A stretch of DNA of 64,000 nucleotides from Octopus vulgaris (lineage: Eukaryota), in the NCBI GenBank assembly GCA_951406725.2, contig OX597832.1:14446001-14510000 (forward strand), written 5' to 3'. The number at the start of each line of letters is the position of its first letter. Within the stretch, counting starts at the first letter, position 1. The position numbers and the translations under genes are program-made. The notes under the pieces were generated by a model, which was not told the DNA's origin, did not search any database, and saw only the letters and a program-made list of their open reading frames with translations. Shown in pieces: positions 1-64,000 of this stretch.

Positions 1-574
1 TCATTACAGTTGTTTCTTTGACCTAATCTCTATAATTTAAATTTGATTTCTTTCGCTCGAATTTTTTATGCGCCTGATTACTTCTGTTCCAACCCTAAAG
101 GTATATAACTGAAATTTTCACATTTCTTCTCCTCGTATACTTGGTAAATTCGAAATAGAAATTCTGAAAATATAACCATATGCAATAAAGCGGTTTCATC
201 CATCATACACAAGAGAGCGTGGTGCAAAATGTATGGAATCCCTAAAATATTTAAAATAATGCATCAAAAGGCTATAGTAATGATTTGTTTCAGATATCAC
301 AAAATGTTATGCATGGCAGGCGAAAACAACAGATTTACACCATATGGAATATGATTATCAACAGACAACGCAGTTATTGCAAACTAAAACGTAATATACA
401 TACATATATACATGCATACATGCGAAGACACACACACGCACACATATATATATACATACATATATACGTAGATATATAGATAAATAGAGAGGGAATTAGA
501 TACACATATAGATAGCTAAATACATAAACAGATAGATAGTCCGATACATGCATACATTCATACATACCTGATGC

Positions 575-888
575 ACAAAAGGGACAGAGACGCTGGAAAT
601 GCAGCAAAATGTGATAATCTATGCAGAGTTGGTGGAGTTCAAACCGAAGATATCACCCACATCATATGAAATTATCCGGAAATTTCATCACGGTGTTGTC
701 TACCGATGAGACAGGATTTTGTAGCTAATGAGTTCCGTCGAAAGGATAATCCTGAGGGGAAAGAAATAAGAACCTAGATAATGGTAGAATACCAAAAGGA
801 ATACTACTGGAATGTACTAGTCAAATCCTCAATGAAATTGAAACACAATAGACCTGATATAATGATCTATGATAAACGACAAGGCTAT
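575..888 (+). mobile_element. Decayed R4/Dong-like (RLE-clade) non-LTR retrotransposon, C-terminal Zn-knuckle and restriction-like endonuclease fragment
   Basis: Manual translation CDNLCRVGGVQTEDITHII*...MRQDFVA...EYYWNVLVKSSMKLKHNRPDIMIYDK resembles the CRxC..ETxxHI..C / RHDxVA / HNRPDI(V)xxDK motifs of RLE LINEs; in-frame stops. Confidence 0.8.
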
Positions 889-898
889 GTAGAGTATA

Positions 899-1067
899 GG
901 CGCAGGCATGACTTTCTGGTAAGAAGCTTGCTTACCAATCAGAGGGTTCTGGTTTCAATATCACTGTGTTTCATTTCAGGCAGGTGTCTTCTAGTATAGC
1001 CTCGATCCCAGGGTATAGTGAGTGGATTTGGTAGACTGAAACTGAAAGAAACCTGTCACACACACAC

Positions 1068-1116
<49 letters not shown>

Positions 1117-1273
1117 TTATGTATTTGCGTAGCTCTTTGTACACCCACCGTAGCTGGACAACCGACGTCGGTGTGTTTATTTCAGTGTACATCAACGGTT
1201 TGGGTTAGGCGACCGATAGAATAAGCACTAGGCTTACAAAGAATATGTCCTTGGGTCGATTTGTTCCACTAAT
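899..1273 (+). mobile_element. tRNA-derived SINE (octopod OK-like) with internal (CA)/(TA) tract, diverged copy
   Basis: Colinear with copies at 17686, 50001, 55892 and 56320 (gagtggatttggtagac.gaaactgaaagaa...gatagaataagtactaggcttacaaagaata). Confidence 0.8.
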
Positions 1274-2571
1274 ATCTCGAGCACAGCCGTCGTCAAGTTA
1301 CTGAGAAAAAAATGAAAATAAGACTCTAAAATTCTAGAAACCATCTGCCCACCTGATTTCCATGTAAAGTTGAACCTCCAAGAAAAAAGCGGTCTCACAT
1401 AGATATAAACAATTTTAGTTACATAGGAAAAGAAAATGTGATATTTCATAGTTAACATTGATACAAGTATTTCTCAATATAATGATTGAACAACATCTAA
1501 CATCACAACACAAATCTGCGTTTTTAACTTCGTTTACAACAAACAAAAATGTCGAGATTTGTATAAAGATGTCAAAGAGAAAGTGATCGTTGATTAGTAA
1601 TTACGGGATGATTTAATCAGTAATATATGAAAGGAATGGAGAATTAATTGACAGTAATGCGTAACAATCACAGCAAGCAATACAAATGCCTAGTAAAAAT
1701 GGTAAATACATTAGGCCAATATATGTCTCTATTGAAGCTGTTTTTGTCATCGAGTACATGATTATGTAATGAAGCATTAGATCAATACGTCAAACAAATA
1801 GCATTAACGTAGACATCAAAGAGCACTTGGAATATTATATTAAACTCTGATTCATGCATCGACTAAAATCTACCTATCAAAAATAAAATCATCGATGAGT
1901 AAATATGAATGATATTATTTTAGTTTTTCTTTGCGATATAATTGCATTTAAACTTGTGTAGTTTATAATACTGATAGACTTCACGTACAAATGTATGGCT
2001 ATTATATATTCATCGAAATATATTATGTGTATATAAGCTTTTAACTCATTGATAATCTCTTTTTTTTTCTTTTTTTTTTTTGGTTTTTGTATTGCAAAAC
2101 ATTATCTCGTAAAATATTGAAGGTAACAACACAAAAATTGTTTCAAACAACCCACCAATAACTATCTGTCTGTCTGCATCTCAGTGTCTGTGTCTATCTG
2201 TCTCTGTCTCTTCTGACTGCCTCTCCCTCTCTCTCTCTTATTCCAAATATCCAATTTTCGCTTTCTTTTCTATAACGAAAAATTTAAGTCAAGCAACAAA
2301 ATTATAACGCCTGTAACGTCATTACATTAAGTCCATTTTAAGGACGTGTGACTAGTTTACTATCTTTGTCACTATCTCAATAAGACATAATTACTTTTCG
2401 GTATATTTAGATTTGCATATTTTCGCACTTCTTACGACACTTATATTTTAGAAGAAATTTCTTCAAATTGAGGTCTTTTTTCGTGCGTAAAAAGTTGAAT
2501 TGTGTAATTTACTTTAACCAAATTTCAGAATCATTAAGTGAATGTAATATGGTAATACAAAATTATATATA

Positions 2572-3105
2572 AGTTAGTTAGTTAGTTAGTTAATTTGGTT
2601 CAAAAGCAAATAGCAAGGCCATGTAGGGGGACATGGGGTTAAGTATAGGGTGGCGTTCATGTAAAGAGTTCAGGCCACTTGAGGTCAAGGGAGGCTTTGA
2701 ACAAAGCGGTCGTCGGCATCTTCACCATCTCGTCTGGCAGCTTGTTCCACGGATCCGCAAGCCGGACGGAGAAAACTCCTCTCCTTCGATTGAGATAAAA
2801 TCGTCGCAGGTAGAGCTTTTCGGAATGACCCCGCAGCCGACGCTCTGGAGCAGGAGTGAATAACAGCTCTTTCGAGAGTTTATACTTTCCGCTTATGATG
2901 TTGTGGGCGAGAATGAGATCACCACGGCGGCGGCGTTTTCCAAGAGAATAAAGGTCGAGCGTCCTCAGCCTTTCTTCATAGGACACATTTTTGAGACCAT
3001 GAACTATGCGGGTGGCCAGCTCCTGGACTCTTTCGAGATGCTGTATGTCTTTGAGGAGATAAGGAGAAGAGGCTTGAATCCCGTACTCCAATATGGGTCT
3101 CAAAG
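2572..3105 (-). mobile_element. 5'-truncated CR1-clade LINE, ORF2 C-terminus plus 3' UTR with (CTAA)n tail
   Basis: ORF 2657-3103: RPILEYG...LERVQ..AT...GL..SYEERL..LDLYSL..RR.RGDLI...RGH..KL...FS.R...WNKLP; (gtta)n at 2572-2592. Confidence 0.9.
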
Positions 3106-3159
3106 CATCGGAAGCTGGAATTCAATCATTGTCTTCGTAGAAAACCTGTGTGATATTTT

Positions 3160-3352
3160 TTCTACTCTAGGCACAAGGCCTGAATTTTTTTTTTTTTTTT
3201 TGATGGATGGTAACAGTCGATTTGATCGGCGCCTGTATGCAACTGGTACTTAATTCATCGGCGCCGAGAGGAAAAGTCGACCTCGGCGGAATTTGAACTC
3301 AAAACGCTAAGCATTTCACTGGGCGTAATAACGTTTCTGCCAGCTCGCCGCC
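3160..3352 (-). mobile_element. tRNA-derived CORE-type SINE (octopod OR-like)
   Basis: Reverse complement begins ggcggcgagctggcagaaacgtt...gagttcaaattccgccgaggtcgac (B box); homologous to 26828 and 29778 copies. Confidence 0.85.
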
Positions 3353-3950
3353 TTCAAAACCTGCGTAATATTTTTACAACATATATCATTCTCGTTATCT
3401 GATTTATACTATACAAATAATGACATTCGCAGTGCTAATGATCGCAAATAATCATACAATGTACATAAATAAAGAAATAGGACAACAACCCTTAGACAGC
3501 AGAGAATAATTACTCTAGAATCAGCCCATCAATATTTTCAACCAATGTGAAACAAAGGTGTTTGCTAATTAATACTCCTCAACGTTGAGGGTATCGGTAT
3601 TGATGGATGTGTAAAATTAGGAAATAAATGAAAAGCTTGAATAATTACGTGCCTTTAAATTAGCCACGATCATTACCTCAGGATTAATTTGTTTCTGTTT
3701 GAACACACGAAATAATATAATTTAAGTGATTTCCAGTTAGAAATGAAAATTCTAATAGTGGGAATTAGAATTACAAACAACGGGGAATGAAATTTGAAAA
3801 TAACCACTAATAAAATTCCAAACTTCATAATGAACCTAAAAGAACTCAGAATATGATAGACACACATTGGCGCACTCGAAGAATACGCATATACATGCAT
3901 ACATTCAAATATATATACATAAATACACATCCATACATACACAAAAACAG

Positions 3951-3994
<44 letters not shown>

Positions 3995-4483
3995 TTATCT
4001 ATTTATTTATACGTATATATGCGTATGTACAGTGAGGTATATATATATATAATAAAAATTAATATAAACAGTCACGCGCAATGTAATACAATAAATGAAA
4101 AGTACTATCGTAATTAAGTGTGACTAGATGTGCCGAAGCACCGACATTGCTAGAAATAAGAGTTAAAATACTCTTAATACTATAGGAAGAGGGCCCAATG
4201 TATACACTTTCTGATATGTGAGACCTAGTCTGGTCGATTCTCGAAACGGTCATTGGGCGGTTACGTCCCTCATCGGGATTCATATACATTTGCCCTTCTT
4301 ACAGAATCAGTAACATTATTTATTTATACATATGTAACATATCTATATTTTTATCCGCCTCTTATTTTGTATCCCTCCCCCCCTCTCTTTCCATTGCAGT
4401 ACACAAGCTTACATACGCAGACATAGTCAAATATCATAATCGAAGGACTTATAAAATGAAAGATAACTATTTATATATGTATC

Positions 4484-4531
<48 letters not shown>

Positions 4532-5029
4532 AGTGAAAAATGTATAAACAACCGACATAACATATACTGAAGGCAAAAACAATCTGTAGACAGTGAATAT
4601 CCGTAATTATTCATCAGTTATCGACTATAGGTGCCCTTCAATTTCGCACCTTTAACGATATGACTGAATGCTTCTCAATTGTCAGTGCACACTAAAGGAA
4701 TTTTTCTTGCGTAGAATTTTGAACAAGAGCAAGCAAGACAAGCAAAACGACACAGAGTGTGGTTTAGGACGTTGCACGGGGACAAACAATCGAACAAGTT
4801 AGGTCCTCGAGGCCAAAAAGAAGAGAATAGTGGGTAATTCTTCGAAAATATTTTGAACGACGGAGAACGGAGAGATAGAATTTACAAGTGGTCAGCTAAG
4901 TAAGTAAAATAGAAACTGGCCGCTGGTCACGTAATAACGGTAAGCAGAGGAAAATGACAGCAGAGAAAGGGACCGACAGAGAGAAGTCGAAGTGGATGAA
5001 GGGAAAGGGAAAATGGTTGGAATACAAGT

Positions 5030-5067
<38 letters not shown>

Positions 5068-5073
<6 letters not shown>

Positions 5074-5646
5074 AACAAGTCAAAATAGAAAATGCTAAAA
5101 TAATTTTATAAAGAACATTTTAGTACCGGTTTCGGTCATTTTGAGACCTTTTCAACTGTAACGATTAAATAATTAAATTTAGAAAAATTAGAAGAAAAGT
5201 TTTTTTAAAGGAATAATTGTATAGTAGTGTTCAAATATAAGTGGCATTCTGCCTTTCTCTGACTCCCTTGTTTGCACTTGTGTGTTCGGGGTCGTTGTGA
5301 ATTCTTGGTAGGGTAGAAGAAGAAGAAGGCCGAAGAGGAGAGGGGGTGGAAACATTTGGGAGTGCCTTGATTGTTGTATTTTGAATGGTCAGTGACTGCT
5401 AGCAGTTGCAGTTCAATTCAGGAGAATATTTCTATTGAGAGATTTGTTTATGGAATTTGCGTAGGTGTTTTACTAAAAAGCATTAGTGATATACAAATAT
5501 TCCTTTAAAAAAACTTTTCTTCTAATTTTTCTAAATTTAATTATTTAATCGTTACCGTTGAAAAGGTCTCAAAATGACCAAAACCGGTACTGAAATGTTC
5601 TTTATAAAATTATTTTAGCATTTTCTATTTTGACTTGTTTTTTCAT
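5068..5646 (-). mobile_element. Fold-back Penelope-like remnant: ~155-bp inverted arms (5068-5222 / 5491-5646) around a GIY-YIG C-terminal relic
   Basis: Arms are near-perfect reverse complements; the spacer on minus reads KHLRKFHKQISQ*KYSPELN (resembles the PLE endonuclease end FIxKYxPxLN); left arm abuts (TA)n. Confidence 0.75.
5121..5158 (-). ncRNA. Minimal type-I hammerhead ribozyme motif, U3:A8 core variant
   Basis: cag-UUGAAAA-ggtc(tcaaaat)gacc-GAAA-ccgg-UA-cta; mirror copy at 5555-5592 (+) has G12 mutated to A. Confidence 0.6.
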
Positions 5647-5708
5647 ATGTATCAACTCGTGTGTTCCTTTTCACCCTTATATATATATATCTATATATAT
5701 ATATACAA

Positions 5709-5740
<32 letters not shown>

Positions 5741-6112
5741 GCATATATATGTGTATATATATATATACATACACATGTACAAACGTACATATACGCAGAC
5801 ACACATGGGCACAAACACACACGTACATAAACGCACAAACACACGTCCATACCTACAGGTACGCACACTACACCTACACAAACCCCACAACGCTCCACAC
5901 ACAAACACACATGCACATATGCATACACATATAGACACAGACACAGACACACACAAACATGCGGACATATACACACAGCACACACTCATACATACACGTA
6001 CACATACATACTTCAAACTACCAGTATCATTCACTGACAATTCATCTTCCCACATGGTTAGGTGGAGACACAACTGGAGCGACTCCTACTATCATTCTTA
6101 CTCTGACCTTAA

Positions 6113-6332
6113 CCAGTTAGTGTTTAAACCTGCCATATCAGGCCAAAATTGTCTTCTTGTTTTATGCACAAACCAGCCAGCTCTGACCTCTCACACCTAC
6201 CCTACAAAGTCATTTTAAAAATAAACAGGGACATCATCAAAATCTCAGAGTTACAAGATGTTGTACAATTAATTTTAAACAATGTGATTAAATGGGCTTT
6301 ACATTTAACAGAGTAATCTGAATGCTAAAGGG
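6113..6332. mobile_element. piggyBac-like MITE
   Basis: Flanked by TTAA on both sides (6109-6112, 6333-6336); imperfect TIRs ccagttagtgttta / tgaatgctaaaggg. Confidence 0.6.
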
Positions 6333-6544
6333 TTAAACGATACTAAGCCCAATCACACACATAGATTAACAGCCACAACCACACACACACAGACACACGT
6401 GCTATCATTACACACACACACACAAACACACAGACCTACGAGCACGCACATAACCACACATACAGACACATACCTCCTTTTCTTGCATTCTCCTGCGTTT
6501 GAAAGTACTTCTTCACCCATTCCCTTCCGGTCTTTCAATATGTG

Positions 6545-6900
<356 letters not shown>

Positions 6901-7210
6901 TCTCTTATTATAAAAGGCAGATTTTATCTGCCTCCCTTTGGGAGTTATACAAATCTACAATATAGGATTTCTTCAATTACAATTTACCTGGCATTTTTGA
7001 GAGTACAATGCATCGCGTCATGCCAGGTCCAGTTTTTAAAATTTAAACTCCAATTAAGCAAAATTTACAGAAAACTCACATTCTGGTGTGTGTGTCAAAT
7101 GCTTTTCTTAGTCTGGTTTACACCACACGCCAACGCACACACACTGGGCAACGAATAAAATGAAAGTAAATAGCGACAGTGATTTGAGGAAGACTAAAGT
7201 GAAAGTATTC
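6901..7210 (+). mobile_element. Possible 5' part of a non-autonomous Helitron-like element
   Basis: Starts a|TCtcttattataaaa, like the 5' end at 8085; no 3' hairpin found. Confidence 0.3.
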
Positions 7211-7359
7211 TGTCTATGACGCTGATAGATATATGAGTAAAATGTATGGGAAGCTAAGAGCTAAGAGTGAGTGAAAATGTTCTTGGAAGAGAGTAATTAG
7301 TAATAAAGTAAACATACACTCATAGATACATACATACATACATACATACATACATACAT

Positions 7360-7398
<39 letters not shown>

Positions 7399-7714
7399 CA
7401 TACACACACACATACATACACACACATACATACATACACACATACATACATACATACATATACATACATACATACATATACATACATACATACACACACA
7501 CACAAACACACACACACAGTATTGAAGCTTGAGAACAATCAGATACATTTGCAACACATCTGTTGAAAATATTATTGTTCACACACATACATATACATAT
7601 ATACATACAGACAGACAGACAGATAGACACACACACACACACACACATGATCCAGCATGGCCACAACCTCAAGGCTGAAACATATAAAAGAATAACAGAA
7701 TATAAATGTGTGCA

Positions 7715-8065
7715 AAGTACAAGAAATATTAATGCAGTATATGGGGATTGGACAATAAGCGTAAGGCAGTGTCAATGGTGGTTCCAGAAATCCCGAGCCA
7801 TAAACTACAGCCTAGAAGACGAGCCTCATCCTGAAAGATCTGTAGAACTCGACAAGGACATCCTGAAAACCCTGGTGGAACAAAATATCATCGTAACTGT
7901 TGAGGAACTAGCAGAGAAGCTTGGATTTGGTCATTCAACCATTCATTGACAACTGTGTGCTATCGGAAAAGTCAGCAAATTGGGTCAATGGGTTCCTCAC
8001 GAACTTTCCGAGTCTAATTGCATGCAGAGAGTGAATGTATGCTTTTCTTTGCTGTCATATCTCAC
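7715..8065 (+). mobile_element. Mariner transposase N-terminal fragment (pseudogene)
   Basis: RNINAVYG...QWWFQK...SLEDEP...VEELAEKLG...STIH*QL..IGKVSKLGQWVPHEL contains the mariner WVPHEL motif. Confidence 0.9.
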
Positions 8066-8084
8066 CACTACTGCGCTATGTATA

Positions 8085-8710
8085 TCTATATATATAAAAC
8101 TGTAGTTGTGTGAGTGTCTGTCCCCTTCGATTTAGATTCCTAACTACTCCCACATTTTGCGGTACAGTTTAACCAAATTCGGGTAGCTTATAGTCGTGAT
8201 TCATATCGAGCCCGTCTGAATATTAGCGCGCGTCTACGATGAGTTCTACGATTTTAAAAATAATTTAACATCATTTTTTATTCCATTTTAATGCATAATT
8301 TTTCGTGTGTCGATGGCGGCGGAGTTGGCGTCCACGCTCACACCTGCACCAATGGGGAAGGGAGTGTAAGGAAATCAACGTCGTAATGCGTTGTCAAGGA
8401 GACCAGTGTTCTTTTAGAACAACGACTTCATGGCTTGAAGACACCAAAACAGAAATGGCTAAGAAAGCGTCTACATGAGTCTACGATTTAAAAAAAAAAT
8501 TACCATCGTTTTTTTTCCATTTTAATGCATTTTTTCGCTATTATATAAGGGAAGTAACTCTCTAAAAATGTCTACGATGAGTCAACGATTTTAAAAAAAA
8601 TTTACCATCATATTTTTTCCATTTTTAATGCATTTTTTGCTATTTTTTGGCTATAACTCTCTAAAAATGCTTATATAGTTATTTCCCTTACAAACCCGAG
8701 CAACGCCGGG

Positions 8711-8715
<5 letters not shown>
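8085..8715 (+). mobile_element. Non-autonomous Helitron-like element with three internal ~65-bp repeats
   Basis: 5' a|TCtatatatataaaa; 3' GC-rich hairpin cccgagcaacgccggg (8695-8710); repeats gtctacgatgagt..acgattttaaaaa..atgcat at 8232, 8469, 8570; terminal CTRR not visible. Confidence 0.6.
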
Positions 8716-8806
<91 letters not shown>

Positions 8807-8944
8807 CATATATATATTATATAGAGGGTACTATTATTCATAGGTACCGCAAGCTAGGAGGGACCTTTGCAGTCAAAACTACTAAAATAAACAAATTTTA
8901 CCGAATGCAAAACTTCAAAGCAAGTCATTTAAAAACAGAATTTA

Positions 8945-9008
8945 GTTACATATCACCTGTGATTTCGCAATCAATGCAGAATATGCATTCTATTCTCTTC
9001 AGTGCAAC
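8945..9008 (-). ncRNA. Type-I hammerhead ribozyme with canonical core
   Basis: gttgca-CUGAAGA-g aatag aatgca(tattc)tgcatt gattg c-GAAA-tca(cagg)tga-UA-tgtaac: 6-bp stem I, stem II hairpin, 4-bp stem III, AUA cleavage triplet. Confidence 0.7.
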
Positions 9009-9039
9009 GAACTCAAGACATGTAAGAAAAAAAAAATAT

Positions 9040-9162
9040 ATTAATTGCTGGTGAAGGCCGAGGCTGGTTTATAGGGTTACCCGGGGTTTCTCGCCAAAAA
9101 TGTACCCATTATGGCGAGAAACCCAGGGTGATCATATAAACAGATATTTACCAATAATTAAT
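9040..9162. repeat. Imperfect palindrome (core ~36-bp arms, 9067-9141)
   Basis: gtttatagggttacccggggtttctcgccaaaaatg-tacc-cattatggcgagaaacccagggtgatcatataaac. Confidence 0.85.
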
Positions 9163-9224
9163 ATGGTCTACTCTACTCTTTGGAGAGTGCGTCTTCGGAT
9201 TTATTTTTTTCTAAAAGACGGTAC

Positions 9225-9287
<63 letters not shown>

Positions 9288-10649
9288 CATATGTACCTAG
9301 AGAGATAGTATGTGGGTGGGTGTGGGTGTGAATGAGAGAAAGAGAGATGGAAAGAGTGTTTGAAGTGTTGTACAGATATCGTAAATTTAGAATAATAAGG
9401 TATTCAGATTGTTAGATAATAAATATATATGTAATTGTATTTCTATTTTTTCTTCCGTTATCGGATTTATCAAGAAATGGTTCAAATTTAGATTTCTTGG
9501 ACATTTGTACAGAATTCTCTGGGGCTTGCCAAGGGACAAGAAAGAAGATAACATTTTTTTTAGAAGTAGGGAGAGGTAAAGAGGCCTGGCTTTTGTATAG
9601 TCAGACTTCTTTGTCTAGTACATAGTGGCTTTTAAGGTGGGGCGAAACAAAAGAAGAGAAAGGAAAAATAATTTTGGAATTCGAATTGCTGAATGTTTTT
9701 ATTGAAAAAACAAATATTGTTTTGGGCTTTTTCTTCAGTAAATATTATAAACGCATTTTTAGGACTTATGTTCTTTAAAGAATAGTAGTATGGATGAGGA
9801 CAACTTTTTCTGATTGAAATTCCAGAAACATTCGCCCACACAGCAATTATATATATATATACACATATACACACACCCTTGACCAATTCAAATACAAAAA
9901 TTATTTTTCATTTCTCTCTTTTTCCTCCCGAACTTATATATATATATATATATATGGGGGGGGGTATTTGTGTATGTGTATAACTATCCAACAATCTAAC
10001 TACATTATTCTAAATCTTTTCGTCTAAGACCAACTCCAAAACAATATAATCTTACTAGAGAACAACCATTTTAAAGTAACATGATTTTCAAAATTCTCTC
10101 AAAAATATCAAACCCACACTATAATATTCCAATTCAGTGCCTTCAAATATAAGTGTACAATTATTTCAATTTCCTAGAATTTCCATGTTTAAATATTTAG
10201 TAACGTTTAACGTAAATGAATATATCTCTTTAGAGAAGTAGCGCTCAACTTAGATGCAAATACTTTAGGGAATAATTTACTATATATTTCTTTTTATTTC
10301 TGACATGTATTGGGTTTTTTATTACTGTTCTTTTTTTGGCCATTGAAACTACACTAAAATTATCATATTATTCCGTTAGCATTGCCGTACCGAAGATATA
10401 CTTTTATTAAAATTATTTATAACTCTTTAAAACTTTCATCTGTAACAATATAAATCTGTTAAGTTTAAAGTAAAATAAAATCTCAGTAGACCATTTTCAG
10501 AAAAGGCACTTAACTTCCAGGAATTGCTAACTGAATATTCTCATATATAATTCATATGAAAGGGAAGAAAATTGTAATAATATGAATCATATTATATACA
10601 TACTTACTATATATATACGATATGTTTATCATATATATATATATAAATG

Positions 10650-10746
<97 letters not shown>

Positions 10747-11526
10747 ATGTATATGTATGTAAAATCCCTTTGAGAATAGTTACGCTAAGAACTAATATCC
10801 AATTGAAGTTTGTTATTTGCAATGCTAAATAGTTTTATTTGATATACATAAAGTGTAGGCACATGAATATACAAGTATATCTCAGTGAAGGGAAATAAAT
10901 AAAGAACTTTAGAAGACTACATCTCCGTTAAAGAAAATGGAATCCGCGACAAGAATATTGCCTTCTAGTATACATTTTAAATGTTTGCGTCGTATGAATA
11001 TCTAAAAGGAGACTTTTTGTTATATGTATACAAAGCTATATCTATAATGCGAGAATGCAGTAAATATATACGTATATTGAATATCAAAAAGGGAAGCACA
11101 ATATAACGTTGTGCTGGAAAGAAGAAAGTACCTCGATGAAGGAAATACATAGTCAAGTGACGGCGCTCAAGAATTTTCATTTCTTTTTAGTGCAGTGCCT
11201 AAGTGTATTCAACGAATAAACAGAGGTATATGTAGATCAGTTTGTGTTATGTTGTTAGAAATACGTACAATCCTATGAAATGATATCGTTTAATAGTTTT
11301 AATGCTGTTTACTTATTCTTGGAAGAAGACAAGATCATTGTATGGGTGGTGAAACCTATTTCTTTGGCACCAATGCCAAACTGGTACATATTGTATCGAA
11401 ATGAAGAGATGATAAGCAAAATTGATATCAGCAGGATTTGAAATAAGATGATAAATGCCGCTAATTCTTTTATCCGATGTGGTAAGGATTCTGCCACCAT
11501 AGTGTCTTATTTAAGATTACCACTTC

Positions 11527-11712
11527 CTAATATATGCACAAGGCCTATAATTTTGGGTTCAGGATAACTGCATCACTGCCTGACCGATTCTAATTATATC
11601 AAACCCGAATGAATGAAAAGCAAAGCCATCCTTTGCAGCATGTGAACTCGGAACATTGAGACAAATGAAATGCTGCAAATTATTTTCTCTTGCGTGCTAA
11701 GAATTTAGCATA
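11527..11712 (-). mobile_element. Highly diverged OR-like SINE
   Basis: gcacaaggcctataatttt...acccgaatgaatgaaaagcaaagc...tgaactcggaac aligns to the 3160 and 26828 copies. Confidence 0.55.
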
Positions 11713-11979
11713 CTCCCCTAATGTTTTAATTAGAACGACTACACAAGCAGCAAAAGCAGTAGCAGCAACAGCAACGATAGTATGGTCAATTAGCCTGGCT
11801 CTTTCTGTTAATGTTGACTGAAAAATCCCAGAGTATAGTGACATTTTAACCTTCAATGACTGCTTCAGGATGACGTTCATAGCATTACGTAGGAGCGCTG
11901 ATTACATAGCGCTTTTTACATATTTTCCAATATAAAAACTGTCCTAACAATCGAGGCGATTGTTGTATTCATTTGGTAT

Positions 11980-13090
11980 CAACACAGGATCAAGATATCC
12001 CTAGAAGAGATTGTCTATTATTTCGTCAAACGTGTCGCATAATCTGCATTTAGGATCAGAACCATTTTGAAGAACGTGAGCATGGTAGATTTTGGTAAGC
12101 AAACTTTGATCTTGTGTCACCACATTAAAAATTCAGTCTGTGTTTCCAGTCCTGAACCTCTCAACCACTAATGTTTTGTTTGTTTGGTGTACATAAACAT
12201 TTCGACTTCGAAGTATATACTGCCCATGCAGAAGCTTCTGTCTCCACCGCTCCTTAATTTGTTTCTGCTTCGTCTTTTTTGCAGTATCTTCGGTCCGTTT
12301 TCATAGTTTTGTTCCAGTGGCTTTAGATTGTCCATCTGTTTCAGTGTTAATGCCAGTTCCCTTGCAAATTTGCATGCTTCCTTGACAATAGAATATGACT
12401 TTTTGCTGCTTTCGTGTTTACACATAAGACACACCATCGAGAACTTTGAGCTAGATAAGTACTTGTTCATTGCTATCATGGATTTCTTATAGCACAGTTC
12501 TTCCTGCATCAATTAGATTTCTTCATTGTTTCTAGGTAGTTACAGACGATCAACGTCTGCATTGAGGCGGTGCATGTTCTTAGATGTTAGTAGTGATTTT
12601 GTCTTCCTATCCAGTCGCTGGAGATCTGTAAGATTCCAGTTAATGATGTTAAAGTTTTATTGAACTACTGGAAGAGCCAGGGTGTTAATGGCTACGATGC
12701 GTGTTTTCAAGTCGAGTTCAGTTTTTAGAATGGGTTTTATTCTCTTGTAATACTCCATTCTTATTTTGTCCTTCATAGTAGCATGGTGTATGCCATTTTT
12801 TTGTTATTTTTCGTTATTAATTTTCTTGTGGGACAGGCTTCTTCATGGTAGGGTCCGTATCTAATTTAATGAAAGCTGTTTGCTTGAGATTGCTTCTTAC
12901 AAAAGTTGCTTTAGCACACTTATGAAAGAAAAAGCTTTCCCGATGTCATTGCTAAACTCTTTAACAGTTGTTAGCAGACCTTACTAGCTTTTCTTCATTT
13001 CTAGCAAACAACTTCCGTTCTCCCATATAAAATAGATTGTTTCTTGTCTAATAAATTTTGTACCCTTACCTTGTGTCATTTAGTGCATTT
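11980..13090 (-). mobile_element. Decayed R4/Dong-like LINE: RT C-terminal half, thumb and Zn-knuckle
   Basis: NLFYMGERKLFA (from YMDDLKL); MKDKIRMEYYKRIKPILKTEL...AINTLALPVV...LDRKTKSLL...DVDRL*LPR; QDQSLLTKIYH...DPKCRLC; many stops and frameshifts. Confidence 0.9.
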
Positions 13091-13129
13091 CAGAGTTGGA
13101 TCAGAGAGGGAGTCAACTTGAAATATGAC

Positions 13130-13850
13130 TCATCGATCACAACTGCTTAACATGTCATATCTATAGATGTCTCCTTCTTCCTTATCGCATACTTTGTTGT
13201 CAGCTGGGCATGCTATATCTTTGATCCAGCATAGTTTGCTTTCTTTCTCAATTAAGACGATGGCTTCCTATTTTTTATCTCATGGTAACAGGATCTTTGC
13301 ATTATCGTTTTTCGACGGTGCGTTCGGGTTTGTGATCGGACCAATTTCTCTCTGTGCCAAGTCCATACTTGTTGCAAAGTGTCCAATGAACAAGCCTTGC
13401 TATATTGTCGTGGCGTCTCTTATATTCCTTCTGCGCTTCTGACGTAAGTTGGCTGGTAATGTGCCATACGATTTCGCAATTTTGTCCACTTTCTGATGTG
13501 TTGTCTATTCTGTATTTTATGTAGTTTGTTCATAGTGCTTGCTCTTGGGCAGCACAGATTAGACCCTCAGTTTCCAGTTTTAAATCACTTCTAGTCATTC
13601 ATAGCGGTCTTTTTTCTGTCTCTCTTATTTTCAGCATCCCTATAAAATTGTCCATGCATTCTTTTCTTTACTCATCTAGTTTCTGATTCATTCGTTTTCA
13701 GTTGCTTGTACAATGCTTTACCTTTAGAATCTTTCATCCTCCACAAGCCTGACCTTCTTACGTCTAATAATAGCGTTCCTGTGGCATATTTTACATACCA
13801 TCCTATGTTGTTTTCTTATACAATCAAAGTGACATTGGGGTAAAAATGAG
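13130..13850 (-). mobile_element. Second decayed R4/Dong-like LINE fragment (linker, Zn-knuckle, RLE endonuclease)
   Basis: MHGQFYRD...DLKLETEGLICAAQEQAL*TNYIKYRID...EYKRRHDNIARLVHWTLC...DIACPADNKV. Confidence 0.9.
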
Positions 13851-14634
13851 CTCAGACATAAAGCCGCTGAGCTTTATTTTCCCGGAGTGTTGACGGTTGC
13901 TTTACAAACAGTTTAAACATTAACTAGCTACGCAACTACGGAAGCGGTAAAGTGAAACCGAACATTTGTGACACATCCAAGACTATTGACAAAGTATACA
14001 ATACACCCGTTAAGCTCAAAGTAGAATGGGTGTATTTGTACACTCGGTAACTGCTGTAAATTGTATAATAGTGTATATATTCCTTTATTTCTGTTTTCGT
14101 AATCACAAATATCAATAGAGTTTGGAGCAAAGAAAGTCAATCAATTTTGATCATGGTTTAAACTACAAAAACACTTCCAACAGCATTTATAGCACTGCTA
14201 AACACACAGATTAAATACTGTAAACAACAAAAAGGAGGCTTGTATTTAATTTACGTTATTTATCTAAGCGTGAAAATGAATTCTAACAGCAAGTGAACTA
14301 CATTTAGCCAGTTCTTCGTCATGGCTCTCGACTTCCATACATTGAAATTGGTACAAATCAATACCGGCTGCTACATGTGTCACATATTTTGACCTCATGA
14401 TGGTCACGCTAACAAGTTCGACTGACCGATATTAGCTCCATCAAAGAACAAATAACAAAACAGCAACACTATTTATTTTTCATTTTAATCCTCTCTTCTA
14501 TTCTCTTTATTCTTTATTTTCGTTCATTCACTGTGAATTCCAGCGAAACTATTTATAGATTAATGATACTCATCTTGCTATCTGTATCTCTGCATATCTG
14601 TTTCTAACTTTCTTTCTCTATCTTCTCTTTGATA

Positions 14635-15902
14635 TTGGGTTGACAACTAAATTCCCTCTGTTTTTTAAAATTTATATGTTTAAAAAGTCTTAATAAAACA
14701 TAACATCTAATTAATAAAAAATATATTGTGTTCTTGTTTACAACATTTTCCCAACGTTTAACAAGATTTTCAATACCTCGTTGGTAGAATTCTGTCGAGT
14801 CCAACCGAGCTCACAATTCTGCATCAGTTTTGAACGAAACTCCGCGCATGGTACTTGAAAAGATCGAAAGAGGTGGAAGTTCGGTTGCTGCCAAATCAGG
14901 AGAGTACGGCGAGTGTAGGAGCAGCACTTCCCAGCCATGCGTTTGAATCACTTCCTTGGTCATATAGTCGATATGAGGGCGGGTGTTGTCGCGCAGCAGA
15001 AAAACTCCATGCAGCCGATTAGGACTTTTCTCTTCAACAGCCGCGTTCAGTCGTTCCATCTATTAAACATAGAGTTCCGCGTTGACCGTTTGGTTCCGTT
15101 CAAGCAATTTGTAATGGATAATCCCTCCTCAGTCCCACAATAAGCCCAATATCGTCTTACGCGGATGAAGATCTTGTTTCACGCGCGGTGTCTCTCGTTT
15201 ACCGCGGCTAAGCCATTCCTTACGCTGCTTCATATTGATATATATGCACAATTCTTCGTCGCCAGTAATGATTCGGTAAAGAAATCGTTGCTTGTGTGCA
15301 TGAGGTGAGTAGTAACGAGCAAGCAACCCAGCGGAGATTTTGGCTCGTTGATTTTTGTTGTCCCTTAAATCATGCGGAAGACGTGCTCCATACATCTGAA
15401 CATTTCCCATCGAGTGAAGATGCTTCCCTATAGCAGTGTGAGAGCATTCAATTTTCTCTGCCAGTTCCCTTGTAGTCTGATGAGAATTTTCTTGCAAAAG
15501 TTGGTTTAATCGCTCTTCTTCGAACTCAGCTGGACGGCCAGAACGAGGTGCGTCTTTGCGGTCAAAATTTCCATTTTTCAAATTGGCATCCCAATTACGA
15601 GCGGTTCTTTCAACTATGGCACCCTCTCCATACACAACACAAATGTCGCTAGCAGATTTTGCGGCCTTATAACCTTGATTAAAAGCAAAAAGAAGGAAGT
15701 GTTGAAATTACTCGTTTTTCTTAACTTGACATTCCATTTCAATAATCTGAAAATAAGCAAAAATTAACTAAAATTTACTAGAAAAAAAAGATTCCAAAAT
15801 GATTCTAAAATAACCTTCTTGGTAAAAAATAGATTCCAAAATTTAAACGCACAATAAACTACCAATTGTAAAAATACGGCGGGAACTTAGTTGCCAACCC
15901 AA
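14635..15902 (-). mobile_element. Near full-length mariner (DD34D-type) transposon with disrupted transposase (~15737-14718)
   Basis: ~30-bp TIRs ttgggttgacaactaaattccc / gggaacttagttgccaacccaa, TA on left; motifs RSGRP, RLPHDL (WVPHEL), ITGDE, DNTRPH, HSPYSPDLA, FYQRGIENLVKRW. Confidence 0.95.
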
Positions 15903-16170
15903 CTTAATAGAAATATAAAATAATGATTGCAAACTGGAATAAAGAGAAAAAAACGCAAGATGTAGTTTCTCATTCTGTAAAAAAAAACTCAAAACTTCAG
16001 AAAGATAAAATTAAAGTATGAACGACAGCAACCAGCGTCCACATGTTAATGGAATGACATCATTAGTTTTTTAGTTACAATTTTATAACAGGTGAAAAGA
16101 ATAAGGAAAAAAAAACAGAAAGAAGAAGACGACAAAAAGAGAAAGAAAGAAAAGAGAGAAAGAAGAATAT

Positions 16171-16600
16171 TTAATCAAAGAGTTTTGTATAAATTTGATG
16201 ATATTCTCCTGTCATCTTGTTCATTCCTCCAGGACATGATGTTAATAACCAGCAAACATATTTCTCTTCATACATTTTGAGAAGTGAAAGTGAAGCAGAT
16301 TCAGAATATTATCTGAGAATATGCACTTTCAAGTCTTCTTCAAAATTGCAGCCGCTTGGAACGAAATGTTCAGCAATTTCTGTTGAACTACTGTTATTGT
16401 GCCTGACATCGAATTTGTGCCCATTAACCGTTTTGTTTAATTGTTTTGTCGTGCAACCAACATAAATTAAGTTGTGTTTCGTGCATTCTGCAGCGTACAG
16501 CAAATGGGAATCTTTACATGTTCCACCTTCTGTATGAATCATAACATTTCTGTTGTGATTTCTGATGGAATTCACTACACTCATGTTGAGTCTCAATGAA
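16171..16600 (-). mobile_element. Penelope-like element GIY-YIG endonuclease fragment
   Basis: TCKDSHLLYAAECTKHNLIYVGCTTKQLNKTVNGH...IAEHF...LKVHILR*...YEEKYVCWLLTSCPGGMN. Confidence 0.85.
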
Positions 16601-16623
16601 TAGGGCTTATCTCATTTGCGGCA

Positions 16624-16624
<1 letters not shown>

Positions 16625-16715
<91 letters not shown>
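16625..16715. repeat. (AAT)n microsatellite
   Basis: Seen directly. Confidence 0.95.
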
Positions 16716-16716
<1 letters not shown>

Positions 16717-17348
16717 CGGCTCATGTATTGAGAAGAGCATTATCGCTGTGAAAAAAAACATCCATCCATGAATTTATTTATTTATAAATTTTTAACGTCA
16801 TTTTCTACCTGTGAATTTACGCGTGTAATCTTGGAATGCATACAATGAGCTTCCTTGCCCGAGGTGTACGGAAAACATTCGGTGAGAAACGGAAGAAAAT
16901 TTGAAGAAAGAAAGAAAAAATATATATGATAATAATAATAAGTAACCTGATGCAGTACAAGAGAGTGACTCTCATGGCTTCTGATCTTAACTGCTTAACT
17001 GACTAGAAGTGTTATCATGTACATAGTTTTGTCTTGGCATAAAAGATGGGCCACAGCAAATATTCTGCTCAATCCCACAGATTTGCTTGTCAGTTGTTTG
17101 ACCTTAACCACTTGAACATGTCCCTTAGTGGCTGATGATATGTGCACCTCTGATCATAGCCGTGTGTTGAAAGTATTCTTAGAGGTTTGGATAATTCACT
17201 TTTGGAAACATGGGTGGTTCGTCAACATCCTTAAACAATCCTTTAAACAACTGCCAATATATATAAATTGCACAAGTACGAAACCAAACAACGGCAAAAC
17301 CTATAAAAAGGCAAGGAAAATTCATCGATATAATTATCAATAAATATG

Positions 17349-17647
<299 letters not shown>

Positions 17648-17685
17648 ATGTATGTATGGATGTATGTGTGTGTATGTATATAAAA

Positions 17686-17950
17686 ACGGAAACTGAAAGA
17701 AGCCCGTCGTATATATATATATATATATATGTGTGCGTGTGTGTTTGCGTGTCTTTGTCTGCCCCCTCCCCAACATCGCTTGACAACCGATGCTGATGGC
17801 TTTACGTCCCCGTTATCTAGCGGTTCGGTAAATGATACCGATAGAATAAGTACTAGGCTCACAAAGAATAAGTCCTGGTGGTCGATTTGCACGACTAAAG
17901 GCTGTGGTCGCAGTCAAATGACTGAAACAAGTAAAAGAATGAAAAGAGTA
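17686..17950 (+). mobile_element. 5'-truncated OK-like SINE
   Basis: cggaaactgaaagaagcccgtcg(TA)n(TG)n...gataccgatagaataagtactagg...gcagtcaaatgactgaaacaagtaaaag. Confidence 0.85.
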
Positions 17951-18116
17951 TGTTATTATCATTATTGTTAGTTTTCCAATTCGTAATCAAAACAGAACAG
18001 GGTGACTTGGCCGTTTCCAAGGCGAAGTTTAGCCCCCTCATTGCGTACCTGAAGTAGTAAACACATTTGACCTCTGCTGACCGCAATGGTGTGACGCGTC
18101 CTTTGCATCTTGATCG

Positions 18117-18117
<1 letters not shown>

Positions 18118-18191
<74 letters not shown>

Positions 18192-18208
18192 CACTACTAC
18201 TGCTGCTG

Positions 18209-18278
<70 letters not shown>
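18118..18278. repeat. (ACT)n/(GCT)n trinucleotide microsatellite
   Basis: Seen directly. Confidence 0.95.
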
Positions 18279-18299
18279 AGTTATTAATAATAGCTAAGA

Positions 18300-19640
18300 T
18301 AATAATGAGTTGCCTCGAGATAAACAGACATGCTACAGCGTTTACATCCTGCTGTCAGACATATAGAATCCCATTACCATCTATACCACCGCCGCCACAA
18401 ACGTCATCGCCATCCTGCTGAAAGTAGCTCGGTAACAGCATGATGTTTCTGTCTTTTGTCTCCTTTCCTCTGTATATCTCTCTGGCTGTCAACTCAGTAT
18501 CTGCTTCTTTCTGCAATGCTACATGGATTCTGTCGGCCTGCCATTTGCCACCTTCCGATTGTCGTGTCATGAAATGAACTATTTGAAAACTTTTCAAAAT
18601 CAAAATTCCCCACTCACCAGAAAATGATGATGCCTGGAACCTCTGAAGCTTACCCAAGGAACCAGCACACTGGTTAAATATGTGCGCCTATAGCACGGTC
18701 CTTGATGCCAAACATGGAAGCACCCCTTAGAACCCGTGTCGTTCGAAGAACGCTTTCATCAGTGATCTTAGATTCTGACACTGAGTTCGAAAAAAGTCTT
18801 TAAATCAGAACCGAATTCCTCAAGAACCTGTAGCAAATCAAACCAGGGATATTCCCTCCCAAAATTGACGCTCAGGATCAACTACTAAACCTTTGTCAAA
18901 GAAAGAAAAATACAAAACAGCAGTGGACTAAGGAGTAATATATCGAAGTTGTGCATGCTTATCATTATTCAACACTAAACCCAGAAACATCAACCACACA
19001 AAACAGGACCTTTGAATACTGAGCTGCTGAACAGCTCAGGACTCAAAGCAGAAACTGAAGGATTTTAAATGGCAGCACAATATCAAAGCATTCCCACCAG
19101 AAATTACCAAAACATGTAATGAAAAGAATTACATCAATAAATTTCACAATATGTGGAGATGGACAAGAAATAGATTATATTTTCTCTGGCTGCCCAATCC
19201 TGACTAAGAGGGAATATATTTATAGACACGACAGATATGAGATCTGCATACACTAGGAACTATGCCAATGTTATGGAATAAGAAAAGAAATTGAATGGTA
19301 TAGGCACACGCCAAAACTGGTCACAGAAAATTAGAAAGTAATCATACTCCAGGAAATGCAAATACATACAGATAGAGAAATTAGGGTTAGTAAACTGGAA
19401 ATATTAGTTAGAGATCACAAAGAAACAATTGCATTAATATTGATGTATCAGTACCAAACGATGACAGTGTTTCTCTAAAAGAAACGGAGAAACTTTCAAA
19501 ATATAAAGAACTGGAAATGGAGGTAACTCGAATGTGAAGTCTAAAACCTGAAATAATTCTTTTCATAGTATTCCTATCATAATATTCATACAGGACTAAC
19601 AAGATTATATTAAATATAGAAAATAACACTACTCGGTTAT
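18300..19640 (+). mobile_element. Internally deleted R4/Dong-like LINE (N-terminal motif joined to Zn-knuckle/RLE, no RT)
   Basis: QQWTKE*YIEVVHAYHYS (~18920) then within ~50 bp LNSSGLKAETEGF*MAAQYQSIPTRNY...CGDGQEIDYIFSGCPILTKREYIYRHD...IHTDREI...DVSVPNDDSVSLKETEKLSKYKELEMEV; 5' boundary uncertain. Confidence 0.8.
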
Positions 19641-20444
19641 AGAGCAATGCCTTTGTCTACTTGACTGCTAGTCATGTTAAAATCTTAACCGCATGAAATA
19701 AAAAAAATCTGCTACCTGCGTACAAAGCAATAACACTACGTATATTATTAAATAAAACAAGAAAACTACTAATGCAAAATTTAGACAGTATTTGCATATA
19801 CGCTTTATATATAACTAATGATAGAAAATTTTGGTCCAATACTTATATTCTAAAACCCATAATTTACATCTCGGTTGCCAAAATAGACGCACATATTTTT
19901 TTATAAAACCCTTCCTTTGAGAGCTACCATATATTTTACGTTCTTAGTGAAACTTTAGGTTAGAAATTCTTTCATTTTTGTATTGCATTCTGTTATGCAA
20001 ATGGTTCAAAATTAGTCTTGCATTTGCCGTATGCAAATGTTCAAACTGAATTATATTCTAAATAATTTAAAACTTTTAGAAGTAAACACCAGCACATTAC
20101 GTAAAGTATAAAGAGTGAATGAGCAAAAGGAAACAAATGGTTAATGTATTTTTCTGCAGACGAAAATACGCATTTCCAATGTAATATATTAATATTTTAT
20201 TGTTAATGTATTCATATGATGACTTTCAAGTTTTACTCTTCAATTGATATATCATTACATTGTTTTGTTATACATAATATAGCAGATGCGTTATAAATTA
20301 TATAGCGAAAGATATTCTGAAATTCTATGTTACCAATATGATTTATTTATTAGGAAAGTACAAGTCAAAATTAACATTTCCTCCACAAGTATTTTTACCC
20401 GCTTAATAACTTACAGTGCACGCTAAGTGGAAGTTCATAAACTG

Positions 20445-20670
20445 CATCACAAATATATTAAAAACATGTTACTCAGATTTCAAGTTCCCACTCATCAGAA
20501 AGTTTCGTTTAGAATCTAAACGAAACTGTCCGACGAAAAGGAAACATGAAACTCTGAGTAACAGTTTTTGTGATATTTTTGCTACATTTTAGTAAAGCAT
20601 ATTACTCTACCTCTGGTATTGGAGTACGCTTTTTTCAACTAGTTTCGACTTTATGTGCTTAATGGATACA
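20445..20670. mobile_element. Fold-back element with hammerhead-like motif in each arm; family shared with 58545-58763
   Basis: Central perfect 13-bp hairpin agtttcgtttaga-a-tctaaacgaaact (20501-20527); right arm ctgtCCGACGA...GAAActctgagTAacag; left arm (minus) CTGATGAgtgggaacttGAAAtctgagTAac. Confidence 0.7.
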
Positions 20671-20844
20671 CACACATTTATATATATATATATAAATGTT
20701 ACTAGGAACCAGTCCTCAACAACTGAATTAACGACAAGTCCTGAAGATCCTGCATCTGCGTAAATTGCGGCCTTAAGAATATTTTCCAACTACTACCGGT
20801 GTTGAATGACAAGACACTCAGAGATGGAAAGAAAGAGTGATTTT

Positions 20845-20875
20845 TTTACGTTTCGAGCAATGCTCTTCTTCGGAA
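20845..20875 (-). ncRNA. Minimal hammerhead-like motif (U4C variant) within short repeat 20700-20915
   Basis: tt-CCGAAGA-a-gagc(att)gctc-GAAA-cg-UA-aa; related motifs at 63926-63958 and 6611-6643. Confidence 0.5.
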
Positions 20876-20975
20876 TCAGGAGATAGAAAAGTTCAAAAGA
20901 AAAACAAAAGGTGAAAAGGTGTATATGCATGTGTGTGTGTGTGTGTGTGTGCATATATATTATTGATATTATTAC

Positions 20976-21073
<98 letters not shown>
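20976..21073. repeat. (ATT)n microsatellite
   Basis: Seen directly. Confidence 0.95.
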
Positions 21074-21074
<1 letters not shown>

Positions 21075-21102
21075 CATATATTATATTGACACGCGTGTAT
21101 GC

Positions 21103-21138
<36 letters not shown>

Positions 21139-21337
21139 ATATGAATATATTAATATGCACCGATCTACCAATATATCTATTTATCTATCAATTTTTTTAT
21201 CCTTATACATATATTTAAATGTCGCAATATATGTATTAATGCACGGCCTGCATTTTCTTAAGCTGGGAAATGTCAAACATATTCTCCAGGTGCAAACCAC
21301 ATTCCATAATGAACTAAATAAATTGTATAATAGAAGA

Positions 21338-22620
21338 AACGCGAAACAATTCGGAAGGCAGAATATAGAATACACAGGCGATAAACATTGGAAAACGAAA
21401 ACAGGAAAACGAAAAACAGCAACTATAATGTAAAGCAACTATAATGAATTGTAAAACGGTAAAGGTGCTTTCTTCCTTAGACCTTAAATGATAAGGCTGG
21501 CATGATATGAAATCAGTTAGGAATAGACGTAATTTTCCAATACTCAAAATATATTTATATATATGCATGTAACCACTGAACATTTCTGATCGGGAATTAA
21601 ATAGATAGAAATCTAAATCTGAACAAAACCTGTGCTCTTGCAGCCAAAGAAAGTCTACATTTATTCGATCCATTCACATAAGGTAACGACTTCTAAACTG
21701 CTTTCGATTTAATTACATTTGGTGGTTCATTATCTTTGAACGTCCATACGTAGCTAGCCAGCTTAGTAGCTTCCCTCTTGCCCCTATGTCGGAAGGGAGC
21801 TATGTGATTGGCGTAGCGGTTTTTAAATTCACCTTCACATAATCCAGTGCATGTCTTCTTATCAGTTGCATTATTATTTAGAGTTGCGGTATCTTTTGAC
21901 TCATATATCATAGATGTAGTCTTACATCGTTTGTCGAGTGAACAGGATACTTAATCGTGACAGTTGCAACTGGATTCAGGCTCACGTGTAAGGATAGTCT
22001 TCATATTGGGGCAGCAGCTATATGATGATTTCATAGAACGCCTATAAATCTTTTCCTGTATCTGTGAGTGGCTGGAAAGTTTTTGTCTTAGAGAGACAGG
22101 AATCTTTAACCAATGTTAGTTTTTATATTAGGGAAAATAAACTAACATTTTCTTACTATTTTTAGGTTTCTTATTATCCTGGTTAATACTAGAGTGGCTA
22201 TGTACTACTTTATCTTCGATGCCACTAAATCTATTATTAAAATTTTGATTGATTTTAGAGGGATTATATATTAATCTATCTATGAAGCCACGATTGGCTA
22301 CAGTCTTGTTATAATAGAGCTCAACTTTCACGAAAATGTCTTTGGACGATGAGACGTTACACACTCTGTCACTAAAATTAGCTATCAAATTATTAAACAT
22401 TACTGGATGGTGACAACCCTGTTAATGTATAAATGCGTGTTTCTCATTAGAGTTTCTCATATAATACGAAGATGAGCTTAAATCTATGGAAACATCTAAA
22501 TAATCAACTATAGAATAGTAGCTACTATAATTTTAAGTTCTAATTGATTAAAAATTAGAAATTAGCTGTTTTCTAAACCTACCAAGAGTGTGACCATCAC
22601 ACTCAAGGGAAATACTCAAC
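21338..22620 (-). mobile_element. Decayed Penelope-like element (RT C-terminus, Cys-rich linker, GIY-YIG, 3' pseudo-LTR)
   Basis: VDYLDVSIDL...GCHHP...RVCNVSSSKDIF; SYSCCPNMKTIL; CNCHD*VSCSLDKRC; IYES...TGLCEGEFKNRYANH..FRH....TKLASYVW; PYVNGSNKCRL; LFNSRSEMFSGYMH. Confidence 0.85.
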
Positions 22621-22624
22621 CATG

Positions 22625-23046
22625 GGGATGAATTTGGTCGATAGTTCTTCCTTAAAATGGAATGCTGTGATCCGGTGATTATCCAACGTCATAAGCGGCA
22701 TCCTAGATTCTTACATGACAGTCTTCCAAATCGGTTTCTTGTTTCGACTTGTGGCCGGCCTGTCTGAACGTGCTTCACTATCCGCTGAATTTCAGCGATG
22801 TATGAAACAGCTGAACCGCACCTTGATCTCATATTTTGACGCGGGCATCATCCCCAAATGCCTGCCGAATCTTCTAAATAGTTTGAAGTTGTGTGTCACC
22901 AAGCGTTTGAGAAATATTCATGCAATCACTGTGCTCGATGCGTTTGGGGAAAACAATATTCCAACGACCTCTCTATATAACAACCGGGAAATAACGCGGT
23001 TTGCGGGCTCGAAAAATAGTGGTATAGGTTTCGACTCCACCTTGTA
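22625..23046 (-). mobile_element. Mariner 5' fragment (TIR plus transposase N-terminus)
   Basis: RIEHSDCMNISQTLGDTQLQTI*KIRQAFGDDA...ADSEARSDRPATSRN; TIR-like tacaaggtggagtc at the right end. Confidence 0.7.
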
Positions 23047-23069
23047 TTTATTATGTGCATGTTCGTCTG

Positions 23070-23100
<31 letters not shown>

Positions 23101-23133
23101 TGATCAAAATAAAAACATGATGCGAAGGATTCA

Positions 23134-23211
23134 GCGGTACATATGTTTCGGGCCTTTATTAGACAGATTTATAACAATGCATAATGTATGTCTGTGGCCT
23201 TCTTCAGCCGC
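23134..23211 (-). ncRNA. Type-I hammerhead ribozyme (mirror copy of 24503-24580)
   Basis: Reverse complement of the 24503-24580 motif. Confidence 0.7.
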
Positions 23212-24502
23212 GCATTACAGCTTCCACAAGGACATGTGTTACATCAAAAATTCTTGGTTAGGGATGCAAATCCTCCCATTCGCGTACGACATAATGCGGC
23301 AGCAGCATAGAATTGAAGCGCCCATCTCTTTTTACTCTCAATGTAGGATGAGGAAAAATGGATGTTGAAGTAATGTAAATAAATAAATACATGTATATAC
23401 GTAAAGATGGAGGGGCGAGAATTCAGGACGAGGGATACATACATAGACGCGCGCATATATGTACATGCATATTTTGATATCTTATAGCTATACCCATATG
23501 TCTCTGTGTGTGTGTGTAGGTGTATGTGTGCACGCACATACGTACGCACAGCCGTGTGTGCGTGCACGCATAGACGTGATTCCTTACATGCGCTCTTATA
23601 TACATCCTTTAATATCTTATATCTAGACCTGGAAGCGTGGGCATATGCGTGTGTGTATGTAGGGATGGGCGCGCGCGTGTGTACATGTGAGTGTGTACAC
23701 GTATAGTGTCCGTGTATACATGCGGATATTCTGTTGTATGTATGTATGTGTACGCACGTGCGTGTGGGTGTATGTGTGTTTATATGCATGTTTACACGCG
23801 AGTGCGTGTGTATGCTTATAGGCTTGGAGGCGTATATGTACGCGTGTATATGGGTGTATGTATCCATGTTGGTATGTATGTACTAGAAGTCCAAATAATT
23901 CAAGGAACCAGATTAAACGCTCAACAGCTCTGATTTACAACTCATTAGGTCCCCAGACGAAACTGTTGATTTACTGACAATTCTACAACTAAATTTTATC
24001 AATCTCCTGACCACCATGCTTGGTCCTTAACCTCTATACATCCCTTATCTTTATATTTTTTTTATATTTTGTTACATTTTTATCATGTTTTTTTTTTACT
24101 TTTATTTTTATTTCTATTTCTATTTTTACTTTATAACCTTATGCCTTTACATTTATTTATATTTCTTTATATTTCTTTATATTCTTTATACCACCTTTAC
24201 ATCTCCTTATATCTCTTTATATCTTTATGCTCTACATTTTTATATTTTTCTATACTTACACTTTTTATACATTTTTTATCCCTCGTCCTGAATTCTCGCC
24301 CCTCCATCTTCACGTATATACATGTATTTATTTATTTACATTACTTCAACATCCATTTTTCCTCATCCTACATTGAGAGTAGAAAGAGATGGACGCTTCA
24401 ATTCTATGCTGCTGCCGCATTATGTCGTACGCGAATGGGAGGATTTGCATCCCTAACCAAGACTTTTTGATGTAACACATGTCCTTGTGGAAGCTGTTAT
24501 GC

Positions 24503-24580
24503 GCGGCTGAAGAAGGCCACAGACATACATTATGCATTGTTATAAATCTGTCTAATAAAGGCCCGAAACATATGTACCGC
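24503..24580 (+). ncRNA. Type-I hammerhead ribozyme with extended stem II and palindromic stem III
   Basis: gcgg-CUGAAGA-aggcc acaga...tctgt...ggccc-GAAA-catatg-UA-ccgc: 4-bp GC stem I, GGCC/GGCC stem II, ACAUAUGU palindrome, GUA triplet. Confidence 0.72.
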
Positions 24581-24755
24581 TGAATCATTCGCATCATGTT
24601 TTTATTTTGATCAATTTACTCCACCACCTACACCACCAAACGGTATACACAGGTGCTTATAATTATCAAGTACTCACACCGAATGTATATATATATATAC
24701 AGAGCTGAAATTTACAGAAAATCAAAAGAGGAAGACAGGTGTATAAACAACAAGC

Positions 24756-25015
24756 AGATTTCTATCAATTTAATTCCCGATCAGAAATGTTCAGTGGTTA
24801 CATGCATATATATAAATATATTTTGAGTATTGGAAAATTACGCCTATTCCTAACTGACTTCATATCATTCCAGCCTTATCATTTAAGGTCTAAGGAAAAA
24901 AGCACCTTTACCGTTTTACAATTCATTATAGTTGATGTTTTCGTTTTCCTGTTTTCGTTTTCCACTGTTTATCGCCTGTATATTCTATATGCTGCCTTCC
25001 GAACTGTTTCGCGTT
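24756..25015 (+). repeat. Inverted copy of the 3' pseudo-LTR of the 21338-22620 PLE
   Basis: Reverse complement of 21338-21614 with few differences. Confidence 0.9.
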
Positions 25016-25121
25016 GTTGCTCCGGAAGGTGAGACAGTCTTTTACTACGCACAAATACGCGCGCACACACAAACACAGACACACATACACACACACATAC
25101 ATACATATTTTATATATTATA

Positions 25122-25181
<60 letters not shown>

Positions 25182-26827
25182 AATATACATATACATATAT
25201 ATAAATATAAATGTGTTTGTATGTGGGTGTCTGTGAAACATAGCATATATTAAATATCGCGGCTTTCGTGAATTTCCTATTGAAGGAATCCTGCATAATG
25301 TTTGTGTCTACGCTGAGTAATCTTTTACTAGTTCAGAATATTGCTGTTTCAATGCACGTGGTAGTGTTACCATACTATCATACCATCGATTGGAAGAATT
25401 TACATAAATTTAGAGTGTTTGAGGGGTTGAACCGTGTTTCGTTCATAGTTTTCGATTTCTTGATGTAATAGAAACGCCATTATGCTTAAGTCTCTCACTT
25501 AATGCGCAGTGTTTTATTGACTTGCAGCTCTATGTAATATCATTTGTTGGATATTAAGGATACGCTAAACCGTTTTGTCAATTATAAGCTCAGTTCCAAG
25601 AACCTTCTTAGTATCCGTAGAAAACGAGATGAATGTCCTCGCGGGCTCGTGTAAAGATAGTTTAATGTTACGTAGAAATTATTTTGAAATTATTTTACGC
25701 TGAAGTCGAATCAGTAGGTGAGACCAAGTCGCTTGCGAGCTCCGATCAAAAATTTTACAACTTAATAATATTATCCCTGTTTTGATGTGAGCTCTCCGTA
25801 GATGTTCAACCTTGCACATGTCTATGGTGGCATAATCATTATCCTCATCATTATATCCCCTTGCTCACTGTCCTTAGTTTAAATTATTATTTTTTTTTTT
25901 GTGATCATGTAAAATTTCAATGTTCTGTACAAAAGAGTGCCAAATATCTAAAACAGCTATTCACTCAATGCTTCCTATAATAGCTATGATGCTGAAAGCT
26001 GTGCCATATATCTTAGTTATTGTACACTTTTTATGCATACCCTTTCTTCACTATTTATTGGAAAAACAAATGAAACGACCTTTTGCAGTCATCCCGACAA
26101 TAATCTATATAACCTCTAGCTTATATTCTCTACTACCCCCTATAGCGCAATACCCATTTGCAGCAAATTACTTCGTTTGTACTTTAATAATTCCATAATT
26201 GAAAACTTACGATACAAGTATTCCATATAAATTATGGTCTGTATACTGACATTCCTGAAATTATTTATGGCAAAAACGTTATTATTTATACATTTATAAT
26301 TTCATTTCGATGAATTTTCTTGATTTATGAATTTCCTTTATTGTTCTGTGTAAGAATCATGAATATTTCCATTATCTTACAACGCTAATTTTTTTTGTGA
26401 ATTTGGTCGTTTCTCTGACGTCACTTTCTTTCATTAGTGACGACGTATTTCTTTTAAATATAATTGGTTTGGAAATATTTTTCATTGTCGTATGATTGTA
26501 ACACGTGTGTCTATTCAGTGCTTTAGCTATACTATCTAAGGTGCAATCTTTCACGACTATCTTTATTGCAAATTTCACTAGCTGAGTGAGAGTAATGACG
26601 TTCAAAATTTTCGTCTTACTTCAACCGTTTTTCCCAAACACATGTCTTATTGTGATTATATGTCGCGATACTATGTTGATGCGTTTCAGTAATATAGCTC
26701 TAAAAACAAATCGCAACTATCGCTAGCTGTCCAGTTATCTTAAAATTTTTGAAATTGGCTCTAAGATATGAAGTCTTTTTAAGTAGTTTTATTTTTCAGG
26801 AACATTTTTACACCCAACTCGTAAAAA

Positions 26828-27053
26828 TATTTCTTCACTACCCACAAGGGGCTAAACATAGAGGGGACAAACAAGGACAAAGGGATTAAGTCGATTACAT
26901 TGGACCAGTGCGAAACTGGTACTTTATATATCGACCCCGAGAAGATGAAAGGCAAAGTCGACCTCGGCAGAATTTGAACTCAGAACGTAACGACAGACGA
27001 AATACCTCTAAGCATTTCGCCTGGCACGCTAACGTTTCTGCCAGCTCGCCGCC
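26828..27053 (-). mobile_element. Full-length OR-like CORE SINE with target-site duplication
   Basis: Head ggcggcgagctggcagaaacgttagc; CORE-like ttcggggtcgat...aagtacc; flanks cccaactcgta..atatt on both sides. Confidence 0.9.
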
Positions 27054-27699
27054 TCCCCAACTCGTACATATTCAATGTATAAAAAATCCAAGAGCTAACA
27101 AATTCTATTCCGAATACAGAATCTGAATTTTGAATTTATTTTCGGATTTCGCGAAACGTAGTAATCCTTTTAGAATTTAAAAGAATTTAACAAGAGAGAA
27201 ATAGAAAAAAGGTAATGAAATTAATCAAGCGGCAAGAAATATTTGCGTCATAAAATATTTAGTCCTCAACGATTATTCCACGGAATGTTTCATCAAATTG
27301 TTTTCAGAATTTTGAGAACATATTCTCTTGAAAACGTTCAGGCACAGAAGATATTATAGATACAAACCTCGTAGGTGACCCTGTCGGACATACCAATCTC
27401 GTACACTACTTCGTTGAACATGTGGGAAATAATAAGTCTATAACAGTATTTTATCAACACACAAATTAAACAGACTAAATTGATTTCCTTCATCTGTGAA
27501 ACGTATGGTAGATTGCCTATTACCAATTGGCTAATTAACGTCTACACATGAATTCATACTTGGCTAAAACTGCCATTAATAAATATTTGAGTAATCCTAC
27601 GTACCATATAATACCTTAACAAAGCACACATTTCATACAGATAGGGGAAAGCTCTTTTACAATTTACTTCTCTCGATTTTGATATTATTCTAATATTAG

Positions 27700-27980
27700 T
27701 TACTTGGCCTAGTAGTAAGTGCAGCGGACTCACGGTCGAGAGATCGCGATCTCGAATCTCAAACCAAGCGACGATTGTGTGTATGAGCGAAAAACGTAAG
27801 ATCAACGCGGCTCCGGCAGAAGATAACGGTGAACTTCTGCTGACTCTTTCGCCACAGCTTTCCATTCTCGTGCATCTAGCAGCTCATCGGCGTCCCGTCT
27901 AGTTGGGTGACCTATACACCAATAAAACCGGGAAACCGGCCCCTATGATCTAGGCATGGCAAGAGAAGGAACAAACAGCA
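27700..27980 (+). mobile_element. tRNA-derived SINE (third family)
   Basis: A-box tggcctagtagtaag, degenerate B-box, 3' gtcccgtc...aaaccgggaaaccggccc; related copy at 46380-46655. Confidence 0.65.
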
Positions 27981-29777
27981 ATATTACTTATTTTGTGCAG
28001 TAAATAATCATGTACGTATAAGTGTATTTTGGTGTTTCTGCTTCATGGTGTGTTATTAGTTCTGGTTTTTAAACATTTATTTACTCAGAATGAATTTTTT
28101 TTCTTTTGGCTTGAAGATAGCAAAATGCAGGATTGACATACTCGTATCCAGCGATGCAACTCCCAAACACAAACACACACCTACGCAAACACATTCCCAC
28201 CGCAGTCTCCTTGTCTTTCCTTTCAGTCTCACTCCTTCCCTCTGCCCCTCTCTCTATCTCTCTCTCTCTCAAGCTCGTTCTCTTTCTGTATGAGAAGAGA
28301 TAATAAGAGATGGAAGCATGGATTAATTATAAACATCATATGCAAATTAATAGCTGAAACTGCATTGCGACAAGAATGGAATTCGTGAAATATTTCAAAC
28401 CGTTAAATAGACACCCAGCGAAAATGAAGCTTCGATATGCATACATACATACATACATACATACATACATACACGCATACGTACATAGAGAGAGATAAAC
28501 TGTTAGACTGACAGTCAGAGAGACAATCAGACAGATTAATAAATACATGCATACATATATATGTAAATGCCTGAATGCATACATACGTACATATAAGCAT
28601 ACGTGAAAAGCACACATACTTACATGCATACATGCATGCATATTTACATAAATTTATACTTACCGCTCAATTTATGTGTTTTATGTTTGAGCAATATTCA
28701 CGTATATACGTGTGTGTGTATGGTTGTGTGTGTGTCTGTGTGTTTATACGTAGGAATATTTTCAAATACATCCACATACATGTGAACACACTATTACTTG
28801 ACTGGGATCCATAGTGATTTTTCAAGCAATTTGTACATTGCTCACAAAGTCCCCTAAAATAGTTTTACATATGCCATTGATTTAGACGCTAAGCTTCGAA
28901 CCATGCGCAGATTGTAATAGCTGGCATCCATACCATTGTCAAGACTGATTTTAGACTTCATATCCGTGGATGTTAAAGGGTCCGGCTAGAGGGATATTGG
29001 ATGACATTTCCTTTAAAGATGTTCGGAGTAGAAACCCACCTCACCCCATAGGACTAAAATGTTTTCTTGATAACTTCAGAAAACTGTTGATAACTGTTAA
29101 AAGTCCTTATGGAACAGATATTGCAGCTACTCACCCAGTACCACCAAATGGTGATATACGAGTTTTTTTTTACTGATATTACAAACGTACGCATTTCGTG
29201 TGTACTCTTGGTATGCGCACACGCACAGACGCAGACACAGAAGCAAAGACAAATACAGCCACTCACATACGCACACAGTGATCTCAACAGATCTCCCAGC
29301 CTTGTTACCAGTCGTAGTGAACTATGTTATCAGCATATGTCCCGGCTGCATATTAATTAACACTATACATTCATTCAATTAATCAACAGAACTTCGATCG
29401 ACTCTTATTAATTACAGTGCGACCAAGATTTATGAATTTCTGCAAATTTATTTATTTGTTATTCTTACAAGTATCGTTATAATAAGTCTACGTAGGAAGA
29501 ATTCAGAATTCGTTCATGGTGAGTTCTAGAAGGAGAAATGTGTGGCCAAAACAACCAGATAAGGCCATTCACAGCCTAATGTGTTTTCCAGATGTTCTCT
29601 GTATGATGAGAATTTCTTTCCTGAACTTACTTCCGCGAGGAAATATTTTACCGTTATCGATTGCACAAGGACGTTGTATATATCATTGTGCACGCATGGT
29701 TTTTAATCAGCATTGCTTCGTGTGACTTAATTTTATCACATTTGTTAATATCTGTTTATATGATCATTTATTATACG

Positions 29778-30180
29778 GGTGGCAAGCTTGCAGAATCGCT
29801 AGCATGTCGGGCGTAGTGCTTAGCGGTATTTCGTCTGCCGTTACGTTCTGGGATCAAATTCCACCGAGGTCGACTTTGCCTTTCATCCTTTCGGGGTCGA
29901 TAAATAAAGTACCAATTATGCACTGGGTTTGATGTAATATATTTAACCCCTTTGTCTGTCCTTGTTTGTCCTCTCTGTGTGTTGCCCCTTGTGGATAGTA
30001 AATAAATTGGTATTTCGCCTGCCGTTACGTTCTGAGTTCAAATTCCGCCAAATTCGACTTTGTCTTTCATCAGATAAGGGTTGACAAAATAAGTACAAGC
30101 CGAGCACTATGGTCGATGTACACGGTTTCATTCCCTTCACCAATTTCTGATCTTGTGCCACAATTCGAAACCGTTATTAT
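29778..30180 (+). mobile_element. Tandem OR-like SINE dimer (full unit 29778-30007; 5'-truncated unit 30009-30180 with a different tail)
   Basis: ggtatttcg.ctgccgttacgttctg...caaattcc repeated; CORE cctttcggggtcgataaataaagtacc. Confidence 0.85.
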
Positions 30181-31004
30181 AAAATAAATTTTGGATTAAT
30201 CTGAAGCGTTACTCCGTACTTTTGTAGTGTAGAAATTTATCTCTTTCACAAGAATAGTATTGGCAGTGATTTTGATATTTCGGTCAATTCTATTAAACGT
30301 CAATTTTTCAAAACCTGTCATTAGTCATAGTGAAAAGAAAATTTTAGATAATTTTCTTCATGGTGGAGGAAAGAATGTGCGAAGAGTTTTTTCCGTAGGA
30401 TACAGACAACCACCTACTCATTTAAAATATTTTCAGTAGAATTAAAATGCATATTAATGCAGTGTCTCAGAAATTACAAGAGGTATAGAGATGAACGTAG
30501 AAACGTGGACCATAGTTTTCTGAATATATTGGTAGACGTCTAAAATTATGCACCATTGCAAACTCAGCGACCCACGTATTCAGTGTGATGGGAATGTGAT
30601 TGGCATGTTCTACTGAACCTCATTTATGTGTGCGTTTATATGTGAGTGTGTATAGAGAGGCACATACATATATATGTGTATGTATATATACAGATGTACA
30701 CACATACAGACACACGCACATATATATTTATACAGAGAGATCGAAAGAGAGAGGCAGATATATACATAGATACGTATGCATATATAAATACATATATATA
30801 TATATATATGCATATATATATATATATATACACATATGTGTAGACGTACTATGTCATATAGAAGTGCAAAGTCGAAACTGTTTCATGCAGTGTATGTATT
30901 CATATATATATATATATATATATGTACACACACTCATTTATAAATATATATATACATGCATATATATGCATATACAAATACATACTTACACACACACACA
31001 CAAA

Positions 31005-31087
<83 letters not shown>

Positions 31088-32499
31088 CGAACACTCATAT
31101 ACATTAAAATTGAATGTAATGCATTAGAGGTAACACATTTTCACTGATTTACGTACATCTTCAGGCTTATATTTAAAATTTGCTCTAATTATAAACTAAT
31201 AAGTCTTGTAATTGACACTTCGAAAGGTAAATTTACTCATGAAAAAATGCATCTTAGAACATATCTAATGGTATAGAAATCTTATGATGAACATGCATCA
31301 ATATAGTCTTACCTGAACGCAAGTACTTAAACTCTTATAGCATTGACATGTTAAAAGTTCCAAAAACATACAATCATAGAGTTACATTCATTTGCACACG
31401 CGCATATATAAGATAAACGTGTAGGAAACCGGTAACTTTTTATATTTTAGGAAAGTGTTTTTATTTTGTTAGTTAACCATATAATCACATTTGGAAAGAT
31501 ATAGGCTTAAAGTTGCAAGTTAATAATGTTTGGAAGTTATCTCATGTATTAGAGTATTATTTTCCTAAGGATTCACAAACGCTCCTGAATTTATAGAGGG
31601 AAAATGTATTCAGGGTCTAAGTTTCGATTTCCTGAGACAGTGCTCACTGAATTGCTGACAGCAGAATATAATTGATTTCGCCAATATCTACGTCAAACTA
31701 TTTCATGTGCAATACACGCGAAACGTTAAATAGATGCATGCATATATATATATGTATGTATATATATATATATACATCATATAAATTTTATGTACGTATG
31801 TATATATATATATGTACATATGTACATACGTGTTTAAGTGCATATATTATATGGTTTTCCTATTTAGTTCTCGTAATTATTTTGTTCCTTACATTTTAAC
31901 ATGAGCGAATTATTTCTAAGTCTTCGTATAATAAATAAAACATACGTTTCAGTATACCGAGAAAATGTACACGTGTATGTGTATAGGATTATATGTACAC
32001 ACATACCAACACACACACACACACACATACACATACACACACATATATATGTATATACACACGAGGCTTGAAGGATTGTGAGTTTCTAAGTCGATAGAGT
32101 GTAACGTTTGCGCATATAGTGATGTGATATCTTGAAAATATTTCACGGAATTATCCTTTAGAAAAGGATCGATATGTTTTACGGATTTTGCTGACGCAGT
32201 GCAAGTGATAAAAGAGAACGCGATTATATGATCGTTAACGAGTGTTAGCTGCACAAGTAATAGGATAGAGTCCACGATTTGAGATCTTTTCTATCGTATT
32301 ATTTACAGGCTCGAGTATTTTCATGGTGGCCATTGTGAGGCATGGTCTTGAATTGACCAATCGAACAAACTCGAACACAGTCATTTCTTTCAATTCTGCT
32401 ATTTACTTTGCCCCTTCCTACTGCCGCGAATGAAATAAATCATCACCATTTGTACTCCTGTAGAGTAAAACAAATGCGAACACTAACGCCCACACTCAC

Positions 32500-32625
32500 A
32501 CAAACACACACACACGGCGGGCTTCAGCTGAGTTTTTTGTCAACAAAATTCATTAACAATGCATTCGTTTGTCCAGGCTATACTGGAAGACATTTGTACA
32601 TGGTAAAATCCCATTGGGGCAGGCA
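32500..32625 (-). mobile_element. Degenerate OK-like SINE fragment
   Basis: cggcgggcttc...caggctatactggaagacatttg aligns to the 50281-50360 region. Confidence 0.45.
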
Positions 32626-34221
32626 TAATTGACTTCGTTGTGTCTGGTTCGGCGTTTTTCAGGTGTATTCATGAATATATTTTCACTATTTCAGACTTAA
32701 TATTTTTTTTCTGAAAAGCCAAGCTTTGTGATCAAAGGCAAGTGTTGAAGAGGGGTCAGTTAGTAAATGAATCTATGTATATAAAGCCGTGAAATGTACA
32801 AATTACTGAAGTAATTATTGCCATTTGGGATTTAACTAGCGTTAAACGTTTTGTATTACGGGACCCACAAAAAGGAGATAACAGGAAACAGAATCATAAA
32901 AATATATCTAAAGTAAGCTAGGGTGGAATAAAGTAAGAGAAACTGAGATGTGAAATAAATTAATTAAAAGCATTAACAAAAGTATTTGCGTACACACACA
33001 CGCACAGACATACAGAATAGATACACACACACACACACATACACGTATATATATACATGAACGTATAGAGAAAAGGGGGGTAAAATTCAGATTGGCAAAT
33101 AGGCATGTCTGCTTTCCATCCCTCTTCTTCCCATTCCTTTCCTTTATTTATTTTTTTTTTTGCTCTCACGGTTTTAAAACTGCCAATCGAATGCGGCTGG
33201 AAGTGGTTTCTCCTTGAGCAGAAGGATACAGATTATTAAAAGGAAGAAAGAAAAAGCCAAACATTTGGCGTCTCTCGAAAATACATTTAATTTAGATGCA
33301 GACTAAACCGATACTATTACATTATATTCTTCATCTGTGTTATCTATCTAAATTGAATCTTGTTTTTTTTTACGTGATGCCAAATATTTGCTCTTATATT
33401 TCATATATATATATATATATATGCACTTAAGTATATAGTTGTACGTACATAGATAGATTAAAAGAGATATACATAAAGAGAGCGTCAGACAGAGAAGCAC
33501 AAGCAGGGTATTTCATTATACATTATAACTGTGAACATACATCTGTATGTATCTGCGTGATTCTGTTGTTAGCGAGCACTCCTATCTCAAATGTTGTCAT
33601 TGATGATCTATCTAATGTACAATCGCTGAGAAAACTGGCAAAACTCTTGTGAAATTGGCTACATTTTAAAAATATCGTTTATTTATAAGTTATCTAGAAA
33701 GCCCTTTAATTTCCATAAAATAAATTTGCATCTGACTATTAAATAAATTATGTGATACGTATCTATTGTGATAGCAAGTTTCTGCTTTCCAAATATAAGG
33801 GATAGATCAAAGAACGAAGCTATATAAAGTTGCGATATATACATTCTAATTGATTTTAAAATGACAACATCAAATGAAATGACATTTAGGGTTTAAATTG
33901 TAAAGTTATTGGGAAGATATTGCTTCATACCAACCAGAACAACAAGCCTAGACGATGTAATAGCGCACATGCATATCAGGAAATATTTCCTGCAAAATGC
34001 ATTATATCATTTGCAGTAAGTAGCAGATGGTTTTCCATTCGAAGGATTCTGCAATAAACATACTATGTTATAAAGAGTAGCTATCTATTTATCTACGTAT
34101 CAATGCACATCATTTTCTCTTTCCAATTTTTAAGAGAGCCTCTTTCTCCTGATACATGAGTATGTACTACATATGTGTGTATATACTCACGCACACGCGC
34201 ATACACACATGCATATATCGA

Positions 34222-34580
34222 ATATATAAAATCGTTCTGTCTTTCTGTGTGTGTATCTTCTAGGATCTCGGGCATCCTCCATCCGATTGCGCTCAAATTT
34301 GCTATGTGGATACCGACGGTATCGAGACGTGTATAAATCTTGAAAAAATTACAAAAATCGATTGCAGGTGAGGATCGAAGAGAGAAGATTAATTCCTAGT
34401 TACGTTGAAGTTGGGAATCTGGATGGCCCTGGTCGAGGAGAATCCGAACACTGACAGATATTATAACGAATTACCGGTAGAGAGGAAATGGCCCAGCGCT
34501 CGGACAGTGCTTTCAATATGTTCCGGGGATTGGTGTTAGCTACGTGACACCAGCATCGGCCCGAAAGGTGCTTTTCCGAG
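34222..34580 (+). mobile_element. Possible Helitron-like non-autonomous element 5' portion
   Basis: atatataaaatcgttctgtc...tgtgtgtgt...ccgattgcgctcaaattt resembles the start of 8085-8715. Confidence 0.35.
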
Positions 34581-34608
34581 CTACGCATATACATACATGC
34601 ATACATAC

Positions 34609-34669
<61 letters not shown>

Positions 34670-34670
<1 letters not shown>

Positions 34671-34870
34671 TAGCAGCTAAGCCCGGTCTCAACTGGTCGG
34701 TTTGGATGATGTGGCTGTAAAACCTGCTCTGTGTAAGCATTCGACTTGTTTCAGAAGGCTTCCGTTAAAAAAAACAATTTTTGAATGACCTTTTTCTGTC
34801 AAAACGCTACAAATTTCTGACCAACAATAAAAAACCAACCAAATCAAAAAATAAATTAAAATACTAAGCG
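34670..34870 (-). mobile_element. Possible Helitron 3' terminus
   Basis: Minus strand ends ccagttgagaccgggcttagctgCTAA|t: imperfect hairpin ~10 nt before CTRR. Confidence 0.4.
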
Positions 34871-35304
34871 AAAACAAAGATGAACCATTGCGTGCGCACG
34901 TGCACGCACACAAACACAAAAATACACACACACGCACATTCACACACATTCACATACACCCTTTACACACACACATATTCACGCAGAGTTCAAACAGTGT
35001 TTGATTTATTTTTTAGCGTACAATTTTCATCATCCCAATCCCAAGATTTACATCACTCCTTCCTTCCTTATTCATCTATCACCACTTCTTTTCTCATTCA
35101 TAAACACAACTGTACAATTGTAGTAAATTTTCTAGGTAACCATATGAGCTATGAAAATATAGAACGCCCAGCATCCCCATCGGATCATTCTACACATTTA
35201 GATTTTTGCGCAATTCCCCCGAGCTGTGTGACTGTGAATCAAAATTGCTCGTGTCAAATTTACATGTACATATGTGTGTGTGTGTGTGCGCGCGCACGTG
35301 TGTA

Positions 35305-35381
<77 letters not shown>

Positions 35382-35921
35382 GTATATGTATATATGCACA
35401 TATTTACTAATACACATGTACATGTCTAAATTATATTAATTATATATTGAGTTTAATAAAGTGTAACATTTTCTGTTTCTAATACTGCAACGATAAATCG
35501 AAATTAGTTTAACTGCACGTTTATTAACTGATACTGAAATATCAGAAAATTCGTGTCTGTCTTCCAGTATATCGTAAGAAATAATTTGGCGTTTATACCG
35601 AGTAATGATTAACTACATCATGCCAAGTGTATAAACACCAAGTTTTGATCTTCTCCATAAATTATTAAGTAGCACACTTTCTGTACTTTTGAAATAATTA
35701 AAATTCTTTGGAACGTACGACTTTTAATGTCGTACGTTCTGCCTGAGATACAAAAAGCAAATGCTTTCAAATGTTAGTCGAAATGTCCACTTACCTAATG
35801 CTATTTTTCCTGTTTGGCAATAACATATATATATATGCATATATAAATTCACTACCTTCCCATAAAATATTTTGCGGATTCAAGTCAGCATTATTTTCCA
35901 GCGTGTATGTATATACGACAA

Positions 35922-35964
<43 letters not shown>

Positions 35965-37753
35965 GACAATGAGCTATCTAACAAATAATATTATATACAT
36001 CATAAAACTAACTTTAGTTGCACATATCCAAATGTTATGTGTTTATTGTGAACATTTATTTCGTTCATTTTTTATGAAAAAAATTATTAAAATTACATTA
36101 CGGATGTTTGAAGAATTAACGAGAACACTAAGTACCAAATGACGCCCATTTATACAGTCACACACTCAAGATATATGTGCCTTGATTATACGCCCAATTT
36201 ACTGCAGCATAGCGTCCAGTGAAATATGGCTACACGAGGCCGCGTGTTAAAAACACAGAAGCTCCATATCAGAAGAGTCAGCTCACCTCGGACCATCGAC
36301 AATGTAGATTACTTGAACTGCTTAAATTCGTGCGCATACGTACACGCTCACACATTCACACACAAACACACACATACATATATATGTGTGTGTATGTGTG
36401 TGAGTGTGTGTTTTTGCGTTTATTCTGCATACATCTACAAATAAAATTAAACGTAGGACAATCTTCCTTCTTGAAGAACACACAAAAGCGCAGGCACAAT
36501 ATATAGAATACTAGCTTTATTTTTGCTCTTAATGAGGGATGAACAATTTCTACGTTACCCGCGTATTTTAGTTGAATTGAAGGGAAAAACTCGATAAAAT
36601 GAGATCTTATCCTCACTTAATAGCGTTCCATAACAAATATTTTTTATTAATCTCACTCCCCTCCGTTGACGGCATTGTGTTAAAGCATATACAAGCTACT
36701 TTATAGCATACACGAAAACGGATAGATGCATGTAAGTTTTCCAACATTTACGTGGAAGTAGAATAATCATCGTCAAAGCTTATCTAATCAAAATAACTAC
36801 TATACAGATTTTAAAGGTATATAGGTTTGATGTAAATTTTCTGACGTAATTATATGAAATTGTATATGAAACTGTGACTCGAACAAAATTGGCCTGTCAA
36901 AACTTTTAAAATACAAGTGTGCATTTTGGCAATATTTAATTGTTTAAAAGATGTATTATTCGGGATTTCGCTAAAAATATTTTAAGGTAGGAGCAAATGT
37001 TTAGACTCCTAAGGAAACAAAGTAATTCTGGTTGGAGAACAGTCTGAAATCGAGCTTGCCTATTTCAATGGAGCTTACTAAGTTCAAAGAGAGATCACAT
37101 AATTTATTAAGAAAATTACTGTTGGTATTGTTTAGTCTTTCTAGTATATCACATTCGGATAAATTTGATACGGGCCTGACATATCCATTGTAATATTAAA
37201 TTATTCAGCAGATTGCACTGCTGTGAAATACTGCACATAGTTCGAACGAAATGTTACTAGGGAATGAATGTAGGTTTATCATCCTTATATATACGTCTTC
37301 GATACAGCTAAATCAGTACGCTCTAATTTGTGCAAGAATGAGAAATGTTCAATTACACAGTCTTTAGACACATAATAAGCTTCTACTGTAAAATTGAATA
37401 TACTGACTTTCTATATAAGAAAATATATGTAATATATTCAATACTTTTGCGATGGGAAAGAGAATGGACAACCCTCTTGTCAATATCAAGTTATTTGGAA
37501 ATTTGTATTTTTTTTTTCTTTGGGAAATATGTTTTAGCAATAACAGCAACATTTCGTTTCAAATATAAATCTACCATATATAAATAAACGTACTAAGATA
37601 TTTAAACAAATACAGTGCGTTGCATATTGTTTTTATGTATCTAAATATCCATAAACAATCCACTACATAACATCAATTTTGTGGTAGATCAATTGAATTA
37701 AATCCAACTGTATGTATAAGAAATATCTAAATGTTACTATACTCTATTTCTTG

Positions 37754-37789
<36 letters not shown>

Positions 37790-37791
37790 GC

Positions 37792-37843
<52 letters not shown>

Positions 37844-39564
37844 GTGTGTGTGCGTGTGTGTATTAAAACAGGGAAAAACTGTAAAAAAATAAAATGTTTA
37901 ATCTAGTGACAGAGATATTCAGAGTCACGAAGCAATTAAAAGAAATAACATTTGGATTCCGTAAAACAAAAACGTTCGCTAAATATGTACGTTTACAATG
38001 AATAGTCACAGTAAGTAAAATGTCTATCTATATATTTAAACATAGTGTAGATATTTAAATATTATTTACACATCTCTGTGCAGAGAAAGTCCGGATAGGT
38101 ATATGTGTTTGTCAATAACCATGTATGTATTATGTGATTCCTCGAAGCGCTTTTATTTATTTATTTTTTTCACCAATATTGCAAATCGAGAAAATGGAAT
38201 ATTTGCAAAGTTTCTTTCCGCAGAATTTCATATTGAATTAATTCTATGGATGGCAGAGTGAGAAAATATATGTTTCTAAGTTACCGCTAATTTCATCGTC
38301 CTTTTCAGAAAAGTGTTACACAATTACAAATATATATATATAAATATATATAAATATATATTATATCATACATTACACACACACGCACATGCTTATATTT
38401 CTTATATTTATTTATATATTGAACGCTTGCATGAAGTGTCTACTTTAATCCAATTCCAGTTTGAATATTTCTATAAAATATATGGTGCATATTTTTTTCA
38501 AAAATTCATACTCGGTCAATAAGACACACACTAACGCGAACATGTATGTGTGCATATTCACATGTCAGTATAAGTATATGTGTGTGTGTGTATGTATATA
38601 TGTATGTGTGTGTTTTTCTGTGTGTGTCTGTTTGATTGTGTATGTATGTGTATTTAGATGTAAAGTTATATAGAAAATGGAATGCAAACAAATAAAAAAT
38701 AATTAGATATACCAATATATCTGACAACCATGAAAAGGATAGTGCAACATGAATTCTACATATATTTTGCAAGTATTCAATAAACAGCACATATTTTTTG
38801 ATATTGGTGTAGAATACAATTCACATGAAAGAGAAAGAATGCTGTAAATACTGGTTTTATTATTTCAATCAATTACGTTTATACTCGCTCGCATTCACTC
38901 ACCGAATGCACTGATACACGTACTTATATGAAAAATATATATATACAAATCACAAACACGCAAATATTCTCTCTCTCTCACTCACACTTACTCACACAAT
39001 CATAAATATTCGAAATATGTCCGTATGTATTGATGTGGGTATACGTAAAACCGTAAAGTCTTGTGTGCGTGTTTATGAGAAAATACTACGTAGGGAATCA
39101 AAGCCAGTTCTTTTTAATACGTTTGAATAAAGTTCTTGTTATTTTATGCCGTATCAATTGATCTACCACCATCCATTCACTTTCTCACTTACTCCCTAAC
39201 GCTTTTTTTCTTTTTTCTGAATCTCTTTGCTGCTGTTTATTTACTTTTGTACACCACCGCAATCATATTTTGTATCTGTTCTTCATCCATGTGACTCTCG
39301 GCCGGTATTGTTTTTCATGTAAATATGTATATGCGTGCACAGATTTTTGGTAGAATATATGCATATCGATATGTATGTAAGTACATATGTATGCATATAC
39401 GTATGTACGTATATATGTAAATACACATGCATATAAGTATACACACACACACACACACACATACACATATATATATATATATATATACATAAAGGGGGAG
39501 AGAGAGATACACATATATTTACATACATGTATATATAAAGTATATGTTTATCTATCTATTTGTT

Positions 39565-39600
<36 letters not shown>

Positions 39601-39731
39601 CTTATATATATACACACACATTTATGCATAAACGAATACAAGTGTATATGTATGTATGCATGCGTGTGTATATATGTATATACACACACATGTTCTCACA
39701 TGCATATACTCACGCATGCATACACACACAA

Positions 39732-39776
<45 letters not shown>

Positions 39777-41013
39777 CATATACATGTATGTGTGTATCTG
39801 TGCGTGTGTGTGTACGCAAGGCGTAAGTCACTGGCTACGTCAATATTCGTACATATATACATGTCATTTTAAAGGTATAAATTTAAGCAATACATACTTC
39901 CTTGATAATTTAATTTCATTCAGAAGATGTGTATTTCCAGAGGGTATATAGTCAATAAACTAAACAGAACGCCACCAGCGCATTATGTATTACACATCAA
40001 GTGTTATACAAAAGTATATCTCCCTATTTATATTTATAGTCTTCTATATCTCTATTCAAGTATCAATTTTTGTAAGCATAATTCTTACATACCAAGTGCT
40101 GTCATTTAGATCGCTTGAATGACGGGAATTTTAGTCAAATCACCCCTGAAATGTATATTTTTAAACCAGGAAAAGTGCGTTGGCGAATGTGGTCTTCAAT
40201 ATCCCACGGCTTAATACAAAAATCATATATCCATACGTCAAAAGCATTTTATACTAGATTTTCTTACGAATGGATCGTTTCATGCGAAATAAAAATAGAA
40301 CCACCTCGACCACTACACGACTGTCAACACAAATGCAAACATGCACGCCTACATCACAGCACACGAATGAAATAATAGCATTAATAAAAAAGAAAATATA
40401 GAGAGCATCGAAAAGAGAGTCAGAAATCTTACTGTTCTTGTGTTTAGAGCGAACGTTTTAATTTCGAAAAAGAAATCATGTATCTAAAGATTTTCATTTT
40501 GAAATATCTTTTGAGATATGATGTTTGCACATTTTAAGTGTTGAGATGTAAAGGATTGTAGCATGGCTAATATTTAAAAATTGTTGTGTGGAAGATTAGT
40601 AGATTCCCTTGCCAGTACAGGATTAAATACCTTCATGAACATTATGAATGAGAGCTCAAAAAGAGTTTTGATTAGTGTATGATAGGTGATTAAATACTGT
40701 ACGATCATTTCGTTTTCAGAAAGCGTGTATATTTTGATTCAATACTCATAAAAAAATACCCATAAAATGTAAAGTCTGCACACAGCACAAAGGAAACAAA
40801 TATTTCACTCCATGAGTGCGTTCAAACCGAATACAATTGGATTAATTCGCATTGAAGACATTAATTATTTTGAATTTGCAAAATTCTTCGCCGTCAAGTT
40901 TTAAACAGACTCGTATTTTGAAAATTTTCTACTGAAAATTGATTACGGAATACAGGCAAGTGTGGTATCTAATTGTCGATATCAAAGACGAACATACACC
41001 ATAAACTAAAGTG

Positions 41014-41088
<75 letters not shown>

Positions 41089-41669
41089 AGATATAGATAT
41101 ATACCTACATGTACACATATATATATATACATGAATACCTGTATACGTATATATTTACATATATATATATATATATATACATATTATATTATATTAAATT
41201 AGAGATAAAACCACTATTAGGCAAATCATACAATGAAAAACTTAAGCTAATACATAAGATTAATTAAATTATATTATTTAAATATATATCAAAATTATTA
41301 AAAAAGATAATTAATATAACACTACGATCGTTTCATGGCTGTTCAATTCTTAAAATTTTCGAGTTACAGTCATTCTGTAATATATATATATTAGTGAGCC
41401 AATTATCCTGACTATGTGTAGTATATAAATTTAGAAGTTGCAAATATCCCTGATAAATCAAATTCCCCCATACTTTGCTCCAGATGGATTTCAGTGTATC
41501 TTGTTGCTCGAATAATAATAACGTATGAAACTGAAAATCTTCTACAGTTATCTGCTTACGTATCTTATAAAACACGGCGTATTCGGCGATATGCAATTAG
41601 TGCATGTTTACAGCCTTGTTTTCGGTATAGGCGCATCAATTACACGCTTTCACTTTTTCATACCCACAT

Positions 41670-42170
41670 ACATATTCGCCGGCTGCACGACGTCGATCAA
41701 TGTACACTGTTCTAGTTCAGTAATCGTGTCTGGCAGGTTGGCATGTGACCAAAGTGTGGAGCGGAGTCAAAGTGTTTGAAGAGGCCAGGATACCACATGC
41801 AATAGTTAAAAGAGATTTAAAGAATAATTTTATTGTCGAGAAGGTGAATCAGAATGATCTATTTGTGTGTACGGTTTGTGACAGGACATGCATTTCTTTT
41901 GATGGAATCGAATCTCAATTGCGAGCCCATGGAAAACGAACCCCCACCAACTATAGTCCCTCTATGTCTGTGCACATCTTTCAGGTGTGCAAATCAAACG
42001 GAGGCCTCACAAGGCATTTTAAGATCCACGAAGTTCAGAACTTAACCGCAGCTCGTAGTGGCCCAAATCGATTATGCAATTGTCTTGTTTAAAAAAGCCT
42101 CACCAGATAGCAAGATGGTTGTAAGGTGTAGTACAGGAGGTGGTAAAACTCTGCATTAAGGGTAGAAAAG
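41670..42170 (+). mobile_element. RTE-clade LINE ORF2 C-terminus with two degenerate C2H2 fingers
   Basis: VWSGVKVFEEAR...KR...FVCTVCDRTCISFDGIESQLRAH...CKSNGGLTRHFKIH. Confidence 0.75.
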
Positions 42171-42215
42171 AACGATCTATATATGTGCAAATGTATACAT
42201 ACATATATACATACA

Positions 42216-42256
<41 letters not shown>

Positions 42257-42281
42257 GTTTAAATATTTGTTGTGCAAGATT

Positions 42282-42379
<98 letters not shown>

Positions 42380-42965
42380 CTGTATATATCTGTATATGTA
42401 TGCACGCATGTATATATACATTTATGCGTGTGTGCATGCATATATACACACCTGTATATGTATGCATGTAATATACATTAATTCTTCTCCTACAACATTT
42501 CCTAACACGAATCTGCTTATTCAGGATGGATTACGCATATTTCTAATCGGATTATATAGGTCACCATATCTCTTGGTTATTGTCATCGAATATCCATATC
42601 ATTTCTTTTTTTTTTACCTGTCATAAAATTCTAATGTAAAATTTCTTTTCAAATTGCACTAGCTTCGTGGTACACATGTATATACGAACACGTATCATTG
42701 TTACACATGATCATTTGTTTAGGAAAAAAAAAAAAACGAGGGTTTTTGTTATATTTAGAAAAATGCAACGTTGCAATTTAATGGTCTTCACACAAAAATT
42801 ATATGCTCGTATAATAGTGTTTACTCAAGTCATCTATCTCGTAATGTTTCTTTGTTCGTTCATGTATACTACATGCAAAAGAGGATTATATATATATATA
42901 TATATATGTGTGTGTGCGAGTGTGTATGTATGTGCTTGTGGGTGTATACACACATATATATTAAA

Positions 42966-43453
<488 letters not shown>

Positions 43454-43559
43454 GTGTGTGTGTGTGTGTGTGCGTGTGTGTGTACAAAAACACACGCACA
43501 CACATATATATATGTATATATGCAATACAAATGCGTTTAATGTCGTTTAATATGCGCTG

Positions 43560-44030
43560 TTTCCATCGATCAAGATGTATTATTTTTCTGTTGAGTGTTT
43601 GATTTTACCGGGCCCCTTTCCTTCCAGATTGCTTCCCATATAGACTGTTTCTATGTACAGTCGACGTGTTAGTGCCTTGTTAACCAAATGTTTTTCTCTT
43701 TCGATTATTTTTCCATTGTCAATTTTCAACATTTAAGTTGAAATCTCCCAACAATATAGTGAAAGAGAATTTGTGAGCTAACGCTTTATTTAAAACTTTG
43801 AAGAATTCTTCCACTTCATCGTCATAGCTATCATTTATGAAAGCATATACTTGGATGAACTTAGTTTTTGAGAGACGTATTTTCAGCACTCCAGCGTGTC
43901 AAGATGCAATTTTCGAAGCTTATTCTTTGTATAGTATGAACCCAATACCAGTGTTGAACTCATACTTTCCGGCTTTCCCAGCCTCACGACACTTCCACTT
44001 TTCAATCACACGTACATTCCATTCTTTTGG
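43560..44030 (-). mobile_element. AP-endonuclease (APE) domain fragment of an RTE-like LINE
   Basis: TGIGFILYKE...KFIQVYAF.NDSYDDEVEEFFKVL...TILLGDFN. Confidence 0.85.
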
Positions 44031-44256
44031 TGTAGAATAAAGAGGCTTTATTACAAATGACTACAATTATTTCGGTGTACAAATATCAGCTGCTAATTGG
44101 TGAACGTTACATGTAATAAATACCTTCTTACATTAATGTGACTGGAAAATAGCTATAGAAATGCACGACGTTAGGCGCGTAGGGTACAAAACAGGATATA
44201 ATATAATATAAAATAAAATAAAATAATATAATATAGTATAATATAATATGTATATA

Positions 44257-44315
<59 letters not shown>

Positions 44316-44318
<3 letters not shown>

Positions 44319-44380
44319 TCAGGGTGAATACTTGATAACTATAAGCATCTGTATATGCCAGCTAGTGGTGTAGATGATAT
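44316..44380 (-). repeat. Isolated 3'-terminal fragment of the 23099-24684 family between (TA)n tracts
   Basis: attcagggtgaatacttgataactataagcatctgtatatgcc ~ reverse complement of 24620-24684. Confidence 0.7.
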
Positions 44381-44406
44381 CCTGTTTTTCTTTTGATAAA
44401 TATATC

Positions 44407-44446
<40 letters not shown>

Positions 44447-46029
44447 TCATCGTACAACCCACAAACCCATACAATACACATATTTATGTGTATTTGCTGT
44501 GTATTATATGGGTTTGTGGGTGTTACGATGTGCGTGTGTGTATGTGTGTATATGTATTGCCACCTGTGTATTAATATTTGAGACTTATCTAGATGAATGT
44601 TTTTTTACTCCCTCCGTAGTTTATAGAGTTTCTGTCTTATCTGGATTGTTTCTTTGACTGTAAACGAGATAAGGAAATTCCGCAAGTAATCTGGGCACGC
44701 TTTAAAATCTCTCCATCAAACTGATATATGGCATTTATGTAGAATCGACATATCAACTAGGATGCTTCACATCATTTCTCTAAGTAAGCTAATCTACCCA
44801 AAATCTAAACAACCACTTTTGAAAAATGACTTATTAGACATTACAGTACCATATGACCCATACTTGATGGGCTCACAATCATTGAATTCTCATTGAAGTC
44901 GTTTGATCATCAGTTAACGTTTACTGACCCATAGTGAGGATATTTAAGAAGCCATAAATAATGATTTGTAAAGGGATGCAACTGACTATACAGATCGCTC
45001 TTTAGGAATGCATGAAACTGTACGATCCTTTGTGAAAAATGTCTTTGTCCTTGTCAAACTCCAAATCATGTTATGCTGTGAGTGCGTGTTTTTGTATGTG
45101 TGCATGCCATTGTGTGTATGTTTGTGTGTTGTGTGTGTGTGTGCGCGTGTGTGTGTGTGTGTGAGAGAGTGAGAGAGGTTGTGTGTGAAAGTGTATGAAT
45201 CGTTTCGTGTATGCATCTGCGTAATAACTGTTGTCGTAATTACACTCTTTGGAATTTATATAACGGTGACGGGGGTAACTTAATTAAAAATACAGAAATC
45301 TCAGAAGCAAATTTACCCGAATTCCGAAAGGACATCAACAAAATTCCTATGCAGAGAGTGTATAATAAAAAGTGGCAATGAAGGTACCAAATGTGGTTGA
45401 TATGTTACAGAAAATAAGTCTGAAGAAATACTACATTGGCACAAATCATGTTTATTAGACAACACAATAGATATTCTGATCATGTAGACACAGACTTTAA
45501 TGGAGAACAAAGGACATATTTAAACATATCCTATAGCAATGAAACTGATTTGCATATTTTCAACTTAAATGTACATTTGTATTTCTGGTGGTATTCTACC
45601 TAATATGATGAGTGGAAATCCGTGTTTATTAATTAAAATAATACTCGATGACAGATTAATTTAATCAGAAGAGCAATAGATAATTTTGATCAAGAAATGC
45701 GTAGGAGACACTTTCGATTTTTAAATTACTTGGAATTAATTAGTTAATTGGAGTTTGTACTTGGAGTAGAAAGTTGTGCTATTTTGGTTGCACTATATAA
45801 ATGTCCATGCATAATCTGTCTTAAGAGATATCTGGAGAAAATCAGAGTAAATAGAATTAATAGTACAAGGACGTTTCTATTATAAATTGCTTCTATATAA
45901 ACTGATTTGTTACAAATTTTAAAATCATATGAAAATATATTATACTTCATTTACTCGTATCACTATATGCATACACACACACAAATAAATCTGTATATAT
46001 GTATTCACACACACACACACACACACACA

Positions 46030-46069
<40 letters not shown>

Positions 46070-46379
46070 TACGTATATATAGACATATAGATGTACATGT
46101 GTATGTGTATACGTATGTTTACCTATGTGATCCAGCATGAACGCAGCTGTATGACTGAAACAGATCCTCTTTTTGACTCGAAGCGATGCACGAAAAAATG
46201 CCCTCTTTTTTACCACCTTTACTGTGAGTCAAATGGCTACATGGATTTCCTTACTCTACCATTGGATTACGTTACCTTTGAATTCCTTCCTGAGTAAGTC
46301 GTTTTTGAACCTTTGATTCCACACACACACACACATATACAGAGTGAGACTGTGGTGAGAGAGGAAGGTACAGACAGAT

Positions 46380-46655
46380 AGATAGGGAGACGTTGACCGC
46401 CTTCTCTCTATCACTCATTATCTGCCACTCTCTCCTCTCTCTCTCTTTCTCATACAGATACAACAGAAAAAGGAAGAAAGAGTAGAAGCTGTGATGAAAG
46501 TGTACAGCAGGGTTCGTCACCACCCCCTGCCGGAGTCCCGTGGAGCGTTAGATGCTTTTGTTCAATAAATAATCACAACGTCCAGGCTGTGAATAGAAAC
46601 CGCGATCTTACGACCACAAGTCAGCTGCCCAAACCACTGGGCTATTGCACCTCCG
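46380..46655 (-). mobile_element. Diverged tRNA-derived SINE (27700 family)
   Basis: Minus head gaggtgcaatagcccagtggtttgggcagctgact...gatcgcggtttc, then ctccggcag. Confidence 0.55.
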
Positions 46656-47539
46656 TTACGTATATATATTCCATATACATCTCAAATTTGGCATCATACC
46701 AATATAAGTCAGACGCATGCATGCCTTATTTCTCCTGATACACATGGTCATATAGTTATAGCGCATAACAAACAGTGTACAAGCCAAAATACGTATGTGC
46801 GAACAAAGTTCATTCCATTACACATTGAACGGCTAATTATGCATGTAAATTGACTCATGTAACATTTAAAAAATATTATTGACTAAAACTAATTTTATGA
46901 CAGTCATGCTTTGATAAATACTATTCCAAAGAGATATCAATGAAGATAGTTCAGTAATTTAAAAGTAATCGGCCATGACTGTTTCAGAGGAAGTAATATG
47001 GTTTTTAAATAAATATCAAACTGACGAACGATTAGTATATGTTGAATAAATGTATGATTTCTTAAATTTTACCTTGCGTGTTAAAATGACATTTAAAATA
47101 TATAAATGTAGAAAATATTGGAATTATATAAGGTATTAACGTATTAAATTAATAGAAATGAAATATTAAATATATCTCATATCGGATTCTCTTTAATATA
47201 TGAAAAATATTTTTCTTCGGTGTTAAATAACGCGTGAAAATAAGATCAAAGATAGCAATATTTCACACGTCATTATTGAATGAAGAAAACAAAATAATAT
47301 TTCATAAATAATGTATCTGGTCGCTGATCTATGACTTTATCTTTCACGAGGAAGCAGAACGAGACTTGATGAAAGAATCACACTTATATATATTGAAAAT
47401 GAATAGATGTCATACGCACTTGTTACCGTATTACGACAAATCCGTAAGGAAGACATGTTTGAATCAACCGATTTGTTAGAAATAGGCATCGAATATTATT
47501 AAAATCAAACATAATATCGAAGAAAAAATTCGTATTTAT

Positions 47540-47818
47540 GTACCATTTCTCCGCATTTTTCCGTCCTACGCTTCGTATACATTCGCTGCATTCTTCCAAG
47601 CAATCTACTACACTTAGCTCAGCCTTTCCATGGGGCTGGACAGATTGCAGCAGTCTCGAGTATAACCAAACCGAAACTGGAAAGATAATCTGGAACTCGA
47701 CTGACGAAAGAAAACTCCGAATGATCCGTACTTGTTTTTTCATGTCCCTTTTTATATCATTCAACTGCCTGGATGTGTTGTTGTCGCCTTTGCGTTCTTG
47801 TCCCACTTTTTGTATTCG

Positions 47819-47820
<2 letters not shown>
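47540..47820 (+). mobile_element. Short repeat family copy with CUGACGA motif, 3' end abutting (TA)n
   Basis: Homologous to 17457-17568 and inverted relative to 49238-49530. Confidence 0.65.
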
Positions 47821-47868
<48 letters not shown>

Positions 47869-47878
47869 GTGTGTGTGC

Positions 47879-47945
<67 letters not shown>

Positions 47946-48944
47946 TATATACACGCACACATGAAACAATTTCTATCATCAGAGGAGAATTAAAATATAT
48001 TTATATTAGGAATTCACAACAATTACAGATGTAGTGTAAGATGTATTCGAACTAGTTGTAAGATTAATCTGTAAAATAAAAAGACTCACAGAAATATAGC
48101 AAGTACAATCATCATTAAAATGAAACATCCAACACATATACAGTTTAGTAAAGAATCTGTGACGTTTAAAATGAGTCAATAATTACCATTGTGAAAGTCT
48201 CTACAAAATAACGCAATAGCAAACATCGAATGTTACAATGCGAAAGTAATATAAAATATTTCATATAAATATGAGTGTTCTAAACTTGCTTACTGGAATC
48301 TGTCCATCAGGTACACGCAAGTTTATTATCCATTAAAATTCCATTTAAATGTAGACGCAACTATTACTTATTGTGTTATATAAAACGATACAAAATATGA
48401 AATTAATGTTAGCTGATGGAAATAATCGTATCTCCAGAATGCAATAAAACAGCTAGATATTTATATAGGGAAACCTTCTCAATAGGAAAATAACAAGATA
48501 TACAAAACGTGACATTCAAAAACATGTATGCCCACAAACATGAATTAAATTTTGATAAAAGTTAAATCGTGGTATGGTCGTTTTATGGTAAACATTATCC
48601 GGACGTTATATTGAGACTTATGATAATAAATTAAGAAATAAATAGCTAAAATCGAAAAAAGAAAAAAAAATGCGTCTCCATACAACTCAACTATCACAAT
48701 GAGTTCAAAGGATTATTGTAAACATAAGTTGAAACGTTATAGCAAGTATAGATTTTGTTATTATATACTAATAAAGCTAAGTGAAAACAGTATCTCCAAG
48801 AAAATTTGAAACTCGAATAGTAATGAAGTTTGTTTGAAAGGAAATATAAGCCCGATATACAGACAGTTATATAAATACTAATGACCAACTCCCACACATG
48901 CCCTCATATGCACTAGCTCCTTCTATGTATGTATATCTCTGTAC

Positions 48945-49125
48945 GTGCATATGGCTTAGTGGTTAGGGTAAGGCACTCACGATTGCAAGAACGTGGTTTC
49001 GATTTCCAGACTGGGTGTTGCATTGTGTTCTTGAGCAGAGCTCATCATTTCACATTACTTTGCCATTATTTCGCTACATGAGAAGCGGCACAACGTGCAC
49101 CTGTACAGGTACGGTCAATGTACCC
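48945..49125 (+). mobile_element. tRNA-derived SINE head
   Basis: A-box tggcttagtggttagg, B-box gtttcgatttcc, tgtgttcttgagcag. Confidence 0.7.
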
Positions 49126-49185
49126 AAATATATTTAATATATATATATATACTTACATACAACCGAGCAAAGTGTACGTACGCCG

Positions 49186-49237
<52 letters not shown>

Positions 49238-49240
<3 letters not shown>

Positions 49241-49900
49241 AAATGGGAAAGAACGCAAAACATCCGGACAACTAGGTGATACAAAAAAGGACAACAAAAC
49301 ATCCAGATAGACGATACAATAAAAAAAACAAGAACGTGTCATTCGAAGCTTTCTATCCTCAGTCAAAAACCGGAAAATCTTCGCAATTTCAGCTGATTAA
49401 TTTTGAGATTACTCCAATCTGGGCAGCCCCAGGGAAAAACTAAGCTAAGGGCATTAGATTCCTTGGAAGAAAGCATCGAATATATACAAAAACAAGGACG
49501 GAAAAACAGACAATGTTACACAAATATAAATTCAATATAAAAACAATAAAAATAAACAAGAAATAATGAAGTAATAACGGCGTAACAACAAGTGTCTTTC
49601 GACTGGGGATGAATTGAATTAAGCTGGCGTGAGTGGAAATGAAGTCTTACGGCAGAGATACAAACATATCACAAACACAGGGTAGAATATCGATGTTGCA
49701 CGGAAGACGGTCAGACACAGAGTGAGCGAGCAGTAGACCGATCGGTCACGTGGGAAGGGAAGAGAGAGAGAAATAGAAGCAGAGGAACAAAAAATGGAAG
49801 CGTGGGATGGGAGAGAGTTGTAGAAGCAGATGGACAGAAGAATTAAGGAGGGGTGAGAAAAAATGACAGGGACATAGTGAAGTGAAAAGTGGATGGAAAG
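49238..49900 (-). mobile_element. Longer copy of the 17457/47540 repeat family
   Basis: Reverse complement contains gaCTGAGGAtagaaagcttcGAATgac and ttttgcgttct; far boundary uncertain. Confidence 0.6.
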
Positions 49901-50000
49901 TAAGAAGAGAAGGCAGTATTCAATGAAATTCCAACATTGTCTGATTTTCGCGTTTTATTTACATTCTTATAATAATATATTCTTTTATTATTTAATTTTT

Positions 50001-50210
50001 TTATTTGTTTCATTCATTTGACTGCGGCCATGCTGGAGCACCGCCTTTAGTTGAGTAAATCGACCTCAGGACTTATTCTTTGTAAGCCTAGTACTTATTC
50101 TATCGGTCTCTCTTGTCGAAACGTTAGGTGACGGGGACGTAAGCACACCAGCATCGGTTGTCAAGCGCTGTTGAGGTGACAAACACACACACAAACATGT
50201 AGACAGAGAG

Positions 50211-50277
<67 letters not shown>

Positions 50278-50619
50278 TACGACAGGCTTCTGTCAGTTTC
50301 CATCTACCAAATCCACTCACAAGGCTTTGGTCGGCCCGAGGCAAAGTAAAAGACACTTACCCAAGTTTCTACGCAATGGGAATGAACCTGGAACCATGTG
50401 GTTGGTAAGCAATCTACTTACCACACAGCCACTTCTGCGCCTATAAAGAATATATATACACAACAGGCTTCTTTCAGTTTCCATCTACTAAATCTACAAA
50501 TGAAGCTTTGGTTGACATGAGGTTATAGCGGAAGGCACTGGCCCAAGGTGCCTCTCAGTGGGACTGAACCTGGAACCATGTGGTTGGCAAGAAAACTACT
50601 TACCGCACAACAACTCCTG
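50001..50619 (-). mobile_element. OK-like SINE (50001-50442) plus adjacent 5'-half copy (50453-50619)
   Basis: Colinear with other OK-like copies; internal (CA)n(TA)n. Confidence 0.85.
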
Positions 50620-50644
50620 AGATAGTATAATATAATATAATATA

Positions 50645-51705
50645 ATGAAAAGGTAGAATATTAGATGTCCATTCTGATTGAACTGGATCTTTCACGCATT
50701 GAACTAATCAATCTTCAGGTTCGTGTAGAAGTGGTGGCCGTTATGTTTTACCATTTTCATCTGTAGTGAAATGGCTAAACTGTGTGCCTTAAATACATTT
50801 GTAAAGGCTCCAGAAAGTTATTTGCCGCAAATAGCATCCTGACAAATCAGGGTGTGGTTTTACTAATTCTTTAAGTCGATTGGCGTCACGGTTTGTTGAA
50901 CATGTCAAGAGACCTGTATTTTGACCTTGGTCAAAGCAGTAATTTTTTAGCTATTTTTAGAAATGTTGTAAACATCATTTTGCAGGGATTTTTACGTTTC
51001 ACATATCATCATCGCATTTATCATCTTTCTTATTATTGCTGTTGTTGTTGGTGATGGTAGTGGTGGTTATGAGAGTAACTGTGGTAATAAAAGTTTAAGC
51101 CCCCAAATAAGATTATTTTGCTGAGTTTTCGCTTGACTTAGCAAGTATTTTCCTGCCTTTGTTATCATAAGCACCTTTAGTATTGTTGTTAGTAGTAGTG
51201 GTCGTAGTCGTAGAAATAGTACCTTTTAGTACTATTATTGTTATTGTTAACTTAGCTTGGGTCGGAATATATTAATAAAATTCTTTTCTCACCACCACAA
51301 AGATCTACATCAACAGCAAATACAATAATGATAGAGGTGATGATAATTGTGATGATGATAATTAAAATGTAAAAAATCGCTAGGAAATGGTGTTTACAAC
51401 ATTTCTAAAAATAGCTCCACAATTAATGCCTTGACCAGGATTACAATACAGGCCGAAACCAAACACCAATCAACTTAAATAATTTATTAAAACCACACTC
51501 TGGTTGGTCAGAAAACAGTTTGCAAAAATTAGCATTCTGGAGCATATACAAATGCATTTAAGGCATACAGTCTGGCTATCTCATTATGGATGGAAATTGT
51601 AAAACATAACTGCCACCACTTCCACACGAACCTGAAGATTGCATAGTTTAATGCGTGAAAGTTCTTGCTCATTCAGAATGGACATTTAATTTACTATCAT
51701 TTCAA
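50645..51705. mobile_element. Old fold-back element: ~350-bp diverged inverted arms (50645-51000 / 51363-51705) with decayed hammerhead-like motif
   Basis: Arms are reverse complements (e.g. agctatttttagaaatgttgtaaaca / tgtttacaacatttctaaaaatagct); gaacCTGAAGAttgcat...atgcgtGAAAgttcttgcTCattc at 51628-51674. Confidence 0.7.
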
Positions 51706-52204
51706 TAGATTATATTATCCTATACTATATTATTATAAGATTGTAGATAAAAAGCGAAAATCAAAGTTGGAATTTCATTGAGCAATATTAGAGAGAGAGA
51801 GGGGAGAGAAAGAGAGGCAGACAGAGGTACCTACATACATATATATGCACAAGCATACGCTCACGAACGCACACGGACACAGACGAGCACACATATACTG
51901 CTCTATCGATAACACTATAGATACATATAAATCTATGCATACATACAAATGCATATACATATTGTGTATGTGTCTGATCTTCAGTATGCTGTTGGACGTT
52001 GGGCTGAGTGTCTATATGTGTTAACCTTCTTGAAGTTTCTTTATATAATGTTCTAATGTTTGATCGAATCAGATTGCTTTTGGCTTGAATCAAATGAATT
52101 TAAATTTATATTTGAAACAACAGCATTCTTAATCACTATATTTCCATTTGAATATGTCACTACCGCGGAACGTTAAATATTGCGTTTTGCTTTTATGGTT
52201 ACTA

Positions 52205-52345
52205 TTAGGTTGTCCCAAAAGTTCGTAAACACTTGCGAAAATTGAATTTTTACTCGCCAAGTACTAACAAAAACAACAAAAATTATTCCTCAAAATAAAG
52301 ACCATTATTTTCCAAGACTTTCTACGAACTTTTGGGACAACCTTA
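52205..52345. mobile_element. Mariner-type MITE (~141 bp)
   Basis: 23-bp TIRs ttaggttgtcccaaaagttcgta / tacgaacttttgggacaacctta; TA on both sides. Confidence 0.9.
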
Positions 52346-54225
52346 TATTATCAATATTGTTTATATGTCGTCGCTTCCCATGGTAATTATTTGTTAATAT
52401 TATCACCAGACGTCGTAGTTATATTTGGGAAATATTTCTTCATATGCCTAAACGTTTATGATATTCAGTAAATTATTTCGATACGTAGTTCTTATACACT
52501 AATGGTCTAAACGCTAAATTATAACACAAATTATTTAAAGCATTTAAATTACATTTCTTAAATGATTCTCTATACTATAATTCAGCGTATCTTTAACCTC
52601 TCTGTTTAATACTAGATTTGAAACCATATCTCAGAAGTTTATCTTTCATGGACGAATCTGCGCTAATATAGTTAGCTTTTGAGGTGAACAAAATCGTTGA
52701 TAATTGCACGTGAATATGTTAAGTGGAGAACAATCACAGTCAGGAATTACTTTAATCTAATATCAAACTTTTCAAGAAAAATATTCTGTTTTTTCAATGG
52801 TAAAAGCTCATCGAAATAAATGCCAGATATTTTAAACTTATAAACGAGATGTTATTATGTCATTAACATTTAAAAAAACCAATTTTTTGTATTATAGAGA
52901 TTTTATATCGAAATAACAGCTTTAATCCTGGAAAATATACTTCGGGAAAAGAAGATGCATCGAAATATATACTACATCAATAGTCAAAACATTGGAGCCT
53001 CTGAAGTGTAACGTGACAGTGATCATTTAATTTCGCTAGAGGTGGCAGTCTTCGAATTATCATATTATAATATAGCCTTTCATAAAAAAAAACAAATATA
53101 TAAAATAAAAATGTTGTTTCTCAAGACCAGATTTACTTATGGCTAGGAAAAATATGATTAATTATAGCTAATCATATGCTTGCTTATCCCAAGTGAAGTA
53201 AGTCAGAAAGACCAAGACAGCAGAATGTTATAAATTATACTATTGAAGTATTACATAGTAGATGAAACACATTCGCCATGGAAAAACCACACAAAAATAT
53301 TAATTTCATATTACCCTACATTATTCGATGCTTGTTAGCAAAACCTATTTGATGCGAGCAAAATATTGACACCCAATAATAAAAGTTTAAAGGATAACAG
53401 CCTATGTGTGTTTTATCATGGTTATTATATACTTGTATTTTCAACAATATATTTGTAGTTTTCACAAATGGTTTTATATCATATCAGTTACCACACAAAT
53501 ATGTTGTGAAGTATCATACATTACTTACATTGTGTTTAAGAATATCCTAATATATTAAATCTGCAATAAAGAGAATATATTGAAGGTCTTTCGCAGGGTA
53601 AGGAAATTGGCAACGTGCTCGATGTTGTGAAGAGTTGGTAACATGTATTTTTAATGTCTTGCACTTCAATGGAGAAGAAGAAAATCACATCAATTACTTC
53701 TTCGTCATCAGAGAGGAAAATAAAAGGAAATTTTGTTGACCTGTGTTAAATTTATGTTATAGGGCCCAAAACGTCATTGGGTAATGCATATTTATTCAAC
53801 TGTATGCATCGATTCCGAAAAGAATCAGCATGAAAACAAAAACACGAATGAGTATTTTGTATGCTATATGCTTAAAATTGATGATGTAACGAAAAACTAT
53901 GGCTGGCCAAGTTCGATGATGAAGGGATTTGGATTTCTAGTTTGTGAACAAAAACGCGAGGGAATATTCATGAATCACTAAAGGTTGGCTAAGAAAAATT
54001 TCATGTTGAGATGTTTCTCTATCACTAACTCTCAAACTATAACTCACGATATGCATTTGTGTACATGTGTGTGTAAGTACATCATTGTGTGTGTGTGCGC
54101 GTGCATGTGCGTATGGGAGTGAATGTGTACGTGTGTGTGAGTGTATGTGTTTGCGTATGCGTGTGTGAAAGAGAGTATGTGTGCGTGTGTTTATTCGAAT
54201 GATTTATTATAAGAGTATGTATGTG

Positions 54226-54412
54226 CAGTGCTGGACTTATGACAAATGAGGCCATGAGCTTGTTAGTTTATGATGCTCCTTATTTAGACTGTGAAGCATA
54301 CATACTCATAAAGTTAATCCTAAAATAAACTGTACGCAGAAAAATGGCCCGCTGCTGGACAATAGGGCCCTGTACTTCAGCACATCAAAGCACAATGGTA
54401 AATCCACCACTG
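54226..54412. mobile_element. hAT-type MITE
   Basis: TIRs cagtgctggactta / taaatccaccactg; 8-bp TSD tgtatgtg / ggtatgtg. Confidence 0.75.
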
Positions 54413-54699
54413 GGTATGTGCATGTTTACGATAGATTAAAAAGAGTAATTGTAAAATAAAAATAAATAAATAAACTGCAGAAGCTAGATAATTATAAATA
54501 TACCAATCATGTATCATTAATCTTGTTTCAGAAATGTAGCTTCAATCTTTATAAGAGGCAATAACAGTAATAACTTACAGTATTAGAATTTTCTCTATCA
54601 GTAAAAATTTCTTTACTCCAGCATAGTTTCCAAAGAAGCGCCAGAGAACGTGTAGATGACGATAGCGTGTGTCGCTATATGAATGCACTGTTTATAGCA

Positions 54700-54736
<37 letters not shown>

Positions 54737-54812
54737 CACACACAAACACACACACTCACACATATACGCATATACGCACATATCAATGTATATTTCTCAG
54801 TGTGTATGTATG

Positions 54813-54923
<111 letters not shown>

Positions 54924-55065
54924 GTATTTATTTGTAGGTGTATTAGTCACATACATATGTATAGATATACATATATGCATACATGCACACACACAGACAC
55001 ACAGAGACAAAGACAAAGATACACAAACATACATATGTATGTACAAAAACAACGCACGCACTTAT

Positions 55066-55141
<76 letters not shown>

Positions 55142-55750
55142 AAAATTATTAGAATATTTCAAAACGGAATACATATTTAAAAATATACATCACTTCTCAG
55201 AGTAAAAAAACAAGCTCATGTTATACGTGTTAGAAACTATTCTTTTATAAATATCATATGAAGTTTGTAAACGAATAACCATAAATTTTATAATAATCTG
55301 AAAAATCTAAATAACACTATCGCAAATTTAATTTTCAGTTAAAAAAATACAATACGAGTTATGAAGCACGTAAACTGCATTTGCACATCTGCAATGTTTA
55401 AATAAACATTTAGTATTTCCTGCTAATTAGATTAAAAAGAATTACAAATGATTTCATCGACTTAGACATTAATTAATTTATCGGAATTATTTCAAACAGA
55501 AAAGAAAATCATACATCACATAGCTTATCTGTTAACATTTGTAAGGATATATAACTGAGTGTCTCACTGTGTGCACGTATGTATGTATGCGCGTGTATGT
55601 ATGTGTTTGTTCGTGTGTCTGTCTGTGCGTCTATATACAAATGTGATTGCAGGTTTCAGTCCACGCATGTATGTGATTATATAAAATGTACACATGCATC
55701 TATGCAAAGTACAGGTTTTCATAGACACGCACAGGCACAGGAACACCCAC

Positions 55751-55790
<40 letters not shown>

Positions 55791-55796
55791 ACATAT

Positions 55797-55829
<33 letters not shown>

Positions 55830-55891
55830 AGTATGTATTTGTGTGTGTGCGTGTGTGCGTACGTTTGTGTTCGCATGTGTGTGTATGTGTA

Positions 55892-56285
55892 TTACTCTTT
55901 TACTTGTTTCAGTCATTTGACTACGGCCATGCTGGAGCACCGCCTTTAGTCGAGCAAATCGACCCCGGGACTTTTTCTTTGTAAGCCCAGTACTTATTCT
56001 ATCGGTCCCTTTGCCGAACTGCTAAGTGACGGGGACGTAAACACACCAGCATCGGTTGTCAAGCAATGCTAGGGGGACAAACACAGACACACAAACACAC
56101 ACACACATATATATATACATATATATACATATATACGACAGGCTTCTTTCAGTTTCCGTCTACCAAATCCACTCACGAGGCATTGGTCGGCCCGGGGCTA
56201 TAGCAGAAGACACTTGCCCAAGATGCCACGCAGTGGGACTGAACCCGGAACCATGTGGTTGGTTAGCATGCTACTTACCACACAG
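55892..56285 (-). mobile_element. OK-like SINE
   Basis: Colinear with other copies. Confidence 0.9.
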
Positions 56286-56319
56286 TCAAATTATATTTAT
56301 ATATATAAATGTTCACGTT

Positions 56320-56670
56320 AGCCGCAAGAGTTCCTGTGTGGCAAGTAGGTTGCTTACCAACCATATGGCTCTGGGTTCTGTCCCATTGCGTAGCAACTTG
56401 TGACCAACATTTTGCATTTGATAAACGGAAACTGAAAGAAGCCCCACAAATACCTATGTGTGTGTGCGTTTGCGTGTGTGCGTCCGTGTTTGTCCCCCAC
56501 AACATCGCTTGATAACCGATGTTGGTGTGTTTACGTTCTCGTCACTTAACGGTTCAGCGAATCACACCGATAGAATAAGTACTAGTCTTACAAAGAATAA
56601 GTCCTGGGGTAATTTGCTCGATTAAAGGCGTCGCTCCAGCATGGCCGCAGTCAAACTAGTGAGAGAAATA
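56320..56670 (+). mobile_element. OK-like SINE, head-to-head with the previous copy
   Basis: Colinear with other copies; small internal deletion. Confidence 0.85.
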
Positions 56671-56678
56671 AAAAATTA

Positions 56679-56789
<111 letters not shown>

Positions 56790-56798
56790 AATGTATGC

Positions 56799-56889
<91 letters not shown>

Positions 56890-57290
56890 CAGAGAGGAGA
56901 CGGATTCATTGACTTAGTGAAATAGAGAAATATGCTTGATGAAAGATTTAACAGATATTAATGCAATTTGCAATCTTATAGGTAAGACGATTATTCCATC
57001 AGCGTACTCCCTCGATAGAGAAGTATCTAATTTAATGATAATATGTAGCATTTAACACTCGAGGTTATTTTCGGCTCCAACAACGATACAAGAGAACAAA
57101 TCAATTGTTTCGTTGTTCTTCCTTTATGTATATCGTGTGTCTGATTGAAATATATTCTGATATTTATATACATTTATAAACATTTAATTTATGTGCACGT
57201 CTGATTCTCTCTCGATCTGTCAGCTAATGTATGTATGTATACATACACACACACACACATATATATATATATGTATATGTAAGCATTATG

Positions 57291-57322
<32 letters not shown>

Positions 57323-57323
57323 A

Positions 57324-57384
<61 letters not shown>

Positions 57385-57876
57385 CTTATATATAGAGAGA
57401 GGGAAATAGAGATGGAAAGAGTAAAAGAAAGAGAAAGAGACAGATATCTAGACGTGATGCAAATGTAAGATACAAGGATCAAAAAGTAGGAAGTTAGTTA
57501 GTTTCAAGCAGTCTGTAGAATATATAAACGTCAACTTTCAAAAAAAAAATAATAATCGTTTATCGATTTGTGAGTGTTTCTCCTTTGGAAGTACGATAAG
57601 ATAATTTTGTTGTTCACGGTTGCTATATATGCAATTAAATATCACAAAATTAGTGAAAGGAGTAAATAAAATCCGAACAATTTGTTCCATAGCTACTGGA
57701 ATCTTGAAAGTACTAATTATACAAATGAGGTGAATGCTGCTTTCTATGCAGGCGAAAGAAACGATGAACACATGAAGCTTACATTGTTGTTAGAAGATCC
57801 TGTGTTCACTCACAGAAAATTCTGGATTTCTGACTGTGTGTATATATGTATGTACAAATATATATATATAGAGATT

Positions 57877-57971
<95 letters not shown>

Positions 57972-58081
57972 ATAGATATATACATCTCTGCATGCACATC
58001 TCTGTCTCTCTCTTTCTCTCGCTTTTACACTATCCATCTATCAATCTATCTCTCCTCTCTCTATATATATATATATATAAT

Positions 58082-58515
<434 letters not shown>

Positions 58516-58544
58516 GTATATATTTATATTTATATATATATATA

Positions 58545-58763
58545 TACCAGAGTAAACACATAAATGTGAAACAAGGTGGAAAAAAGTGTACTCAAATACC
58601 AGTGGTAGAGTAATATGCTTTATTTAAATGAGTAGAAAATTCAACAAAACCTGTTACTCTGAGTTTCACGTTCCCGTTCCTCGGACACTGTCCGACGAAC
58701 GGGAGCGTGAAACTCAGAGTAACGGGTTTTGTCGAATTTTCTGCTGATTTGAATAAAGTATAT
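58545..58763. mobile_element. Fold-back element with 75-bp arms (58613-58687 / 58689-58763), back-to-back hammerhead-like motifs
   Basis: gttactctgagtttcacgttcccgttcctcggaca-c-tgtccgacgaacgggagcgtgaaactcagagtaac; flanked by (TA)n. Confidence 0.8.
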
Positions 58764-60639
58764 ATATGTATGTATGTATATATAAATATATATATAAATT
58801 ATTAATCAATCAATTAATTAATAATTTCTAACTCTACCAAGTAGTTCGGTACGTTAAAATATTCTCTTAGGGTCACATTACACAAGTATTCAATAATGAT
58901 AAGCATAATTTATAATCAGGGGTCAGCTAATTGCCTGTATTAACGTTGTACAAATATTTGGTTAACATTATACAAATATTCAATAATTAATTTTTGGAAA
59001 ATGCTTGATCGCGTACATATTTAATTCCAACACATATTACATTAAAGTATACTTTAAAGCATTGTGACAAACGCTTACACACAAACAGACCCACACACAC
59101 ACTGACATAGATACATACATAAACACACACATATCTGTACTTATGTGCTTGAATGTAAGTACACGTATTTTGTGCTTAGAATCACATCCCCATTATGTAC
59201 ACTTTGCAAGAGTTTAAAATTATAATCATTGGTCTTAAATGTCACATAAAAAAAAAAACTCATTTATAATGAAATCTACCAGTGATTAAATTTTCACAAA
59301 TGTTTTCTGTTACCTTTTTTATTTTTTTTTATCACATTTTATCTCATATATTTATGCATGTGATCTTCATGGTCGCCATTGTAATATGAGCAATTCAACA
59401 TCCATTCTACATACCTGGATTATCAGTAATCCAATATGCGAAATCCTGCATCTTAAATAAGAAGTTTTCAACAGCAACGTTTGTAGCGGAGAACGCACCA
59501 CTAGCTTATTTAGAATCTGCAAATAGCACTGGCGTAAACTATTGGCTATAATGCTATTTCTACTTTGAGGCTATTTGGAATTAACACCAGAATAATAAAT
59601 TTCCTATTAGTGTTACTATGAGGAATATTATTTACCTGTATATGTAAACATATATTTTCTCTGCAATACATCATACCCAGATTCATTTCCAAAATAATAT
59701 TGAAATTCACCCTCCTTGGGTCATTTTATGAATACTCACAATAAGATCAATTTTGTAGTTAGTTATTATTATCAAAATATGTATCCCATAATATTGTAAT
59801 TACTAAAATCTTTACAAAGGAACCTCATCCAAAGAAAAGTAAGATGTCCATTCATATCAATTCTATATTTCAAAACCTGAATATCTAACAGTGACTGCAT
59901 TACTAGCATTGCTTAAATATAAGTCTTGTAAAATTGCAAAGATTCCCTCTCTTGCATGATTATATTAATGACAGTATCACTCTGAGTGATACGTCCACTA
60001 TCATATTCTGATGAATTTCATAAGAAATATCTTACTTAAATTCAGAAAGAATTCTAATATATTGAAATGGATGCATCACTATCTTGGCTGTTTAAAATAC
60101 GATCCTTACAAATAATGAAAAAAGGAATATAAATCAATATTGTATAGGAAGTGTAATATTTACTATTGAACCTAATGGAATGTAAATATATTTACATGCA
60201 ATGCTTATTCCATTTGTGTGAGCATTTATCTGTCAAAATCATAGGTTAGCAAACATGTGCTACATTATCATTAGAAGTATGTTTCACGTATCTTTAAAAT
60301 TACTAATCTATAATTTTTGTAACGTGTATAATTGTTTTTTCGTTTTCTATTTGAAGTACGTTATATATTCGTTTCAGGTAAAGTTGTTTGTGCTATTTAT
60401 ACTTATAATTTTGGTATTTATACTTACATAATTTATACCTATAAAATTTTATACTTATTTATACTTATATAATTTTATAATTATTATATTTATAATTATT
60501 TATACTTATAATTATTTATTCTTATATAATATTGGTACTTAGATGTTCAGATAAATTATCAGCCAGAATTGACCAAGGCTCTGACTAACTTATTTGAACC
60601 ACCTTGAATACACATTTAATGATATTTCATATTGCATTC

Positions 60640-61025
60640 GACCTTTGGGAACCATAACCTAATCGGGTAAAGTTTTATATATCCGGGTTTTAGTTGTTTA
60701 TCTGTAATTTCTTATTCCAGATATTCGTCAAAGACACTTTTGAATGTTATGAAATCTTTTTCATCTCTTGTGTGACTCGGCTTGATGTTAGAGAGGTGAA
60801 ATTTTACTTCCTATCATGATGTGATACACACGAGATATTTGAAGATGACGAACGGCGTGCGGATCAAGCTTTTGGAGAAATCTAAAGGTGATGCTAACGC
60901 CATTTGTGCGATGATGTTGGAATATTTTCCATAATGTACAAATGATATAGTGCTCATTGTGGATTTGGAGGGAATAAAGTTTGAGTTTCTCGAGATGGTC
61001 CTAAAAATCAAGACGTGCCATGTCC
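60640..61025 (-). mobile_element. Decayed CR1/L2-like LINE ORF2 C-terminus
   Basis: LDF*DHLEKLKLYSLQIHNEHYIICTLWKIF...FKSVFDEYL...PGY. Confidence 0.7.
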
Positions 61026-61658
61026 TTTATTTTTCTTTGATCTATATTAATTTATATTTTTTATGACGCAGGATCAACTGGAATAGAGAACGTAAATAAC
61101 GATATCAAATGCAGCAAAACATTACACGTCACACTGTATCAATACACTAAGTCATGTGACTGTCGTCCATAATATGGAAAATAACATTTCTTGTCCGTAA
61201 CATAAATTTAAAGCTCAAAATACGAAACGGCAGTTTCCCATATTGGAACAGAAAAATGATTTCGTTTAAGGAATATGGAAACTTAATTATATTCAAAATT
61301 ATATTCAAAAGATATATATAAGCATGTCCGTCCTTGAAGGATTGATACATTTATCCAAGGTGATGACAAGTTTTAATCACCAGATAAATTTGATTGCATA
61401 TTTGAAAAATGTTCTAAAATTTGAATTTGAATACACGTTATACTGCAGGTTAATTTCTCATTGATTTGTTAAAGGAAATCTCATTCCTATTATTAAGTTT
61501 CTATAAATATTTCATGATATATATTTAGTAGAATTCTGAAAAAAGAAAAAAAAAAGATTATAAAGTAAGGATAGAATTATTTTATGGAATGATAACTATT
61601 ATGCCGATATTATTTAAAGTAGGAAAAATCTTTAAAAAATACTCCTGATGATGGTTAT

Positions 61659-63109
61659 TGTTTTAGTATTATACTAACATATGATTATCTATCGCTATTT
61701 AAAGATATATTGGCTTGTTATGTGGATAATAATAAAATACCCCTTCTACATTTGCTATGTGTTAGTCGTTACAAAAACTGTGATGTCGAGTAGTCGATGT
61801 TGTCGGCCATGTCTTATTAGTCTCACTGACTATACTGGCATACTAGTGTGGATGTTATAACACTCGGACTTTGGGTTGCAAAAGTGACGACGAAGAATTA
61901 ACAAACTCATGAGGATTTGACAAACACACAAGGAGTTACGAAACTCACAAAAGTTGTTTGTGCGAATTTTACGGTATTCAAATGCCTAAAATCATGGAAT
62001 ACATGTTAGCCGGTTTGCTCGAGTTACAGAGACAAGAACAGCAATTGTACGATCAACAGCAGCAGAAGCATATTTAGCTGCAGAAAAACCAAGAACAACA
62101 ACTGCAGAAACAACTGCAACAGGAAAAGGAGCAAGAACAAAATCAACAAAAATCACTACTGCAAGAAAAACAACAACAACAACTATTACATAATGTTGTA
62201 ATTAATGCATAGGCGGTCATCCAAAAATGCTGATTATAGGTTCTCGCCAGGTTGTGATGCAAGTAAAAAAACTGCCCATCTAAGAAAGCGGAATGTTTCC
62301 GTTGTGGAAAAATGAGATACGTAAAAGCGCACTGTAAAACCAAGAAGACAGTGACACTAAATCTAAACACACCAGCAGGTATGTCACCAGTGGAGCTGAT
62401 GCTTGCGAGGAAAATAGATTAAGCCTTCAACGAATTAGTAATTGGCAATAAATGAAAGAAATTCAGTTGAAAATAAAATAAGACATTTCGAAAATTGGTG
62501 AAATTATATTTATTAGGGCATATAAGAATGGAAAACGAATTTGGGAAGAACGGAGGAACGCTTTACGTTGTAAAAGTTATAAAAGGTATAAACAAGCAAC
62601 ACATGTATCAACTAAAGAATAATAATCGTTAGGAGCGAACCCAAGAGAATGGAAAAACCAGTGGAATGTTTATATGATACTTTTCAAGTACCAACGCCAT
62701 TAAAAATAATTGAAACCACATGCAGAATCGGAAAAAAATCCCAGAAAACTTACGGAGTTCTTGGGAGTAATGATAAAACGAAAAAAATTTTGAAGTGGAA
62801 AGTGTTTGAAAACCCCCCCCTCAAAATGGGAAGTGGGGTGTTGTAAACAATTGTTAAAGGAGAGAAATGGCATTACACTCCCTAAGAAAAAGAAACACTT
62901 AAAAGAGAGGATATGGGGATAATAATAATAATAATAATAATAATGGAACAATCATTCCCCGTGAGGAGTGGTACGTGCTAGTCGTTATATATACTGTAAC
63001 GTCGACAAGTTGACGTATTCAGTCATTGATAGTCGTGTCTTAGTTCTCTAACTACCTATAGTTCTATACCGCGTTGGACCTTATAATAGTCTGACGTCGG
63101 ATTACAACA
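61659..63109 (+). mobile_element. Internally deleted Ty3/Gypsy LTR retroelement (gag start, Zn knuckle, integrase tail; no PR/RT/RNase H)
   Basis: 3' LTR 62839-63109 TGTTGTAA...TTACAACA after PPT aaaatgggaagtgggg; diverged 5' LTR ends ~61883 followed by PBS-like tgacgacgaag; CPSKKAECFRCGKMRYVKAHC; NTPAGMSPVELMLARKI; 5' start uncertain. Confidence 0.8.
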
Positions 63110-63746
63110 TTCCTCATATCAGATACATCCACCTCGCTCTTCATAAGATATTTTGTCATATGAAAACTTTTTCCAAATTATGGAATGTCATTTAAATATT
63201 TCGATCGGCTCTGAAACGAGAGACAAAAACCATTCAAATGTCTAAATAAGAAGTTAAAAGCAGGAAGTACATTTTGCAAGTAACGAAATGCAGTAAATAG
63301 TATTGTGAATGATATATTCATGACAATTATTTAACAGTTAAGTATTTGACATTTGTGAATTAATTGATTTTCGGAATTATTTAATAATCAATATCAGCAC
63401 GAAATGCTGATAAGGAAAAGCCATGCCTTTCATGGAAAGAATCGCATATAGTCAATAATTTTCAGTAGCTCTATTTCACAGTCCACTGTTAGTTTCAGAT
63501 ATTCAATCATAGATTAGTAAACATGAAGTAACTGATATATATATATTGATTTTGATTTTGATTTTTTCAGTTTCAGCTAATGAGCTGTGGCCATGCTGGG
63601 GCACCGCTATTATATAAATATATATATATATATATTGGCCTGCTCGCTTAGCCAGCGGGGTGGCGTCATTCGAAGGCTAAAACAATGCGAGCGCATTGTG
63701 ACCAGCGATGTGTAACAACATCTGATTGTCTGGTCGGTCACGTGAT

Positions 63747-63820
<74 letters not shown>

Positions 63821-63831
63821 GTATATGTATA

Positions 63832-64000
63832 TAGGGACAGTTTACGAAAAAAACAAACGACAAAGACAGGTGTTGTAGAAAACAAACAGATATATTGCTA
63901 TAACGCTCAGGAATAGAAAAAAGTATTTTACGTTTCGAGCCTGCACTCTTCTACAGAAAGGGACACAGAAAAAACAAGGAGAGTAAAAAATGTCTGTAGT
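63832..64000 (-). mobile_element. Short PLE-like repeat with variant hammerhead motif (63926-63958), runs off the window
   Basis: Minus: ttCTGTAGAagagtgcaggctcGAAAcgTAaaa; end abuts (TA)n; similar terminus at 24700-24755. Confidence 0.55.

What the first reader, a model, noticed from the sequence alone, without database searches (positions are those of the whole stretch)
8945..9008. Apparently intact full type-I hammerhead on the minus strand
All canonical elements are visible: stem I gttgca/tgtaac, CUGAAGA, stem II closed by G-C with an inner aatgca/tgcatt hairpin, GAAA, a true 4-bp stem III (atca/tgat) and an AUA triplet. Unlike minimal PLE hammerheads it could cleave as a monomer. It sits in a ~400-bp non-coding island (8820-9225) bounded by (TA)n on both sides, which is retrozyme-sized (inference).
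Basis: partly seen in the sequence, partly recalled or inferred. Interest (0 to 1): 0.7.

Follow-up and report, generated by a model that had tools for sequence, protein, structure and literature searches.

The report
Truncated hammerhead retrozyme copy, Penelope-mobilised
The hammerhead motif is real, but it is one clipped, slightly damaged copy of a 492-base non-coding repeat found at hundreds of TA microsatellites in this animal genome, which is likely pasted in by Penelope-type jumping-gene enzymes: a new member of a known class (retrozymes) whose cutting is predicted, not tested.

Summary
The type I hammerhead at 9008-8945 (-) is real: it is the only such hit in the window, and 0 of 300 shuffles give one. 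Its family keeps the core and shows compensatory stem changes.

(1) The copy is not fully intact. A C-to-A change at 8994 breaks the second pair of stem II; 34 of 34 other copies have C. (2) The ~400-bp island is two unrelated elements: a 225-bp 5'-truncated piece (9033-8809) of a 492-500-bp ORF-less tandem unit, and an older fold-back repeat (9036-9220).

The family (at least 724 exact motif hits) inserts at (TA)n with two fixed 3' ends about 104 nt apart, one on each arm in 42 of 54 inverted insertions. Hydra-type Penelope elements in this genome, with long open frames, show the same target and a two-end pattern, but no sequence similarity to the unit. Copies run through the cleavage site, which fits a circular or uncleaved template.

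Verdict: a new member of the animal non-LTR retrozymes; this copy is likely inert. The scan reported sister families with this pattern on other DNA (unreviewed AI notes).

The parts
8809..9033 (-). 5'-truncated solo copy of the 492-bp hammerhead repeat unit (about -30 to +195 relative to C3). Its 3' end is the '+198' end and merges with the TA tract.
   Evidence: 98.2% over 225 nt to L002; phase mapping onto the tandem locus L027
8945..9008 (-). Type I hammerhead: stem I 9008-9003/8950-8945; CUGAAGA 9002-8996; stem II base 8995-8993/8969-8967; distal hairpin 8989-8984/8978-8973; GAAA 8966-8963; stem III 8963-8960/8955-8952; predicted cut between 8951 and 8950
8994..8994 (-). Near-private C-to-A change at hammerhead position 10.2; breaks a pair that covaries in the family (C-G in 19 rows, U-A in 11; the window is the one unpaired row of 31)
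8938..9014 (-). Predicted distal extension of stem I (9014-9010 with 8942-8938) beyond a small internal loop; candidate partner for the stem II internal loop
   Evidence: an equivalent GACU/AGUC helix is predicted in the oldest subfamily
9036..9220 (.). Separate, older fold-back repeat (palindrome 9038-9164 plus a ~55-nt extension), not part of the hammerhead unit
   Evidence: (158 candidates, 40 scored, longest matches 69-82% identical); no CUGAnGA on either strand
8713..8823 (.). (TA)n tract at the element's 3' end; likely the insertion target
   Evidence: 137 of 167 family arms are followed by (TA)4 within 40 nt
9225..9292 (.). (TA)n tract flanking the fold-back repeat, not the hammerhead element

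Best explanation
The motif is the hammerhead of a 5'-truncated, likely inert copy of a young 492-bp ORF-less tandem repeat (an animal non-LTR retrozyme) that is likely copied into (TA)n microsatellites by the reverse transcriptase and GIY-YIG endonuclease of Penelope-like elements. Shown: a family of at least several hundred dispersed copies in five subfamilies, 70-100% alike; head-to-tail units without an ORF; conserved core and covarying stem II; two fixed 3' ends at (TA)n, ragged 5' ends and inverted arms; Hydra-type PLEs with long open frames in the same genome with the same target and two-end pattern; a single ribozyme with a stem II lesion in this copy. Inferred: tandem loci are transcribed, the hammerheads cut out a unit-length RNA that is ligated into a circle, and a PLE protein nicks (TA)n and starts reverse transcription at two internal sites (+198 and +302), running back through the resealed cleavage site and stopping at random. 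Here it stopped about 80 nt past the cleavage site, beside an older repeat, and the copy then acquired the 8994 change.
For: Family: 2119 first-look candidates, 40 scored, best hits 95-99% over the 213-nt hammerhead half. Exact motif counts 724 vs 1 control, 201 vs 3, 313 vs 7.

Unit: period 492 at L027 (2.7 units) and 500 at L085/L100. 23 of 167 arms exceed one unit. A PLE protein matched 2 of 129 loci tested, both the same decayed PLE ~800 bp downstream of one copy.

Selection on the ribozyme: 11 of 2176 variant cells in the 64-mer vs 81 of 4247 downstream (Fisher p 2e-6; cells, not events). Core 11/11 identical in six diverged copies whose +60..+195 region is 68-84% identical. Compensatory C-G/U-A at 10.2-11.2 and A-U/G-C in the distal hairpin; 93.5% of cells paired vs 17-46% for slid controls. 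RNAalifold independently recovers stems I, II-distal and III. N7 (A/U/C) and H17 (A/C) vary as the hammerhead rules allow.

PLE signature: 152 of 167 arms end at ~+198 or ~+302. 137 are followed by (TA)4. Of 54 inverted loci, 42 are exactly one +198 arm and one +302 arm, and none is a two-arm locus with like ends. In 17 PLE loci the 3' ends fall at +112-119 (9), +236-240 (7) or +94 (1), all followed by TA repeats. These PLEs carry RWK/RWR, DKT, CxCX5C, CxxC and CxH, the Hydra traits of Craig 2021. Two internal RT starts define the PLE 'tail' in Frangieh 2024.

Template: 0 of 30 copies picked by a motif just 3' of the cut begin at the cut. 2 of 167 5' ends lie within 3 nt of it (about 2.4 expected if uniform), and 7 arms cross it two or more times. 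The circular monomer folds at -113 vs -92 +/- 6 kcal/mol for 60 shuffles.
Against: No cleavage, ligation or circle is shown. The unit has no detectable similarity to the pLTRs of the three PLE families tested (126-153 of 200 shuffles scored as well) or to their 3' UTRs (4-26 of 100), so the partner is matched by pattern only and the parent is unknown. Each compensatory change rests on one subfamily (11 rows, probably one event), and the count of pairs changed on both sides does not beat shuffles (4 vs 3.6; 248/500). Diverged copies were partly chosen by core motifs, where the 5' core was not in the pattern, 10 of 12 keep CUGAnGA. A large subfamily (313 hits) amplified with an A10.1.C11.1 mismatch, so efficient cleavage may not be needed. 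In the Anolis PLE, hammerhead mutants did not affect insertion in vitro, and 8 of 9 Xenopus retrozyme dimers did not cleave. Read-through of the cut site fits an uncleaved linear multimer as well as a circle. At 492-500 nt the unit is above the 150-450-bp range of Cervera 2020, though within the 51-972 bp of Li 2026.
Confidence: 0.75

Rival explanations
1. Same non-autonomous PLE parasite, but copied from uncleaved linear multimeric RNA. The hammerhead is inherited from a PLE pLTR and cuts rarely or only with protein help; no circle is involved.
For: Copies run through the cut site. The competent fold is predicted to be a minor state. A subfamily with an A.C mismatch at 10.1-11.1 amplified. 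The Anolis PLE uses unprocessed RNA and its ribozyme needs protein.
Against: Core and stems were kept across subfamilies 70% alike, with compensatory changes, which needs a function that benefits the element's own spread. Seven arms would need two or three uncut ribozymes in one RNA. Circles were shown for coral, mussel and axolotl retrozymes.
Confidence: 0.17
2. The fragment is the pLTR end of a 5'-truncated autonomous Penelope-like element not yet found.
For: Same target, two-end tail and inverted arms as PLEs. Only one PLE clade was sampled here.
Against: The unit continues seamlessly into itself without an ORF. No PLE protein match adjoins the unit in 129 loci, apart from one decayed PLE ~800 bp away. 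The PLE hammerheads here have a long 50-60-nt stem II region and a 2-bp stem III, unlike this one.
Confidence: 0.05
3. One reading: the 8820-9225 island is itself one retrozyme monomer with an intact ribozyme that cleaves as a monomer.
For: All core bases are present, stem III has 4 bp, and the island folds well (z -3.97). One-pair stem II hammerheads can be active when a pseudoknot holds them.
Against: The two halves belong to different repeat families of different age. The most stable helix in the island's predicted fold is the older element's hairpin, and the hammerhead does not form in it. There is one ribozyme only, with the stem II lesion.
Confidence: 0.02
4. A satellite or minisatellite spread at the DNA level, with the hammerhead incidental.
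For: Some loci are head-to-tail arrays, and Li 2026 discuss local tandem amplification.
Against: Copies are dispersed, arrays are under three units in the loci seen, 3' ends are fixed while 5' ends are ragged, and arms are inverted and asymmetric.
Confidence: 0.01

Closest known systems
Animal non-LTR retrozymes (Cervera and de la Pena 2020, PMC7229834: passages and sections 14, 17 read; Li, Clavereau, Pollet 2026, bioRxiv 10.64898/2026.07.22.740005: parts 1-3 of 5 read, supplements closed)
   Same: Canonical type I hammerhead, one per ORF-less tandem unit; low GC (31%); dispersed monomers and short multimers; co-occurring PLEs; structured predicted circle.
   Different: Unit of 492-500 nt, longer than the mussel 350-390. 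Stem II is interrupted by an internal loop and carries a 6-7-bp distal hairpin. Arrays are short (under 3 units seen). Fixed PLE-type double 3' ends and inverted arms, which the text I read does not describe for retrozymes. No pLTR parent found, unlike 24 of 57 Xenopus families. Cleavage and circles untested.
Hydra-clade EN+ Penelope-like elements (Craig et al. 2021, PMC8557442: passages and section 11 read; supplements not opened)
   Same: (TA)n targeting, hammerhead near the 3' end of insertions, inverted 5'-truncated arms, tail on one end. The resident PLEs (L064-L083) carry the Hydra motifs.
   Different: The window's element encodes no protein and shares no detectable sequence with those pLTRs. 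The tail is ~104 nt (about 120 in the resident PLEs) against 30-40 bp described.
Poseidon PLE of Anolis, PAc (Frangieh et al. 2024, PMC11167929: parts 1-2 of 4 read)
   Same: Two internal reverse-transcription start sites define a tail; AT-rich target; no pile-up of ends at the hammerhead cut.
   Different: PAc is autonomous with a protein-assisted ribozyme; this is a non-coding passenger with a full-size hammerhead.
Minimal PLE hammerheads (Cervera and de la Pena 2014, PMC4209133: part 1 of 4 read)
   Same: Type I; palindromic helix III/loop 3 allowing a dimer fold (perfect palindrome in two subfamilies).
   Different: Helix III can form 3-4 bp as a monomer; helix I is 6 bp plus an extension; the unit is not a pLTR flanking an ORF.

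Membership tests
Type I hammerhead ribozyme | Core CUGAnGA, GAAA, UH in type I order | tested here: met
Type I hammerhead ribozyme | Three helices supported by comparison (family) | tested here: met
   two compensatory pairs, each from one subfamily
Type I hammerhead ribozyme | Continuous stem II base in the window copy | tested here: not met
   A.G at 10.2-11.2; the only unpaired row of 31. A lesion of this copy, not of the family.
Type I hammerhead ribozyme | Match to an Rfam hammerhead model | tested here: not met
   none at gathering score, none at E <= 10. The interrupted stem II may be the reason (inference).
Type I hammerhead ribozyme | Loop 1-loop 2 tertiary contact | not tested
   Internal loops exist in stems I and II; contact not modelled
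Type I hammerhead ribozyme | Site-specific self-cleavage | not testable with these tools
   needs in vitro transcription
Animal non-LTR retrozyme | Hammerhead in each unit of a short head-to-tail repeat (family) | tested here: met
   L027, L021, L085, L100, L105; one of three L027 units has a core change
Animal non-LTR retrozyme | No protein coding, GC < 45% | tested here: met
   GC 0.31; sense frames <= 54 codons; a 156-codon antisense frame in one subfamily is absent from the next
Animal non-LTR retrozyme | Two consecutive ribozymes at this locus ('active' in Li 2026) | tested here: not met
   one ribozyme, 225 of 492 bp
Animal non-LTR retrozyme | Expressed as linear and circular unit-length RNA | tested here: inconclusive
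   no RNA holder listed; contigs only
Animal non-LTR retrozyme | Autonomous PLEs in the same genome | tested here: met
Penelope-like element (autonomous) | RT plus GIY-YIG frame between pLTRs | tested here: not met
PLE-mobilised element | Tail (two fixed 3' ends), inverted 5'-truncated arms, microsatellite target | tested here: met
   same target and two-end pattern in resident PLEs
PLE-mobilised element | Sequence kinship with a PLE pLTR | tested here: not met
   three related PLE families tested; other clades not sampled

The most novel reading that the evidence does not exclude
The family is copied from a ribozyme-made RNA circle by a dimeric Hydra-clade Penelope protein that starts two cDNAs at two different fixed sites (+198 and +302), one on each nicked strand of a (TA)n target. 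That is why inverted insertions carry one end of each kind (42 loci to 0). The protein would recognise this RNA without pLTR sequence kinship, which would name the enzyme and the geometry of retrozyme transposition and allow its reconstitution.
Probability: 0.35. Interest if true: 0.62.

Novelty: new member of a known kind. Interest (0 to 1): 0.35.

Why it matters
This copy matters little: it is a truncated, damaged insertion. I found no report of one in the searches (CC-licensed PMC and bioRxiv only; supplements and repeat databases not seen). Its insertion anatomy bears on an open point, namely which enzyme moves animal retrozymes and from what template. Cervera 2020 proposed PLEs, and Li 2026 gave phylogenetic support in Xenopus but left the mechanism open. 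Here the ORF-less repeat and resident Hydra-type PLEs share target and double-end signature, which names a candidate protein and two start sites for an in vitro test. Natural variants at 10.1-11.1 and 10.2-11.2 also give a ready series for asking whether cleavage is needed for spread.

Tried and rejected
Rfam scans: no hammerhead hit.

Expression: no RNA holder listed. The 'RNA?' runs are guessed in kind and contigs only. They hold parts of the unit (X5 covers all 29 bins), with no splice joint and no start or end signal. An apparent gap over -190..-20 in X1 and most of X11 suggested a promoter or intron, but X5 covers it, so I dropped the idea. None of this counts as evidence for or against expression.

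Antisense 156-codon frame: reached by 1 of 2000 shuffles, but no frame exceeds 70 codons in the 500-bp subfamily; treated as incidental. One search was in the wrong frame.

PLE fragment beside L009/L041: a separate decayed insertion ~800 bp downstream.

Parent pLTR: no similarity above shuffles. Pfam and PDB gave no hit for the PLE proteins. Their identity rests on motifs read by eye against Craig 2021 and on Atlas feature hits to GIY-YIG/HTH_animal clusters (a lead).

A stem I variant suggested by the read tables had 1 genomic hit.

Within-locus versus between-locus identity, meant to separate circle from multimer: inconclusive, because phase drift inflated several rows and the nearest-neighbour minimum is biased low.

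Rows dropped: L092 and L134/L156 (pattern hits that are not family members); loci fetched twice, 31 rows chosen from 67 distinct sequences (most length variants, near-duplicates and truncated rows left out). Look-ups of earlier findings by sequence and place found nothing.

Full report
OBSERVATION. My descriptor found it alone in the window, and 0 of 300 shuffles gave a comparable hit. Rfam does not detect it, and the 64-mer's minimum-energy fold is not the hammerhead. The window lies in a 2.8-Gb, 227-contig animal assembly rich in (TA)n. An octopus-type genome is my inference.

THE ISLAND IS TWO ELEMENTS. Searching the genome with 8820-9225 returned 2119 candidates, 40 scored. Apart from the window itself, all matches covered only the hammerhead half, the best at 95-99%. 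The other half has its own family (158 candidates, 40 scored, longest matches 69-82%): a fold-back repeat without a hammerhead core. The hammerhead piece spans 9033-8809 (98.2% to L002). It maps to about -30..+195 of a 492-bp unit that stands head to tail at L027 (2.7 units) and L021 (1.8 units). The window thus holds under half a unit and one ribozyme.

THE COPY IS DAMAGED. Position 10.2 (8994) is A where 34 of 34 other copies have C. Genome counts are 201 for the C form and 2 for the A form, with patterns of 14 and 20 nt. The second A copy (L114) differs at several other sites and probably arose separately. The change cuts the predicted probability of the stem II closing pair from 0.97 to 0.07. 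Perreault 2011 (PMC3088659, passages) report an active hammerhead with a one-pair stem II held by a pseudoknot, so residual cutting is possible.

THE FAMILY'S RIBOZYME IS UNDER SELECTION. Variant tables from sequencing contigs led to a 500-bp subfamily, 86% identical (313 hits vs 7 control). Relaxed patterns gave three more subfamilies, down to about 70-73% (48 hits vs 0, and 12 vs 1). In 31 rows chosen from 67 distinct sequences, 93.5% of cells pair, against 17-46% for slid controls. 10.2-11.2 is C-G in 19 rows and U-A in 11, a distal pair is A-U in 20 and G-C in 11, and the window is the only row unpaired at 10.2. Against this: both changes come from one subfamily, and the count of doubly changed pairs does not beat shuffles (248/500). 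RNAalifold recovers stems I, III and the distal hairpin but not the stem II base. The core was 11/11 identical in six diverged copies while the +60..+195 region was 68-84% identical. The patterns partly selected for the core, but, which did not fix the 5' core, 10 of 12 hits keep CUGAnGA. The 500-bp subfamily spread with an A10.1.C11.1 mismatch. Stem III plus loop is a perfect palindrome in two subfamilies, the feature linked to dimeric hammerheads in Cervera 2014 (part 1). 'Monomer, unlike PLE hammerheads' is therefore unproven.

INSERTION ANATOMY. Over 109 de-duplicated loci there are 167 arms. 74 end near +198, 78 near +302 and 15 elsewhere; 137 are followed by (TA)4 within 40 nt; 23 exceed one unit. 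54 loci have inverted arms: 42 are exactly one +198 and one +302 arm, 9 are two-arm loci with one unclassified end, 3 are complex, and none is a two-arm locus with like ends (37 of 47 in the first 94 loci). 5' ends are ragged. None of 30 copies picked by a motif just 3' of the cut starts at the cut (nearest 10 nt upstream; 21 of 30 have an intact core). Two of 167 5' ends lie within 3 nt of it, 128 arms cross it, and 7 cross it twice or more. Most loci were chosen for holding the ribozyme, which biases the 128 upward.

PARTNER. A decayed PLE fragment near one copy was used to search the genome (150 scored). Twenty loci reported with long frames were fetched; their longest frames are 455-1091 aa. 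They carry their own sense hammerhead about 290 nt before the ATG, with a 50-60-nt stem II region and a 2-bp stem III. The proteins show RWK/RWR, DKT, CxCX5C, CxxC and CxH, matching Hydra in Craig 2021 section 11. Pfam and PDB were blank, and Atlas neighbours carry GIY-YIG. In the 17 loci with a 3' hammerhead, ends fall at +112-119 (9), +236-240 (7) or +94 (1), each followed by TA repeats. That is the retrozyme's pattern with a tail of similar length. No sequence similarity to the unit was found, so this is a match of behaviour, not descent.

MECHANISM. Frangieh 2024 (parts 1-2) showed that a PLE protein cuts and extends both strands of AT-rich DNA, starts at two internal RNA sites that define the tail, and is predicted to dimerise. 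Applied here by inference: a Hydra-type protein nicks (TA)n, starts at +198 or +302, and copies backwards until it falls off; two starts on opposite strands give the asymmetric inverted insertions. Copies pass the cut site, so the template is a circle or an uncleaved multimer. I favour the circle (about 0.6-0.65). It reconciles a conserved ribozyme with read-through, circles are shown for other animal retrozymes (Cervera 2020), and the circular monomer is more stable than shuffles. My direct test was inconclusive, and no RNA evidence was available. The window copy is a single arm with the +198 end that stopped about 80 nt past the cut site, at the AT-rich edge of the older repeat.

COMPARISON AND NOVELTY. 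The family meets the genomic criteria of animal non-LTR retrozymes; the window copy does not meet Li 2026's 'active' criterion of two consecutive ribozymes. Cleavage and circles are untested. Searches listed no paper on a cephalopod retrozyme or on PLE-type double ends in a retrozyme; they cover only the held library, and unseen supplements or repeat databases may list it. Earlier AI notes of this scan describe sister families of 485-600 nt with the same target and ends. I saw them after reaching this result, and they are not independent proof. Verdict: new member of a known kind; this copy is likely inert; interest 0.35.

Noticed in passing
window 9036-9220; L032-L040: Older ~185-bp fold-back repeat: a ~125-bp palindrome ending at (TA)n plus a ~55-nt extension on one arm, with consistent ends among copies and no CUGAnGA. 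It resembles a frozen asymmetric two-arm insertion; class unknown.
   Followed up: partly
L064-L083: Young Hydra-type Penelope families with frames up to 980-1091 aa containing long Asn-rich inserts, hammerheads with a 50-60-nt stem II region, and two 3' ends ~120 nt apart at (TA)n.
   Followed up: partly
L084-L113: The 500-bp subfamily (313 motif hits) amplified with an A10.1.C11.1 mismatch; some copies add one base on each side of the distal hairpin and have a GUA triplet.
   Followed up: partly
L027, strand opposite the ribozyme: 156-codon open frame covering most of the 492-bp (164-codon) unit; 1 of 2000 shuffles reach it, but it is not kept in the 500-bp subfamily.
   Followed up: partly
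L027:1599-1660 and 1978-2009: Contigs in runs X7 and X12 (two organism codes, two studies) share a diverged 5'-truncated copy with the same flanks; possibly an orthologous insertion.
   Followed up: no
L134/L156 (G000:C5:126556932-126556973): A hammerhead-like core unrelated to this unit; possibly another family.
   Followed up: no
window 7533-7946 (+), 15132-15707 (-), 2660-3121 (-): Frames resembling mariner/Tc1 transposase (first two) and a LINE reverse-transcriptase C-terminus (third); resemblance recalled, not searched.
   Followed up: no
window 8469-8669: 102-bp tandem repeat, two copies, 85% matches, just beyond the TA tract.
   Followed up: no
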